From: a virus
Length of the DNA stretch: 64,000 nt
Virus record (IMG/VR): IMGVR_UViG_3300032268_001605
Location: 32,001 to 96,000 of that record
Direction: 5' to 3' (one strand)
This document shows, one piece after another, positions 1 to 64,000 of this stretch; position 1 is the first letter of the stretch, and every line of letters begins with the position of its first letter. The notes beneath the pieces were generated by a model. That model was not told the DNA's origin. It saw nothing but the letters and a program-made list of their open reading frames with translations, and searched no databases. The translations under genes were made by a program, and so were the position numbers.

Positions 1-294
1 GGAGTGCACAATGAAATCCGGAAGTTCCATTTCACCGTCTATACATATATCTAACAGGTAATCAGCAGCATCTTTGCCGTTCCACTCCCTGCCACTCCCA
101 TCAAAACTATCTATATCGTGATCGAAAGAAACTAAGTCTATATTTTGAATGTTTTGGTCGACATATTTTGTGAAGTCGAAATAATTTCTTATTACAACCC
201 AATCGTACCCGTCAAAGTTTGGTACCAAGTTGTTGACAAACTGAGGTGCCCTTTCGTCATCTAGGAATATGGCTAGTTTTTTATCTTTTTGCAT
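1..294 (-). CDS. Cyclic-phosphate-processing receiver-like domain protein (runs off the window edge)
   Basis: My translation from ATG 294: MQKDKKLAIFLDDERAP...VSFDHDID...GKDAADYL...FIVHS. The LDDER, SFDHD and VHS motifs match this family. Confidence 0.7.
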   Translation of the reverse strand, partial: MQKDKKLAIFLDDERAPQFVNNLVPNFDGYDWVVIRNYFDFTKYVDQNIQNIDLVSFDHDIDSFDGSGREWNGKDAADYLLDICIDGEMELPDFIVHS

Positions 295-742
295 AATTTT
301 CTAAAAATTTTTTTTCAGCTCTTCTTAAATTTTCAATACCCTTCTCATTAATTAAATCTAATACCGTATCTAAGTCTGTGTTTACTTCTACCCACCCATC
401 CACTTTGTCTATGAATAAATCAAATATTCTGTGCAGTGAGGGTCTAATGTGTTCCTTCACCTTCAAAAAATCGTATTGGTTCTTTAGTACCGATTGGCTT
501 ATGTCCCTTGTATGTTGGAAAATTAGATTGTTCACTAAAATTCCCCTATACTTGTCCATTTCCTTGGGTTGGCAAATGACTATCATATTGTAAAAATCCC
601 ACTTATCTTCCCAGTCCAAACTAGCATCAAAATTTACTTGTGCAAGGTTAGTCCTATCTACCTCACTAAGGTTAGTATATTCCCAAATCACGGTATCCAC
701 CTGTCTGGAGTAGTTTATGTGGTAAATTCTGTGTTTCTTCAT
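281..742 (-). CDS. Hypothetical protein with C-terminal DUF6576-like helix pair
   Basis: 153 aa, ending LDTVLDLINEKGIENLRRAEKKFL. Confidence 0.55.
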   Translation of the reverse strand: MKKHRIYHINYSRQVDTVIWEYTNLSEVDRTNLAQVNFDASLDWEDKWDFYNMIVICQPKEMDKYRGILVNNLIFQHTRDISQSVLKNQYDFLKVKEHIRPSLHRIFDLFIDKVDGWVEVNTDLDTVLDLINEKGIENLRRAEKKFLENYAKR

Positions 743-760
743 GTAAGATCATGATATATA

Positions 761-1912
761 TTAAACACTTACTTCATTTTTTTGTCTAGACTTCCAAAAA
801 TTTAAAATTTCAAGGTATCCACCTAATTCACTTCTGTTAATTTTTGTACAGTGTTCTCCACTCTTCTCTGTGTGTTCGACTTCGAGTGTCATTCCGTTCC
901 AGCTCATACTCCTGAATTCGATTTCAGTTTCCCTTAGGAACTCACTTATTTCTTTCTTTTCCCTTTCTATTCTCCCTCGGCTCATGTCCACCTCTGATAC
1001 TTCACCACTGCTGTCTACTTCGAAATATGATACGTGATTGTCGAACTCTTCGTCTATGAACCAATTTTTCTTCTTTTCCTTCTTAAACGATCGGTAATTA
1101 TATTCCCAAATATCATCCCCTAAATCGTTATAGTAGGAATATCTGCTACGGCTCTCACATATTTTCTGATCACGTTCAACAGGCAAACCTTCCCAATCTA
1201 CCAAAGATGCAACCCTACATAATTTCTCTAAGTGTAGAATGTCTTGCGTCTCTCTCCCAGTATGCTCATTTTGATAACCTACTGAAATATTCGTACATTC
1301 TGGATATATTGACATAAACTGATATGAATCAGTGTAAACACCAGTTGGATCTGCACTATAGTTGAAGTCACATAGTATAGTATCTTCCACTTTAGATTTT
1401 CTATTCAATTCCATAGAAAGTGCCTCAGCAAAAGTTTCTGAGCAACATCTACTACTAGATTGAAAAGTAATTACTGAACCAGTACCACGTCTATCAAATG
1501 AAATTACCTTTTTTATATTTGGAAGTGGATTCTCTCTGTGTAGTTTTGATACAGCTTTTGAACCGATACAGCCCCTTTCCTCTCCTAAAAAGAAATAATA
1601 TAATCCAGGGATACCTTTCTCTATTAGATAGATCATAATTGTTACACCTGCTTTATCATCAGCACCTAATATGGAAGTTCCATCTGTTTTAATCAAATTC
1701 CCTTCAAATATGTGATTTACTGCCCTTTTATCACTGGAGGCAGTATCTAAGTGTGAAGTAAACATTGTATTGGGACTTTCACCTAATTGGATGTATAGAT
1801 TACCGAATTCGTCTGAATGAAGTCCACTTGGTAATAAGTGAAACAAGCCTGACTCAGTGCCGTGTGGATAAGTTTCTGATGTTAATTTTAAAAATGTTTC
1901 CTTAATATTCAT
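761..1912 (-). CDS. M20/M28-family metallopeptidase-like protein
   Basis: Motifs SHLDT, GADDKAG, GEERG, FDRR and NEH. Start placed at MNIKE because a TAnnTTTG box lies at 1934-1941 (-). Confidence 0.8.
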   Translation of the reverse strand: MNIKETFLKLTSETYPHGTESGLFHLLPSGLHSDEFGNLYIQLGESPNTMFTSHLDTASSDKRAVNHIFEGNLIKTDGTSILGADDKAGVTIMIYLIEKGIPGLYYFFLGEERGCIGSKAVSKLHRENPLPNIKKVISFDRRGTGSVITFQSSSRCCSETFAEALSMELNRKSKVEDTILCDFNYSADPTGVYTDSYQFMSIYPECTNISVGYQNEHTGRETQDILHLEKLCRVASLVDWEGLPVERDQKICESRSRYSYYNDLGDDIWEYNYRSFKKEKKKNWFIDEEFDNHVSYFEVDSSGEVSEVDMSRGRIEREKKEISEFLRETEIEFRSMSWNGMTLEVEHTEKSGEHCTKINRSELGGYLEILNFWKSRQKNEVSV

Positions 1913-2002
1913 TGTAAGTAATTTTTGATAATACAAATATAAATAAAAAAATTAACATTTAAAAATTTTTCAACACAATTTTTTTATATATATACTTTCA
2001 TT

Positions 2003-4294
2003 ATGGCGAATATATCAACTAATACTACCACAGGCGAATTAATATTAAGTGACTCTTGGTCTATATCAGCAACCGGACCCAGTGGACCACCTCAGTTTTC
2101 TCAAGCTGGTGATGAATTTATCTACAGTTATATAAATTTAGAACACGTTGAGACTCTTAAAAATTTCAACTTTGATTACACTGGGCAAACCGAATTGAGA
2201 TATTTAGAAGTTTACTACCGAATTAGTAGAGATCAAATTGCATGGACAGATTGGTTATCAATCACAGATAATAAACTTACACTTAGAAATGATTCTATAA
2301 GCTTTTATGAAAATACTACACGTATCACTAACTTTCCACCATTTAGTTCAAGAGACACTATGTTTCTTGACCTTAAGTTTACAAGAGAGGGACTTTCGAA
2401 TATTGGAAACATAAAATTACTAGAATATCAACTTCAAGGAACACTTGAGAGGAATATAGTAGACGGACTTAGTCAAGTTGCGTTAACAACCACTACCGAC
2501 CCGGTTATAATAAAACCACCGTTTATTTATAAAGTTTTCAAAATTGAAGATATTGAAATCATTTCAAATAGCACAATAGATGTAGACTTTACAGTCAAAT
2601 ATAGATTTTCACAAGATTATGGTAAATCTGTTACAGACTGGGAATTCTTAACAAAAGAAAATATAAGTTCAGCTAGAATTACACCAATTAGATTTTTCCA
2701 AATTGAATACCTCCTGCAAGTTAACAACACATCAGTAATTATCTATGACATCAACCTAATTGGGGATTTTCAAAACGTGAGCCTAGACTACTTCAAAACT
2801 AATTTATATGGAATTCGAGAAGATTGCAATTGTTTGAAATTGGGTATCGTAAATGATCCATCGACTTTTCCCGAAATTCATCCCGGTGTAGAGATTAAAA
2901 CACTACCTACTGGCGTGGAAGCTCTTTCACCTCTACCCCAATTATCAAATGAACAACAGGCAAACCTGTTTAAACCTTACCAATTACAACAAGCTACTGA
3001 CTTGCTGAATAAAATGAGTAATGATGCTAATTCAATTTTCGGACACGAGGTTGTTTATTTTCTAACTGACCCAGATAAAAAAGGAATTGATTACTCTTTC
3101 CATGAATATCAACTCTATAACTTTGTATCTGAATGTCTTATTAAAGTTTCTGTAGAAAATAATCAATTTCCTGAGAATACCGGAGCTATAAACCAATTCG
3201 ACCTCTCACTTTTTGACTCTTTTGAAATTCATATTCCTAAAAAAGTTTTTAAAGAATCATTTGGTGCAGATAAAAGACCATCTAAAGAAGACTTCTTGTG
3301 GTTTTGCGATATAAATAAAATGTTTCTTGTAGAACACTCACAAGCTTTTAGAAGTTTCAATAATAATTCTATCTATTATAAACTCATGTTGAAAAAATAC
3401 AATCAAAAAGCAAATGTTATTGGTAATAATAAAACAATTTCAGATAAACTCAATGCACTCACAAGAAATTCAACTATTGATGAGTTATTTGGATTAGAAA
3501 ATCAACAAGATAAAGACTCTGTTGCTAACCAAAATCAATTTAGAACACTCACTCAAGACCCAGTCAGATCTATTATCAGTGCACAAATTGTTAAAGAATT
3601 TGTCTTCAATGCAGAGAATATAATAAGCAATTACCATTACGACCTATCCACTGTAAACTTTACAGCAACACAGTCTAACCCAGCAGTAATCTATCAAAAC
3701 TTCAAAAGATATTTCAATGAAGGTAGTAACCTCTCTTTTATGTGTTGGTTTAATATTAATAACTTTGCTATAAACGATAATTATCATCTTTTTAACTACT
3801 ATGATAACACCAATCTTTTTGGTTTTGATGTTAACATAACAAATAATATTTCTACCGTGAAGTGGAACTCCAATAGTTACTCTATGACACTCAATAACTC
3901 ACTTGAAGAAGAAACTTGGTATGGTTATTTAGTAAATGTGAACCAAAGACAAAGAAAAATAACCCAATACATCTATAAAAGAAATGTAGATGATGAAGAA
4001 GATGCAGAACAATTGACATCAACCCACTTGAGACAAGTTTATAAAATGGAAGAGGACTTGACACCAGTAATATTCACCTTAGATGGTATTGAAGCTAAGT
4101 TATTAAGTTCTGACATGAAAATTACCAATATTAGACTATTCACTGAAACAGTACCTGAAACAGAAATTAATAAACTTATGAACCAGAATATACTGAGAGA
4201 TGATACTAAATATTTACTATTAGGTGATAACGCTAATAAAAAATTAGTCCTACCTAATTTTTCAATTGGTCAAATTGGTGAAGGTGAGGTTTAA
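2003..4294 (+). CDS. Probable virion structural protein (neck/gp14-like middle region, LamG/ConA-like C-terminus)
   Basis: 763 aa, preceded by TATATATA. The segment FGHEVVYF...DYSFHEY resembles neck proteins; LSFMCWFNI/EETWY/ITNIRLF resembles a beta-sandwich. Confidence 0.5.
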   Translation: MANISTNTTTGELILSDSWSISATGPSGPPQFSQAGDEFIYSYINLEHVETLKNFNFDYTGQTELRYLEVYYRISRDQIAWTDWLSITDNKLTLRNDSISFYENTTRITNFPPFSSRDTMFLDLKFTREGLSNIGNIKLLEYQLQGTLERNIVDGLSQVALTTTTDPVIIKPPFIYKVFKIEDIEIISNSTIDVDFTVKYRFSQDYGKSVTDWEFLTKENISSARITPIRFFQIEYLLQVNNTSVIIYDINLIGDFQNVSLDYFKTNLYGIREDCNCLKLGIVNDPSTFPEIHPGVEIKTLPTGVEALSPLPQLSNEQQANLFKPYQLQQATDLLNKMSNDANSIFGHEVVYFLTDPDKKGIDYSFHEYQLYNFVSECLIKVSVENNQFPENTGAINQFDLSLFDSFEIHIPKKVFKESFGADKRPSKEDFLWFCDINKMFLVEHSQAFRSFNNNSIYYKLMLKKYNQKANVIGNNKTISDKLNALTRNSTIDELFGLENQQDKDSVANQNQFRTLTQDPVRSIISAQIVKEFVFNAENIISNYHYDLSTVNFTATQSNPAVIYQNFKRYFNEGSNLSFMCWFNINNFAINDNYHLFNYYDNTNLFGFDVNITNNISTVKWNSNSYSMTLNNSLEEETWYGYLVNVNQRQRKITQYIYKRNVDDEEDAEQLTSTHLRQVYKMEEDLTPVIFTLDGIEAKLLSSDMKITNIRLFTETVPETEINKLMNQNILRDDTKYLLLGDNANKKLVLPNFSIGQIGEGEV

Positions 4295-4307
4295 AAATAA
4301 AAATACT

Positions 4308-4711
4308 ATGGATTTAAATAAGAATTGGACAAGGGAAGATAATGATAAAATGAGAGAATTTATAAAAGAAAATAAATCTCCTGAATTTATAAGAAACTAT
4401 TTTAAAAATGATAAGCTTTTTTATCACCCAAAAAAAAAATACTATCAAAGTAAAAAACCTCAGTTATACCAACATTCAAAAAGAAAATAGAAAATTTTGA
4501 GGGGTACATTACTGAAATAAAATATGAAGAATTAAAAACAGATTTTTCTTTTGATTTTGAAAAATCATCTTTTTTTGAAGACGAATTCAACTACATATAT
4601 AAATTTCAAACCATTTCTGGTAATAGATACGTTGTTGACTTTATTTACTTAAAAGATACAATCGGTGAGTGCAAAAATGAGAATATATACAATATATCAT
4701 TTACACGATAG
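4308..4711 (+). pseudogene. Frameshifted hypothetical gene
   Basis: MDLNKNW...KKYYQ continues in another frame (KTSVIPTFKKKIENFEGYITE...ISFTR*) after A-runs at about 4430-4457. Confidence 0.5.
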
Positions 4712-4832
4712 GAAATATTAATTTTAATTTTTTAATTTTTTAACATATATTATATATAAAAGCTCTGTATGTACCTTTAAACTTAATTCTATATAATTAT
4801 ATAAAAACAAATAGATTTTAATTCTAATATTT

Positions 4833-6317
4833 ATGAACAATCAGGAAAAATTGAATAAATTAGACTACCTGAGGAAAAAAGCTTCTGAATTGAAAATGGA
4901 CGTTGATTACTATAACAGTCTCCAATTATCGCTGAAGTTGATCCTTAACGGTAGTTATTTTTAGCCCCCACTAGCAATAGTGGGGGTGATTTAAGGAGCA
5001 TTCGCCACGCCATATTTTATACTTTTCAATCCAAATGTAGCAGGCACAATAACAGCAGAAGGTCGTAATCTAACCAAAACCATGTCTGATGACAATGAAA
5101 GATATTGGTATACTATGTGGCATACTGAATCTTGGGTTCATGAAAAACTTAAGATTAAAAATGTTACACAAATACCTGATAATCAACATGTTAGTGTCTA
5201 TGGGGATACTGACAGCGTCTTTGTAGGATTTGAACCAGCAATCAATTCTTGTGAGTGGAAGAATCAATTATTTAATTCTGAATACTTGAATTCAGTTGAT
5301 AAACCTTTTACTATACTTACTAAGTCTAAATTTAAGGCTAAGTTTTCTAATTCTAACCTACAGTCAGCCATACTAATTGATAAGTTAGATGATGTAACTG
5401 AAAACAAAATAAAGATTGCTTTACAAAAATCCAAGGTAGTTCTGGTTGATGGTGAGTTTGTCAAAGATTGGAATTTAGATAAAATCTTAAATGATTACCC
5501 CTTAGAGGTTTATTATAATTGGCAAAGAGAACTAGACTTCATTCACGGGATTGACAAAGTAAGGTTCGCAGATTATTTTAAACAGTGTTTAGATGATTTG
5601 GCAGCTTCCTACGGTGTTGACAACAAACAAGATTTTGAGTTAGAGAGGGTTTCTGAATCAATTATTAATATTGCTAAGAAGAAGTATATTCAACATATTG
5701 TATATGAAGATGGTATACCTTACGATAGATTGACTTACATATTCCCTAAAGGTGTTGAACTCGTTAGATCTTCTACACCTCTATTTGCCAGAGATAAGAT
5801 TATTGGTATCGTTAAATATCTTTTTGAACATCCTGATACCTTCAATATTAAGGAGTTATTGAAACTGGTTAAGAATTTAAGAAAGGAATTTGACTTATGT
5901 GTACCTGATAGAATTGATGAAATATCAATGCAGTCTTCTTGTTCAAAGTATGAAGAAAAGGTTTTGAATGACAAGGATAAATTAGAATTTGCTACGGGTG
6001 CACACTTTGCTGTTAAAGCTAGTGCCCATTTTAACTATCTACTTCATAGAAATAAGAATTTACAATATAAGTATGAGTTTATTAAATCTGGAACAAAGAT
6101 AAAATATTATTATTGCAAAGACAAATCTCTCAATGATATATTTGCTTACATCAGAGGTTCTTTTCCAGTTGAAATGAATCCACCAGAAATAGATCTTGAT
6201 ACACAGTTCGAGAAATGTATCCTATCTCCGATAAATTCGATTATCGAACCCTTGGGATTACCACTAATAAATAAAAGATTATCAGTTGTAATGGATATTT
6301 TTAGTTCTGGGTTTTAA
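4833..6317 (+). CDS. Family-B DNA polymerase, C-terminal subunit (split gp43-like), interrupted by a 36-nt insert at 4959-4994
   Basis: ATG 4833 reads MNNQEK...QLSLKLILNGSY|insert|GAFATPYF...ITAEGR, in frame with ORF 5082-6317 carrying YGDTDS, KKKY, KGVELVRSSTP and KIKYYY. Confidence 0.9.
4959..4994 (+). other. In-frame 36-nt coding gap with GNRA hairpin (candidate bypass element or minimal intron remnant)
   Basis: Sequence ttt TAG cccccacta GCAA tagtggggg tgatt TAA: a perfect 9-bp stem and two in-frame stops. Confidence 0.8.
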
Positions 6318-6319
6318 AA

Positions 6320-6349
6320 AAAAAGAGTCACCAAATGGTGACTCTTTTT
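6320..6349. terminator. Bidirectional intrinsic terminator
   Basis: aaaaagagtcacca-aa-tggtgactcttttt between convergent genes. Confidence 0.85.
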
Positions 6350-7435
6350 TTATATATTCAAGTTTTTTTCTAATAAGAGTTGTTTAGTTGAAAATCTAAT
6401 TACTTTGTCCGCATCTCTAGTTTCGAAGTTAGGTAATTTAATTTCATCTAAAGTTTCATCATCTGATTTTTCTGTCTGTAGATACAATGGGTCTATTTCG
6501 TTGAGAGGTACCTTGATTATGAAATAAGATTTGTCATTAGCTACAATTAATATGTCAGTTGTTATTTTTCTTACATCTCCTGCTGAGACTAGCTCAATAT
6601 AATCAGATGTTCTTGACTTAATTCTCGCTAAAGGTTTTACTTGTATGGTAACTTTTCTCCTATTGTTTATAATTGCAAAAGCATCTATACCCTTTTTATC
6701 TTCCTCGGTAGTTGGCTTTTTAAATTCTATCTGAGTGCCTTTGCCAAGTTCTATCGTATAATCACCAAAAACTTTGAGTGCTCTATCTTCTGTATCTTTA
6801 CCTTTTAGAGTTGTTATCTCCATTATTCTGTAATATTTATCAAAATATTTTCCTTTAATATTAAAAATATCAAACTTATTTTCTTCTAAAAAATCCAATA
6901 ATTCTCTATAATCATTTGATAAATTGAAATCTCTAATAATTGCCATTCTAAAAGTTCTGTTGTTTACCCACTTTGATAAATATTCCGTGTTTAAAATTAC
7001 ACCCTTTTCATCAACTATTCTATTTGATTTAAATGGATCTATATGTGAATAATATTCTTTAATTATATCTGCAATAGTATTCATGACTATTTTATTTTCA
7101 TCATCTGTATATGTGGCACCTATTTCATCGTAAAATATTTTTCTACTATAATCAATTGTACCAGCCTCATTTTTAGCCACAACCTTTAAAATATTTTCAC
7201 CTGGTTCAAGTTTAATTTTTTCGGCGAATAACTTTCCATTTTTCACCTTATAATTCAATTTACTAACAAATTCACCATTTAATTTTAACCATATTTGCCC
7301 ATCATCTGCCCATTTTACTATTGCTTCAACACTAATAAATGAGTCATATGTTTTTCTATCTTCTGATGGAGAAATAAAATTTATAGTAGGTCTATACTTT
7401 GGAATAAATTTATTATATTCAAGTAAAAATTTCAT
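6350..7435 (-). CDS. Ig-like domain plus PD-(D/E)XK-like domain protein
   Basis: N-terminal ...LEPGENILKVVAKNEAG (Ig-like); C-terminal EEDKKGIDAF...TIQVK. Confidence 0.5.
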   Translation of the reverse strand: MKFLLEYNKFIPKYRPTINFISPSEDRKTYDSFISVEAIVKWADDGQIWLKLNGEFVSKLNYKVKNGKLFAEKIKLEPGENILKVVAKNEAGTIDYSRKIFYDEIGATYTDDENKIVMNTIADIIKEYYSHIDPFKSNRIVDEKGVILNTEYLSKWVNNRTFRMAIIRDFNLSNDYRELLDFLEENKFDIFNIKGKYFDKYYRIMEITTLKGKDTEDRALKVFGDYTIELGKGTQIEFKKPTTEEDKKGIDAFAIINNRRKVTIQVKPLARIKSRTSDYIELVSAGDVRKITTDILIVANDKSYFIIKVPLNEIDPLYLQTEKSDDETLDEIKLPNFETRDADKVIRFSTKQLLLEKNLNI

Positions 7436-7480
7436 TCGATAATTAATTTTAGTTATATATTAAAAATTATATATAGTAAT

Positions 7481-8116
7481 ATGAAGTACCTAAAAATATT
7501 TGAAAACTTTGATATACAGCTCTCTGAAGAGATTGAGGATATCTTGAATAGTCTTACTGATAGAAAATTCATTATTAAAAAGAAGGAACCAATTGTTGAT
7601 GATTTAGGTAAAATTGAATTAGTATTCGATATTGATAAAAAATTCCAAGTTATACAAGATTTAAATATTTTGATAGAATTCAACCAATCAATATCTGATC
7701 TAACTACAGCTCTCAATAGATTTAATCATTTTTATCAAGGTAAGATTAAATTAACCGTTGATTTTTCGAAACCGGAAATCAAATTGGATTTACCAATACC
7801 CGAAAATTTACAAAAATTATTTTCAGATCTTAGAAATATTTCCTTCAGAAATGATAATTGGGTATTTCTATATGCTCCTCACTATTCAAAGTTACCTAAG
7901 TGGTTGATGGTAGAATTTATTGTTAATGTGAATACTTATGAAGTTACCGCTGAAATTTATTTCGGAAAAGATCGACCAAAAGATTGGTATGATCAGAATA
8001 AACAAATTATAGATGATATTTCAAAAGAAATAATAGAACATTTTACTACAATGTACGACTTGGAGTTTCAGAGGCAAAACGAATTAACATTTGGATTTCA
8101 TTATTATTTCAAGTAA
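7481..8116 (+). CDS. Hypothetical protein with MKYLKIFENF leader; paralogue of the IS-split gene at 25644-28327
   Basis: Shares KLDLPIPENLQKL / KLPVPDNIKKL and HF...Y.L.F segments with that gene. Confidence 0.7.
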   Translation: MKYLKIFENFDIQLSEEIEDILNSLTDRKFIIKKKEPIVDDLGKIELVFDIDKKFQVIQDLNILIEFNQSISDLTTALNRFNHFYQGKIKLTVDFSKPEIKLDLPIPENLQKLFSDLRNISFRNDNWVFLYAPHYSKLPKWLMVEFIVNVNTYEVTAEIYFGKDRPKDWYDQNKQIIDDISKEIIEHFTTMYDLEFQRQNELTFGFHYYFK

Positions 8117-8169
8117 AATAAATTCTTAGAGAAAGTCAATTTTGATATATAGTCAAAATTGACTTTTTT

Positions 8170-8560
8170 TATGCTAATAAAATCTCACGACCTATATCCT
8201 TATTACCTACACTATTTAGAAACCAAAAAAATGAATAGTGGGGCAAAGAAACTAGCTGAAATTTCAGAGTCACTATTCTTTGATTTCCAAAAAAAATGGC
8301 AACTTCAACCAGGATTTAAGGAAAAATGGGAAAACCTACTGATATCACAAAGGAGAGATGAAAATATTGAAGTAGTTCTTGAACAAGATGTCTATGACAC
8401 TTTTTTTGAAACCTTAGATGAAAATGTATTCATTCAAGATGATAGAAATAAGAACATCGAAGAGTTATTAAAAGATGATGAATTTGAAATTTTCTTAGAT
8501 AATTTAGATATAAAAACCTCAAAACAGAATGATTTGGAAGATGACATTTTTGATTTTTAA
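8170..8560 (+). CDS. Hypothetical protein
   Basis: ORF with ATG at 8170 and an acidic tail. Confidence 0.55.
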
Positions 8561-8913
8561 TAATCTACCCTTCTAGCTAAACCTTCAGTAATTAAATGTT
8601 CATTTACATTGAGTGAATCAAGAAGGATTATACCTAAATATCTACCCCACTTCTCACTTGAATCCTTTACTGTCTTAAGAGTTACCTCCTTACCTAAAAG
8701 GAGATTTCTGAGGTAATCTCTTGAGATTATACCCTTTTCCCTTTCTGTACCCTTCATTTCTGGGGCATCCAACCCGAATAGTCTAATTTGAACTCCCCTA
8801 CCATCAGAGCCCCTCCATTTTAATCCAAATCCTAAATCAATTTCAACCCTTATAGTGTCAGCATCATATATTTCTAAAACTGATGCTTTGTAATGGTATA
8901 AATAATCAAACAT
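8557..8913 (-). CDS. Thermonuclease (SNase-like)
   Basis: Motifs IYDADTI, IRLFGLDAPE, EKWGRYLG and NEHLITEGLA. Confidence 0.9.
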   Translation of the reverse strand: MFDYLYHYKASVLEIYDADTIRVEIDLGFGLKWRGSDGRGVQIRLFGLDAPEMKGTEREKGIISRDYLRNLLLGKEVTLKTVKDSSEKWGRYLGIILLDSLNVNEHLITEGLARRVDY

Positions 8914-9025
8914 AGTAATTAATTTTTTTTTTATCACTTGATATTTTTTCAAATTTACAAGAGTGGGCTTACTTATATATTATTTTTTTTTAATATATAT
9001 TGAAAATTAAAGTTTTTTTCAGAGT

Positions 9026-9493
9026 ATGAGAAATTACAAGATATCTGATAGAGAGGCGAGATTGAATCAGATTTTGGATAGAATATTATCATTTGGTCTT
9101 AAATCACTTACTAAAAATGAAATAGAATTTTTAGAGGCTTGGGGTAATTCAGATGAAATTACTCTTGAAAGACTATTAAAAGAGGGTGATCTTAAAGAAT
9201 TTAAATCTAGTGATGGTAAATTTCTATTTACCTTTTCACATACAGTAAATCTAAAGGGTACTATAAACTATTTTGGTAGGATTACTGTACCAAATTTGAC
9301 CTTTGAAGATGGTAGTAGAATATTAGGTAGTATGAATGGATATATTTCTGTACAAAAGAACGGAGATAAAATTCCCTTCTTCCAAAGTGAAGGTCATGAT
9401 ATTATAGATTTTTGTAATGGGCTAGAATATGAATTAGATAACTTTATAGATTATGTCATTGAAACTTTAAATGATGAAAAAAATAGCCGATAA
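9026..9493 (+). CDS. Hypothetical protein with N-terminal DUF6576-like segment
   Basis: LNQILDRILSFGLKSLTKNEIEFL. Confidence 0.55.
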   Translation: MRNYKISDREARLNQILDRILSFGLKSLTKNEIEFLEAWGNSDEITLERLLKEGDLKEFKSSDGKFLFTFSHTVNLKGTINYFGRITVPNLTFEDGSRILGSMNGYISVQKNGDKIPFFQSEGHDIIDFCNGLEYELDNFIDYVIETLNDEKNSR

Positions 9494-9528
9494 ATTTTTA
9501 ATATATAATAAAAAAATTACCTAAAGAA

Positions 9529-10167
9529 ATGAAACTACAGAAATTCAGCAACTTTGCTAAAAATAGAAAACTCAATGAAAACCAAACAGATTTGATGCCT
9601 GAACCAGAAGAGATGTCTGATGAATTAATGATGTCAGGAACTACGAAACCAACAATAGCACCACCAATAGTTCCAACAAAACCTAAAGAACCACAGACAG
9701 CCCCTCCAGTTATCAAACAACCAGTCGAAACACCACAAAGAAAAATGACTGAAGAAGAAGAATCAGATAATCAAATCGATACTGATTTGAATGAATTAGC
9801 AACAGAACTCGGTGCTGAAAAAGTTGGTAATGTTATCAACTATAATGGTATGGAAATTGAATTTTATTCAGAACCAATGTCTTTTGCAATCAATGGACAA
9901 GTTAAATTAAATGTAGGTGGAAAGAAAATGGAACTTAAAACTATTCAAGATGTAATTGAATATGTTACAACAATGGAACCAGGAAGTCCAGCACAAGCAC
10001 AAAGAAGTGGTAATCAAAGAGCACAAGCTCAAGGTGGACAAACACAGACTCAGACACAAGTGCCCGGTAGAGCACCACAAACTGGTGGACCTGGACAACA
10101 AAGACCCGTCACTAAAATGGGTGGACAGGCACCTACAGTTGAGTCAAAAAAATACCGTAGATATTAA
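9529..10167 (+). CDS. Pro/Gln-rich protein, likely a head-internal or scaffold-type protein
   Basis: Leader MKLQKFSNF..LNE, low-complexity linkers, TAATATATA upstream. Confidence 0.55.
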   Translation: MKLQKFSNFAKNRKLNENQTDLMPEPEEMSDELMMSGTTKPTIAPPIVPTKPKEPQTAPPVIKQPVETPQRKMTEEEESDNQIDTDLNELATELGAEKVGNVINYNGMEIEFYSEPMSFAINGQVKLNVGGKKMELKTIQDVIEYVTTMEPGSPAQAQRSGNQRAQAQGGQTQTQTQVPGRAPQTGGPGQQRPVTKMGGQAPTVESKKYRRY

Positions 10168-10190
10168 AACTTAAAATAAATAAAATCTAT

Positions 10191-10229
10191 AAGAGGCACT
10201 TTGAATATCTAAGGGCCTCTTTTTTTTTT
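10191..10229 (+). terminator. Intrinsic terminator
   Basis: aagaggc...gcctctt followed by a T-run. Confidence 0.7.
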
Positions 10230-10247
10230 AAATATTTTCAGAAAAGC

Positions 10248-10278
10248 TTTGATATTTCAAATTTAATTACTAATTTTG
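10248..10278 (+). promoter_or_regulatory. Bacteroidota-type primary-sigma promoter
   Basis: TTTG-N19-TAATTTTG. Confidence 0.75.
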
Positions 10279-10298
10279 TTTAAAATAAAACTAAAGAT

Positions 10299-11678
10299 AT
10301 GATTAAGAACATTCACGAAAAACTAATGGAATCTGTTCAACAAATGTTGATTGACACTAAGGTTTCACTACCTTACTACGGAAGCTTCAATCTGTTCGTC
10401 AATTTTGCTGAAAGAAAAGACATCGATACCTGTGCTGTAAATATGACTGCTAAAGGCATGAATTTCTATTTCAATTCAGAATTCCTCGATAGACTTACTC
10501 AAAAAGAAGTCAACTTCATTACACTTCACGAAGATTTTCACCTTCTTTGGAACCACCCTAAAAGAACAATTACCGGTCAATACGACCACCGACTTTCTAA
10601 CATTGCCCAAGATATGATTATCAACCATATCATTTGGGAAGATATACCTAACTCCTATGTCGAAATACCAAAAGATAAAGATGGTAAGAACATGGCTCTT
10701 TTTATTCCGAAAGAATACACAGGTAAACTAATCTTTGAAGAAGTTTATGAATGGCTAAGAGACGAAAAAGAAAAAAGAGATAAACAGAAACAGTCTCAAC
10801 AATCACAAGATGGTGATGAACAAGGTGATTCTAAAAGTAAAGGCAAAGGCAGTAAAAGTGATAAAAACGGCAATGGTGACCAGAGTAGTGGTGATGGAAA
10901 TGAGAAAGGTGATGATAAGTACGGTCCATATGGTAAGAATCCTAAGAACGAAAAAGAAACTATTGACACCTGGTCATTAGATCAGATTCTTGACAACTTA
11001 GATTCAAATGGAGGTCAATACTTAGATACTCACTTAGGTGATGAAATCCCAGAAGAAATGAGAGAATCTATGGTGAAAGATGCTATGGATAGACTACAAG
11101 CACGTGGACTTTCTGCAGGTAACATCGAGACTACCCTAAACAAACTGAGAAAACAAAGAAAAGATTACTTGAAAGAAATCAAGAGAACTGTTTCTAATTT
11201 GATTTTTGGTACAAAGAAAGAAAAGACTATTAAGAAACCAAATAGAAAAGGTATTCAAGGAGTAAAGGGCAATCGTAAAGTTAAGACTAAGATTAATGTG
11301 GGGCTTGACACCAGTGGCAGCATGGGTGGCCATGGAACGTTCGAAAGAGTTCTTTCTTATGTCTATCAAAACGATATCGAGATTAACTTTATGGAATCTG
11401 ACACACAAGTGAACTGGGTTGAAAAATTAAAGTCTAAAAAACAATTAGAGTCAATACCTATAAAAGGTTTGGGTGGAACTTGCTTGAGCCCGATGATAGA
11501 TTATATCGTTGAACATCACAATGACTGTTCAACAGTTTTACTAACGGACGGATACACTGATTCTTTAGATTTCTCTAAAGTAAAAGGAAATGTTTTGATA
11601 ATTTCTGTTGGTGTCCCTTGTCCAATTCTAAAATCTAATGGTAAGGTTAAACAGATTTGTATTGAAAACACTCATTAA
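10299..11678 (+). CDS. DUF2201-type metallopeptidase-like plus vWA domain protein
   Basis: HEDFH, NIAQDMIIN, MIDAS motif DTSGS, GGT and LTDG. Confidence 0.85.
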   Translation: MIKNIHEKLMESVQQMLIDTKVSLPYYGSFNLFVNFAERKDIDTCAVNMTAKGMNFYFNSEFLDRLTQKEVNFITLHEDFHLLWNHPKRTITGQYDHRLSNIAQDMIINHIIWEDIPNSYVEIPKDKDGKNMALFIPKEYTGKLIFEEVYEWLRDEKEKRDKQKQSQQSQDGDEQGDSKSKGKGSKSDKNGNGDQSSGDGNEKGDDKYGPYGKNPKNEKETIDTWSLDQILDNLDSNGGQYLDTHLGDEIPEEMRESMVKDAMDRLQARGLSAGNIETTLNKLRKQRKDYLKEIKRTVSNLIFGTKKEKTIKKPNRKGIQGVKGNRKVKTKINVGLDTSGSMGGHGTFERVLSYVYQNDIEINFMESDTQVNWVEKLKSKKQLESIPIKGLGGTCLSPMIDYIVEHHNDCSTVLLTDGYTDSLDFSKVKGNVLIISVGVPCPILKSNGKVKQICIENTH

Positions 11679-11708
11679 AAAAAGTCTCACTTAAGTGAGA
11701 CTTTTTTT
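11678..11708. terminator. Bidirectional terminator (perfect palindrome)
   Basis: aaaaaagtctcacttaagtgagactttttt. Confidence 0.85.
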
Positions 11709-13475
11709 AATTTCATATTTGATTTTCCCACAATCCCATACTTTATTTAGATCCAGTTTTGATTCAGACACACCAGTTATAGACTTCTTGAACCCAGACT
11801 TATGTTTTCTAACTCCGTTTAGTACATATTTGTAGTCTGGTTTTGTTTCATATAATTTTATGAATCCGATTTTTTCATATAAATTACCCTGACTCCAATC
11901 TTTATCTGCGTATGAAATTATTCTATTTGGATTATATTCTTTAATAAAATGATTCAATAATTTTGATGCACCACCAACTACATAATGATTTGATATATTG
12001 CAGAATCTAGATAAATTCCATTCATTATTAGCCATTTTTTTTCTACCTTCAAATTTATCGAAAGTCATTACCCCAACTAGTTCATCTTGATAATAGAGCC
12101 CGAAAGATTTATTTATATTTGGATAATCTCCTTGGATATGATTTATTTTAAGAAATTGCCTACAAATGTTATAATCAATTATTTCCTTCACATCACATTT
12201 TCTTGCATGTATTTTAGTAGATAATCCTAAAACGTTCATTATTTGAGATTCTATTATGGATCTTTTGAAATCCCAATCATCTTCCCAAATATTTATAATT
12301 CTAATACCCTTATCTCTAAAACGATTTAATTTATCAATATGGTAATCTTTGCTTCTAAATTTATCGGAATGAAAGTATAATCCATTAAATTCAAAACCAA
12401 TTTTCAAATTCGGAAGATAGATATCAATTTCTAAACCATCACGATACGATTGTATTATTTCACCTCTGAAATTATTTTTTATAAAATTATAAATATCCTT
12501 CTCCTTTATTGATTTATGTTCACCAATTGGATTGCATATTGTACAAATTGACACACCACTTTTTGTCCTTCTAAAAAAGTTATCAGTGTTTATTTCGAAA
12601 TTATTATTACATAAATCACATTTGAATAAACTTATAGAATTACCAACATAGTTTATATAATTTGGATGATTGGCGATATTGAAGTTGTTTCGTCTAAATT
12701 CTTCATTTTGAGATGAATTCTTCACACCGTATTTTAGAATATAATTAAACTCTCTTCTATTCTTTATTTCTTCAGACTGAATTGGATGATAGAATCCATA
12801 CCTTTCCAAATTTGTATTTTTAGTTTTTTCCCTCAATTCAATAGATTTCTGAGGATTAGTGACTCCCCATTTCACCAACAACGTATTGATTGACTTTGAA
12901 AACACATCATTATTTTGTAACGGTGACATATATCCATATCTTTCAAGGTTTGTGTTCTTAATTTTATTTTTAACCTCTTCAGATTTTGATGGTGATGTGA
13001 ATCCATATTTCTCTAAATTAGTTTTTTCTGATTTTTTTTGTTTATCTTCTGATTGTAAGTACCACTCAACACCATATTTTTCCAAATTAGTTTTCTTAAC
13101 CTTTTCTGTATATTCTTCTGATTTTGTATAAATTTCAAATCCATATCTCTCTAAACAAGTTTTTTTTCTTTTATCCACGGAATCTGTAGATGACATATAT
13201 GTCTCCGATCCGTATTTTTCCAAATTTGTTTTTTTTATTTTTTCTTTTACAATTGGAACTTGCGATATATTTGTCACACCATATTTTTCTGTTAGAATTT
13301 CTTTTGACCTTATTGCAGCACATTTTTTAGAGCAACAAAAATTTAAAGCAAAATCTTTAGTACTTCTAGTGTATTTTATCATTTGTACAGAGACAATTGA
13401 ATCACAATAGATACATTTGGCTTCTATCAATTTTCTCGATCCCCTCGAAATATTTGTAACATCACTGATTATCAT
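11691..13475 (-). CDS. Hef-like free-standing endonuclease (KTNLEKYG repeats, Vsr/DUF559-like nuclease, GNAT-like C-terminus)
   Basis: About eight KKTNLE(K/R)YG repeats; EIDIYLP..IGFEFNGLYFHS; IWEDDW; GGASKL..SYAD; DCG. Confidence 0.8.
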   Translation of the reverse strand: MIISDVTNISRGSRKLIEAKCIYCDSIVSVQMIKYTRSTKDFALNFCCSKKCAAIRSKEILTEKYGVTNISQVPIVKEKIKKTNLEKYGSETYMSSTDSVDKRKKTCLERYGFEIYTKSEEYTEKVKKTNLEKYGVEWYLQSEDKQKKSEKTNLEKYGFTSPSKSEEVKNKIKNTNLERYGYMSPLQNNDVFSKSINTLLVKWGVTNPQKSIELREKTKNTNLERYGFYHPIQSEEIKNRREFNYILKYGVKNSSQNEEFRRNNFNIANHPNYINYVGNSISLFKCDLCNNNFEINTDNFFRRTKSGVSICTICNPIGEHKSIKEKDIYNFIKNNFRGEIIQSYRDGLEIDIYLPNLKIGFEFNGLYFHSDKFRSKDYHIDKLNRFRDKGIRIINIWEDDWDFKRSIIESQIMNVLGLSTKIHARKCDVKEIIDYNICRQFLKINHIQGDYPNINKSFGLYYQDELVGVMTFDKFEGRKKMANNEWNLSRFCNISNHYVVGGASKLLNHFIKEYNPNRIISYADKDWSQGNLYEKIGFIKLYETKPDYKYVLNGVRKHKSGFKKSITGVSESKLDLNKVWDCGKIKYEIKKSLT

Positions 13476-13600
13476 CTTTCTTAATTTTATTTTTCGTTCT
13501 TTGTTTGTATTTTAGTTCGTTTCTTTTACATTGAACTTTACAAAATTTTTTATTGGGTCTTCCAGCTATTTCGTTCTTACAGTTTCTATATTGACATTTC
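13462..13600 (-). CDS. Small Cys4 zinc-finger protein overlapping the endonuclease start
   Basis: MKCQYRNC...KKFCKVQCKR. Confidence 0.6.
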
Positions 13601-13687
13601 ATATTATATATATTAAAAAACTTGTCCTTCCTTTTTATAAAACTAACCAAAAAAATTACCCAATCATATAATCACAAATAAAAAAAT

Positions 13688-14218
13688 ATGAATAATTATA
13701 AAAGTATTTTAAGAGATTTGAAATTAATAATTTTAGATGGAGAAGAGATTTTCAAAATTGATAAGAGGAGAATTCAAGAAAACAAGAAACAATTAAAATT
13801 TATTACAAAGTATTTAAAAGAAGATGATGTAATAAGCGGTTCCCTTTGTCTTAGTTTATATGGTTTAATAAATAGATCAGTTAAAGGTAGTGACATTGAC
13901 TTTTTAATAAAAGATAGTGATAGATATGATGATTACGAAAGTTTTCTTAATTACGGTGATAATGAACTTGAAAATAGATTAGGATTAAAAGAATTCAAAT
14001 ATAAAACTTTTTTTGGTTTGAAATCAACTAAAATTGAGGTAGATTTTTTTACCAACGAAGGTGCTTCCTACGAGGAAATAGAATTTAGAGGTAAAAAGAT
14101 AAAACTATAAAGTCCACTTGAAATAATTTCAAAAAAGATAGATATGTGGGTAAATATCAAACACTATTCTGATTTAGATAATATTTTTTCCAAATTAGAA
14201 CTTAATTCATTCTCTTAA
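13688..14218 (+). pseudogene. Nucleotidyltransferase-like gene with an internal TAA at 14108-14110
   Basis: Motif SGSLCL..YG...SDID. The frame continues past the stop as SPLEIISKK...KHYSDL. Confidence 0.6.
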
Positions 14219-15464
14219 AATCCTTAAACCTCATTAGACTTTCGAATTTACCTAATTTAAGTTTGTCTTGTTCGACACTTTGTTTGTCTGTTAAGCCGAT
14301 AAAATTATCTAAAACTTTATAACTATATTCAATGTCTTCCGGGTGAAAAAGTACACCATATCTTTTTAGTTTATCATTTGCAATACCAGCAATTTTCCCA
14401 TCAACTGTACATAGTACACTAAAACCATCTGGGCAGTTTTCTGGGTAGTCGTTAAATGAAAAACTAAAACTCTTTTCATCTTCGAACAAATCATTGAAAA
14501 GTGGATGTTCCCTTCTATCTATATTTTTGTTTTGGTGAGTGAAGTCTACCCTACCAATTTTCGAACCGTAATATTTAGCTAAACTTTGAAATCCAAAACA
14601 AATACCTAAATAAGGCACTTTAGTCCTATCTAAAACTCCGTAAGTCATCTTAGTAGCTCTATCATCACTTACCATATTTTCTGAACCAGTTGATATTACA
14701 CAAGAAAATTTATATTTAGAAAGTGCTTTTCCCAATTCATCAATATTTGATACTACTACATTATTAATACCTCTTAGTTGGAGATACTTCAAAAGATTAG
14801 CAAGGTATCTATGTTTGGGTGGCTTCGAGTTATTGATTACAAGAACTTTTTTTCCGTGAGAAAGAGCAGTTTCATCGGGTCTTTCGCTATTTGTTGGAAG
14901 TTCTAATTCACTATCTAACTTATTATAAGTCTTTTTAGTGTCAGGTACAAATTTCAAAGTTGTTGGATCGAAAGTATCTGGGTATTTATCTAAGAAGACT
15001 AAATCTTCCTTAGTAATATCATAATCTGTTGAGAAATTGTTGAACAATTTGACTAAATCTAAAATGGTTTCATCTTCGAATCCGAATTGAGTGTCACTAT
15101 CTAAAAGTGAATCAATGCCATTATAATGTGTGATTGTTATTTTATTTGAAGCTTCTATAGAAAATGCATACTTTGTTGAATCACCGTATGTTATATCTAC
15201 AATAGTTTTTAATCCGGATTCGTTATTCACAAAATAGAAATCGAAAATTAAAAAATCTGGTTCACCGTCTCTAAGGGGATTAGATTCTTTATATGTGTTG
15301 TGATAGTAGTCTGCCTTTATTACATTTCCTTCCCTTGTAAAATCAGCAAGAGTTAGGGTAAAATTACCGGTTGTGCTGTAAATCTTTACAAGTTTTGGGA
15401 AAATTTCTTTTATTGATTCATCCATGAATCTATGTGCATTTTCGAACTTTTTTAACCACTTCAT
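14202..15464 (-). CDS. Class I glutamine amidotransferase-domain protein with leader peptide
   Basis: LGICFGFQ and FHPE triad motifs; N-terminus MKWLKKFEN. Confidence 0.8.
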   Translation of the reverse strand: MKWLKKFENAHRFMDESIKEIFPKLVKIYSTTGNFTLTLADFTREGNVIKADYYHNTYKESNPLRDGEPDFLIFDFYFVNNESGLKTIVDITYGDSTKYAFSIEASNKITITHYNGIDSLLDSDTQFGFEDETILDLVKLFNNFSTDYDITKEDLVFLDKYPDTFDPTTLKFVPDTKKTYNKLDSELELPTNSERPDETALSHGKKVLVINNSKPPKHRYLANLLKYLQLRGINNVVVSNIDELGKALSKYKFSCVISTGSENMVSDDRATKMTYGVLDRTKVPYLGICFGFQSLAKYYGSKIGRVDFTHQNKNIDRREHPLFNDLFEDEKSFSFSFNDYPENCPDGFSVLCTVDGKIAGIANDKLKRYGVLFHPEDIEYSYKVLDNFIGLTDKQSVEQDKLKLGKFESLMRFKDFKRMN

Positions 15465-15467
15465 TAT

Positions 15468-15713
15468 TTAGTAAGTTATTTTTTTCACATTTTTTAAATC
15501 AACCTCATACAGACTACCATCTATTTCAACTGTGATTTCTCCATTATCATCAACACTAACTGGCCTAATCGGTGTATCTGGGTTATCTGGTAAATCTTTT
15601 ACTATATCTGTCTCTAAAAATCCATCACTATTGATGCATTTTATAATATCTTCAATAGTGATATTATTTTGTTTGAAGTCTTCGAAAATTTTTAGATACT
15701 TTAATTTAGGCAC
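15468..15713 (-). CDS. Small protein with KYLKIFEDF leader
   Basis: 81-aa ORF downstream of a TATATATA box. Confidence 0.65.
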   Translation of the reverse strand: MPKLKYLKIFEDFKQNNITIEDIIKCINSDGFLETDIVKDLPDNPDTPIRPVSVDDNGEITVEIDGSLYEVDLKNVKKITY

Positions 15714-15771
15714 AATTTTGTAATATTTTTTTATATATAGAATATATATAAAATTCTACAATACAATAATT

Positions 15772-16512
15772 ATGTCAACTTATATACAATATCTTAAAGA
15801 CACACTCGGTAGTAATTTTCTCGGTTTAAAAATATTTCAACATGGGGTAGAACCTTACTTAGAGAGATTGGAGAAAGTTTTAGGTGATAATTTTGAAACT
15901 TATATCAACAATCAAAAATTAAGAGATGTGGATGGATATCACCTTAGTGTCATAAACGTTTTAGAATATGATACATTATCCAGAGATTTGGGTATGGACA
16001 ATTTCATAAATTCTTTGGATGTAGTTTTCAAATATGAAATTGACGATTTGAAGATGTTAGGTTTAGGTAAGGCATCAGATGGTGTCAACACGGCTTATTT
16101 CATAGTTTGTGATTCGGATAAATTGAATCAAATTAGGGAGAAATATGATTTACCTAAAATAGATTTACATATAATTTTGGGTTTTAAGTGGAAAGATGTT
16201 TATGGTGTGAGAAAAAATCAAATTATTAAAGAAAAATCAGACTTTATTCAACTTTTGTCCGATAATTTTTATAATCATCACGAAACTTTTGAATTTTTAA
16301 AAAACATTTCTAATTTCAGTGCGGACTCCGAGTTAGAAATAGATCCGATAAAAATTGGAGAAACTTCGGCAACATTTAGAATCGGTAAAAATTTATACTT
16401 CACTGTTTCATTAGTCGAGAATGAATTCAGGATAGTTGCGGAATGGTTTGGTAAAGCAGATATACCGATTCTATCAAATACAATTGTAAAAAGAAAATTT
16501 AAAGAACTATAA
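15772..16512 (+). CDS. 2H phosphoesterase-like protein
   Basis: Two H-x-(S/T/I) motifs: YHLSV and LHIILGF. Confidence 0.65.
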   Translation: MSTYIQYLKDTLGSNFLGLKIFQHGVEPYLERLEKVLGDNFETYINNQKLRDVDGYHLSVINVLEYDTLSRDLGMDNFINSLDVVFKYEIDDLKMLGLGKASDGVNTAYFIVCDSDKLNQIREKYDLPKIDLHIILGFKWKDVYGVRKNQIIKEKSDFIQLLSDNFYNHHETFEFLKNISNFSADSELEIDPIKIGETSATFRIGKNLYFTVSLVENEFRIVAEWFGKADIPILSNTIVKRKFKEL

Positions 16513-16527
16513 AAAAAATTTTAAACT

Positions 16528-16806
16528 ATGTTAGCAAAATACTACAGCCTGGATGAATGTTTTGAACAAGACACAATTTATGACAAATTAGATGAACTTT
16601 CAGATAATTCTAAAATTGATTATGAAATAGTAGAAGATGATGTAATCAGAATTAAAGATTTATCTCTCACCGTCAAAGAAAAAAAGGAACTCGTGAAACT
16701 TTTTGAAGAAAATGATGTTATTGAATATAACGAATGGGAAGAAGAGGAAGAAGAAGAGGATGAAGATTTCGATGATGAGGATGAATATGAAGATGACGAT
16801 TTTTAA
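16528..16806 (+). CDS. Highly acidic small protein
   Basis: C-terminal E/D tract of about 24 residues. Confidence 0.7.
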   Translation: MLAKYYSLDECFEQDTIYDKLDELSDNSKIDYEIVEDDVIRIKDLSLTVKEKKELVKLFEENDVIEYNEWEEEEEEEDEDFDDEDEYEDDDF

Positions 16807-16850
16807 TTAAAAAAAAATCACAAAGTGTTCCATTTTTAAAAATTTGTCCT

Positions 16851-16953
16851 TATCTTTGTAACAGTGAAGAGGGAAAGAGAAAAAAAAGAAGAAAAAAAGT
16901 TTTAAAATAAACAGTCTAAAATTTGAAATTCTAAAATTCTCGCCTTATCTTTG
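16851..16953 (+). promoter_or_regulatory. Tandem Bacteroidota-type promoters
   Basis: TATCTTTG at 16851, and TTTG(16922)-N20-TATCTTTG(16946). Confidence 0.75.
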
Positions 16954-16993
16954 TAACATCAAATTAAATAACACACTTAAAAAATATAACACT

Positions 16994-17611
16994 ATGTCAC
17001 TTTTTAGTAAGGCAAAAGCAACTGCAAAAACAACTACTCCTAAAGCTAAAGATTCTAAAGCTTCTTGTATTGTCAACGACCCTGACTTTTTCAACAAAGT
17101 CAAAATGCTTGAAATTCTTCAAGAGAATATGAAGCGTGATAAGGCTAAAGCCGATATGTTAGCTGATGAAATCAAAGAAGTATCTAAAGATGAGTGGACA
17201 TCTCTATACACTAAAACTGGTGTAAATCCTGGTTCTATCTTGATTGAATCTGAAATGGGTGACGAGACTGCTTCTGTAATGTTTGTACCTTCTGACAAAT
17301 ACATCACAATCGGTGGTGACAGAGCAGAAGAATTGGTTGAAAAATATGGTGAAGGTATTGTTGAAGAAAAAACTACTTTCTCTTTCGACAACTTTATGAT
17401 TGAGAAATATGGTGATGTTCTTTCTCGCCTAATCGAAGAGTGTTCTGAAATCGATGTAAGAGACAAAGATAAAATCATCAAAGCCGCAACTACTTTCTCT
17501 GTAGCTAAAGGTACTATCGACAAAATGAGACAGTATGGAGATGTTAAAGAGGTTATGGAAGAAGTTAAACCAGTAGTAGCTCTTAAAAACGTTGAAATTA
17601 TCAAGGGTTAG
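16994..17611 (+). CDS. Hypothetical early protein
   Basis: 205 aa, high-expression-like codon bias, two host-type promoters upstream. Confidence 0.75.
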   Translation: MSLFSKAKATAKTTTPKAKDSKASCIVNDPDFFNKVKMLEILQENMKRDKAKADMLADEIKEVSKDEWTSLYTKTGVNPGSILIESEMGDETASVMFVPSDKYITIGGDRAEELVEKYGEGIVEEKTTFSFDNFMIEKYGDVLSRLIEECSEIDVRDKDKIIKAATTFSVAKGTIDKMRQYGDVKEVMEEVKPVVALKNVEIIKG

Positions 17612-17620
17612 TCACTAATT

Positions 17621-17878
17621 ATGGGAAGCAAAGGAAAAGTTTGAAAAATTCTCTCGAGAAAAAGTGAAAGATACAGATACCGAAAAACAAAAGATGGTGA
17701 AATAATTAAACAAGGTATGGGATTGGAAGGTGTGATAAAAGCGATAAAAAGACATAAATTTACCAAAGAACTGATTGCGGAATTTGATACAACTTCAACG
17801 TATTGCCACTGTGAATTGAAATGGATGACAATAGATGAAACATTAAAAGATGTGGTGATTCCGCTAAATGTTGCCTAA
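17621..17878 (+). pseudogene. Short gene with one internal TGA (17642)
   Basis: MGSKGKV*KILSRKSERYRY...VIPLNVA*; ends in GCCTAAC. Confidence 0.4.
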
Positions 17879-17983
17879 CTAATATATATATATATACGTA
17901 AGTCTTTCTAACTTCTTGGTTCTTAACAAGATTGAACACTCAACTTTAAATAATCGTAAATAAAAACTTAAAACTGAATCATA

Positions 17984-19534
17984 CTAACGATTCAGTTTTT
18001 TTATGTATTTTTTGCTAACACAATCATATATCCTTAAATATTCATCTAAATTTATATTATCCATTTTACCCTTTCTGAATGTAAATCTGTGTTGTTTTTT
18101 CAATTGTTTATCATAATACCAAAAATTCGGTTCTGTATTGTGAATAAATTCAAACCCATTTTTTTCATAAACATTATTATCTATACTCCAATCTCTATTT
18201 GCATAAGTCACGATTTCCTCGGGATTTATCTCTCTTTCAAAATGTTTCAGTATTTTTGAAAATGCACCAATAACATTGTATTCCAGTTTAGACGCAAATC
18301 TGTATAATTCATAAGTTCCTGACTTTGATTTGTTCCCGGTAGATATTCTAAGTTTACCAAATGTCATAACACTAACTAACTCATTCTCAAAATATAATCC
18401 ATATCTTATTGAAGAATTGATATTACCTTGTAAATGATTATTTTCCAAAAATTCAGAAGAATCTTTATGATTAATTTCCATTATTTGGCACTTTCTAGCC
18501 ATTATCTTAATTTTACCTAAACCTAATAAATTATATAATCTAGATAACACAATTTCCTTTTTGTATACCCAATCATCTTCCCAAATGTGTATAAGGTTAA
18601 CACCCTTATTTTCACAAGTTTCTTTTTTATTTATGTGATATCTTTTATCTTTGAATAAGTCAGAGTGCCAATATATACCATTAAATTCTATAGCTATTTT
18701 TTTCTCTGGGATAAATATATCTAATTCTTTACCACCAAGAATCTTACGATCTCCGAATTCAACACTAAAATATTTTGATAACTCATCAAATATATCTCTC
18801 TGGGTGGTAAATTTATATGAACTAATCGGATTGCAGTTAAGACAAGGTTCTACCTTATATCTGAAGTATCTTAATCTCAACAGAGAATTTCTGATTAAAT
18901 ATTCCCTACCACATTTAGTACATAGAATTTCTAACTCGCCCTCTTTTGGTATATTTTTAATATTTAAATCCTGATACAAAGAATAGATATTCTTTTTATA
19001 TAGATTAAATCTGGTTTGTAAACTTTTCTTCAATAATAAACAATTTTGTCCAGAATATTCAACATTATATTTATTTAACATTGTATTTATCTGTTTCTCC
19101 TTTACATCAGAATTGAGTGTAGGTGAAACAAATCCATACTTTTGTATATTTGTATTCTTTTGTTTTTCCTTTACTGACTCTAACTTTGACGTGTGCTCAA
19201 CTCCCCACTTTTCTAAAGTATTTGACTTTCTTTTTTCTAAAGCTTGAGGCAATGAATACTTAACAGCACAATTTTTCGAACAAAAGTCGTTATATCCTTC
19301 TTTAAATCCAATAAATCTTTTATCTTTGTCAAAACAGACACAACATTTCGGAGTTAATTCATGATTATTCAAATAGTTATAAATTACTTGAGAAAACTTT
19401 AAACCATTCTGATTATTTAAATTTTGAAAATTTTTTAAATCTAAATAAAAATTTTTTAAATTTTTTTGAACCCATTGCTCCCTTAATTTGTTTTTGTTTA
19501 AACAACCGTTGTCGAAGAAAATATTTGTATCCAT
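17984..19534 (-). CDS. Hef-like free-standing endonuclease with GNAT-like C-terminus
   Basis: Repeats NTLEKWG/TNIQKYG; ELDIFIP..IEFNGIYWHS; IWEDDW; same architecture as 11691-13475. Confidence 0.8.
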   Translation of the reverse strand: MDTNIFFDNGCLNKNKLREQWVQKNLKNFYLDLKNFQNLNNQNGLKFSQVIYNYLNNHELTPKCCVCFDKDKRFIGFKEGYNDFCSKNCAVKYSLPQALEKRKSNTLEKWGVEHTSKLESVKEKQKNTNIQKYGFVSPTLNSDVKEKQINTMLNKYNVEYSGQNCLLLKKSLQTRFNLYKKNIYSLYQDLNIKNIPKEGELEILCTKCGREYLIRNSLLRLRYFRYKVEPCLNCNPISSYKFTTQRDIFDELSKYFSVEFGDRKILGGKELDIFIPEKKIAIEFNGIYWHSDLFKDKRYHINKKETCENKGVNLIHIWEDDWVYKKEIVLSRLYNLLGLGKIKIMARKCQIMEINHKDSSEFLENNHLQGNINSSIRYGLYFENELVSVMTFGKLRISTGNKSKSGTYELYRFASKLEYNVIGAFSKILKHFEREINPEEIVTYANRDWSIDNNVYEKNGFEFIHNTEPNFWYYDKQLKKQHRFTFRKGKMDNINLDEYLRIYDCVSKKYIKKLNR

Positions 19535-19616
19535 AGTGCTTATATAGTATATATTCAACATAGGTTCTTTCCTCATCTAAAATCATATCAAAAAAATAAA
19601 AAAAAGATAAAAAAAA

Positions 19617-19647
19617 ATTGATATTTCAAATAAACTCCTTATCTTTA
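19617..19647 (+). promoter_or_regulatory. Bacteroidota-type promoter variant
   Basis: ATTG-N19-TATCTTTA. Confidence 0.6.
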
Positions 19648-19675
19648 CATTATCAAAAATACAAAATTAAAAATT

Positions 19676-20833
19676 ATGACGAATTTTCTCGATTTATCCA
19701 AAGTAACAGATTTTTCAACAATGCCACAAGAAATCCGCGAAAGAATGAATACCCTAACTCCCCGTGAGCGTAAGTATTTTATGACGATGTGGCCCAAATC
19801 TGGTGTACTTTACATCACTTCAAAACCCGGTGTCGCCAAATCTGCAATCGCACGTTCAATCGCAGATAAAATGGGTTTCAAATACCTTGATGTTCGACTT
19901 GCAATGTCCGACGAAACCGACTTCAAATTTCCCTTCTTGAAAGACGCCGAGTACAAAGGCAATATCTTCAAAGTATCTGGATATGCTGTACCTGAATGGG
20001 CATTTGAATCAAATAACCAACCAACAATCATTCACTTTGAAGAGTTGAACAGAGCACCACAGTTTGTTAGAAATGCCGCTCTTCAAATTCTACTTGAGAG
20101 ACAGATTGGTGAATTCAAATTCAATAACACTGTCTTAATGATGGCGAGTGGGAATCTTGGTGACGAAGATGGTACCGATGTTGAAGAATTCGATAACGCT
20201 CTTAACAACCGCCTAATTCACTTCTCACATACACTTGGTGCTGATGAATGGGTTGATAACTTTGGTAAAACAAACTGTCACCCTACAATAGTATCTTATA
20301 TCAGAGCGTATCCAGAGAAACTGTATCAGAATCCTACTGAGAACACAAAGGCTTACGCTACACCACGTTCTTGGTTATTCTTGAGTGACTTTATCACTAA
20401 AAACTTTGGTATGGAATGTTCTCCAAGAGAGTTTCTACCTTACCTACAAGAAGTAGCTCACGGTTACATTGGTAATGGTGCTCAAAGATTCTTACAATAC
20501 TGTCAAGAAATGGTGAATATCACAATCCAAGATATCATCGACAGATATGATAAAGTTGAGAAAGAACTTGATAAGTACAACCGTGATAAAAACTCCGAGT
20601 TGATTCAATCACTGAAAGAGTTCGACATCAAGAAGTTTACAGAGAAACAACTTGAAAATGTGACTAAGTTCTTGAAGAGAGTTAGTGACGATGAGTTGAC
20701 AGCATATCTTCTTCACATTTTGGACAATGTTGCTGATGTAGCAGATCCGAAGATTAAGAAATTCATGCAGAACTTCAGAGACGTTCTGGTTAATATCAAA
20801 CGAATCAACAAGCCTACGAAGGATTCTAAATAG
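19676..20833 (+). CDS. MoxR-like AAA+ ATPase
   Basis: Variant Walker A SKPGVAKS, Walker B FEELNRA, ASGN, ALNNR and TPRSW. Confidence 0.85.
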   Translation: MTNFLDLSKVTDFSTMPQEIRERMNTLTPRERKYFMTMWPKSGVLYITSKPGVAKSAIARSIADKMGFKYLDVRLAMSDETDFKFPFLKDAEYKGNIFKVSGYAVPEWAFESNNQPTIIHFEELNRAPQFVRNAALQILLERQIGEFKFNNTVLMMASGNLGDEDGTDVEEFDNALNNRLIHFSHTLGADEWVDNFGKTNCHPTIVSYIRAYPEKLYQNPTENTKAYATPRSWLFLSDFITKNFGMECSPREFLPYLQEVAHGYIGNGAQRFLQYCQEMVNITIQDIIDRYDKVEKELDKYNRDKNSELIQSLKEFDIKKFTEKQLENVTKFLKRVSDDELTAYLLHILDNVADVADPKIKKFMQNFRDVLVNIKRINKPTKDSK

Positions 20834-20842
20834 TTTTAAGTT

Positions 20843-20879
20843 ACTCTCTCTGAAATTGAAACAGAGAGAGTTTTTTTTT
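20843..20879 (+). terminator. Intrinsic terminator
   Basis: actctctctg...cagagagagt followed by a T-run. Confidence 0.8.
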
Positions 20880-20900
20880 GTATAAACAAAAATGTAAAAA

Positions 20901-21113
20901 ATGAAATTTAAAATTGTTATCAAATTAAAAAACGAACTCGGTGAATTCATATCTGAAGAGATGAGTGTCACAGAGGAACAATATAGGGGACTAATGGAAG
21001 TATCTAAAGATTTTTATCTTAATGGATATGAAATGTATCTACCAAATGGTTTTATGGTAGTAGGACCAGAAATTTTGAAAAAATCAATACTAATTATACA
21101 AGTAGTCGAATAA
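20901..21113 (+). CDS. Hypothetical protein
   Basis: 70-aa ORF abutting the next gene. Confidence 0.6.
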   Translation: MKFKIVIKLKNELGEFISEEMSVTEEQYRGLMEVSKDFYLNGYEMYLPNGFMVVGPEILKKSILIIQVVE

Positions 21114-21770
21114 ATGGAAATAAGAAAAAAATTCAAACGATTTGGTGGTGAATTCATACCGGATATTATTGAATATCTAAATGAGTTTTTGAAAAATCAA
21201 CCTGGTGTAACAATTAGTGTTGGTTGTGATTCTATACAAAAGAAGAGAAAAACTCTTTTTGCAATTACTATCATGTTATATAACCAAGATATTAAGAATG
21301 GGGCACATGTTGTTTTCTTCAGGGAGAACTTACCAAAAATACGTGATAACTTTGAGAGATTGACTCGTGAGGTTACATTTGCACATGAGTTGGCTGAATA
21401 TTTAGAGAATGAATTGTCACCAATCTATCAAAGAGAGGATTTATCCGAATTAGAGTTGAAAAAGTATAAATTTCATCTTGCAAAATGTAACGGAGAATTC
21501 TCTAACCTATCTAACTACGAAGAATATACAGTAACTAAAAATTTGACTCTTACAGAAATAGAAAAGAATTTTAAATACAAACTTGTAGATATTCACTTAG
21601 ATTTCAATCCTAAAGAAGGTCAAAATGACAGTAGAGGTTATGCTAAAAATCGTTCAAACGTTGCTTACAGGAGTTTTGTACCTTGGTTAAGAGGTACTGG
21701 TTTCAGAGTTTGGGCTAAACCATCCGCACACGCTAGTAGCTCTGCGGCTGATTTACTTGTTCAAGATTAA
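21114..21770 (+). CDS. RNase H-like YkuK-family protein
   Basis: Motifs VGCDS, IHLDFN, SN, KP.A.ASSSAAD. Confidence 0.8.
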   Translation: MEIRKKFKRFGGEFIPDIIEYLNEFLKNQPGVTISVGCDSIQKKRKTLFAITIMLYNQDIKNGAHVVFFRENLPKIRDNFERLTREVTFAHELAEYLENELSPIYQREDLSELELKKYKFHLAKCNGEFSNLSNYEEYTVTKNLTLTEIEKNFKYKLVDIHLDFNPKEGQNDSRGYAKNRSNVAYRSFVPWLRGTGFRVWAKPSAHASSSAADLLVQD

Positions 21771-21800
21771 ACTTTAATTAAATTTATAATTATAAAAAAT

Positions 21801-22388
21801 ATGAAAAAAGAAGAATTAAAAATTTACGGACTATCCTATGCACACTCGAATTCCGGGTCTTATATATTAGTCTTGGGTCAGATGACTGGTAATTTAAAAT
21901 TGCCCGTTATTATAAAAGCACATGAGGCTCAGATCATTGCGCTAAAGTTAGAAAATATAGAATCACCGAAGCCACTATTACAAGAGGTTGTGTATAATCT
22001 AACAGAAAATTTAGGAGTGGATTTACAACAGGTTCTAATTTCACATATATTGGAGGGTGTATTTTATTGTAAATTAATCTTTACTACACCTACTGAAGAA
22101 TTCGAAATTAACTGTTCAATTGGTGATGCCATATCACTGTCACTTTATTATAGTTGCCCAATTATGTGCTCAAAAGAGGTGATGTCAATTTCTGGTATTC
22201 ATATGAGTGAAGATGGAGAAGTTTCAGAATCTCAAGAGACACAAAATAAACAAGATAGAGATTATAAATCAGTATTATCTGTGGATAATCTACAATCGAT
22301 GTTAGATAAGGCTATTGAAAATGAAGAATATGAAATCGCATCTCAATTAAGAGATAGAATAAACGAACTAAAAAAAATGAGTAAATAA
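21801..22388 (+). CDS. Bifunctional nuclease (DUF151) domain plus UVR domain protein
   Basis: LPVII...EAQII, GVFY, DAI; C-terminal AIENEEYEIASQLRD. Confidence 0.85.
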   Translation: MKKEELKIYGLSYAHSNSGSYILVLGQMTGNLKLPVIIKAHEAQIIALKLENIESPKPLLQEVVYNLTENLGVDLQQVLISHILEGVFYCKLIFTTPTEEFEINCSIGDAISLSLYYSCPIMCSKEVMSISGIHMSEDGEVSESQETQNKQDRDYKSVLSVDNLQSMLDKAIENEEYEIASQLRDRINELKKMSK

Positions 22389-22413
22389 CTTTAAAAAAAA
22401 ATATATTTAAACT

Positions 22414-23223
22414 ATGATTTCATGGATAGGGGGAAAATCCTCCATAAGCAAATGGATAATACCATACATACCCGAAAATATTAAAACATATTGTGAACCC
22501 TTCAGTGGAGCCTATTGGGTATATCTGAAGATGGATCTTTCTAAATATAAAGATTTGGAGGAAATTGTTTATAACGATTACAATGATTACTTGGTAAACT
22601 TTTTTATGTGCTGTAAAGAACATGAAACCTTCCATAAGTTTGTATCGAAATATAAATCTCAGGACAAAGAATTATTTTATAAGTTTCAAAAAGAGCTTTA
22701 TAAGGACAGATTATCATATCAGATGCCGGATCATGCTACAGCTGTTAAGTTTGCTTATTTATGTACTCAAGTTTGGAGTGGTTTAAATAGTGAGACAAAT
22801 AAGTTTATAGATTTAAAGGATAAATATAAATCGAAATTTGATACTTTCAAAGATAAACTAATCAATAGAAAGTTTACAGACAACTTAGATAGAATTACAA
22901 ACTTTGAAAATCTAGATTTCCAGAAAGTGATAGAAAAATACGACAATGAAAACGCATTTTTCTACGTTGATGCACCATATTACACAACAGAACATTATTA
23001 TAGTAATAATGTTTTCTCAAAAGAAGACCACGAAAGACTAGCAAACGTTTTGAAATCAATTAAAGGTAGATTTGCAATGAGTTATTACTACTTTGAAGAT
23101 TTGGAAAAATGGTTTCCTAAGAATCAATATAATTGGCAGGAAAAAGAATTTAATAAGGCGGCTATGGCAAAAGCTGGTAAAGCACAGACTAAAGCAACTG
23201 AATTATTAGTAATGAATTATTAA
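22414..23223 (+). CDS. dam: DNA adenine methyltransferase (Dam/D12 class)
   Basis: Motifs WIGGK, EPFSG, YND, DAPY and ELLVMNY. Confidence 0.85.
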   Translation: MISWIGGKSSISKWIIPYIPENIKTYCEPFSGAYWVYLKMDLSKYKDLEEIVYNDYNDYLVNFFMCCKEHETFHKFVSKYKSQDKELFYKFQKELYKDRLSYQMPDHATAVKFAYLCTQVWSGLNSETNKFIDLKDKYKSKFDTFKDKLINRKFTDNLDRITNFENLDFQKVIEKYDNENAFFYVDAPYYTTEHYYSNNVFSKEDHERLANVLKSIKGRFAMSYYYFEDLEKWFPKNQYNWQEKEFNKAAMAKAGKAQTKATELLVMNY

Positions 23224-23224
23224 T

Positions 23225-23551
23225 ATGAAAAGAAGTAAAATCTGGATTAGGGATGCTATCAAAAATGGTTTAGTAAAATATTATACTGATCAGAAGGTCG
23301 TTGTATTTAGAAGAAAGGTTAATGGATATCCTCGTTCAATGAAAGACGGTGTTGTTTATAGGGTCAAATACACTCTACTTGATGATTTAGTTTTGATTGA
23401 AGATATAGACCACGAAGCACATAAATTTCTAAAAATACGGGAGTATAAAGTGAATAAGAGTTACGTCATACCGATAGATTTTTTAAGAGATGAATTAATT
23501 AGTGAAATTTTGGACTTTGATGAAGAGAGAGACGTCCAAATTAATAAATAA
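23225..23551 (+). CDS. Hypothetical protein with RDELISEIL tail
   Basis: ORF within an operon. Confidence 0.6.
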   Translation: MKRSKIWIRDAIKNGLVKYYTDQKVVVFRRKVNGYPRSMKDGVVYRVKYTLLDDLVLIEDIDHEAHKFLKIREYKVNKSYVIPIDFLRDELISEILDFDEERDVQINK

Positions 23552-23571
23552 TAAAAAATTAAAATTTTTTT

Positions 23572-23787
23572 ATGTTTTTTAAACCAGGTGATAGAGTTAT
23601 AAAAAATACTGGTGGTAACAAAATGACAATAGTTTCCTGCACTGATGAAACCGCTAATTGTGTTTGGATTACAGAAAATTTTCACGAATCAACATTTAAT
23701 GTCAAAGAACTTTTACCACTCAATCAATACGATAAAATTAGAAGAGGAGAAAAAAGAGAAGATTTAATCAATCAATTACTTAAATGA
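23572..23787 (+). CDS. YodC/DUF2158-like small protein
   Basis: FKPGDRV...GGNKMTI...CVW...F....L. Confidence 0.7.
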   Translation: MFFKPGDRVIKNTGGNKMTIVSCTDETANCVWITENFHESTFNVKELLPLNQYDKIRRGEKREDLINQLLK

Positions 23788-24089
23788 GGTTGTACAAATT
23801 AGTTACACAAAAAGCTACATTATGTTCCAGCCCAGATTTAGAGACTCTAGTTTCTATCGAAGATTTAAGTTCGGGAAGACCATCACTCTGTTGTTTGAGA
23901 AGAATAACCTCGGTATTTTATGAATCATCGAGAGTACTCAACATTAACGATATATTCCAATTATCTACTTTTGGTAAAACTTTAGTTTATAGACACACTT
24001 CTGGAAACATTGATTGGATTATAGACATTGAAAGAAATGAGTATAAAACCTTAAAAAGAATTTTGAAAATTAACCTAATTTTAGAATAA
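23784..24089 (+). CDS. Hypothetical protein
   Basis: ATGA overlap with the preceding gene. Confidence 0.55.
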   Translation: MRLYKLVTQKATLCSSPDLETLVSIEDLSSGRPSLCCLRRITSVFYESSRVLNINDIFQLSTFGKTLVYRHTSGNIDWIIDIERNEYKTLKRILKINLILE

Positions 24090-24115
24090 ACTACATATCG
24101 AAAATAAATATAAAT

Positions 24116-24252
24116 TGTGTAATCTTGGTGGTGTAAAAAGCTCTTGGTGGCTGCCTAAAAGCACACACTGTACCTGCTCTGGCTTATAGATTGTACATCA
24201 TGCTTGTACAAATAGTGAGGTTGAGGTAGTTGGTTAATCCTCAGACAAGATT
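24116..24252 (+). ncRNA. Candidate structured non-coding RNA
   Basis: Closing stem AATCTTG/CAAGATT and internal hairpins, with an upstream AAACT-N15-ATATAA promoter and a downstream terminator. Confidence 0.5.
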
Positions 24253-24257
24253 CTAAG

Positions 24258-24288
24258 AATCCCTATTAAAAGTAGGGATTCATTTTTC
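24258..24288 (+). terminator. Intrinsic terminator
   Basis: aatccctat-taaaa-gtagggatt followed by a T-rich tract. Confidence 0.65.
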
Positions 24289-24377
24289 ATTTTTAATATA
24301 TAGAATTATGAGAATCTCAAAAATGGAATAAAGGATTCAATAAGAATGGATTCTCAAAAATATACTTGTGTAAAATA

Positions 24378-25484
24378 ATGGAGAGAATAGTAAAATTTAA
24401 AGATTTTGTAACTGAAGCACTTGGTGTTCCAACTGGAATTATACCACTAGCTAAACAGTTATTCGACCACCTTGTGGATAACATTGAAAAACAAGATAGT
24501 CTTGAGGATTTAATAAAGATTCCTATTTTGATGGAAGGTAATTTTTCCATAAATGATATGAAAATCAAAAAGATAATACTTGGATTAAATTTCAACGTAT
24601 ACATTAGTGGTAAAGGAAAAATTGATTTCTTAGGTATGGGTTCACACTTTCAGAGTCATAGTGGTGTGAGTAAAAAATTTAGAGTACCTTATGTGAAGAC
24701 AAATGATACAGATGAGATTTTAATTAGTATTGACTTAGCAGTCTCCCAAGAAATTATTGGACAAAGTATTATCGATTACTTGATATCACTTAAAAATTAT
24801 TTTATACCTATCTTTGCACACGAATTAAAACATTTTTATGATAAATTCAAAAAACCAAGACAACCGTTAGCCGTCTGGACGGAATACTCCACTATATCCA
24901 AAAACAATTTTGGTGGAGTAAAGCCACTTAATGACTATCTTTTCTTGTCATACTATTTGCATGAATTTGAAAATTTAGTTAGACCTACTGAATTTGCAGC
25001 AATGTTAGATATTCATAAGATAACACCAGATAAGTTTAAAGAATATTTTGTTAATACTGAAATCTATCAATTTTTGAAACAGGGTCAGAATTTCTCTCTT
25101 TCGAACCTCAAAAATGATTTGAAAAATTACCTAATACAAATGGTATCGATATTGTGTGACTTGGGATATAACCCAATACAAATTATTAAACTTGGTTCAG
25201 ATTCGATTGTTGAATTAATATTGAAAGAGTTCTATGAAAATATTCTAACTTGGAAAGGAGACACATTAGAAAAATTTTTATTCCCATTAGGAAAACATCC
25301 TATGAGATTCATTGGAAAAAAAGATGAATATTTTGATGATTATTTAAATAAAATCCTTAAATTTGGATCCGATTATAAGAAGTTCTATGAAAACGAAGAA
25401 AAGTTCTTGAAATCTGAATCAACTAAAATGATCAAAAAACTTTCTGGATTATACGCACTTACAGACATTTATAAAAAGAAATAA
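24378..25484 (+). CDS. Zincin-like (HExxH) protein with leader peptide
   Basis: Leader MERIVKFKDFVTE; AHELKH...E. Confidence 0.6.
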   Translation: MERIVKFKDFVTEALGVPTGIIPLAKQLFDHLVDNIEKQDSLEDLIKIPILMEGNFSINDMKIKKIILGLNFNVYISGKGKIDFLGMGSHFQSHSGVSKKFRVPYVKTNDTDEILISIDLAVSQEIIGQSIIDYLISLKNYFIPIFAHELKHFYDKFKKPRQPLAVWTEYSTISKNNFGGVKPLNDYLFLSYYLHEFENLVRPTEFAAMLDIHKITPDKFKEYFVNTEIYQFLKQGQNFSLSNLKNDLKNYLIQMVSILCDLGYNPIQIIKLGSDSIVELILKEFYENILTWKGDTLEKFLFPLGKHPMRFIGKKDEYFDDYLNKILKFGSDYKKFYENEEKFLKSESTKMIKKLSGLYALTDIYKKK

Positions 25485-25486
25485 CT

Positions 25487-25666
25487 ATGAAACTACAATC
25501 AATTTGGAACTGGGAACTTTGGCACAAACTAAAAGGTGAATCAAATTTAGTAAAAGAAAAACCACAATTCGTCAAAGAAATTTTTGAGAAAGACAAAAGT
25601 GAAAAATCAGAAGATAATACTCTAGAAAAAAATTCTAATGACGATGGAAAAAATCAAACTATTTGA
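25487..25666 (+). CDS. Small hypothetical protein (59 aa)
   Basis: MKLQSIWNWELWHK..., filling the gap between two genes. Confidence 0.45.
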   Translation: MKLQSIWNWELWHKLKGESNLVKEKPQFVKEIFEKDKSEKSEDNTLEKNSNDDGKNQTI

Positions 25667-25994
25667 AAATTTTAATTACTCTTCTTTTGAAGAGGTAGAT
25701 GATTTACTCTTATCATTACAAGATCAAGGAATACTAAAGTTGAAAAATAAACCCTCCTTCCTAATCGAAACAGAAGAAGAAGAGGGAATCGGAGCACCTC
25801 AAATCGTCACTAGATACTCTATCACTAAAGATTTGGGTAAAATAGATTCAATCCAAAAACTTGAGACACTCGAAAACTTGTTGAGAGATTTTAGACAAGC
25901 AATGTCTAGAATTGGTACATTCGGTGATTACCTCATAGATTTAGGCGCAAAAGAATGGGAAGTCAAATTACCAGTACCAGATAAGATATAAATT

Positions 25995-27290
25995 TTAACA
26001 ACTTTGATTACACAAATAACTTATGTAACTTTTATCAGTTTTAAACTTACTAAAAACAACAATATTTGTTGAAACTCTATATCTCAATTTAGAATTTTTT
26101 ACTAATCCAAATAATTTATTCCAACTTTCTGGTAATTCACTGAAATATTCCTTCCATTGGTCTTTCAGTGAATTTTTAATCCATAATTCTGGGTAAAATT
26201 TCTTTGTCTTTTTTATTATTACTTCAAATCCCCTCCTTCCAATTTCTAAACTGGCATTGATTGGGTCAACATATTCATAAATACAATTACCTATAAATGA
26301 AGTATATACAGGATTTATTTTATAAATTTTTTGTCCATTTAAGACACATCTCTTTTCTAAATTATCTATGAAAATATTTCTTTTCCATAAATTTTTAGTT
26401 AATCTATTAAATGATTTATGATTTTTTTCATTCTTAAATTTTAAATCTTCTATGAAAATAAATTTACATTTATTTTTTAATGATATTTCAGATATTTTTT
26501 TTGATATTTCAAGTATTTCATGATTTAATTTATTATTTAAGTACTTCATTTCTGAGGAATTATTAGATTTATTTAATTTCTTAAATTTCTCAATTATTTT
26601 ACTTAGATTAAAACATTCAGTATGTAAAATATCATCGCCTTTTTTGATAGATAATCCAATAAATTCTGGGTTTAAATCAATTCCCATATAAATATCATCA
26701 TCTAAAACTTTATCAATTTTAATTTCTTCAAAAGAAAAATAGATATATTTGTCTGTTAATTTAATTTGATATGTTAACCCAACATTTTCATTAAGTAATT
26801 GAAGATTAGATAGTTTTTTCTTAAAATTATTTCTTAAATTTGGAAGTTCGAGTATAAAATGTTCTTTTTTATTTAATTTATAAATAATTTGATTATTATT
26901 TAAGATGTCTAGTTTAAATTTTCTATTTCCTTTTTGTGATTTTTCCCCAAAAATTGTTAAAGGGAGTAATCTTTTATACTTTAAAAAATCACCAGAAATC
27001 TTGTTTTTAGTTCTGTTTAAGAAGTTATGTTTTCCTCCAAAAATTACTTTATCATCACCATTTTTGTTTAAAATACTTTTACCTTCAATTATACCACATT
27101 GTTTAGTCCAGACATCTAAGTAGTTGATATTGTTCAATTTATAAAATGAATCTCTAATTTCCTTTTCTGTTAAACCATCTTTTAATCTATTATAAGAATA
27201 CCTAACAACTGAAGAATATTGTTTTCTTAGAGAAAACAATTTATCTTGAAATTCTAAAGTTGATTTATAAGGTAATTTAATAGTTATCAA
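25995..27290 (-). CDS. tnpB: TnpB-like RNA-guided nuclease
   Basis: RuvC motifs GIDLN, FIEDL, YTS...D.INAS; no Cys4 zinc finger. Confidence 0.8.
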   Translation of the reverse strand: MITIKLPYKSTLEFQDKLFSLRKQYSSVVRYSYNRLKDGLTEKEIRDSFYKLNNINYLDVWTKQCGIIEGKSILNKNGDDKVIFGGKHNFLNRTKNKISGDFLKYKRLLPLTIFGEKSQKGNRKFKLDILNNNQIIYKLNKKEHFILELPNLRNNFKKKLSNLQLLNENVGLTYQIKLTDKYIYFSFEEIKIDKVLDDDIYMGIDLNPEFIGLSIKKGDDILHTECFNLSKIIEKFKKLNKSNNSSEMKYLNNKLNHEILEISKKISEISLKNKCKFIFIEDLKFKNEKNHKSFNRLTKNLWKRNIFIDNLEKRCVLNGQKIYKINPVYTSFIGNCIYEYVDPINASLEIGRRGFEVIIKKTKKFYPELWIKNSLKDQWKEYFSELPESWNKLFGLVKNSKLRYRVSTNIVVFSKFKTDKSYISYLCNQSC

Positions 27291-27328
27291 AGTTATTAAT
27301 TATAATTTTATATAGTATATATTAACTT

Positions 27329-27925
27329 TCAAAACTCATTTTTTGAATTTTCTAAACTTTTTTTAATATTTTTTAATAAATTTCTTCTTTTAGAATAGTA
27401 TTTCATACTAAAATGATTTATTATTGTTAATAAATCATCAGTTAACTCATTTTCATAAGTTTTAGTATCAGAATTATCAAGTATAACTATATTACAGTTA
27501 TACTTATTAAATATATTTTTTAAATAATCATACCCAAATCTTGATAACCTATCTTTTGTTGAAATAAAAATATTTGATACTTTATTTTCCAAAACCATAT
27601 TAATTAGTTTATTAAAATCCAGCCTATCTTCATTCATACCAGAAGCGATATCTTTAAATACTTGGTCCACAATATATCCATTATATATCATATAATTTTT
27701 TATAAGATCAATTTGTCTATTTAGGTCTTCTTTTTGACTAGTATTTGAAACTCTACTATAGACAACATTTAATTTTTTATCTTCTTCAATATTTTGGTCT
27801 AAGTATAGGAATTTTCTTGATGATACTTTATTACATTTAATTTTTCCATCATCCACCCACCTTTTAAGTGTAGTATTTGATATTTTATACTTTGAACAAT
27901 ATTCTTTAGATTTTAACCATAACAT
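27329..27925 (-). CDS. tnpA: IS607 serine-recombinase transposase
   Basis: N-terminal HTH (TLKRWV..G), YSRVS, DIASG, DRLSRFG and SMKYYSKRR. Confidence 0.9.
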   Translation of the reverse strand: MLWLKSKEYCSKYKISNTTLKRWVDDGKIKCNKVSSRKFLYLDQNIEEDKKLNVVYSRVSNTSQKEDLNRQIDLIKNYMIYNGYIVDQVFKDIASGMNEDRLDFNKLINMVLENKVSNIFISTKDRLSRFGYDYLKNIFNKYNCNIVILDNSDTKTYENELTDDLLTIINHFSMKYYSKRRNLLKNIKKSLENSKNEF

Positions 27926-28344
27926 AAATTATTAAAATTATTTTAGTTATATATATTATTTATATCATCTCCTGTTTATAACATCAAAAAACTTACAAAT
28001 CTTTTAGGATATCCAAGCGACTTGGATTTAAGTGGGGGTTATTTTCCCTACGATAATGATATAGATGGATATCCGCGCGATGTTAAACTTAAATTTACTG
28101 TTGATGAAGATTTGAATGTTATAGTTGAAATCAAACCAGATTCTAAATTTTACTATATTAGAAAGGGAAATACACGATCCTATCACAAAATAGATAACAT
28201 GTCAACTTTAGTGACTGATGAGAAAGAGACCGCATTAAAGAAACATTTTTTAGACAATTATGGATTAAAGTTCATCGGTGATGAAGTAAGAGGAAAACTC
28301 AAATTCTATAAATTCATAAATAATTAATTTTTTTCTTCATAAGT

Positions 28345-28376
28345 ATTGTTTTATTGGAAATATTTACCTATCTTTG
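28345..28376 (+). promoter_or_regulatory. Bacteroidota-type promoter
   Basis: ATTG-N20-TATCTTTG. Confidence 0.7.
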
Positions 28377-28403
28377 TCTAAACAAATTTAAAAACGATAA
28401 ATT

Positions 28404-29291
28404 ATGAGCAAATATCTTTCACAGTACGGTTTCAGAACTTGGAACAAAGAAGAACTTTTTAACCAAATTGATAAAATTAACATCTTCAGACTTGAAGATC
28501 AAGTTATCACTAAAATCGGAGATGTAGTAACCAATGTAACAAATGTTTCTAAAAGATACGAAGTATTTGATATTCGATCTTTTATGAAATCCAAAATCGA
28601 ACAAATAGAAGCTAATTTTCCAATCAACTTCTATAAGTTCAGACTCAAAGCCGGTGTACAAGAACTTACACTAATCTCAGACGAAGTAGAAATCAATAAA
28701 ACCCTCTTCTACAAATCATTCTATATCCTGAACTCTTCTGACAAATCCAGAAGACTCAATATGAATATGGGTTTGTATAGAGCAGATAACAACTCTTATG
28801 TAGTAGGTTCAATCAGAAATCTAACACTTTCAACAAAACACCTAACTGGAGTTACCAAGAAGGCAGAAGAAATATCTCAAACAATAGACATCGAAACTTT
28901 TGATGAGCAAATCGAAGCAATCAAATCCCTAGTAGGACAAAGAGTACTTCTTTCTAAGGTTAGAGAAATCATTGTGGATAAAGATTTACAAATTAACCAT
29001 AGAAAATTTGATGCACTTAAAAACTCCCTGAGATACTCACCATCAGATAAGATGGATACCTTGACAAAAGACCAGTTGAATACACTTTGTACCACTTCAG
29101 AGACTCTGGTGATAGATCATAAAAATGATTTTTCAATAGATGCCTACAAAATATTTAATTGTTACATACAGGTTTTCTCAAGACAAGACTCTTATATAGT
29201 GAAGAAAGAAACCGAAAAGATACTAAAAATCACACAATGTTTCCTCAGAGATGAAAAAATTAGTTCTCTCCTAGATTTACTTCTTGATTAA
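28404..29291 (+). CDS. Hypothetical early protein with RDEKISSLL tail
   Basis: 295-aa ORF. Confidence 0.7.
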   Translation: MSKYLSQYGFRTWNKEELFNQIDKINIFRLEDQVITKIGDVVTNVTNVSKRYEVFDIRSFMKSKIEQIEANFPINFYKFRLKAGVQELTLISDEVEINKTLFYKSFYILNSSDKSRRLNMNMGLYRADNNSYVVGSIRNLTLSTKHLTGVTKKAEEISQTIDIETFDEQIEAIKSLVGQRVLLSKVREIIVDKDLQINHRKFDALKNSLRYSPSDKMDTLTKDQLNTLCTTSETLVIDHKNDFSIDAYKIFNCYIQVFSRQDSYIVKKETEKILKITQCFLRDEKISSLLDLLLD

Positions 29292-29324
29292 TTTTAAAAA
29301 TATATTTACCTTAAAATAAAAATT

Positions 29325-30515
29325 ATGTCTTATACAAGAAAAACAACTGATATTTTCATCTCTGATGAATTAACATCAATCTTAGAAAAAATCCAAAATG
29401 GATCTGTGGTGGCTAAACTTCTTCTAAAGAAACGTCACCCCTTAGAAGATTTAGTCGAGGATTATGTCAACTACATCTCTGTATCTAAAGATGATAGTAC
29501 CAAACTTTCCTACATATCACAAGAGCGACAAAAACAAACTACCGATTTCTGGGACTCAAATAGACGCTTTATGATAAAGCCAGGTGCCTTTGTTAAAAAA
29601 GTATTCAAAAACATCTCAGAAAAAGATATTGAAATTTTTTCAAGTCTTTTCAGAAGTGAACAAACAGTCAACAACTTACAATTCAAAGTTGTCAGTGGAA
29701 GAAATATCTCACAATACTATAATGAAGAAAGTTATGCTTCTGTGAGATCTTCTTTAGGAGCTTCTTGTATGAGATATGATGAATGTCAAAATTGGTTCAA
29801 TATCTATACAGACAACCCTGACCAAATCACCATGTTGATACTCGTAAACAAGACAGGGGACTTGGTCGGTAGAAGTTTACTTTGGCAAACTACACCGAAA
29901 GTTATGGATAGAATTTACACAGTAAATGATGATTTATTTGCACCACAGTTTAAAAAATGGGCACAAGAAAATGGATATCTCTATAAGACTGAACAAAAGT
30001 GGAATAATACATTTGCTTTCACCTCAAATGGTGTGAGTACAAATCATCATCTTTCAATAGAACTCGATAATGTAGATTTCAAACACTATCCTTATTTGGA
30101 TACTTTCAAATTTTTATCACCTTCAAAAAAGACAATCTATAACTATATACCTACAGATGTAGATGATATAATAACTCTTACCACTGCTGATGGTAGAAGT
30201 AACAGTGTTGAATATTTGGCACTAGATATTAAAACCAATCTTTACTATCAAAGGTGTGATACTGTTTTTCTTGGTTATCTAAATGGTAGAGTATTCGGTG
30301 ATAGTGTTTATTACTCTCAGACTAATGACTGTTATATACACGAATGGGACGCTGTCTATTGTCGTTTTTTAGATGACTATATTTTCATAGATAATAGTCT
30401 GAATAGTAGTTCTGGAAAAATTGAAAGATTAAAATGTATTACCGGTAAATCAGAGTTAGATATAGAAACTTTAAAAAAATACAATCTCGCTGACATACCC
30501 GAACTTTTCGTTTAG
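29325..30515 (+). CDS. Hypothetical phage protein (SCMRY / GRSLLW / MDRIY / YPYLDT motifs)
   Basis: 396-aa ORF; function not recognised. Confidence 0.65.
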   Translation: MSYTRKTTDIFISDELTSILEKIQNGSVVAKLLLKKRHPLEDLVEDYVNYISVSKDDSTKLSYISQERQKQTTDFWDSNRRFMIKPGAFVKKVFKNISEKDIEIFSSLFRSEQTVNNLQFKVVSGRNISQYYNEESYASVRSSLGASCMRYDECQNWFNIYTDNPDQITMLILVNKTGDLVGRSLLWQTTPKVMDRIYTVNDDLFAPQFKKWAQENGYLYKTEQKWNNTFAFTSNGVSTNHHLSIELDNVDFKHYPYLDTFKFLSPSKKTIYNYIPTDVDDIITLTTADGRSNSVEYLALDIKTNLYYQRCDTVFLGYLNGRVFGDSVYYSQTNDCYIHEWDAVYCRFLDDYIFIDNSLNSSSGKIERLKCITGKSELDIETLKKYNLADIPELFV

Positions 30516-30516
30516 C

Positions 30517-30546
30517 AAAAAGACTCACTTTAAAGTGAGTCTTTTT
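30517..30546. terminator. Palindromic terminator
   Basis: aaaagactcactttaaagtgagtctttt. Confidence 0.8.
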
Positions 30547-30627
30547 TATTATCGAAGTATTGTTGAATAATCCGTATTCGTTTTCAGAAATAGTTAAACT
30601 CATAATAACTTCTTCCATATAATTTAT

Positions 30628-31383
30628 ATGGAAGAAGTGCTAAAAAAACTTAAGATATTTGACGATTCCAATTTCAAGTTCGACCCAATACAACATAAGT
30701 ATTATTTAGACGGTGAGCATTTTATTTCAGTTACACAATTTATATCAAAATTTCATCAAAAATTTGATACTGAATTTTGGTCAAAGAAAAAGGCTGATGA
30801 TGCCGGTGTATCACAAGACCAAATTTTACTTGAATGGAAACAACTGAATGATAGAGCCAATGAGATTGGTACCGCTACACATAATTGGATAGAAAATTAC
30901 TATAATGGTATATATCAACAATTACCCACTGATTTAGATGTAATTGATAGAATTAATAAATTTAATATAGCTTATGCCAAGTGGTTATATAAATTAACGC
31001 CTATCAAATTCGAACAGCGTATTTTCTCAAGAAAATGGAAAATTGCTGGAATGATGGATGCAATATTTGGTTTTAACGATAGTGTTTTTATATTTGATTA
31101 TAAAACAAATAAACAATTTACTCATGACGAACATGATAAAGGCAAATTTGAAAAATTACTATATCCATTCGAAGATTATTATAAAAATCATCTTAATGAG
31201 TATTCAATACAAGTTAGTTTATATAAATTAATTCTAAGAGAAGTTGGTATTGATATAAAAGCATCATACCTACTTTATATCGGCCCAAATGAGGAAGCTA
31301 AAATATACAAAACACATGATTTTTCTGATATTTTAGAAAAATACTTGATACAGGAACAAATAAATAATTTATATATAAAATAA
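30628..31383 (+). CDS. PD-(D/E)XK exonuclease
   Basis: Motifs SVT, GTATH, EQRI, AGMMD, DYKT and YSIQVSLY. Confidence 0.85.
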   Translation: MEEVLKKLKIFDDSNFKFDPIQHKYYLDGEHFISVTQFISKFHQKFDTEFWSKKKADDAGVSQDQILLEWKQLNDRANEIGTATHNWIENYYNGIYQQLPTDLDVIDRINKFNIAYAKWLYKLTPIKFEQRIFSRKWKIAGMMDAIFGFNDSVFIFDYKTNKQFTHDEHDKGKFEKLLYPFEDYYKNHLNEYSIQVSLYKLILREVGIDIKASYLLYIGPNEEAKIYKTHDFSDILEKYLIQEQINNLYIK

Positions 31384-31393
31384 AAATATTTGC

Positions 31394-32248
31394 ATGATTT
31401 GGTCTAAAGATGAAATTGACATATTAATAGAAAATTTTCCAAAAAATGGATCCAAATATTGTAGTCAATTGTTGAATAAAAGTAAAAGTTCTATTCAACA
31501 AAAAGCTAATAAATTAGGATTATTTGTTGATAGAGATATTGTTAGGAAAAATATGTCCAAAAATACTATAAATATAGATGACTATAGAAATGTTTCTGAT
31601 AAAAAAATAGCATATATTTTGGGATTGATATGGACTGATGGTACAGTCACTTTTGCTAATAATAAAAGTAAAACACCTGTTATTAAACATACTTGTGTTA
31701 AATATGATTCGGAAATTATAACAAAAATATTCAATGAATTAAATTGGAGACACTTTTATTCCGAAAATAAAAAATCTATTGGCAAAAATACAATGTCTGC
31801 ACATTGGTTGTCTAGTAGAGAATTAGGCAACTTATTGATTGAGAATAACTTTAGAGATAAAAGCAAAGGAACTTTTATCTATGAATTATTTGAAGATGAA
31901 AAATTAATTTCGCACTTTATTAGAGGTATTTTTGATGGTGACGGTTCTTTCTGTATATCAGAAATAAAAAATACAAAATATAAACAGTTTAATATAGCTT
32001 TTTCTTCGACACACGATCAAGATTGGAGCTATTTAATTAACATACTCAATAAATTAAATGTTAAGTTTAAAGATAGAATATGTTTTGATAAATTGGGAAA
32101 ATCTTCACAATTAAACATTTTTAATTCAAAATCAATCCATCACTTTTGTGATTTTATCTATAATGATAGTGAGCATCTAAGATTAGAAAGAAAGTATATA
32201 AAATACCAACAATTTTTAGAATATAAAAGTAAATATAATAGTATTTGA
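31394..32248 (+). CDS. Free-standing LAGLIDADG homing endonuclease
   Basis: Motifs YILGLIWTDG, FIRGIFDGDG and LERK. Confidence 0.85.
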   Translation: MIWSKDEIDILIENFPKNGSKYCSQLLNKSKSSIQQKANKLGLFVDRDIVRKNMSKNTINIDDYRNVSDKKIAYILGLIWTDGTVTFANNKSKTPVIKHTCVKYDSEIITKIFNELNWRHFYSENKKSIGKNTMSAHWLSSRELGNLLIENNFRDKSKGTFIYELFEDEKLISHFIRGIFDGDGSFCISEIKNTKYKQFNIAFSSTHDQDWSYLINILNKLNVKFKDRICFDKLGKSSQLNIFNSKSIHHFCDFIYNDSEHLRLERKYIKYQQFLEYKSKYNSI

Positions 32249-32326
32249 AAAAAGAACAATAATAAGATGAAAATGTTTCATCTAAATTTCCTACTGCTTT
32301 CATACTACCATCTATATTCAGGAATC

Positions 32327-32449
32327 TTAAAATACCCCTATAACGATATGTAAAATAACATCATCATATGTCCATTTCCGTTTTGTAGGATCAAATTTAA
32401 AGAGTGGGTCTTTAAAACATTCTAATTTTGATATAATTTCATCTTTCAT
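32327..32449 (-). pseudogene. 5' stub homologous to the exonuclease at 30628
   Basis: MKDEIISKLECFKDPLFKFDPTKRKWTYD versus MEEVLKKLKIFDDSNFKFDPIQHKYYLD. Confidence 0.7.
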
Positions 32450-32479
32450 CCAAATTATATCTTATAACTTTGTTATTGT

Positions 32480-33196
32480 TTAGGTGAAACTATAAGTGAA
32501 TCCTTTTAAGAAGTCTATGGCTTGAGAATACTTATCAACAAGTGTTAAATTACTACTCGTTACCCCAAGTTTTGAGTAATCTGGTAGGTTCACCGATGTC
32601 CAGAAACTAGAGAATGTCGGAGTTATTCTATTAGTAGAGCTGTAGGTGTAACTTTGAACACATTGATAAATTTCTTCCCAATAGACTATGTGTTCGTCCA
32701 TATCATAAAAATTTATTAACTTTGTGTTATCTTCAAACACAGGAATAACTTCAAGTGCAGACCCTTTTATACCGACTTCTGCTACTACTTCAATTGTCAT
32801 TTCAAATAATTTTCTATTATATCTGAAAACTCCGTTTTCAATTTGCTCTTCTCTCAAGTCACCCAAATAATGATTAGTTTGGCTGTCGAACAATCTAAAT
32901 CCGATTAAATAGACAGATTTTGTATCTAAAAGTTTCTGTATGGACTCAGCTGAATTAAAATTAGTGAACTTTCTTATGTCTTTAAATGAAAATTCTTTGA
33001 AATCATTTACTGAAAGAAATGACCTCATAGAAATTTCATATTTTGTTAGCATTATGTCTTCTAAAATTGAATATTTACCACTTGCAATAAGTTCATCAAT
33101 ATAATTATAGTACTCAAATACTTGATCACTACCTTTTTGAGCTAGCTTATTAATTTTGATGTATATTTTATTGAATTCTCTCCTTCTTGGCGTCAT
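32480..33196 (-). CDS. Hypothetical protein
   Basis: 238-aa ORF. Confidence 0.7.
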   Translation of the reverse strand: MTPRRREFNKIYIKINKLAQKGSDQVFEYYNYIDELIASGKYSILEDIMLTKYEISMRSFLSVNDFKEFSFKDIRKFTNFNSAESIQKLLDTKSVYLIGFRLFDSQTNHYLGDLREEQIENGVFRYNRKLFEMTIEVVAEVGIKGSALEVIPVFEDNTKLINFYDMDEHIVYWEEIYQCVQSYTYSSTNRITPTFSSFWTSVNLPDYSKLGVTSSNLTLVDKYSQAIDFLKGFTYSFT

Positions 33197-33198
33197 AA

Positions 33199-34323
33199 TT
33201 ACTCACCCCCTCCACCTGACATTTGTTTGATTATTTCCTCAGCTTTATCTTTATTCTTTTCATCTTGTAGGAATTCAGCAAACTTGGTGACCTTATCTAA
33301 TTTATCAGGATCACTTTTGATTTTACCCAGTGCGTCCTGAGTCTTCTTTACATTCTCACCAGCGTCAGCTTCCGAGAAAGTATATTCTTCGACTTCTTTA
33401 TCATTTACAACTATTCTTTCAAGAGCGCCTGTTTCATATTCTGTTCTTCCCTTAATACTTAGAGGACCACCACCCTTTTTTAATTCTGTTAATTTAATTT
33501 TTTGCCCCTTTTTTGCAGTACCGGATATCTTAGCTGTAATATCTTTTCCCTCTTCAACTACTAAAACTTTACTACCAGATTTTGTTACCGTATAAATACC
33601 CTTTTCACCTTCAACACCCACTAACTCTATTTCTATATCACCCCAGTCTAAGATAATTTTACCTTCTTCTTTGACACCAGCTTTTTCCTTAAGTGTTTTG
33701 TAAAGTTCTTCCATTTCCTCTGGTGTGACATCAACTGATATTCTTTTTTTCAGATCGGCTTGAAAACTATCAAGAAATTTGATAGCAATAGCCTTTTTAG
33801 ATTTCAAATCCTTACCTTTGTTAAGTTCGTTGATATAAACTTGCTTCGAGAATTTATACTTAACATCTTTTTTCGTTAAACCCTTTAGTGGGTCTATTAA
33901 GCCAACAATACCGACAAAATCTATTTGTTTGTTACCTAATATTATCGCCTTCGAAAGTTCAATTACAGCTTTTGATTTGCCCTTACCCAGTGCAGTTTCT
34001 ATATCTTTGCCGATGTTATTTGCCAAATCTATGAGACTTGTACAAAAATTATCCATAATACCAATTACGGCAGTTTCATCTTGAATGTTATTTAATTCCT
34101 TTTGAGATCCATCTATAGCCTGATTGAAATTAGTCATAATTACATTGACTAAAGAATTTGGCTCACTCTCTTTGAACATATCTTTGAAGTCTTTAGCCAA
34201 ATCTTTGAAAGGGGCTGCGAAAAAATTAGCGAGTTTACCTAACGCTCCCTTAATTGCTCTCATTATGAACTCTTCTTTTATTAATTCGCTTTCCCTGAAT
34301 CTACTGAACTTCTCAATTTCCAT
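33199..34323 (-). CDS. Hypothetical protein with MEIEKFSRFRES leader (putative head protein)
   Basis: Leader peptide; TATATA box upstream. Confidence 0.65.
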   Translation of the reverse strand: MEIEKFSRFRESELIKEEFIMRAIKGALGKLANFFAAPFKDLAKDFKDMFKESEPNSLVNVIMTNFNQAIDGSQKELNNIQDETAVIGIMDNFCTSLIDLANNIGKDIETALGKGKSKAVIELSKAIILGNKQIDFVGIVGLIDPLKGLTKKDVKYKFSKQVYINELNKGKDLKSKKAIAIKFLDSFQADLKKRISVDVTPEEMEELYKTLKEKAGVKEEGKIILDWGDIEIELVGVEGEKGIYTVTKSGSKVLVVEEGKDITAKISGTAKKGQKIKLTELKKGGGPLSIKGRTEYETGALERIVVNDKEVEEYTFSEADAGENVKKTQDALGKIKSDPDKLDKVTKFAEFLQDEKNKDKAEEIIKQMSGGGGE

Positions 34324-34441
34324 AGGATAAATTTTTTTTTGTATATAGTCTATATATAAAAAATTCATTTGTATTTTATTATTCAATATTTACTTAAAAC
34401 TTTATTTGCCTATTTTTATAAAATAAAAAAAATATAAGTAC

Positions 34442-34990
34442 ATGAATCTACAAGAATATAATAATTTATCACAAAAGACTTTATCCAATCAGTTTCATTC
34501 GGATGGACAAATAGAAAAAATTTTACATGCCGCACTTGGACTAGCAACTGAAATCGATGAATTGCTGGAAAATTACGAAAGTCAAATAGACCACACAAAC
34601 CTCATAGAGGAAATTGGTGATATTTGTTGGTACCTCTCTATATTCTATAGAGAATATCCTGGTTCAGAAAAAATGATAAAATTAGATTCTGAGACAAAAT
34701 CACCAGAAAAAATAGTTATGGATATGTTAAAATCTATACTTAAAATTCAAGATATAATTAAAAAGAAACTTTTCTATAACAAACCAATACAAGAAAATTC
34801 ATTAATTGAATTAATCATTTCAATTAATTCAGATTTAATTCTCTTTTTAGAAAAATATAATCTAAACATAGAGGATGTTTGGTATAAAAATATAGCAAAA
34901 CTAAAGGCTCGATACGGAGATAAATTCAGTTCGGAAAAGGCGATTAATAGAGACTTAGAAATAGAGAAAAAAATATTGGAAAATGAATAA
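34442..34990 (+). CDS. MazG-like nucleoside-triphosphate pyrophosphohydrolase
   Basis: Motifs LGLATEIDE, EEIGDICWY and NIAKLKARY. Confidence 0.85.
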   Translation: MNLQEYNNLSQKTLSNQFHSDGQIEKILHAALGLATEIDELLENYESQIDHTNLIEEIGDICWYLSIFYREYPGSEKMIKLDSETKSPEKIVMDMLKSILKIQDIIKKKLFYNKPIQENSLIELIISINSDLILFLEKYNLNIEDVWYKNIAKLKARYGDKFSSEKAINRDLEIEKKILENE

Positions 34991-35330
34991 TATAAATTTA
35001 GCACTAAAAAATATTGAATCTAGAAACAATAATCTTTCACAAGATTTAAAAGATTTGAAATCAGAACTTCAAGTTTGTTTCGAAAAAAATCTATTACAAG
35101 CCGGTGTTATAAACCCCGGATACTTTTCATATTTTTTACCGATATTGGAAAGTTATAGAACCCTCGGTATAATCACAAAGTACCATCTTTCAGAAGAACA
35201 ATATACAAATGGATATTCTGGTAATATAGTAAAAATACCCGTAGTCGATGTTTTTACTACTATTGATAACTTTACTACAACAAGAATTTTTATTACTTCA
35301 GAATTAATTATTAACTCACAAAATAGATAA
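34983..35330 (+). CDS. Hypothetical protein
   Basis: ORF within an operon. Confidence 0.55.
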   Translation: MNNINLALKNIESRNNNLSQDLKDLKSELQVCFEKNLLQAGVINPGYFSYFLPILESYRTLGIITKYHLSEEQYTNGYSGNIVKIPVVDVFTTIDNFTTTRIFITSELIINSQNR

Positions 35331-35332
35331 CT

Positions 35333-36301
35333 ATGAAAATATTCGCAGGGACAAATTATCTACACTTAGCACTTGACATTTCCAAAAACTTTGAAGATTT
35401 CACTATTGGAAATTTACAAATAGATAAATTCTCAGATGGAGAAATCCTACCCTGTTTCAAAGAGTCAATACGAGATATTGATGTATTTTTTATCAATAGC
35501 AGTGATTCATCTGACTCCATAATGGAAACACTACTAGTTGTAGATGCTGCCAAAAGAGCAGGTTGTAAATCCTTTACCCTAGTTTCACCCTACTCCGGAT
35601 ATTCTAGACAAGACAAAACAGACCACCTTAGATCATCCATAGGTTCGAAACTCTTAGCCGATATTTTTGAAAAAGCCGGAGTCAATAGATTAATCACAAT
35701 AGATCTACACTCCTCCTCTATTCAAGGTTTTTACAATTTTCCAGTAATACATTTAAACGGAAATGTAGTATCAATTGATTATATAAAATCACTCGATTTA
35801 GTAAATCTTTGTATAGTGGCACCAGACCAAGGTGCTGTAAAAAGAGCTTCAGACTTCTGTAAGGCATTCCCAGAAGCAACATTTGCACTTATTAATAAAA
35901 GAAGAATCAAACCAAATGAAATTCATTCAATGGAATTAGTTGGTGAAGTAAAAGGTAAGAATGTGATAATAGTTGATGATATGGCTGATACCTTAGGAAC
36001 TATGTCAAAAGCCTGCGAACTACTACTAGAAAAGGGCGCACTATCCGTAAGATGTGTTGCTACCCATGGTATATTAAGTGGTAAAGCTTTAGAAAACCTA
36101 CACAACTCAAAAATAGAAGAGGTAATCGTCATTGACACATTACATTCAGTTTATGATAAATCTAAGTTAAATAACCGAATTAAAATAATTAGTTGTGCAA
36201 AGTTAATAGCAAAATCAATATCAGCTCTAGTAGAAAAGAAGTCAATTCATGAGATTAATAGGGTTTATCAAATCGATAGTTTAAATCAATCTAAAATTTA
36301 G
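35333..36301 (+). CDS. prs: Ribose-phosphate pyrophosphokinase
   Basis: Motifs FSDGE, YSRQD, DLHS, APDQG, VDDMADT.GT and THG. Confidence 0.92.
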   Translation: MKIFAGTNYLHLALDISKNFEDFTIGNLQIDKFSDGEILPCFKESIRDIDVFFINSSDSSDSIMETLLVVDAAKRAGCKSFTLVSPYSGYSRQDKTDHLRSSIGSKLLADIFEKAGVNRLITIDLHSSSIQGFYNFPVIHLNGNVVSIDYIKSLDLVNLCIVAPDQGAVKRASDFCKAFPEATFALINKRRIKPNEIHSMELVGEVKGKNVIIVDDMADTLGTMSKACELLLEKGALSVRCVATHGILSGKALENLHNSKIEEVIVIDTLHSVYDKSKLNNRIKIISCAKLIAKSISALVEKKSIHEINRVYQIDSLNQSKI

Positions 36302-36480
36302 ATTGATTCCTCAATCAAATTTACCAAATTCACCCCTTTTGAATCTAACTCTATTTCTTTTTGAATATAGATTCTCAATCTTTTAGACATGTCATATCCG
36401 TTTTTATCACAGATTTGTTTCCATTCTTTCAATAATTGTTCTTCTATTTTGAATTCTACTTTTTTATTTTTATTTATCAT
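36298..36480 (-). CDS. Ribbon-helix-helix-like small protein
   Basis: KKVEFKIEEQLLKEWKQIC...MSKRLR.YI; overlaps the 3' end of the endonuclease. Confidence 0.6.
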   Translation of the reverse strand: MINKNKKVEFKIEEQLLKEWKQICDKNGYDMSKRLRIYIQKEIELDSKGVNLVNLIEESI

Positions 36481-37210
36481 TTTCTGAAATTATTTTTTCT
36501 ATTTCAATATAATTTTTATCAATAATAAATAAAAAGTTATATCCAGCACTTATTGTATATTCTTTTTTTATTATATTTTCCTCGTAATCATCATTGAAAG
36601 TATATTCCGACTTAACCTCACATACTAAATTATATTTGGATAAAAAAAAGTCGGAATGATAAACTCTATTCTTATTACCCATTAAATATCTGATGCTTGG
36701 ACCTTTAGTAAATTCAATCTTATTTCTAATACAATATTGGATAAAATCTAATTCATATGATCCTTGATATTTTATATCAGTATCTCCATACTTATGTGTT
36801 TTATAAGCTGATGATTGAGCCTTCTCAAATATTTCAGGACACTTTGTTGGATGATCGAACCCATACTTATCTATTAGGGTCTTTTTAATTTTAGATTTTA
36901 CTAACTCTGATTGAAAAGTATGTTCGACTCCGAATTTTTCAAGATTTGTTTTTTTATTTTTATCAAATGAGCAAGGGTGACAACAATAATAATTCTGCCT
37001 ATTTATTTGCTTATTGTAGTTGTTATAAATAATATAATTTGTCGAGTCACAGGTATCACACTTAACGTTAATTCTAACCCTGGAATTTTTCGGTAAATGT
37101 TCAACTTTTACTATCACTTTTTCATACAGTTTTCCAATATAACCAAGTGAATGGTATAATTTTATATTTTTTTGATGAAACGATGTTTCTACTGTTTCAG
37201 ATAATATCAT
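36470..37210 (-). CDS. Free-standing endonuclease (Zn ribbon, KTNLEKFG repeats, TnsA-like PD-(D/E)XK domain)
   Basis: YQGSYELDF...YHSDF...EVKS. Confidence 0.75.
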   Translation of the reverse strand: MILSETVETSFHQKNIKLYHSLGYIGKLYEKVIVKVEHLPKNSRVRINVKCDTCDSTNYIIYNNYNKQINRQNYYCCHPCSFDKNKKTNLEKFGVEHTFQSELVKSKIKKTLIDKYGFDHPTKCPEIFEKAQSSAYKTHKYGDTDIKYQGSYELDFIQYCIRNKIEFTKGPSIRYLMGNKNRVYHSDFFLSKYNLVCEVKSEYTFNDDYEENIIKKEYTISAGYNFLFIIDKNYIEIEKIISENDK

Positions 37211-37301
37211 TATATTTAACTATTTTTAATTATATATTAAAAATAGTTTGTCCTCAACAAAAATCTTATATTTTTATATAAAATAAAAACAAAGAATAAA
37301 T

Positions 37302-38477
37302 ATGAACAAACTTGCTTTAAACTTTATATGTAAAAATGAGTCACATGTAGTCGAGAGAATGCTCAATAGCAATAAAAATGTAGTAGATCTTATAGTTTGT
37401 AATGATACTGGATCATCAGATGGTACGCAAGATATTATTAAGAAATGGGGTAAAGATAACGGAATACCTACATATGTTTTTGAAAGACCATTCGACAATT
37501 TTGAAAATTCAAGAAATCATGCGATGGAGAAATTACGTGAAGTAGTCAACGAATTAGGTTGGAATCCTAATGATGTTCATGGATATTGGATAGATTGTGA
37601 TGAGCAATTAGTAATCGAAGATGGATTCGATAAGAAGCAATTTACAAATGACTTATATATGATAAATACCTATATAGGTTCTATGAAATATACAAGAAAC
37701 ACTTTCTTTAAAGTATCAAAACCCTTTAGATGGTTTGGTCCAGTTCACGAGTTCATAATCTGTGAAACCAACAATATCACTTCTGGATTAGCAGAAAGAT
37801 TGCACGTAGATGTCAAAATGGACGGTGGATCCTGGAAAGGCAACATTCCAGATAAGTACAAGAAACACGCAGCAATCCTCGAAGATTATATCGACAACAA
37901 AGATAGAAACTCACGTTGGGTATTCTATACGGCTCAATCCTATCACGATTCGGCTTCTATTCCTGATAACAGAGCTGAGAATGAAGAGAGATTAAGAAGA
38001 GCTCTTAAATACTACAAGGAAAGAATTGGTAGATCTGATGGGTATGAAGAAGAAAGATTCTATTCACAGTTCCGTGTTGGTACAATTAAAAAGGCATTGG
38101 AATTCCCTTGGCCGGAAGTTCATCAAGAATTATTGAAAGCTTATTCAATGGATCCACTTAGAGCAGAACCTATCAAGGCAATTATTGATTACTACTTAAC
38201 GGTAGGTGATTGGCATATGGCTTTTCTTTATACTAAATTCGCAAAAGAAAACTTCCACGGTAAAAATCCTTACCCAACAAGATTGTTGTTTGTTGATGAG
38301 TCGCTTTATGTTTGGAGGTTCTTAGAGGTACATGCTGCATCCTGTTTCTATACCGGAAAAAAAGACGAAGGGAAACTTGCCTACAAAGAACTCCTGGATG
38401 CAATCAAAAAGTATCCTCAATATTTCACACAAGAAGATATTAACAAAATTAATTCTAACGCACAATTCTTTCAATAA
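37302..38477 (+). CDS. Glycosyltransferase family 2 with TPR-like C-terminus
   Basis: Motifs ICKNE, DTGSSDGT, F..SRN, DCDE and VHE. Confidence 0.85.
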   Translation: MNKLALNFICKNESHVVERMLNSNKNVVDLIVCNDTGSSDGTQDIIKKWGKDNGIPTYVFERPFDNFENSRNHAMEKLREVVNELGWNPNDVHGYWIDCDEQLVIEDGFDKKQFTNDLYMINTYIGSMKYTRNTFFKVSKPFRWFGPVHEFIICETNNITSGLAERLHVDVKMDGGSWKGNIPDKYKKHAAILEDYIDNKDRNSRWVFYTAQSYHDSASIPDNRAENEERLRRALKYYKERIGRSDGYEEERFYSQFRVGTIKKALEFPWPEVHQELLKAYSMDPLRAEPIKAIIDYYLTVGDWHMAFLYTKFAKENFHGKNPYPTRLLFVDESLYVWRFLEVHAASCFYTGKKDEGKLAYKELLDAIKKYPQYFTQEDINKINSNAQFFQ

Positions 38478-38479
38478 AG

Positions 38480-38620
38480 ATGACTAAATCTAAATTAATT
38501 ACAATTATTGGTGCACCCGCAAGTGGAAAATCTACCTTAGCTTCTGATGTTCATACTGAACTTAAGAAGCTTGGTAGAAATTCTATTTATATAACTGAAG
38601 TTTTTTTGATATCTTTCTAA
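38480..38620 (+). pseudogene. 5' stub of the NadR-like kinase (paralogue of 40257)
   Basis: MTKSKLITIIGAPASGKSTLASDVHTELKKLGRNSIYITEV followed shortly by a stop. Confidence 0.85.
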
Positions 38621-38880
38621 ACTCTTTTATCTTCAATTTCACCATTTTTAGCTGATTTATGCTCTTTTGATTAATTTTTAGAATCTCATAAAGAAGAAAT
38701 TATAAAGGTTTGAAGTGGTTAATTCATCATAAAAATCACTTTTAACTTTTCATGACAATTTATTGATAATTAGTGTTACAGAAACCTATAACCAACTGAA
38801 TTTGATGGTGCCTTTTGTGATTATTACATTTCTCATAATTAGAAAACGATGTAATTAAGTTTCGAATGAAAAATATACAA

Positions 38881-38992
38881 GAAGGGCGGGACTTTTACCA
38901 CATAACTTGATTTGAAAAACTAAATTTTGATTAACCAAAAATCTGTCTTTGGAACACGAAACCCCGCCTTTTGGGTAGGTGCTGTTATGTGA
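38881..38992. repeat. Partial long-hairpin repeat resembling Bacteroidota attC-like/Flavo-1-like elements
   Basis: aagggcggg...cccgcctt arms followed by gctGTTATGT. Confidence 0.4.
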
Positions 38993-38994
38993 GG

Positions 38995-39222
38995 TTATTT
39001 GTTGGAAACTCCTTGTTCTGATACAATTTCAGAAGCAAATTTTACCAATTCGTACCGCACAATTATTCCATTTTCCATTAATACAGGGAAACTTTCTGGA
39101 CAAGAAGAGTTTTGAATAGAATTATAATTAATTGAACTAGAACTTTGTTGTTCATAGTTAATTAAATCTGTGGTGTTTATTAATTGTCCCATATAATTTT
39201 CAAATTTAGTTATTTTCTTCAT
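38995..39222 (-). CDS. Small protein with MKKITKFENY leader
   Basis: 75-aa ORF. Confidence 0.45.
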   Translation of the reverse strand: MKKITKFENYMGQLINTTDLINYEQQSSSSINYNSIQNSSCPESFPVLMENGIIVRYELVKFASEIVSEQGVSNK

Positions 39223-39293
39223 GTTTCATACCAATCAAAATCACCATGAACCATATGATGAAAATTAATTCGACAATATGAAAAATATAAATT

Positions 39294-40208
39294 TTAATTT
39301 TTTATAATTTCTCTCATTCTGTCATCTATATTATCTTGATATGTTATTATATATAATTTAATCTGATTGATATTACAATATTCTTCTTTCAATTTGTCTC
39401 TATGTTGATTAATTATAAAATTGTCATGATTCTTATGAAATAGAGTCTTAAATTTATAATGTTGTTCACCATTATATTCTATTAGATATTTAATTTCACC
39501 ATTATTATCAAATACAGCGAAGTCAAATTTTAATAAACTTTTATGTTTTAAATCACTGAAAGTATGTTGTGATTTATATTTTATCTTATTATTTTTTAAA
39601 ATCTCCAATATTTTCAACTCACCTTTTGAGTTTCTGCAAATCGGACAACCTCTTCCAGTTAAATGATATCTTACAGTCTGAGTGAAAATGCCATGTTTTG
39701 AACAATCTATATTTAATTTACTATCATAATTTTTATAATTTTTATCAGGATAACTATATAAATTGTTATGTTTTTTATTTGCTAAATCAATAAATTCATC
39801 AATTGTTAATCTTCTATTACCACTACATTTTGAGCAACCAATACCCTTCAAGTGTGCACCAGGTGCTTGTTTAAATAAACCGTGTTCGGGACACTCTATA
39901 TTTAATGTAGTAACATTATTTATATAATTACGATCAGGATAGTTATATTTACTGTTGTGTTTTTCTTTCGCTTTTAATATAAAATCATCAATAGAGATCT
40001 TTTGATTCCTGGAACAATGATGGCAGCCTTTCCCCTGTAAGTGATTATATGGAATTTGAGTAAATATACCATGTATAGAACATATTATTTCTATTTTATC
40101 ACGACTATTTTTATAATCAGAGAGTATATAATCATATATATTATTATGAATTATATTAGCTCTTCTTATAAATTCATCCTTATCATATTTTTTTGAAAAT
40201 CCACACAT
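39294..40208 (-). CDS. Free-standing endonuclease (three C..HG.F.Q....HL.G.GC..C repeats plus DUF559-like nuclease)
   Basis: Repeats, SKGE, FDF, IEYNGEQH and RD..K. Confidence 0.8.
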   Translation of the reverse strand: MCGFSKKYDKDEFIRRANIIHNNIYDYILSDYKNSRDKIEIICSIHGIFTQIPYNHLQGKGCHHCSRNQKISIDDFILKAKEKHNSKYNYPDRNYINNVTTLNIECPEHGLFKQAPGAHLKGIGCSKCSGNRRLTIDEFIDLANKKHNNLYSYPDKNYKNYDSKLNIDCSKHGIFTQTVRYHLTGRGCPICRNSKGELKILEILKNNKIKYKSQHTFSDLKHKSLLKFDFAVFDNNGEIKYLIEYNGEQHYKFKTLFHKNHDNFIINQHRDKLKEEYCNINQIKLYIITYQDNIDDRMREIIKN

Positions 40209-40256
40209 TTCTTTATATATAAAAAAACATTTTTTACCAAATCCCATATAATTTAT

Positions 40257-40820
40257 ATGAAAGGCAAATTAATACAAATATTAGGTGCACCCGCATCAGG
40301 AAAATCAACACTGGCTTCTGAAGTGCATACCGAATTGAAGAAAATTGGTGAAAATTCTATATTTGTAGGAGAAGTTTGTACGGATTTCATTGCCGAATAC
40401 GGAATACCTAATTCACCGATAGACCAAATAGTTATTTTCTATAAACAATTAAATAAAGAAAAGATGTTTTTAGAATCTAAAGAATTTGTTGTATGTGATT
40501 CTAGTTCTATTTTAAATTATTTTTACTTTAGAAAATTATTTCCATCTAAATTATCAAATAAGAATATTGCAACAATAAATCACCTACAAAAAGAAATATT
40601 GAAACATATCAATGATATAGATAAGATATTTTATGTTCCACCAATGAAAAAAATTGAAACAAATGATGGAATAAGATATCACAATAGTGATGATATAGAT
40701 GAATTAGATAGATGGATTAAATCTTATTTGGAATTAGAAAATATAGAGCATATAGATCTGAGTGATGTTGACATGGTAGATAGAGTTAAATTTATATTGA
40801 ACAATCTTAATGGTGAATAA
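40257..40820 (+). CDS. NadR/Ttd14-like P-loop kinase (AAA_28)
   Basis: Motifs GAPASGKST, CDS and DGIR. Confidence 0.8.
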   Translation: MKGKLIQILGAPASGKSTLASEVHTELKKIGENSIFVGEVCTDFIAEYGIPNSPIDQIVIFYKQLNKEKMFLESKEFVVCDSSSILNYFYFRKLFPSKLSNKNIATINHLQKEILKHINDIDKIFYVPPMKKIETNDGIRYHNSDDIDELDRWIKSYLELENIEHIDLSDVDMVDRVKFILNNLNGE

Positions 40821-40950
40821 TTTAGTTTAAATGAATACATTTCAGTATTTCCAAATTAGATAGGTTAATAAAATCATATTTAGATTTGGAGAATATCAAT
40901 TACGACGATTTGACTCAAATAGATTTAAAAGGCAGAACAAATCATATAAT

Positions 40951-40987
40951 AAAAAAAATACTCCAATAATCGGAGTATTTTCTTTTT
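40951..40987. terminator. Bidirectional terminator
   Basis: aaaatactcc-aataatc-ggagtatttt. Confidence 0.75.
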
Positions 40988-41047
40988 AAGAAGAAACACA
41001 CTCTTTTGGGAGTGTGTCGGTCTTTGAGGACTACTCAAAGAGGGGTT

Positions 41048-41671
41048 CTATTTACTTAGTAGTTTAATTAAATCTTCTGTAATCTTAGCAATCATTTTTC
41101 TACCTTCGATCTCTATTAGTGGAATATTCTTAACCCAAGAGTATTTATCATTACCATCTATATCAATTGCTTCAATCAGTTTTTGAACCTTTGGATTGCC
41201 ACTGAATTTTGATTTGTAATACTCTTTCAAGTCAACTACGAACTTAGCTAAATCCACACCTTTCTTATAGTTATACTTAACCATTTGAAGTTCATTATCT
41301 TGTTTCTCCACCATAATATACCAGATAGAAGATTTAGAAATTTTCACATTTTCTAAAAAGTTGTAACCTTTAGATGCTTTGGTTCCCTTTGGTAATTTTG
41401 CGACTTTCCCATAGAATTCTACTTTACCTTCTTTTAATTCTTGTTCTGGTTCTACTTTCTGACCTGATGGCATCATATGCTTAGTGGACATAGGTGATTC
41501 AAACCTACCCGACTTTTTAGGTACATTTGGATTAGCTGGTAAATCACCATCATCAAATGGTAGTTGTGTAAAATCTGAGTTGTCTGTCATTTTATTCTTA
41601 TCTGATTTAGATATCTCTGAAAATTTTTTGAATGAAGATATTATTTGTTCTTTTTCGTTTTTGTTGCTCAT
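41048..41671 (-). CDS. Hypothetical protein
   Basis: Start MSNKNEK after a TAATATATA box; contains ISSFKKFSE. Confidence 0.65.
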   Translation of the reverse strand: MSNKNEKEQIISSFKKFSEISKSDKNKMTDNSDFTQLPFDDGDLPANPNVPKKSGRFESPMSTKHMMPSGQKVEPEQELKEGKVEFYGKVAKLPKGTKASKGYNFLENVKISKSSIWYIMVEKQDNELQMVKYNYKKGVDLAKFVVDLKEYYKSKFSGNPKVQKLIEAIDIDGNDKYSWVKNIPLIEIEGRKMIAKITEDLIKLLSK

Positions 41672-41729
41672 ATTAAAATTTATGTTTATATTATTATATA
41701 TTAATATTTTTTGTTGGCTTTTTAATTTT

Positions 41730-43379
41730 TTAATAAAAAATCCATTTTTGTGTACCACAATCGAATATTCTATATATTTTTTTACTTGCCATTATTTCTA
41801 ATTCTGTCATTTCGGGATTAGCTCCTTCTCTAACTAGCTTATCTTTTCTGAAATTGAATCTGTGACTTCTAATTCCATCTATTATATAGAAGTAATTTGG
41901 TTCTGAGTTATGTTCTAAATTAAATCCAAGTTTATAATACATATTCCCATTAGATCTAGAATAATCACTATAACTAATAACTTTATTAGGAATATATTTA
42001 TCTAAAAAATACTTAAATAACTTAGAAGCACCACCAACAACTGTTGTATTTAATTTATTACAAAATCTAAGTAATTCATATGTTCCTTCTTCACTCTTTT
42101 GTCCAAGAGATATTCTTAACTGACCAAATGTCATTAAACTAACTAATTCATCTTCATAAAAAAGTCCAATTTTTATTTTCGATCCAACAAATCCTTGAAT
42201 GTGATTAGTTTCTAAAAATTCTCTAATTAATTTATTATCAGATATTTCCTTAATTCTACAATTTCTGGCAAATATTTTATTAGATGTTTTTTTCAATTTA
42301 TTTAGTATAATTGATTTAACTATATCCTTTTTGAACATCCAATCATCTTCCCATATATGAATTAATTCAATATTTTTCTCTTTACATATATTTGTCTTAT
42401 TAAGGTGATATCTTTTCTCTTTATACAGCTCAGAGTGCCAATATAATCCATTGAATTCAAATGCTATTTTTATATCAGGTAAATAAATATCTAACTCAAT
42501 ATTATCCACAATATTTCTTTTATTTTGTAAAATTTCATTATTATAGTTATCTTTTATGAACTCATAGACTTGTAATTCGGATCCGGATTTGCCAACATTG
42601 TTACATATAGTGCATATTGTTGTGTTGTACTTTTTCCGCATATGATACATATGCCCAGTAATTTTAAAATTATTTTTACAGGACTCACATTTAACTATAT
42701 AGAGCCCTTCCTCATAGTCTATTTCTATTATGTCCGGATTTTTATTTATGAAAATATTTTTTTTTGTGATTTTTGAGGATGATATAATTTTATCTCTTAT
42801 AGATGGAATTTGCATACTATAAGCGGAACCATATTTTTCAATCATTTTTTCTAATGATTTATTTCTTAAAAATTCGTTATGAAGTGAATGTGTAGATCCA
42901 TACAAATGAAACATACTTTGTTCCATTTTATCTCTTATTTCTTTTTTTTGAATTGGATAATTAACCCCGTATCTATCAACATTCGTATTAACTATTTTTT
43001 TCTTAAAGTCATCTAATTTATTAAAATGTCCACCATATTTAGACTCACACGTTTCTTTAAACTTTTTCTTAAAATCATCAGTTTTAGAATAGTGATCTAC
43101 TCCCCATTTTTTATTACTTTTATATGGAATTGAACACTTTATACACCTATATTTACCATCATCGGATTTTTGAACTTGTTTATTATACGCGTTATAAAAA
43201 CATTCCTTTTCTATAAAACAAGAATCACAAGAAACTAAAACCCTCAAATTTGAGGATTTTTTTAAGTGTTCGATTGGTATCTTAATAACATCACCAACTG
43301 ATACATCATAGTTAAGAGTTCTATAATAATTCAATGTAGGACATTGAACTTTAATTTCTAATTCCTTTGTTATAATCAT
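41730..43379 (-). CDS. Hef-like free-standing endonuclease with GNAT-like C-terminus
   Basis: ELDIYLP..FEFNGLYWHS, IWEDDW, GGASKL and DCG. Confidence 0.8.
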   Translation of the reverse strand: MIITKELEIKVQCPTLNYYRTLNYDVSVGDVIKIPIEHLKKSSNLRVLVSCDSCFIEKECFYNAYNKQVQKSDDGKYRCIKCSIPYKSNKKWGVDHYSKTDDFKKKFKETCESKYGGHFNKLDDFKKKIVNTNVDRYGVNYPIQKKEIRDKMEQSMFHLYGSTHSLHNEFLRNKSLEKMIEKYGSAYSMQIPSIRDKIISSSKITKKNIFINKNPDIIEIDYEEGLYIVKCESCKNNFKITGHMYHMRKKYNTTICTICNNVGKSGSELQVYEFIKDNYNNEILQNKRNIVDNIELDIYLPDIKIAFEFNGLYWHSELYKEKRYHLNKTNICKEKNIELIHIWEDDWMFKKDIVKSIILNKLKKTSNKIFARNCRIKEISDNKLIREFLETNHIQGFVGSKIKIGLFYEDELVSLMTFGQLRISLGQKSEEGTYELLRFCNKLNTTVVGGASKLFKYFLDKYIPNKVISYSDYSRSNGNMYYKLGFNLEHNSEPNYFYIIDGIRSHRFNFRKDKLVREGANPEMTELEIMASKKIYRIFDCGTQKWIFY

Positions 43380-43405
43380 ATATACTTATATTTTATAAGT
43401 ATATA

Positions 43406-43660
43406 TTAGTTTTTATGTTTGTAGTAATATTTGTCAACTGTATAATTTTTAAAATTTTTTATTATGTTGACATTATCGAAAAACATAGAGACTGGTCTTT
43501 GCAATAAATTCAAAAAACGAAACATTAAATCATTATAAAAAAGATATGGTGAAACTGTTTTATTGAGTATGTTTTTCTCATAATCGACAAAGTCTTTTTC
43601 GTCATCGTGTCTATGCTTCATGAAGTGTAATTCAGGGAGGTCTTTTTCTTCGAAATACAT
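43406..43660 (-). CDS. Small protein, probably baseplate-associated
   Basis: Directly follows the gp6-like gene. Confidence 0.45.
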   Translation of the reverse strand: MYFEEKDLPELHFMKHRHDDEKDFVDYEKNILNKTVSPYLFYNDLMFRFLNLLQRPVSMFFDNVNIIKNFKNYTVDKYYYKHKN

Positions 43661-43663
43661 ATA

Positions 43664-45382
43664 TTATATCTTTTGTTTTTTTGATACATCTACTGTACCT
43701 TTTTTGATTATATTTACAGATTTCAATCCTTTGTCTTCTATGCTATCAGAGTAATAAACATTAGATCTATCGTACCAACCACCCCTAATAACAGGTATTT
43801 CTTGAGCTGTAAAGACAATATCACCTAAAATTGGATCCAAGCCTGGAGTAATTTTTGGATTATAGTTTGGATTTGGCTTGTCTAGTTTGAGAGCTTCCCT
43901 TGTAGCAAATTGATTTCTTTTATTCTCATCTAATGTGATTTGAGCTTTGTGATAATCTTCGTTCTTTTTACTAAGGAAACTAATGTCGACGGAATAAATA
44001 TCAGATATTGAAGAAATTTCTGAAATAATATCACTTTTCGGAACTCTATCCATTCTGTTAAAATTAAGAAAATATTCTGAAATTTTATTGTAAATTTGCG
44101 AGTTTACAGAATTATCTTGAGCATCTGAATAGGTGATGATAAAAATATTTATTATGTAGAATGATAAATTCGGTGAAACAATTTCTACCTTGGATGTCAA
44201 TAAGATATTCCCACCTGTTCTTAGATACTTTAAAATTTTTGATTTCTCATAATTATCCAACTCGAATGCTCTTACATCAATTGAAAAGTAATCAGCATTT
44301 TCGCTTTTGAATAACTTAATATTTGGGGTGGCTGCAACGAATACTGTGCCGTTTTCTGAATAGGCATTTACATGAGAAAATACACCTAATTTCTTGATTT
44401 GGTAAGCAAACTGTTGAGGTAAACCAATAACAAAATTATTACTAGCAATAGGTAAAATATTTTTTGTGAAAGCGGTTGATTCGCTATCGGCACCAAAATT
44501 TATATCATTAAAAAAAGATATATCAAATAAATCAGCCATATCAATCGAGTTACCAAAACCATCGAGGGCATCTTCTACGAAATTCCAATCATTTATTGTT
44601 CTTCTGAAAATAGAACCTGATGAGCCATCACTCACTAGATAATTAACTTCTATTGAAGACCCAACAGTAGGTTTTGCGCCGAACCCACCATTACCAAAAA
44701 TTAAATCTATACCTTTATTGAAACTTGATTTAATAACACAAGCTTTCTCATCCGGTAGGAGTTCGTAAATATGTTTTTTCACAGACCAATACTCACCGTT
44801 GACGAGTACTTCATAGTTGAAGTTTTCTATTTCTCTATTATTTCCCCTGACTGTAATTTGATAAGTTTGGTTTTCGTTTCCGGATCCAGTGAAATTTCTT
44901 CTTTGCCATTCACCTTGTATTATGTCAATTGTAAAACTTGTCATATTTGTTAAATTGTAGGTTATTCTTTCAGAACCTAAATTTATCGAATAGAAAAGCC
45001 CATTCGTTTTATTTTTAAGTAATTGTCTATTTGAAAGTGTGATTCTTCCACCTGGGATATCAGTTCTTATATCAGTAGAGGTTTTTATATTGACTTTGAG
45101 AGTACCGGTGGCACTTATACTCCTTGTTGGGTTATGACCAGCGAAAATTGCCGCATTTCTAATAACTCTGGTGTTGTTTGAATTTGAAGATGATAAGTCG
45201 AATTGGTTTATTGAATTTTTCAAATACAACATAGAAAGTTGAAATAAATTTTCTAAAACCAGCAGTATTTGTCCATAGGGTGAGCTTGTGTCGAAATTGA
45301 CACCAGTTTTAGAAAATTCTTGCCTTAAATATAATTCTATTTGAGCTTTTAAAGTACCAAAACTTATTTCCGTTAAGTTCAT
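43664..45382 (-). CDS. Baseplate wedge subunit (T4 gp6-like)
   Basis: A..AGHNPTRSISA, VLVNGEYW, LIFGNGGFGAKP..GS.IEVNYLVSDG..G and GADSES. Confidence 0.8.
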   Translation of the reverse strand: MNLTEISFGTLKAQIELYLRQEFSKTGVNFDTSSPYGQILLVLENLFQLSMLYLKNSINQFDLSSSNSNNTRVIRNAAIFAGHNPTRSISATGTLKVNIKTSTDIRTDIPGGRITLSNRQLLKNKTNGLFYSINLGSERITYNLTNMTSFTIDIIQGEWQRRNFTGSGNENQTYQITVRGNNREIENFNYEVLVNGEYWSVKKHIYELLPDEKACVIKSSFNKGIDLIFGNGGFGAKPTVGSSIEVNYLVSDGSSGSIFRRTINDWNFVEDALDGFGNSIDMADLFDISFFNDINFGADSESTAFTKNILPIASNNFVIGLPQQFAYQIKKLGVFSHVNAYSENGTVFVAATPNIKLFKSENADYFSIDVRAFELDNYEKSKILKYLRTGGNILLTSKVEIVSPNLSFYIINIFIITYSDAQDNSVNSQIYNKISEYFLNFNRMDRVPKSDIISEISSISDIYSVDISFLSKKNEDYHKAQITLDENKRNQFATREALKLDKPNPNYNPKITPGLDPILGDIVFTAQEIPVIRGGWYDRSNVYYSDSIEDKGLKSVNIIKKGTVDVSKKQKI

Positions 45383-45440
45383 ATTGAAATTTATTTTATT
45401 ATATGATATATATAAAAAAACAAACTTCTTTAAATAAAAA

Positions 45441-45971
45441 TTAGAACATCAAATCATAAATTGACTCAGCGTCAAATTCAGGATCAGTTATTTTTAAATC
45501 ATAATAATTATAATCTTTAAAATCTACTAAATCTGATTTTATTCTTCTTTCTATTGAGTCATTGATATCGTTTCTTCTTAGTAGTCGTTTTGTTCTTATA
45601 TCAATCGGTATATCAAGATAAACAACAAAGCACTTTGATAAATCAGCATCTGAAAGTTGCGAAATTTCAAAAGGTGTCATAATAAATAATTGATTTTTTT
45701 CGAAATTATCAACTGTAACACCATAATTCCAAATTTTATCAAATATTTCAAAAGTCTGATAAAATTTTATTTTGTCTTCACATTTTAAACTCGAAAATTC
45801 TTCCACTTCAATAAAATCATAATCCACACCGTCTGTTTCATTTTGTCTTTTTGGTCTTGTTGTAAACTTTGGTGAATACCTTAAACCCTTTTTAATTAAA
45901 CCTCTCCTCAAGAAATCTTTACCACTACCAGATTGACCGACAATAATTAACTTTTCTGTTTTTTCTGTCAT
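45441..45971 (-). CDS. gmk: Guanylate kinase
   Basis: Motifs GQSGSGKD, TTRPKR.NE.DGVDYDF and YG. Confidence 0.9.
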   Translation of the reverse strand: MTEKTEKLIIVGQSGSGKDFLRRGLIKKGLRYSPKFTTRPKRQNETDGVDYDFIEVEEFSSLKCEDKIKFYQTFEIFDKIWNYGVTVDNFEKNQLFIMTPFEISQLSDADLSKCFVVYLDIPIDIRTKRLLRRNDINDSIERRIKSDLVDFKDYNYYDLKITDPEFDAESIYDLMF

Positions 45972-46078
45972 ATAAAAAACTTTTTTTATTTATATAAGGA
46001 AACTTACAATTAAGTTTTAATTATCATATGATATATGTTCGAATATTTCAAACCAAGTAATGACATCAAACTTTAGAA

Positions 46079-46639
46079 TTATTCCTTGACTTTGGTTACT
46101 TTGTTCAGTTCATCTTTGGAAAATGAATCGAAGCTCATAAGTCTTTTTGGTTTATCAGAACCTTGACCAGCAGTAAAGTCTTGACGTGAAACAAGAGATT
46201 TTAAGTTACTCAACATTTTATTTTTTCGCCTTTTACTGTTACCTTTTCTATTATCAACTGGAATTTTTTGGAAAGCTTTATTCGGACCAGCATTGTATGG
46301 AACACTTACATCACCACTCCCGATTTTACCACCACCAGATGTATAGGCTGGGTCTGATGTAACACCTGCATTATTTGATGGTTGGGCAGCAGTTACAGCA
46401 CCCATTCCACCGAAGGCAGCATTACCATAAGCGACACCACCCCCACCGATTCCTATAGAGGCAGCACCTGAAGAACCTGCTGGTCCACCAGTAGCACTTG
46501 TGTCTTCAAATAATGAAAGGTAATATTCAGATTCACCACAGTCGATTAGAAAGTTTAGTTCTGAGGAGTCTTCATTGTTCATAACCATCTGAGTTCTTAG
46601 ATGATAAAGTTCGTCTAAATTTAAATTTGAGTATTTCAT
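46079..46639 (-). CDS. Gly-rich hypothetical protein (putative head protein)
   Basis: LFEDTSATGG followed by a Gly/Ala-rich region; start MKYSN after a TAATATATA box. Confidence 0.6.
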   Translation of the reverse strand: MKYSNLNLDELYHLRTQMVMNNEDSSELNFLIDCGESEYYLSLFEDTSATGGPAGSSGAASIGIGGGGVAYGNAAFGGMGAVTAAQPSNNAGVTSDPAYTSGGGKIGSGDVSVPYNAGPNKAFQKIPVDNRKGNSKRRKNKMLSNLKSLVSRQDFTAGQGSDKPKRLMSFDSFSKDELNKVTKVKE

Positions 46640-46694
46640 AAATTTATATATTAAAAATTCAATATCAAAAATGTCATTTAGGAATATATATTGC

Positions 46695-47270
46695 ATGATA
46701 AGAAATTTAGAAAACACCAAACTTATAAGGGAATTGAATTATTTGAAATCAGAATATGAATATAAATCAAATTTAATTCAATCCTACAATATTGATTTTT
46801 ATAATTGGATCGAAAAGATTCTCACCCTGAATACAGAGCTGAGAGAAATATACGATAATAAAAAAAGTATTAAATTATCACATAATATACCACCAAACAA
46901 AAGTGATAAATCAATGGAAGAAGAACAACTTACAAATCAGGACTCAAAGCTTAAAGACTTTTATAGAAAAATTGTAAAAGTAACACATCCGGATAAAATA
47001 AATAGTGATAACCTAAACACACTCTATAATGAAGCCAATATGGCTTTTAAAGAAGGTAATAAAATCGATATACTTTTACTCTGTGATAGATTGGGTTTGT
47101 CTTACGAAGTGTCGGATGAAGAAAGAGAGATACTTGGGACTGAAATTAGAGACATTAGAAATAAAATTCTTTACTTGGAATCTTCATATGTTTACCAGTG
47201 GAAACTAACTGAAGATGAGAGTCTAAAAAATAAGGTTGCGCTCAACTACATAAAAAATTTAATTATTTAA
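46695..47270 (+). CDS. J-domain-containing protein
   Basis: LKDFYRKIVKVTHPDK...LYNEANMAF. Confidence 0.7.
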   Translation: MIRNLENTKLIRELNYLKSEYEYKSNLIQSYNIDFYNWIEKILTLNTELREIYDNKKSIKLSHNIPPNKSDKSMEEEQLTNQDSKLKDFYRKIVKVTHPDKINSDNLNTLYNEANMAFKEGNKIDILLLCDRLGLSYEVSDEEREILGTEIRDIRNKILYLESSYVYQWKLTEDESLKNKVALNYIKNLII

Positions 47271-47910
47271 TGTCGAAGGTAAATTTATTATCATTAATAA
47301 ATTTTTCAAATTCTTCTTTCCTAAAATATTTTTTGAAAGTGTCATTTGCCCTATCTAAGTTCTGTAATTCCCATTCATTTTTGTTTGATGATTGATAAAT
47401 ATAACTTTCATCATCGTGTATAATTTCAATTACCTTAGAGGATAATTTGTCATAAAAACTTTTTATATTCCCAGTAATTTTATAAAGTTTAGTATCTTCC
47501 CATTTACCTAGTGTATCATTCCAAGATTGAAATAAGATATAATCTGGATTTTCTAACTCATTAGCTTCAATTCTATAAATCATTAAGAAGCGACAAGGTT
47601 TATTAACAAAAGTTTCTAAATCATCAGTGGACTGTAAAAATGATTTTTTCAACCCTATGCTTGATAAAGAATTTATAAATTCAATATTGTCGGATAATAT
47701 ATCTAAATTTACTTTATTTTTGTATTCGTCTTTTGGTAAATTGAAAGATTGAAATAAATCTGATTCTTCTGCGCCAATTGATTTTAAAATATTTTCATAG
47801 AATAGATTCAAAGATTCATTTAAATCTAAATTTGAAATAGATGTTTCTGGATATTCTACTGTTATTAAGTAAGATTCAAAAAAACTACTAAAATTTTTTA
47901 AGTGCTTCAT
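47263..47910 (-). CDS. Hypothetical protein with MKHLKNFSSFFES leader
   Basis: ORF with leader peptide. Confidence 0.7.
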   Translation of the reverse strand: MKHLKNFSSFFESYLITVEYPETSISNLDLNESLNLFYENILKSIGAEESDLFQSFNLPKDEYKNKVNLDILSDNIEFINSLSSIGLKKSFLQSTDDLETFVNKPCRFLMIYRIEANELENPDYILFQSWNDTLGKWEDTKLYKITGNIKSFYDKLSSKVIEIIHDDESYIYQSSNKNEWELQNLDRANDTFKKYFRKEEFEKFINDNKFTFDIK

Positions 47911-47969
47911 TTTATATTTTCAATTAAAATATTTTAATATATATATTAAAATTAAACAACAGCAATATA

Positions 47970-49391
47970 ATGAAACTTTTCAAAAGCTTTCAACTATTCA
48001 GAGAGTCCTCATTTGTAAATAAAGTACAAGCACAAAATGAAATACAAAAACCTAAAAGTATTTACAAACCTACAAATTTAGTATCAGAAATTTGTGTGTC
48101 TATGATTTTATTGAACAACGAATTCTTAGATAATATTTTAGACAGGGGATTAAAAGCAAGATACTCCGAGAACTCACAAGTTTTTCTTACTGATTTGAAA
48201 AATTTATTGATGGCTAAAAATAGACTTTGTTTAGGTAAACTTGAAAATGATAAATTTGTAGAGGACGTAGAAATCTCAAAAATAAATGGTATATTCGAAG
48301 AGGTTGAGTTTTCTATAGACGAAGATTGGAGTATTTTGAACAGTGCTAGAATCACAGCCAGAAACATTGTAGACAAACTCCTAATGACCGAAAAATTAGA
48401 ATCTGATTTAATTAGAAAGATATATTGGATTGGACCGAATAAAAGTAAAGAGGTTGGCGAAGATATAGTAATCGAAACTGAAGATGGTAAACAATTCGGA
48501 TTCTATCTAAATAAAAATTTAAGCACCACTAAGACTTCTTCATTTCTTACACTAGCTGATGATTTAATCGGAAGCGAGGTAGAACGTTTGTACGGAGAAG
48601 AAATGTTAAAGAAATGGAATAAGCTAGTTCAGAACTGGGTAAGAATTATTTATGATAATTCAAACGAAATGATACAAGCTCAGTTTGAAAAATTTATTCA
48701 ACCGAGTAGATTGGGTGATATCACTTGGTTTGATTACTTTGAAATAAAACATCAAGATCCTAAGTTCAAAAACTTGGGTGAGTATTTCAAAGATTTTGAT
48801 AAAAATATTGTTTACTTCTCTGACTTTTTGGATGAAGTTTGGGATAATAAAGAAAGATATTTCGCATCAGTCGATAAGGCGGTGAAGGAATGGAACGAAA
48901 AGAAGAATTTTCTTTTAAATTCTAAAATTTTGGAACACATCTTGACACAATCAATTCTAAAGACAAATAAATCTGATGTTAAAAAATTGAAAGATGGTAT
49001 GAAATCTGTTTCTGGTAACATCAAGATGAAATTAATTAAAAACATCGTTGAAAAAATGGGTTGTGTTGAGAGGGATATTTATTATTTAGGCAACAAAGGA
49101 AATTCGTTTAATCTACTACCATCAAGGGAATTTTTTAGAGAATTTTACGATTCTATTATTGTTAAATTTGATTATCATGTTAGATTAATAGATTCTGATG
49201 AATTAGAAGATAATAACTTTAAATTCAAAGTTCTTGTTGAGTTAGATGAGAATCCTCTTATTGATTGTATAATAACGGTAAAGTTTACTGGTTCTGAGCT
49301 GAGCAGCAAATTATCCGCTTCTTATAAATTTGAACCAGCTGACAATTTTAATTATTTAGTAACTGAAAAAATGAAAGAATCTGAAAGATGA
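47970..49391 (+). CDS. Hypothetical protein with MKLFKSFQLFRES leader, possible nuclease fold
   Basis: 473 aa; WIG...EDIVI...GFYL segment. Confidence 0.65.
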   Translation: MKLFKSFQLFRESSFVNKVQAQNEIQKPKSIYKPTNLVSEICVSMILLNNEFLDNILDRGLKARYSENSQVFLTDLKNLLMAKNRLCLGKLENDKFVEDVEISKINGIFEEVEFSIDEDWSILNSARITARNIVDKLLMTEKLESDLIRKIYWIGPNKSKEVGEDIVIETEDGKQFGFYLNKNLSTTKTSSFLTLADDLIGSEVERLYGEEMLKKWNKLVQNWVRIIYDNSNEMIQAQFEKFIQPSRLGDITWFDYFEIKHQDPKFKNLGEYFKDFDKNIVYFSDFLDEVWDNKERYFASVDKAVKEWNEKKNFLLNSKILEHILTQSILKTNKSDVKKLKDGMKSVSGNIKMKLIKNIVEKMGCVERDIYYLGNKGNSFNLLPSREFFREFYDSIIVKFDYHVRLIDSDELEDNNFKFKVLVELDENPLIDCIITVKFTGSELSSKLSASYKFEPADNFNYLVTEKMKESER

Positions 49392-49681
49392 AACATTTAA
49401 GACTTTTTGAAAATTTTGGGGAAGAACTTACATTAGATTATCTAAAGGCTAAATTTCCAATCGAGCTTGATACCAAATATTTAGATTTATTTGGCAGAAA
49501 AAGGTATTATATAAATATCGACGGCGATGTCTATTATTATTCTTTCGATGAAAAAGGGAATCCTAGCTATGGTTATAACAGAATAAAGCAAGTGTTACTT
49601 AATATTTTACAATCAGATAATTTAATTACAGATATTGTTTCTGATACACAATTGATAAAACAATATTTGAAATCTATATGA
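49388..49681 (+). CDS. Small protein with MKHLRLFENF leader
   Basis: ATGA overlaps on both sides. Confidence 0.7.
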   Translation: MKHLRLFENFGEELTLDYLKAKFPIELDTKYLDLFGRKRYYINIDGDVYYYSFDEKGNPSYGYNRIKQVLLNILQSDNLITDIVSDTQLIKQYLKSI

Positions 49682-50406
49682 AAAAACAATTTATATGGAT
49701 TCATGGATTGCCTGGATCGGGTAAAAGTTTTTTAGCCAATAAGATAAAATCTGAAAATACGGATTTCGCACTTTTAGATGACATTGCTAATATTAGCCAA
49801 ATTCAAAATCTAATGGAAGATGGTGAAAATATAATACTTACTTCACCATACTTTGAAAGTTATTTATTTATAGGTAATAATTTTTTAAAATTAAATCAGA
49901 TTTTAGAAGGTAACAATGATTATGAATTAACTGAGTATTGGTTCGAAAATAATCCAAAAGCTTGTATTGACAATCTTAAAAATAGACAAGAACATCATAT
50001 CAAATCAGATAGTATCATTGGTGAAATATATACATTTTCAAAAAACTATAATATACCAAAAAATGTTGAGGTAATCCCTGTATATCAAAAAATGAAACAT
50101 CTAAAATACTTTGAAAATTTTGGTACTAACTATGATTATGATATGATTTTGAGAATCTTGAAGAAGACAAACGGTTGGGGTAATGGATGTTCACAATACT
50201 TTGATGATTTCGAAAATGATTCAAATTATTTTAACAATCCTGAAGATAGTAGTCTATACGCAAATCAATTTCATGTTTACTTAACAGATTTACAAAATGG
50301 AAGATTGAGAGGTCAGTTTCATAAAGTACCATCGGGTCTGAGAACAGGTATCTGGAAAATGTCTATACCAGTTTATAAACCAGCTACAATACAAAAATAT
50401 TTATAA
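49678..50406 (+). CDS. P-loop kinase-like domain fused to an MKHLKYFENF-leader domain
   Basis: GLPGSGKS; internal ATG at 50092. Confidence 0.7.
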   Translation: MKKQFIWIHGLPGSGKSFLANKIKSENTDFALLDDIANISQIQNLMEDGENIILTSPYFESYLFIGNNFLKLNQILEGNNDYELTEYWFENNPKACIDNLKNRQEHHIKSDSIIGEIYTFSKNYNIPKNVEVIPVYQKMKHLKYFENFGTNYDYDMILRILKKTNGWGNGCSQYFDDFENDSNYFNNPEDSSLYANQFHVYLTDLQNGRLRGQFHKVPSGLRTGIWKMSIPVYKPATIQKYL

Positions 50407-50408
50407 TT

Positions 50409-51311
50409 ATGAAATACTTATTCACCTTCGAAAATTTTGATTCTCTAAATGAAGAAAGGGGAAGTGCTCAAGCAGTTAAAACAGTAGTGAGGGATATTAT
50501 TTATTTTGTTAAGGATAATGCGTATGGTAGATTCTCACTTCCTTATCACGCATTGACCGATGCTGAAGCCAAAAAGGCGGCAGATCCTAATAGAAAACCA
50601 AAAATGAAAGGTGGTAAATTTCATTATATACCCCCTCGCCCTATTAAAACAAGACTTCAAATGGTGGGTTCAAGCTTTGTTAGGGAAGTTCCGAAAGACG
50701 TAGAAGATGAGAGCGAGTACTATTACGGGATGCCGGATGCTGGATATGAAGACGAGGATGATGACAACACTGAATTACTTTCAACACATAAATATGTTTT
50801 TAATGATTTTCCAGTAAAATTCTCGGTTGAGTTAACAATTCAACATAATAAGAAAATAAAAGGATTTAGAATCAATGCTTCAGCAGGAAGTCATTACAGA
50901 CTAGAAAAGGGGGATAGAGTCGCTTACTATGATATCCAAGTAGAAATACAAAGAAATTTCCAAGAGGACATAAAGCCACACTTATATGAAATGGTTGGTG
51001 AACTCAATATAGATATAGCTCATGAAATGGAACATCTTCTGCAAGAGTATTATGGTGAAGAGTTCGACAGAGATGAAGATGCGACTGGATTTACTTACTA
51101 CACATTGCCAGATGAATTACCAGCACAAGTTGTTGGATTCAAAAGATTATTTGATTTAAAAAGAGTTAGGGACAAATCAGTTAAATTTGAAGATATTGTT
51201 AGACAGTGGTTCATCAAACAACGATATATTTCCAAACTCAGAAGGAATGAAGAGGAGGAAGTCATCAAAAATATTGTTGATGAATTTAAGTCTAAGTTTG
51301 ATCGACTGTAA
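50409..51311 (+). CDS. Zincin-like (HExxH) protein with MKYLFTFENF leader
   Basis: AHEMEHLLQ...YY...ELPA.V.G. Confidence 0.65.
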   Translation: MKYLFTFENFDSLNEERGSAQAVKTVVRDIIYFVKDNAYGRFSLPYHALTDAEAKKAADPNRKPKMKGGKFHYIPPRPIKTRLQMVGSSFVREVPKDVEDESEYYYGMPDAGYEDEDDDNTELLSTHKYVFNDFPVKFSVELTIQHNKKIKGFRINASAGSHYRLEKGDRVAYYDIQVEIQRNFQEDIKPHLYEMVGELNIDIAHEMEHLLQEYYGEEFDRDEDATGFTYYTLPDELPAQVVGFKRLFDLKRVRDKSVKFEDIVRQWFIKQRYISKLRRNEEEEVIKNIVDEFKSKFDRL

Positions 51312-52518
51312 TATTATCAATTTTCTGGATAACCAAATTATAAGCACTCTGTAAATCTTCTAAGTCTTTTTCAGTCTGATTAATTAAGATTGTACCGTTT
51401 GGTAATTTTACCTCATATAGATTGATATAACTATCTTCCACCTCACTAGGTATTTCGATTTCTTGAGTCCTATTGATATCATTCGATAGCTGTGTTAATA
51501 ACTGCTCTGGGTTTATTGAACTATCAGAGTTATTTTTGTAATCACTGACTTTCTTTTTACCATAGTCAACTTTATATGTTTCTAAAAAATCTTTGACTTC
51601 TATTGCATCATCTTCACTATTAGCCCTTACACTTACACCATCTATTACAAATGTTTTATTCTCATCCTTGAAATTTCCCAGTTTTCTAAGTTTACTAGTC
51701 ACTTTTTTAAAAATCTTCTGTTTGTTTGCACCACTTATCAGTTTAATTATGAAATCTAATAATTTTTTTACTAAACTTTCTATTCCAGTTAATTTTGACC
51801 AGATACCTAAAATTATATTCATAAATGAGTTAAAAATTATTGATAGAATCGAAAGATTTTTTGAATCCACGATAAGATTTAGTTTTTCAAAAACTACAGT
51901 ATATGATATAATATTTTTTAATTGAGATACTAAAGATAATAATATATCAACTATTGACATCGTATATGAAATTGCTAAAGGTATATTCCAAGGTGGAGCA
52001 GCTATGATTACGGATATAGCTCCTAAAGATGAACCAGCTTGAATTAGAGATGTAGTTGACTTCTTGACGATTGTTTTAGTCTCTCTTATAAAATTGTAGG
52101 AACCTATCTTTATTTCTTTGATAGTCTTTTTAGCTTCAGATTTCAACTCAACAATTTTATCTTTATAAATATTTTTTATTTGTTTAACTTGTTCTGTCGC
52201 TGCTTGTTTACGCCTTTCTTTTTCGGTATTTAACTGTTCCTTTCTTGCCTTTTTTTCTTCAGGTGTTAAATTCAAATTACTAGATCTCTTTTTTTTAAAC
52301 TCTTCATCAATTTTAGCTATTGATTTACTCAGAGATATATCTTCAGAATCGACTATTAAATCAATTTCTATCGCGGAAAATTTTGGATTTTTTTGCTTTA
52401 AAATTTTCTTTATAACATCATCAACTGGTAGTAAAAAGGGACTTATATCAAATTCACTATTAAATCCGAGTTCTTGTAGTTTTTCTACATTCTTTAGTAG
52501 TTTGGTAAATTCAATCAT
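51292..52518 (-). CDS. Helical hypothetical protein with hydrophobic segments
   Basis: 408-aa ORF. Confidence 0.65.
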   Translation of the reverse strand: MIEFTKLLKNVEKLQELGFNSEFDISPFLLPVDDVIKKILKQKNPKFSAIEIDLIVDSEDISLSKSIAKIDEEFKKKRSSNLNLTPEEKKARKEQLNTEKERRKQAATEQVKQIKNIYKDKIVELKSEAKKTIKEIKIGSYNFIRETKTIVKKSTTSLIQAGSSLGAISVIIAAPPWNIPLAISYTMSIVDILLSLVSQLKNIISYTVVFEKLNLIVDSKNLSILSIIFNSFMNIILGIWSKLTGIESLVKKLLDFIIKLISGANKQKIFKKVTSKLRKLGNFKDENKTFVIDGVSVRANSEDDAIEVKDFLETYKVDYGKKKVSDYKNNSDSSINPEQLLTQLSNDINRTQEIEIPSEVEDSYINLYEVKLPNGTILINQTEKDLEDLQSAYNLVIQKIDNITVDQT

Positions 52519-52614
52519 ACCTTATATATATTTTGATTATCTTTTCTTTCAACTATAAGTTAATTTTAGAACTTAATAATTAAAAATAATATAAATAAAA
52601 AAAATATTTATATT

Positions 52615-52830
52615 ATGGGAAAAAATGCAAAAGAACATAGAAAAAAAGTAGCTAAAAGAAATCAAAAAATTAGTGAATCCAAAAAAGTTCAAGAAAAATA
52701 TGCTATGGATTTTCTTATGAGAATGATACAAAAAGAAAAAGAAAAAGGTTTATTCAATAACCCAGTACAACCATTACCTCAAGAACCGAGTGTTGATACC
52801 ACAACAAATTATTCTGGACCACAAATTTAA
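52615..52830 (+). CDS. Small basic protein
   Basis: MGKNAKEHRKKVAKRN... Confidence 0.65.
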   Translation: MGKNAKEHRKKVAKRNQKISESKKVQEKYAMDFLMRMIQKEKEKGLFNNPVQPLPQEPSVDTTTNYSGPQI

Positions 52831-52838
52831 ATATTGAA

Positions 52839-53930
52839 ATGAAGTCTAATATCAAAGTTAATCTTAATATAAATAAAGATGATGAGAATTTGAATGATTA
52901 TCTTTATACCTGGTCAGAGTTAGGAACAAGACCTAGTAAAACTTCTATACACGGATTTTTTGATTCTGAGAAATTTTTAAAATATATCGAAGATAATTTT
53001 GATAAATTCGAAATATCTAATTTCACAGACATAATACCAAATGATGATATATCTATTATTAATCAAAGGACATTTTTGAACTTTCAGAATGGTATATTTT
53101 TAACATATACACATCTTGATAAAATACATGAACAAAGTTTAATAACCGATTTGTCTATTTTTTATACACGACACTCAGAAGAAAAAGTAACTGAAATTGT
53201 AAATCAAATATCTAGTTTATCGCTTCAAAATGTGGATGAAGAAGAAGATTTACAAGATAATATCAAAAGTGATTTAAATATACTTGATTATGGTCAAAAT
53301 GGTTTTGAATTAGAAAAGCTCAACGATACTGAGAATTACGAAAATATAGAATACTTTTTCGAAGACTCTATACTCAAGGACACAAAAAGGGTTATTAAGA
53401 GTATAAATAAGAGTAAGAGTGGACTAACTATACTCTGTGGAGAAAGAGGGTGTGGTAAGACAACATTGCTTTCATATATTGCATCAAATTCCAAGAAGAA
53501 TAAAATATTTATACCAAGTACCCTTATAGAAAATTCAATTAACAATTTTGAATTCAGAAAGTTTTTGAAGAAAAATAAAAATGTGATACTTTTATTAGAT
53601 GACGTAGAGTTATATTTCAGTAAGATTTATTCAAAATCAAATTCTTACACCAATAATCTACTTCAATTAGTAGATGGGATATCTGCAAAAGATTTGGATA
53701 TAAATATTATTTTATCTCTGAATTGTAGTATAGAAGAAATTGATAAAAATCTTTTGGAATCTAATTCTCTATTAGATATAATCGAAGTCGGTAAACTATC
53801 AGAAAACAAAGGTAAAGAGTTGTGTGAATTCCTGGATCATAAGAGTTACCTCAAGGGTAAGAATAAAATAATAGATTTTTTAAAAAATAGAGTTTCTAAG
53901 TCCACGAATGTGGAACTAGGTTTCAAATGA
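52839..53930 (+). CDS. AAA+ ATPase
   Basis: Motifs GERGCGKT, LLLDDVE and LLQLVDG. Confidence 0.8.
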   Translation: MKSNIKVNLNINKDDENLNDYLYTWSELGTRPSKTSIHGFFDSEKFLKYIEDNFDKFEISNFTDIIPNDDISIINQRTFLNFQNGIFLTYTHLDKIHEQSLITDLSIFYTRHSEEKVTEIVNQISSLSLQNVDEEEDLQDNIKSDLNILDYGQNGFELEKLNDTENYENIEYFFEDSILKDTKRVIKSINKSKSGLTILCGERGCGKTTLLSYIASNSKKNKIFIPSTLIENSINNFEFRKFLKKNKNVILLLDDVELYFSKIYSKSNSYTNNLLQLVDGISAKDLDINIILSLNCSIEEIDKNLLESNSLLDIIEVGKLSENKGKELCEFLDHKSYLKGKNKIIDFLKNRVSKSTNVELGFK

Positions 53931-54124
53931 ACTACTTATCGGTTAAAGACTGATAAGTTTCAGGAGACTTCAGCTCCTTCTTTTTTGGACGTTTCGCCGA
54001 TTTTGCCTGTTAAAACTGGTCTTATTTCATCTCCACGTCTGTAATCGTTGGTTCCCAACGATATATTTTTAATTCCTTCTTTAAGGATATTTTTACTTGC
54101 GTTTAAATCTCTATCTAATTTAGT
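53928..54124 (-). mobile_element. Remnant of an IS200/IS605-family element: tnpB 3' end, omegaRNA region and right end
   Basis: Minus-strand translation TKLDRDLNASKNILKEG...; subterminal hairpin at 53934-53958; ends in GTAGTTCA. Confidence 0.8.
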
Positions 54125-54232
54125 ACTTTTTAAACTTTTTTGAATTATTCAGTAAAATAATTAACAAATTCATCACACAATCTAAATATTTGTGTGTTTT
54201 ACGATTAGTAATATAAAATATATATACATAAA

Positions 54233-54571
54233 GTGAAAAATCTTTCGGATAAAGACATACTGGACTACTTGATGACATCCGAATTCAACGAGGGTTTAAC
54301 CCCAGATGAGTTCAAATTTTTATTACTTAGATTTAGATATCACTATCGAGTAATTTATGGTATTAATCAGAATCTAAGGGTTGAATTAGATGGATCGAAA
54401 AGATCATTGGATGAAAAAGAAATCATTACAAGAAAAGAGATAGATAATCTCAACACCGAAATATGGAGAAGTGAAAAAAAATATAATCAATTGATAAATA
54501 GAAAACTTACTTGGAAAGAAAGAATAAAAGGAAAAATTATTATACAAGAAAATGAAATTAGACGAATTTAA
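54233..54571 (+). CDS. Coiled-coil hypothetical protein
   Basis: 112-aa ORF ending RKLTWKERI.G. Confidence 0.65.
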   Translation: MKNLSDKDILDYLMTSEFNEGLTPDEFKFLLLRFRYHYRVIYGINQNLRVELDGSKRSLDEKEIITRKEIDNLNTEIWRSEKKYNQLINRKLTWKERIKGKIIIQENEIRRI

Positions 54572-55676
54572 AAAATTAGAAAATACCATTCAAAATCAAG
54601 ATTTTAATAGAAATTACAAGAACATCAATCAGGTGATGCTTTACCTGTCTATTTTTGGACAGTTTGCCTCAATTTTTCTTGCTTATTTCTTAGTATCAAA
54701 AGTCCTATCTAGTGCCATCGAAAGTCCGGTTTTAGTTTCTATTGCCTCTGTAATTTTATTGGGTGGACTTGAATTACTTAAGAGAGAAGTCTTCGACAAG
54801 TTTAGTTTAAATCAACTTAAAACAAAAAGCTTTTTCACTAAAGATGTTTTGCCTCTACTTATAACAAGTACTTTCTTGATATCACTTTCATTTTACTCAT
54901 CCTTAAAGGGAGCAGAGGAGTTCTCATCAAAGGCTGAGGAAATAGAAATAAAAGCAGACACAACATTGAAAAAATATGAAGATAGTCTGACACTGAAGTT
55001 GAATAATGACTTGGCAAAAGTTGACGATGAAATAACACTTCTGAAATCAAAAATAAATGAGAAGGATAAGGAACAAACTGATATTGAATCTTCCGAACCT
55101 ATGAGTTATCAACAAAGAAACCGTGTAAAAGATTTAAAACAAGAAAAATCTGAAATTAAATTAGAAATTACCAAATTAGAAGACTCAAAAAAGGCAATCA
55201 AAGATGGATCAATAGTAGAGATTGAAGATTACAAGAACAACATAGACTCCAAAGTAAAGGATGAGAAAAGGGAAAATAGCACCAACTCATTTTTGTTTGT
55301 TATAATATCGACATTAATAGAAATTTTAATTCTTAGTGGTGTATATTTTAACCAATACTATATTTACAGAAGTTATGATGATTATAGAAAGAAGATTGAG
55401 AAGGATCCAAATTTCCAAAAATGGATAAACTATAACATAGTATTAGATGTGATATTTAGTTCTGAGACTAAAATAAACGACAGATTACCATCAAATAAAA
55501 CAATTCAAGAGTTATGTAAGGTGAATGGATTGATATTATTGAATAAAGATATGATAGAACTCACCAAGCTTTTTGTTTCCTTAGGTATAGTTAAGACTTC
55601 TGGTAGTAGTAAATATATATCAAAATCGAAAGAAAATTCACAAGAATCTTTAAGAATATATTTCAAAATTGATTAA
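54552..55676 (+). CDS. Membrane protein with coiled coil
   Basis: Three N-terminal hydrophobic helices, a coiled coil and a fourth helix. Confidence 0.7.
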   Translation: MKLDEFKKLENTIQNQDFNRNYKNINQVMLYLSIFGQFASIFLAYFLVSKVLSSAIESPVLVSIASVILLGGLELLKREVFDKFSLNQLKTKSFFTKDVLPLLITSTFLISLSFYSSLKGAEEFSSKAEEIEIKADTTLKKYEDSLTLKLNNDLAKVDDEITLLKSKINEKDKEQTDIESSEPMSYQQRNRVKDLKQEKSEIKLEITKLEDSKKAIKDGSIVEIEDYKNNIDSKVKDEKRENSTNSFLFVIISTLIEILILSGVYFNQYYIYRSYDDYRKKIEKDPNFQKWINYNIVLDVIFSSETKINDRLPSNKTIQELCKVNGLILLNKDMIELTKLFVSLGIVKTSGSSKYISKSKENSQESLRIYFKID

Positions 55677-55726
55677 AAATGAGTGAGAGAAACATATTTT
55701 AATATATAAAAAAAAAATATTAAGCT

Positions 55727-55957
55727 ATGTTGAAAGAAAATGTCGACCATTTAGATAACTATGACGAATTGTTAGCTATTTTGATAAACGAAGTTGAAGT
55801 TGATGGAAAAAAAGTTTACCTCAAAGAAGAATTCGAAAAGTTTTTTGTCAAAGGTAACAAAACTGCTGGAACAAGAGTCAGAAAAATTATGCAATTTTTA
55901 AGAAAGAAAGCCGAAAATATCAGAAAAGATATTCAGAATTACAAAAAAGACATCTAA
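55727..55957 (+). CDS. Histone H1-like Hc1-family nucleoid protein
   Basis: EKFFVKGNKTAGTRVRKIMQ..RK.A..IR..IQ. Confidence 0.8.
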   Translation: MLKENVDHLDNYDELLAILINEVEVDGKKVYLKEEFEKFFVKGNKTAGTRVRKIMQFLRKKAENIRKDIQNYKKDI

Positions 55958-55993
55958 AATAAAACTCCACAAATTTGTGGAGTTTTATTTTTT
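55956..55993. terminator. Palindromic terminator
   Basis: aaaataaaactccacaaatttgtggagttttatttt. Confidence 0.8.
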
Positions 55994-56027
55994 TATATAT
56001 AGAAACAAAATCAAATTATAATTCAAG

Positions 56028-56606
56028 ATGAAAAAATTCAGCACTGTCATAAATCAGAAAATATCTGAAGAACCAAGACCACAAATAAATGTTCAGGAAC
56101 AAAAAATTAATTTATTAAGAGAGAAGCTAGTAAAATTGATGAATGATTTTCTCAAAATTCAAGGTTCGGGTGCAGCTCGTAGCGAGCTAGTAAATAGTGC
56201 TATTTCAATAACTGGTCAAGAAAACTTAGCTGATGCAATAATTGATTTGATATCAAATGAATTCGGGGAAGAGAAAATTAACCTATTAGAGTCTCTTAAA
56301 TTTGAAATCAATGACTGGTACACACTAGATAGTAAAATTCATCAGATTAACGAGGGAATCATCAATGAAAAAAATCAAAAAGACTTGAATCTCGAAAAAA
56401 AATTAATCTCATTTTTAGAAATTTATAGTGATGATAGAGAATTTGAAGTAATTGCTGAAAACTATTCAAAAAGAATTAAAAACAATAGAGAAATTCAGAA
56501 TAGAATTATTGTAGCAGAATCTATCCTTAATGACACAAAATATAATAGGATTCAAAAGGATAAAATCAAAAGTCTGATACAAATTTTCAAAAAAAGAATT
56601 TCCTAA
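56028..56606 (+). CDS. Hypothetical protein (MKKFS leader)
   Basis: 192-aa ORF after a TATATATA box. Confidence 0.65.
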   Translation: MKKFSTVINQKISEEPRPQINVQEQKINLLREKLVKLMNDFLKIQGSGAARSELVNSAISITGQENLADAIIDLISNEFGEEKINLLESLKFEINDWYTLDSKIHQINEGIINEKNQKDLNLEKKLISFLEIYSDDREFEVIAENYSKRIKNNREIQNRIIVAESILNDTKYNRIQKDKIKSLIQIFKKRIS

Positions 56607-56609
56607 AAG

Positions 56610-57197
56610 TTGCAACAGATAAATCTACTCAATCAGTTTTTTGATTTAATTTTTGTTGAAAAATTAGAAGGTAAACTTAATTTTTCTAAGACAATAAAGA
56701 ACAAAAACTCTTTCAAGATAGTAGACGAATATGTTGAATATAAATTAGATACAATAAAACTTGATACAATATTCCAAAATTTAATCAAGGACTTAAGTAA
56801 TTTCAAAAAAATCAATAAGATTAAATCAAGATTCGATAAACGAAATTTTATTGAAAAAATTCTTTTTAAGAATGATTACACAAATATTTTCAAAAAAATC
56901 AAGTTAATATCACAGAATTATTCATGGATAATCATTCCAACAAAACATCTGAATATAATTACCAAATCTGACTTTTACGTCGAAAATAGTGAAAACAGAC
57001 TATCACACAACCCACTAATAAGTTGTGTTGGTAAGTTTGAAAATTTGAATCTATATCTTAATCCAAATGTGGAATCTGATAAACTCATCTTTGGTAATTA
57101 TGATTCGGCTACAATCCTGGTAAAAATAGAAAACGAACTTGAAGTTGGTTATACACTGTTGGAAAACACCGAAATCACTGAATTACAAATCATTTAA
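56610..57197 (+). CDS. Hypothetical protein
   Basis: 195-aa ORF with a TTG start. Confidence 0.55.
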   Translation: MQQINLLNQFFDLIFVEKLEGKLNFSKTIKNKNSFKIVDEYVEYKLDTIKLDTIFQNLIKDLSNFKKINKIKSRFDKRNFIEKILFKNDYTNIFKKIKLISQNYSWIIIPTKHLNIITKSDFYVENSENRLSHNPLISCVGKFENLNLYLNPNVESDKLIFGNYDSATILVKIENELEVGYTLLENTEITELQII

Positions 57198-58133
57198 TAT
57201 ATCATCGATAAAAGAATCTCTTAATACGCTAATTGTCTCAAAGTCTCTAAAATAGTAGAATCTGTTTTTATCAAAATCATTCTTGATTTCAATCCTTAGA
57301 GATCCGCCATCTAAACTAGATGATAACACTTCATAGACATTATTCAATGTTAATTCTTCCAAATTCTCGGAATTTACACTTATACATTTTACTCTATCAC
57401 CATTTTGAATTGAAAGAATTCTCTTTCTTAATTCATTCTTCAAAGTCAGACTTAGATGCTCTAAATTCACTTTTCTAAAATCAGAGTCACCTTCGCTTAA
57501 CTTCTCAACTACAAAATCAATAATTGATTTAGTTCTTTGGACTTCTTTAGAAATAGACAAGTCTGGATCTGATAAAAGTTTAGTATACCAATTCTTTACT
57601 CTACCAATATTTTGCTCCTCTATTTCAATTTCATTCTGAATGCAATAGTTTGCGATTATAGCAGAAGAACGGAATAGATTGTCACCATATCTTTTCTTAC
57701 TCCTTCTATTAGGATTTTCGCCACTTAGTGTGAGCCATCTAGGTGAATTGATGAATTTTTGGAAACTAGCTTTAGTTTTATTTCTGAAAACTTTTTTCGC
57801 ATCTTCATCGATAGAAAATTTCAGTAGAATATTTTGTAAATCCAAATTTTTTATTTTTTTCTTATAAAAAACTTCTTGTTCGAATCTTTGTGTATTCAAA
57901 ATAAAATCAATGAAATCTAAATAAATGTGCAATTTATAGGTTCTTGCTTCGTCTCTAACATTCCGGATTAAATCTTCATTTTGATTATAGGCTGCCGTAT
58001 ACAAAATACCATTTGCAATGAACTCATATTTTTTTTGATTCAGATTTTTGTATTCTTCAAGTATTGGGAATAGTTTGATTGACTTTTCCAATTTTATTAA
58101 ATTCAATTGTATAATTTCTGATGTAAGTTTCAT
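57183..58133 (-). CDS. Hypothetical protein with C-terminal SH3-like (DUF6501-like) domain and RDSFIDDIL tail
   Basis: GDRVKCI...LTLNNVYEV...IKND; host-type promoter TTTG-N20-TATATTTG at 58147-58178 (-). Confidence 0.6.
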   Translation of the reverse strand: MKLTSEIIQLNLIKLEKSIKLFPILEEYKNLNQKKYEFIANGILYTAAYNQNEDLIRNVRDEARTYKLHIYLDFIDFILNTQRFEQEVFYKKKIKNLDLQNILLKFSIDEDAKKVFRNKTKASFQKFINSPRWLTLSGENPNRRSKKRYGDNLFRSSAIIANYCIQNEIEIEEQNIGRVKNWYTKLLSDPDLSISKEVQRTKSIIDFVVEKLSEGDSDFRKVNLEHLSLTLKNELRKRILSIQNGDRVKCISVNSENLEELTLNNVYEVLSSSLDGGSLRIEIKNDFDKNRFYYFRDFETISVLRDSFIDDILNDL

Positions 58134-58228
58134 GTGTAATTTTTTACAAATATATTTATTATTTACCAAACTACCAAATTTTTTTCAAAGTTTAATTTAC
58201 CATCTGTAAATCTTAATATATACTAAAT

Positions 58229-59620
58229 ATGAAAAAGTATTCTGAAACTTTTATTAATAACATTGATGTACTCAAACATGCTCGTATTGGTATGGAATTC
58301 GAGTTCTATATGACAGACCTGTCTTATTATAAAACACTCGAACTTCTAAATCAATATTTAGCACCCGTAAAGGTTTGGGGATTTAGACAATATCACTCAG
58401 ACTTTACGCCTGATGCTCAAAATTTCAAAATTGAACCAGATTTGTCTGGTGGATCAAATATGGTTGAGTTAGTAACAGGACCGATGGATTATTTTTCAGC
58501 TAAACATTACCTTGTCAAGATAATCAAATTTATACAAGACTATGGATACACAAATGAGAAATCATCTATTCACTTTAATATTTCCTTCGACGAGAGTATT
58601 GATAAAAATCTAAATAGCTTAAACATACTTAAATTAATACTTTCGATTGACGAAGATGAGATTTATAGGGTTTATCCATCAAGAAAAGGTAATGTTTATG
58701 CCAAGAGTGTAAAGAAAATTATCCCATTCAAGGAATTTGACTTCAACAGTATAAGCACTGAGATTGTAAAAAACACACTCAGACTACCAAATGATAAATA
58801 TTATGGTATAAACTTTTTACATATTAATAATTCCAGAGACAGTCAAAGATTAGAGTTTCGCTATATTGGTGGAAAGGAATATGAAAAAAACACAGGGCAG
58901 TTAATTTATTTTATGGATAGATTTATAATAGATACTTATAAATCTATTGGAACAAGTTTTACAAATGATGAAATGTTGGAACTAGAAGAAATTTTAAGTA
59001 TGAATATAAGTAATTTTAAGAATCTTTCTAAATATGACAACTTCATCATTGATTTTCCGGGTATTGTTTTACAAGTAGATCAAAATTATATTTATGACTT
59101 GATAAATGCTTATTACCCAAGAATGTATTCAAAATTATTTACACTGATAGATTCTACTGATTCATTGAAAGATTGCATTATTAACTACACTACAGCAACT
59201 CAAAGATTTGAAATTGTTGATGCTCAAGTCAAAATTACACAAAATATCAATGATTTTGATTTTATAAACTGTACAATACAGGATGGGATATTCGAAAATT
59301 GCCATTTTGTTAACTCAGAAATTAATAATTGTCAGATTGTAAAATCAAAACTACATGGTACAGAAGTAAATAAAACAAAACTACTCAATTGTAATGTCGA
59401 AGCTTCAATAATCAAAGACTGTTTTTTCATGAATGGTTATTTGAATAGTGATATGATTGGTGGTGTATTTAGAAGTGGCAAATTAGGCCCTTATGCAAAC
59501 ATCAGCTCTGAGACCAAGATTGTGACACAGGGTGGTAATTTCTTTGATACGAGTTATGACGATGATGAAAAATATGACTACAAAAAAGATAAAGGTGTGA
59601 TTAGTGCCTTTAAAAAATAG
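58229..59620 (+). CDS. Putative amidoligase (COOH-NH2 ligase family) with beta-helix C-terminus
   Basis: Motifs IGMEFEF, EPDLS, ELVTGP, SIHFNIS and EFR; pentapeptide-like repeats in the C-terminus. Confidence 0.75.
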   Translation: MKKYSETFINNIDVLKHARIGMEFEFYMTDLSYYKTLELLNQYLAPVKVWGFRQYHSDFTPDAQNFKIEPDLSGGSNMVELVTGPMDYFSAKHYLVKIIKFIQDYGYTNEKSSIHFNISFDESIDKNLNSLNILKLILSIDEDEIYRVYPSRKGNVYAKSVKKIIPFKEFDFNSISTEIVKNTLRLPNDKYYGINFLHINNSRDSQRLEFRYIGGKEYEKNTGQLIYFMDRFIIDTYKSIGTSFTNDEMLELEEILSMNISNFKNLSKYDNFIIDFPGIVLQVDQNYIYDLINAYYPRMYSKLFTLIDSTDSLKDCIINYTTATQRFEIVDAQVKITQNINDFDFINCTIQDGIFENCHFVNSEINNCQIVKSKLHGTEVNKTKLLNCNVEASIIKDCFFMNGYLNSDMIGGVFRSGKLGPYANISSETKIVTQGGNFFDTSYDDDEKYDYKKDKGVISAFKK

Positions 59621-59622
59621 AC

Positions 59623-60502
59623 TTATGAATTATATCTTTTTAATAATTCATCTGATGTTATATCAGATTTCGAACCCTTTTTCAGATTTTCATCTTTGGT
59701 AATAACTCTAAGATTGTGATGAGATGCTATTATTCTATAGTCTATGTTATTGATAAATCCATCCGATATGGAATATATGTGATCTATATGAAATTTTTTT
59801 GAGTCATTTAATTTCAATTTACTATTTTCAATTTTTTCTAAATTTTTATTGAAATTGAATCTAGTTAAATATCTCACTTTTTTATTGTATATTTTAAACC
59901 TTTTAATTTTTTCAATTGGTATTCTCTGTGATTCATAATAACAATATCTACAAATTCTCCTGACTCTGAAGCTACACCATTTAATTTCAAAATTGTGTCC
60001 ATTACAACAAGTCAAATTCAATTCGGCAAACTTATTGGAGCCTTTTATTGAATTTAATATGAAATCAAATTCTTTGACTGAATTACTGACGTTCTCAAAA
60101 TATGATGAATTGATTCTTTTTATTTTTGACAGAATCTTTTTTTGAAGGATTGTTCTCACCACGATTTCTTTCTCTAAGAGATTCTTTCATCTTATACATT
60201 TTACTACTATCAAATAATTCTGACCAAGTTCTTTTATCTCCGAATCTTGGATTTTTCTCACCTGTCATTTGACAAGTTCGACAAATTTGTATTTTTTCAT
60301 TTACAGTACTGGATCTCTTCTCACTCAAGTGCTCTCTGGTTATGTTGTAAACTTTATTTGGTGTTCTACATTCAATTTTATCGCAAATATAGGATACTTT
60401 GTATCTTTGAGATCCTCTATCATATAATGAACTCAATGGTAAAATTTCGTATCCTAAAATCTTCTTTTTTTCTTTTATTGGTTTGTAAATTGATATTATC
60501 AT
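59623..60502 (-). pseudogene. Frameshifted NUMOD3/HNH homing endonuclease
   Basis: GEKNPRFG and GENNP in one frame; HIDH...NL..IT..EN..K in another; break at about 60100. Confidence 0.7.
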
Positions 60503-60598
60503 AAACATATATATAAATTCGCACAATGTTCCTGATGGATTTTAAAATAAAAATAAAATAATTTTTTTATATATAGTCTTATAAAAAAAATTATTAAA

Positions 60599-62092
60599 AT
60601 GGAAATAAAAAAATTTGGTAAATTCTACTTAATTCAAGAAGAAGAGGCTGCTGCTAGAATGCCTGTATCGGAATCATACTGGAAAGCTAAAGGTAAGAGT
60701 GGTAAAAATGTAGCTTTATACACCCACGATGATCTAGATGGTATTTTCAGCGCGTTAGAAATGAAAAAGTGGCTCCTAAACAAAGGATTTACAATTGTAA
60801 AATATGGCATCTTAAATTATTCAGATGGTTGGAAATACACAACTCTAGATCCAACACTAATTAATGTTGTTTTGGACTTTGCAAATATGCCTGGTGATGA
60901 AAGAGATGAATTAGTTGATTACTACTTAGATCACCACGGACTTTTCAGTGAAGAGGATAAATTGAAGTATAGAGATAAACCTGTACAGAAAATCAAATCT
61001 GATTCAGCTTATGAAGCAGTGTGTTTAGCTTTAGGTACACCACAAGATGATTTAGTTGCATCGGTAATAAAAATGATTGACGCAGCAAAATATACTGAGT
61101 ATGGTGTGTCTTGGCAGAGACTTTTGGATTTCAATTTATCTGAAATAAAGAAGTCTCCAAAAGTAAGATTAGAATTCGCTGCTGCCTTTAACCAGTTCCT
61201 AAAAAGAAGCGATACTAAAACAATTATTTCAGTAATTGACAATTGTAAAGACGTTTCAATTTACTCAATCTATAATGTAATGTCTAAAGTATCACCCTAT
61301 CACAACATTCCTAAAAGAGGACCGATGGCTGGGGAAATTGTTGATTTTAGAACAGATGCTCAAGGTAGGTTAGCTAAAATGCAAAAGATGACTAGAGGTG
61401 AATACTCAGACGTTGAAACAGAGACTGGGGAAATAATGAAGATGAAAAAGATTTATAAGAGTCAAGCAGAATTTTTGGGAGACTTTCAACAAGGAACAAA
61501 AATAAAATTACCTGGCTATCAAATAGTTGGTAAATTAGCCTTTGTACCTACTGGAACTTGGGCAAACGCTTTAAGAGCTAGGTCTATAATTGAAAAGGAT
61601 TTTCAAGATGGATTAATTTCTCAAGAACCTGATTTTATACTACTACAATATGGAGGTACATTACAAGTTTGTTCATACAAAAAAATGTCCGAAATACAAC
61701 AATTACCTATATTGAAAAGTGGTGCGGTTGTTAACGATTTAGGTGTATATATGACTAGTTTATTGGATAATTTCAGACAACATTTGGGTTACTACGATCC
61801 TGATACATCAACCGGACAAGATGAAATCACCGTATCGGGTGGGCATGGGGGTATTGGATCGATTTCAAATATTTTTGGTGAATGTAAGGTATCTAGTTGT
61901 AATGGATCTAGATTCATTGATATGTTCAAGAATAAAATTATTACTGACTTATCTGGAGTTGTCTTTAATATAAATCTCAAATGGGGTGATGCTACTGAGA
62001 GCAAAATGAAAGAACCTGAACAGGATTACAAGGTGATACCAACTAGTCAAGTCACTAAACTAGACAAATATGGAAATGTGACAACTTTTTAA
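60599..62092 (+). CDS. DHH-family phosphoesterase with leader peptide
   Basis: Motifs HDDLDG, LDFA, LDHH and GGH; leader MEIKKFGKF..IQEE. Confidence 0.75.
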   Translation: MEIKKFGKFYLIQEEEAAARMPVSESYWKAKGKSGKNVALYTHDDLDGIFSALEMKKWLLNKGFTIVKYGILNYSDGWKYTTLDPTLINVVLDFANMPGDERDELVDYYLDHHGLFSEEDKLKYRDKPVQKIKSDSAYEAVCLALGTPQDDLVASVIKMIDAAKYTEYGVSWQRLLDFNLSEIKKSPKVRLEFAAAFNQFLKRSDTKTIISVIDNCKDVSIYSIYNVMSKVSPYHNIPKRGPMAGEIVDFRTDAQGRLAKMQKMTRGEYSDVETETGEIMKMKKIYKSQAEFLGDFQQGTKIKLPGYQIVGKLAFVPTGTWANALRARSIIEKDFQDGLISQEPDFILLQYGGTLQVCSYKKMSEIQQLPILKSGAVVNDLGVYMTSLLDNFRQHLGYYDPDTSTGQDEITVSGGHGGIGSISNIFGECKVSSCNGSRFIDMFKNKIITDLSGVVFNINLKWGDATESKMKEPEQDYKVIPTSQVTKLDKYGNVTTF

Positions 62093-62095
62093 CAT

Positions 62096-62131
62096 AAAAA
62101 CCACAGAATCTCTGTGGTTTTTCTTTTTTTT
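62096..62131 (+). terminator. Intrinsic terminator
   Basis: aaaaccacag-aatct-ctgtggtttt. Confidence 0.75.
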
Positions 62132-62210
62132 CTAAAGAGGAAGAGTAAAAATAAATAAATAATATGTATTTACAAATTAAATTGTAAAATATCACTATTT
62201 AATTAAATTA

Positions 62211-62603
62211 ATGGAATTTTTTTGTGTTTATGTAAAAACGAGAAAGAAGCTTGATAAATATATCAAAGTGAATCGAATTAGAAACAAATATATCATAGAT
62301 ATAAAGAAGATAATAGAGGAAGAAGAAATTGCTTTCGATGTAGAGAAAACCTATCTCAAGATAATTATTTTTCAAAAAATACAACAGGCTATTGAAAAAA
62401 AGAAGGATATTTATTATGTGCCTGATTTCGACAGCGATTTTTCAATTGAAAAGTTAATTAATATAAGAAAAATTCTCGGAGAAAAAAATGGTTTCAATGT
62501 TCTACTTTTTTACAATGAATTTAGAAGAAATCAGGAAACTCTGGATGAGTTATTTTCAAATCTTTCTAAATTCAACTCATCACAAATAATCAGAGATTAT
62601 TAA
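62211..62603 (+). CDS. Hypothetical protein
   Basis: 130-aa ORF. Confidence 0.65.
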   Translation: MEFFCVYVKTRKKLDKYIKVNRIRNKYIIDIKKIIEEEEIAFDVEKTYLKIIIFQKIQQAIEKKKDIYYVPDFDSDFSIEKLINIRKILGEKNGFNVLLFYNEFRRNQETLDELFSNLSKFNSSQIIRDY

Positions 62604-62654
62604 TCTTAGGAATTATTCAAGTTTTAATATATATTTTAAAACATAGTAAGAATA

Positions 62655-64000
62655 ATGGCATCACCCTTAGGTTTAAGTTTTAAGAATGAAAATAATGGTT
62701 TACCATCTATAAATGGAAGAAGCGTCAACTACCGAGTTGTACAGGGTAAAGCAGTACAATCAATTTTCGGTTCAGGGCAATTTTCACCCTATCCACTATC
62801 TTCAAATGCTGCCACAGGTAATGTAGAAAAAATGAGTGGCCCAACTGAAATACATGCTGATGAAAGAAATGATATTTCAATTTCTTCGATAATCGAATAT
62901 TGTTCAAAACACTCAGCTATGAAATTAGACTATTCACATTTTGCCTACCTGAAAAACGTAGGTGTTTTTCCAAATAATAGGCTTATAATAGCAAGAAGAT
63001 TCAGCGCTGGTGTAGGAAATGATTTAACAGCTATTGCAGGTCCACCACTTTCAACGATTGTGACTTATTTTAGTGACCAAGAGGAATGTTTTACAATTAC
63101 TTTTAATGAAGTCTATAAAGAATCGGAGGGTTCTTTTGAGGAAGTACTAAATGATATTGGTGATGATGTTCTTATGGGTGATAATAAGGGCGGTAAACTT
63201 GGTACTGAAGCTGCAGGTGGATTCGGTGTAATACCTCTACCGGGTATAATGGAAGGTGTGCAGCACATCGTCTTAAATAAACTTGGACTTTCTAATATAG
63301 GTGGCCCTGGTGATTCACCACTTGGCAACCCAAATTTAATAAGAGAAGCTAAACAAAGAGACATTCCTGGTAAGGGTAAAGCGGGTTCAGCCTTAGCGGC
63401 TAAATTTACAGTAACAATGACAGTAGAATATGAGCAGAAATTTATAAATGGTGTGGATCCAACATTGGTTTATTTAGACTTAATACAAAATGCATTAACA
63501 TTTGGGACTTCAGATTCAGTTTTTCAATTTAGTAGTGCCTTTGGCACAGGTGTCACTGGATTTATAAAAGATCTGATATCTGGTAATGTAAATGCTATTG
63601 TTTCAGCTATAACACAGTTTATAACTAGTCTAATAACTGCTATGAAGGATATAGTTGTACAATTTGCAAATCAATTAATTACAGAGTTAGAACAAGCAAG
63701 TAAAGAACCAGAGCAATCAGATGATAAAAACAAAAAAGAAAAGGAGCAGATCGCGAAGTCACAAAATTTATTTTTAGATAAATTAAATTCAATTACAAGT
63801 GCGACAATAGGTACAATTGTATCAAGATATAAAGTTCGACTACTGGGTATAGCTAATGCACTGACTGGGGCACCATCAACACCTTGGCATGTAACAATCG
63901 GAAATCCTAAAAAACCGATATTCAGCTCTGGTGATATGGAATGTACCAAAGTTACTCTCACACTTGGACCAACATTAGCTTTTAACGACTTACCATCATC
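62655..64000 (+). CDS. Large probable structural protein (runs off the window edge)
   Basis: Open frame MASPLGLSFK...TPWHVTIGNPKKPIFSSGD...; TAATATATA upstream. Confidence 0.6.
   Translation, partial: MASPLGLSFKNENNGLPSINGRSVNYRVVQGKAVQSIFGSGQFSPYPLSSNAATGNVEKMSGPTEIHADERNDISISSIIEYCSKHSAMKLDYSHFAYLKNVGVFPNNRLIIARRFSAGVGNDLTAIAGPPLSTIVTYFSDQEECFTITFNEVYKESEGSFEEVLNDIGDDVLMGDNKGGKLGTEAAGGFGVIPLPGIMEGVQHIVLNKLGLSNIGGPGDSPLGNPNLIREAKQRDIPGKGKAGSALAAKFTVTMTVEYEQKFINGVDPTLVYLDLIQNALTFGTSDSVFQFSSAFGTGVTGFIKDLISGNVNAIVSAITQFITSLITAMKDIVVQFANQLITELEQASKEPEQSDDKNKKEKEQIAKSQNLFLDKLNSITSATIGTIVSRYKVRLLGIANALTGAPSTPWHVTIGNPKKPIFSSGDMECTKVTLTLGPTLAFNDLPS

Follow-up and report, generated by a model that had tools for sequence, protein, structure and literature searches.

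A candidate translational bypass element inside motif B of a split family-B DNA polymerase gene in a large freshwater phage

To our knowledge, gene 60 of phage T4 is the only case of long-range ribosomal bypassing demonstrated experimentally. The mitochondria of Magnusiomyces capitatus contain byp elements, which are short, G+C-rich, mobile untranslated inserts in an A+T-rich genome; they have matching take-off and landing codons and are present in many copies per genome and in many genes. Phage DNA polymerase genes are interrupted in other ways. Some T4-like phages have a split gp43 (43A/43B), split inteins occur in polymerase genes, and group I introns occur in phage DNA polymerase genes. 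In T4 gene 60, a 50-nt bypass is associated with a MobA (HNH) endonuclease element, and homologues are found in the topoisomerase genes of other myoviruses (10.1101/2022.08.31.505936). The published natural relatives of gene 60 described there all lie in topoisomerase genes, and the word 'polymerase' occurs 0 times in that preprint (10.1101/2022.08.31.505936). A literature search, supplements excluded, found no publication describing bypassing within the DNA polymerase gene of a phage.

Here we describe a DNA polymerase gene of an uncultured AT-rich phage that is cut by 36 nt inside its most conserved motif, motif B. Within the window (the whole 64,000-nt stretch of DNA that was analysed), the first coding segment of the polymerase's C-terminal piece occupies positions 4833-4958 on the + strand. 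It comprises 42 codons, from the start ATG to a Tyr codon (TAT, 4956-4958), and its translation, MNNQEKLNKLDYLRKKASELKMDVDYYNSLQLSLKLILNGSY, ends in KLILNGSY and carries the K-x3-N-x2-Y of motif B. The insert follows at 4959-4994 and reads TTT (4959-4961), an in-frame TAG (4962-4964), a hairpin, TGATT and TAA (4992-4994). A stop codon near the take-off site, as in known bypassing, is therefore present as the second codon past TAT, with TTT between them. The second coding segment (4995-6317, + strand) continues in the same frame with GAFATPYFILFNPNVAGTITAEGR...VYGDTDS and encodes the G of motif B, the fingers, motif C (YGDTDS) and the thumb in 440 codons plus a stop codon (6315-6317). Deletion of 4959-4994 yields KLILNGSYGAF, which is the K-x3-N-x2-YG motif B of uninterrupted relatives. 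Both the stop-and-hairpin layout and the repair of motif B by removal of exactly 36 nt had been put forward in the original prediction, and both are confirmed. One of the uninterrupted relatives (L006) was aligned to motif B of the solved family-B polymerase 1s5j. The second segment matches Pfam PF00136 and PHROG DNA polymerase families, and on the joined reading the C-terminal half of a family-B polymerase has motif B and motif C YGDTDS in one chain. The same 42-codon N-terminus, starting with M, is present in uninterrupted relatives, and this lysine-rich sequence of 42 residues is conserved with and without the insert. No ATG lies between the insert and the ATG at 5082, as predicted, and in-frame GTG and TTG codons are absent from 4995 to that position as well.

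The hairpin (4965-4986, + strand) consists of CCCCCACTA (4965-4973), a GCAA loop (4974-4977) and TAGTGGGGG (4978-4986), with G4964 and U4987 as a tenth pair (9-10 bp). Its folding energy is -19.9 kcal/mol (z = -3.08), which was equalled by 1 of 200 shuffled sequences. The 3' arm overlaps a Shine-Dalgarno (SD)-like G-run, TGGGGGTG, which is followed by ATT (4981-4991, + strand) and ends 3 nt before the proposed landing codon. The segment UGGGGGUG, likewise ending 3 nt 5' of TAA, forms a duplex of -9.7 kcal/mol with a generic motif of the 16S 3'-tail (anti-SD), which may differ from that of the host. A search of Rfam with positions 4200-5400 at E up to 1 returned no match other than two chance snoRNA matches. 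The 102-kb contig was also scanned for perfect G+C-rich hairpins (stem of at least 7 bp, G+C of at least 60%), and the only two found were the insert hairpin and a probable terminator hairpin at 6325-6351. Similar inserts elsewhere in the genome, a possibility raised originally, are thus not seen in this contig.

Related polymerase loci contain inserts of the same kind. Inserts of 36-73 nt were present in 45 of the 64 loci that could be fitted, a locus count that is not phylogenetically independent. They lie after residue 33, 34, 37, 40, 41 or 42 of the piece, which amounts to six codon positions within ten codons. The distinct elements number 38 (35 and a further 3 found later) and follow a common plan of take-off codon, stop, C-run/G-run hairpin and short A/U-rich tail. 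Here the take-off codon is defined as the last upstream codon and the landing codon as the 3 nt before the resume codon. The distance from the take-off codon to the C-run is 6 nt in most elements, including that of the window, and 5-7 nt across the whole set. Among 35 elements, the third base of the take-off codon is T in 33, and the first in-frame stop past take-off is codon 1 in 5 and codon 2 in 25, and the other 5 have it further along or lack one. Gap lengths leave remainders of 0, 1 and 2 on division by 3 in 9, 15 and 11 elements, respectively, so that multiples of 3 are not preferred. In all 38 elements the C-run forms the 5' arm and the G-run the 3' arm. At stem positions 6-10, base pairing persists although each position uses 4-6 pair types; the three basal pairs are C-G without exception. 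Hairpin free energies range from -17.5 to -36.1 kcal/mol (35 elements), and the best anti-SD site, judged with the generic motif, ends 3-8 nt before the landing codon in 30/35 elements (range 3-19 nt). Alignment of the orthologues therefore bears out the anticipated stem covariation, whereas insert length is not constant (36-73 nt). The Rfam search of the window sequence matched no group I intron.

The fit omitted L003, L025, L029, L047, L050 and L055-L057, because the match begins downstream of the N-terminal region or the locus is cut off before that region is reached, as well as L061 (35% identity) and L081. For L003, L047 and L055-L057, the N-terminal pieces on the same contigs were added at a later stage under the names L203 and L206-L209. 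L038 was counted as insert-free, its 120-nt 'jump' at residue 5 being a fitting artefact, and the element of L077 is cut by the contig end.

The hairpin pattern is confined to polB in 4 of 5 relatives' genomes, and the single extra match (in G002) lies between convergent ORFs. A genome-wide repeat, whether a MITE or byp-like, was ruled out because there is one copy per genome, at polB. Like byp elements, the polymerase inserts are short, G+C-rich, mobile and untranslated, occur in genes of an A+T-rich genome and have matching take-off and landing codons. Unlike byp, which is found in many copies over several genes, there is one element per genome, always in polB (L079 carries two in one gene), a single such hairpin is found in the 102-kb contig, and the ribosome involved is bacterial rather than mitochondrial. 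The pattern TATTTTTAGCCCCC gave at least 114 matches in viral contigs and was judged too generic, since 0 of the 80 loci listed had polymerase context.

The codons that flank the gaps follow a rule at most sites. At the five sites other than Tyr, 25/25 distinct elements have an in-phase landing codon that is synonymous with the take-off codon (GCT to GCA or GCT, CTT or CTC to CTA, GTT to GTA, GGT to GGT and TCT to TCA). When all sites are considered, the first two bases are common to take-off and landing codons in 28/35 elements, as compared to 65/1330 control triplets inside the gaps. A further rule may be an apparent shift from a take-off codon that ends in U to a landing codon that ends in A or C. 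The gene 60 rule of matched codons fails exactly at the Tyr site, because a cognate landing codon (TAC) is found there in only 2 of 13 distinct elements (TAT to TAC, in L074 and L075). The landing codons of the other Tyr-site elements are TAA (3), TAG (1), AAC (4), GAC (1), AGC (1) and CAA (1).

The window element belongs to this group. Its take-off codon is TAT and its landing position is TAA, so the same-tRNA codon match of a gene 60-type bypass is lacking; the original prediction had correctly stated that no perfectly matched landing codon is in frame, TAA agreeing with TAT at 2/3 positions. In the closest relatives of the element (L074-L076), the 5' part, TAT TTT TAG CCCCCA, is the same but the landing codon is TAC. 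Stop codons in the landing position recur with different hairpins, namely TAA in L016 and the second L079 element and TAG in L080, and a near-cognate NAC is found there in five further elements. Several other decodings were ruled out. Take-off at TTT (4959) with landing on TTT (4990) enters a frame that stops after 16 codons and encodes no polymerase. Landing on a TAT or TAC within the hairpin loop, which some Tyr-site relatives offer, would leave at least 9 residues between Y and G, and in L041 the frame is closed. Reassignment of a stop codon fails because the insert has both TAG and TAA and because most relatives' inserts shift the frame.

The interrupted gene is one part of a polymerase that is already split. 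The exonuclease and motif A are encoded by an N-terminal gene, and the fingers, motif C and thumb by a separate C-terminal gene, an arrangement like that of split gp43. Unlike in split gp43, the two genes are separated by more than 60-100 kb in those relatives that were inspected, and the C-terminal gene contains the extra untranslatable gap. A split intein at motif C divides the polymerase of some relatives further. Three relatives of 98%, 98% and 89% completeness give PF00136 matches to two pieces alone, the distant N-terminal one and the interrupted C-terminal one, and these near-complete relatives have no second polymerase copy. The window contig represents about 14% of its genome (CheckV), and because of this a spare polymerase copy may exist in this phage. 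Over 438 codons compared with L070, dN/dS is 0.042.

An endonuclease gene is associated with the inserts. ORFs of one family, termed c3 (DUF7487; PHROG homing-endonuclease families), end about 100 nt upstream in 16/33 insert-bearing loci as compared to 0/17 insert-free loci, which are not phylogenetically independent. There are 13 such ORFs of 260-389 aa and an 86-aa remnant in L010/L012/L013; they lie on the strand opposite to the polymerase, and their HNH motif was read by eye. No similarity was detected between this family and T4 gp60.1, a MobA remnant (E = 0.65). In the window, 4295-4832 holds no c3-family ORF, only a 60-residue ORF without a Pfam match and its shifted continuation. The state of the element requires at least 27 changes on the 64-row tree. 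Exchange that resembles movement of a cassette is seen between L016 (site 42) and L017 (site 33), which encode an identical downstream protein. Their DNA is ~100% identical from +53 onward, matches at 16-51/60 per block from -184 to +52 and at ~14-31/60 further upstream. The split state of the polymerase and this family of mobile homing-endonuclease cassettes were not part of the original prediction.

From these comparisons, the element is best read as the scar or passenger of a mobile cassette, which would comprise the gap, the first ~42 codons and the HNH-type endonuclease gene. In a clade of large freshwater phages with a split family-B polymerase, this cassette would invade the C-terminal gene at its 5' end. 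The absence of a homing endonuclease gene beside the window element argues against this reading here. The gap would probably destroy the nuclease's target site. The same has reportedly been proposed for MobA and the gene 60 gap.

The comparative data favour a gene 60-like bypass, in which tRNA-Tyr would move from TAT to TAA as a new variant, because the relatives show inserts at six codon positions, in-phase synonymous codons, stops, covarying hairpins and lengths that do not favour multiples of 3. Positions 4959-4994 are thus probably a coding gap, left by a mobile endonuclease cassette and skipped by ribosomes in a programmed translational bypass, such that 4833-4958 and 4995-6314 would give one polypeptide with an intact motif B. 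We infer the following steps from the sequence features. Once the Tyr codon UAU occupies the P site, the ribosome would meet UUU-UAG and, 6 nt downstream, a very stable C-run/G-run hairpin. The peptidyl-tRNA-Tyr would release the weakly paired UAU, the ribosome would slide across the hairpin, and the P site would be set 3-5 nt further on, at UAA. There tRNA-Tyr would re-pair via the first two positions, and GGA would be read next as synthesis resumes. Two features of the window speak against bypassing: UAA is not cognate to Tyr and is itself a stop codon, and the A-site codon past take-off is UUU, an ordinary sense codon, with the stop only second. It is conceivable, though we lean somewhat against it, that landing needs no cognate codon at all; peptidyl-tRNA-Tyr would then resume on a stop codon in an SD-guided bypass largely independent of the landing codon.

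The proposed element resembles gene 60 in several respects. In both cases two genes encode an enzyme that is essential for replication, and the gap lies ~40-46 codons into the downstream piece, with take-off at codon 46 of that piece in gene 60 and at codon 42 here. In both, a stop follows the take-off codon, the 5' end of the gap forms a stable hairpin whose loop is GNRA or UUCG, and an A/U-rich tail carries an SD-like purine run a few nt upstream of the landing codon. In most family members, a single tRNA reads both the take-off and the landing codon, which are synonymous. A free-standing HNH-type endonuclease gene is linked to the gap, and some lineages keep the gap without the nuclease, as the window does. 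The gene 60 gap has GGA at take-off with the stop directly adjacent, TAG within the hairpin and GAG before the landing GGA, whereas the stop here is usually the second codon past take-off. The host gene here encodes motif B of a family-B DNA polymerase and not a topoisomerase, and the endonuclease is DUF7487, unlike T4 gp60.1, and is encoded on the opposite strand. The stem is a C-run/G-run whose 3' arm doubles as the SD-like site, there are six insertion sites rather than one (plus or minus one codon) with gaps of 36-73 nt, and the landing codon at the Tyr site is near-cognate or a stop.

The same anatomy might be explained by events at the RNA level. If a nuclease and a ligase, of either host or phage origin, removed the hairpin insert as a mobile micro-intron and sealed the RNA, a normal mRNA would be translated. 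Such excision would fit the exact restoration of motif B, the indifference of insert length to multiples of 3 and the frequent lack of a matching landing codon at the Tyr site, which splicing does not require; the conserved, covarying hairpin could serve as the recognition structure. However, splicing does not predict the junction-flanking duplications in codon phase in 25/25 non-Tyr elements. Gene 60 has counterparts of the early stop, of the G-rich SD-like arm at a spacing like that of start codons and of the location ~40 codons into a split gene. Between hairpin and 3' junction the distance varies widely (3-19 nt from G-run site to landing), and a structure-measured cut is therefore disfavoured. 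A look-up of RNA runs containing 4600-5600 listed none. We consider excision quite unlikely. Group I introns are likewise selfish elements that insert where a polymerase gene is most conserved, but the insert here, at 36 nt, is far below any self-splicing intron and has no ribozyme core (P3-P9) or Rfam match. These absences, together with the variable hairpin-to-junction distance, leave the collapsed group I intron that was offered originally without support. Translation as two polypeptides is highly improbable. Here a 43-residue peptide would end at TAG 4962, translation would restart past the hairpin, and the peptide would assemble non-covalently with a 440-residue chain. The polymerase is indeed already split into distant genes, and again by a split intein in some relatives, and a strong SD-like run precedes 4995. 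Against restart, 4995-5082 has no in-frame ATG, GTG or TTG. The resume codons of the family (AAA, CTA, CTT, CTC, TTG, TTA, TAT, TCT and GGA/GGT/GGG) are not start codons, except for the TTG of L042. The break point shifts among six codons inside one helix-forming motif, and two chains that part at the Y-G step of motif B are implausible on structural grounds.

The remaining doubts concern the window allele itself. A dead allele or an assembly collapse had also been suggested. For the family this is improbable, given the single copy in near-complete relatives and the dN/dS of 0.042; for the window allele the idea is kept, because its landing codon is a stop codon. A C-to-A change could have made TAA from a working TAT...TAC element like those of L074-L076, which differ at exactly that base, and left the allele defective or poorly expressed. 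The incomplete genome might hold a spare copy, and the site is spanned only by the likely source run. That run's contig (X1), the only one over the insert since the X2, X3 and X6 contigs do not cover 4950-5000, has a depth of 16.6 with 0 differences, and thus no variant. The 440-codon downstream frame is intact and has the low dN/dS given above, the stop and NAC codons at the landing position recur in other elements, and the near-complete relatives manage without a spare copy. A defective allele is accordingly unlikely. An artefact of assembly or sequencing has a negligible chance; the exact insert is covered by one assembly only, the likely source, but 38 distinct elements of the same plan come from dozens of independent assemblies, and it is this recurrence that makes an artefact so implausible.

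A second, independent bypass family would be valuable, the more so in a catalytic motif of an essential DNA polymerase. With 38 natural variants at six codon sites, some with two gaps per gene or 73-nt gaps, it would make an isolated curiosity a comparative system for take-off, sliding and landing, to which the window would add the most difficult example, landing on a stop codon. Should largely codon-independent landing be true, an essential polymerase gene would harbour an SD-guided form of bypassing whose rules could be worked out from dozens of natural variants spread over six sites. Gene callers split or truncate these polymerase genes, and polymerase-based phylogenies and completeness estimates of large freshwater phages are affected as a result.

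The surroundings of the gene were also inspected. The promoter of the original prediction was not recovered, as the sigma-70 scan gave no site in 4700-4832 and showed no excess overall (14 found and 12.5 expected). The IF3 gene, a neighbour of the polymerase piece in many relatives, was not found in this contig. The predicted terminator has a hairpin and T-run to its credit (6325-6351, + strand), GAGTCACC/aaat/GGTGACTC followed by Ts, and is a likely intrinsic terminator as read from the sequence and the hairpin listing; it was absent from the terminators listed by the consensus scan. Upstream of the start codon, a block at ~4722-4781 is identical to L075 at 51/60 positions.

The interrupted polymerase gene was re-read in the window sequence, and the anatomy of the locus at 4833-6317 is as originally described. 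On the plus strand, an upstream coding segment of 42 codons extends from ATG 4833 to TAT 4956-4958 and ends in KLILNGSY. The gap begins directly after this TAT with TTT and then TAG, continues with a hairpin at 4965-4986 (CCCCCACTA-GCAA-TAGTGGGGG) and closes 3' of the hairpin with TGATT and TAA (4992-4994). The downstream segment (GAFATPYF...YGDTDS...) covers 440 codons, from 4995 to the stop at 6315-6317, in the frame of the upstream segment; profile searches matched it to PF00136 and to PHROG DNA polymerase families. The reported absence of an ATG from the insert to 5082 held, and neither GTG nor TTG occurs in frame in 4995-5082. The hairpin has a predicted fold of -19.9 kcal/mol (z = -3.08), and the only other hairpin of this kind in the contig is terminator-like, with a T-run, 3' of the gene. 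The promoter proposed upstream was not recovered, as a sigma-70 scan found no promoter-like site 5' of 4833. An A/T-rich block at 4722-4781, 5' of ATG 4833, is identical at 51/60 positions to its counterpart in the related locus L075, with flanks far less alike, and may represent either a phage promoter that is conserved or a piece of the cassette. The 102-kb IMG/VR viral contig, of which the window is the reverse strand, has a G+C content of 29.8% and is 14% complete by CheckV. Also encoded in the window are a baseplate wedge protein, together with several large HNH/homing-endonuclease-like proteins.

The exonuclease domain (PF03104) was not found in the 102-kb contig. It is carried on an ORF of 265-515 codons in the records of 4/5 relatives, and in three of these (501-515 codons) positions 17-151 of PF00136 were matched too. 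In the relatives, more than 60-100 kb separate this N-terminal ORF from the C-terminal gene. The window gene is predicted to be one half of a split polymerase. Uninterrupted relatives have the same initial methionine of the C-terminal gene and an unbroken ...KLVLNGSYGAFAT..., a stretch across which one of them, L006, aligns with motif B of a solved family-B polymerase (1s5j). No second copy of motifs B-C was found in the near-complete relatives (98%, 98% and 89%), so that they have only the interrupted gene. One clade has a split intein at motif C (L075:1501-2076 and L203:2501-3076; L047, L050, L055-L057 and L003, 5' of the match starts): about 85 residues of the fingers are followed by an N-intein (PF14890), and a separate gene opens with a C-intein ending ...VHN|S. 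The polymerases of this clade thus consist of three genes, with a putative bypass gap in most of those fitted.

Related inserts were sought by a protein-to-DNA fit with jumps allowed at 64 loci, comprising the window, 51 viral-contig loci and 12 metagenome loci. An insert was found in 45 (one each, except for two in L079) and none in 18; in L077 the contig end falls inside the insert. There are 35 distinct elements, plus three from a later scan, placed after residue 33, 34, 37, 40, 41 or 42 of the C-terminal piece and always within 10 codons of motif B. The take-off codon, the last before the gap, ends in T in 33/35 elements. It is followed by about 6 nt, usually with a stop (first codon in 5/35, second in 25/35, later or absent in 5/35), then by a hairpin with a free energy between -17.5 and -36.1 kcal/mol and an A/U-rich tail. 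Without exception, the stem is closed at its base by three C-G pairs, its C-run lying in the 5' arm and its G-run in the 3' arm; the loop is GNRA in 15/38 and UUCG in 2/38. Alignment of the relatives revealed stem covariation, with pairing kept across 4-6 different pair types at positions 6-10, and did not reveal a conserved insert length (36-73 nt). Gap lengths leave remainders of 0, 1 and 2 on division by three in 9, 15 and 11 elements; the gap is therefore neither read through nor an in-frame linker. The longest gap (73 nt, L071-L073, after residue 37) has a stem with about 18 pairs in a row (the full predicted fold has 26), and this stem takes in the take-off GTT and the stop, with GTA as the landing codon, the 3 nt before the resume codon. 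In L079:1399-1500, two gaps lie eight codons apart in one gene, CTT>CTA (residue 34) and TAT>TAA (residue 42).

At the five non-Tyr sites, take-off and landing codons are synonymous and in phase in 25/25 distinct elements (GCT>GCA/GCT, CTT or CTC>CTA, GTT>GTA, GGT>GGT, TCT>TCA). As a control, the first two bases of the take-off codon recur in 65/1330 triplets within gaps. In-phase synonymous codons are the predicted signature of peptidyl-tRNA un-pairing and re-pairing. The same take-off and landing codon rule is described for gene 60 homologues in a preprint (Manning and Atkins, bioRxiv 10.1101/2022.08.31.505936). The best site for pairing with an anti-SD motif (a 16S 3'-tail motif, possibly not that of the host) falls within the G-rich arm, and its end is 3-8 nt 5' of the landing codon in 30/35 elements. 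For this putative SD-like site, the spacing is that of a start codon from a Shine-Dalgarno sequence. The GAG before the gene 60 landing codon resembles this site.

At residue 42, the Tyr site, the codon rule is relaxed. The 13 distinct elements land on TAC (2), TAA (3, window included), TAG (1), AAC (4), GAC (1), AGC (1) or CAA (1), and two or three positions match a Tyr codon in 11/13. The window element is homologous to that of L074-L076, with a common TAT TTT TAG CCCCCA, compensating stem changes and an ATTTA that ends just before the last base; the landing codon is TAC in those loci, whereas it is TAA in the window. The window allele may be a recently damaged copy. However, TAA/TAG landing is seen again, each time with an unrelated hairpin, in L016, in the second L079 element and in L080, dN/dS is 0.042 over 438 downstream codons against the nearest relative, the source assembly has a depth of 16.6 with no variants, and the relatives have no spare copy. 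For these reasons we favor the reading in which UAA may serve tRNA-Tyr adequately as a landing codon, with positioning mostly by the SD-like run. Take-off is TAT in 12/13 Tyr-site elements and the resume codon GGA in 11/13; at the same positions, 17 distinct uninterrupted genes have TAT (9) or TAC (8), and GGA as the next Gly codon in 4/17. Either a common cassette ancestry or selection may lie behind this preference.

Several alternatives to bypassing (labelled ALTERNATIVES) were weighed. The collapsed group I intron of the original prediction gained no support, with no Rfam match. Stop-codon reassignment is excluded because the insert has two different stops and the relatives' inserts shift the frame. 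Separate polypeptides are unlikely, given the lack of a start codon and a break point that shifts within one motif, and the recurrence of the inserts makes an artefact very unlikely. The main rival is excision of the gap from the RNA by some enzyme. Cutting and joining of RNA, however, offers no reason for in-phase codon duplicates, and the G-run lies at a variable distance from the junction, which speaks against a hairpin-measured cut. Programmed bypassing, the leading reading from the outset, gains support from the recurring family, the codon rule and the covarying stems, and ribosomes probably bypass the window gap. What doubt is left is over removal of the gap at the RNA level and over how efficiently ribosomes would land on UAA.

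Among known systems, the T4 gene 39/mobA/gene 60 cassette and its homologues come closest, and the polymerase family shares their logic. The polymerase family differs in host gene, in endonuclease family and orientation, in hairpin type, stop position and number of sites, in gaps of 36-73 nt and in non-cognate landing at the Tyr site. Published bypass cases are all in topoisomerase genes according to the available part of the Manning and Atkins preprint (bioRxiv 10.1101/2022.08.31.505936), in which the word "polymerase" occurs 0 times. A literature search found no published description of a polymerase-gene bypass family.

When element presence and site are placed on a downstream-protein tree with 64 rows, 50 of them different, at least 27 changes are needed. 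In L070 and L069, the relatives nearest to the window, the element is at site 33, and insert-free L023 clusters closely with L024 and L026 (site 42). The downstream protein is identical between L016 (site 42) and L017 (site 33); their DNA is ~100% identical from +53 on, 16-51/60 identical in 60-column blocks from -184 to +52, and ~14-31/60 further upstream. The first ~42 codons, the gap and the upstream part were therefore exchanged as a unit. An ORF family on the opposite strand ends ~100 nt upstream in 16/33 insert-bearing loci with upstream sequence and 0/17 insert-free loci, which are not phylogenetically independent. Thirteen members have 260-389 codons and three loci of one lineage an 86-codon remnant; profile matches of the family are to DUF7487 and to PHROG homing-endonuclease families, with a C-terminal motif read as HNH by eye and no similarity found to T4 gp60.1. 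No endonuclease ORF of this family was found in the window, which is therefore a gap without its nuclease gene; between an upstream 763-codon ORF and 4833 there is just a 60-codon ORF without a Pfam match and its frame-shifted continuation. This ORF (MDLNKNWTREDNDKMREF..., from 4308) ends at 4490, beyond which the -1 frame stays open until 4710; an A10 run (4431-4440) and a TTCAAAAAG stretch precede this continuation. The region 4308-4710 may be a small gene, frameshifted or decayed. In L044:4993-5757 (minus strand) and L034-L036, a GIY-YIG and NUMOD3 endonuclease gene replaces the HNH-type gene 5' of the polymerase piece, with the gap present in L044 and absent from L034-L036.

A phage-encoded gene for translation initiation factor IF3 (PF05198 and PF00707) lies directly 5' of the polymerase C-terminal gene in L006 (5092-5631) and in the same place in ~13 relatives, adjoining it in gap-bearing and gap-free loci alike; none was found in the window's incomplete contig. 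A link between phage IF3 and bypassing is pure speculation. Three paralogous window ORFs of 530-594 codons on the minus strand (11691-13475, 17984-19576 and 41730-43379) have matches in PHROG homing-endonuclease/HNH families (phrog_3339, phrog_559); one further ORF, HNH-like (phrog_1314), lies on the plus strand at 10299-11675. Going by these predicted functions, selfish nuclease genes abound in the genome.
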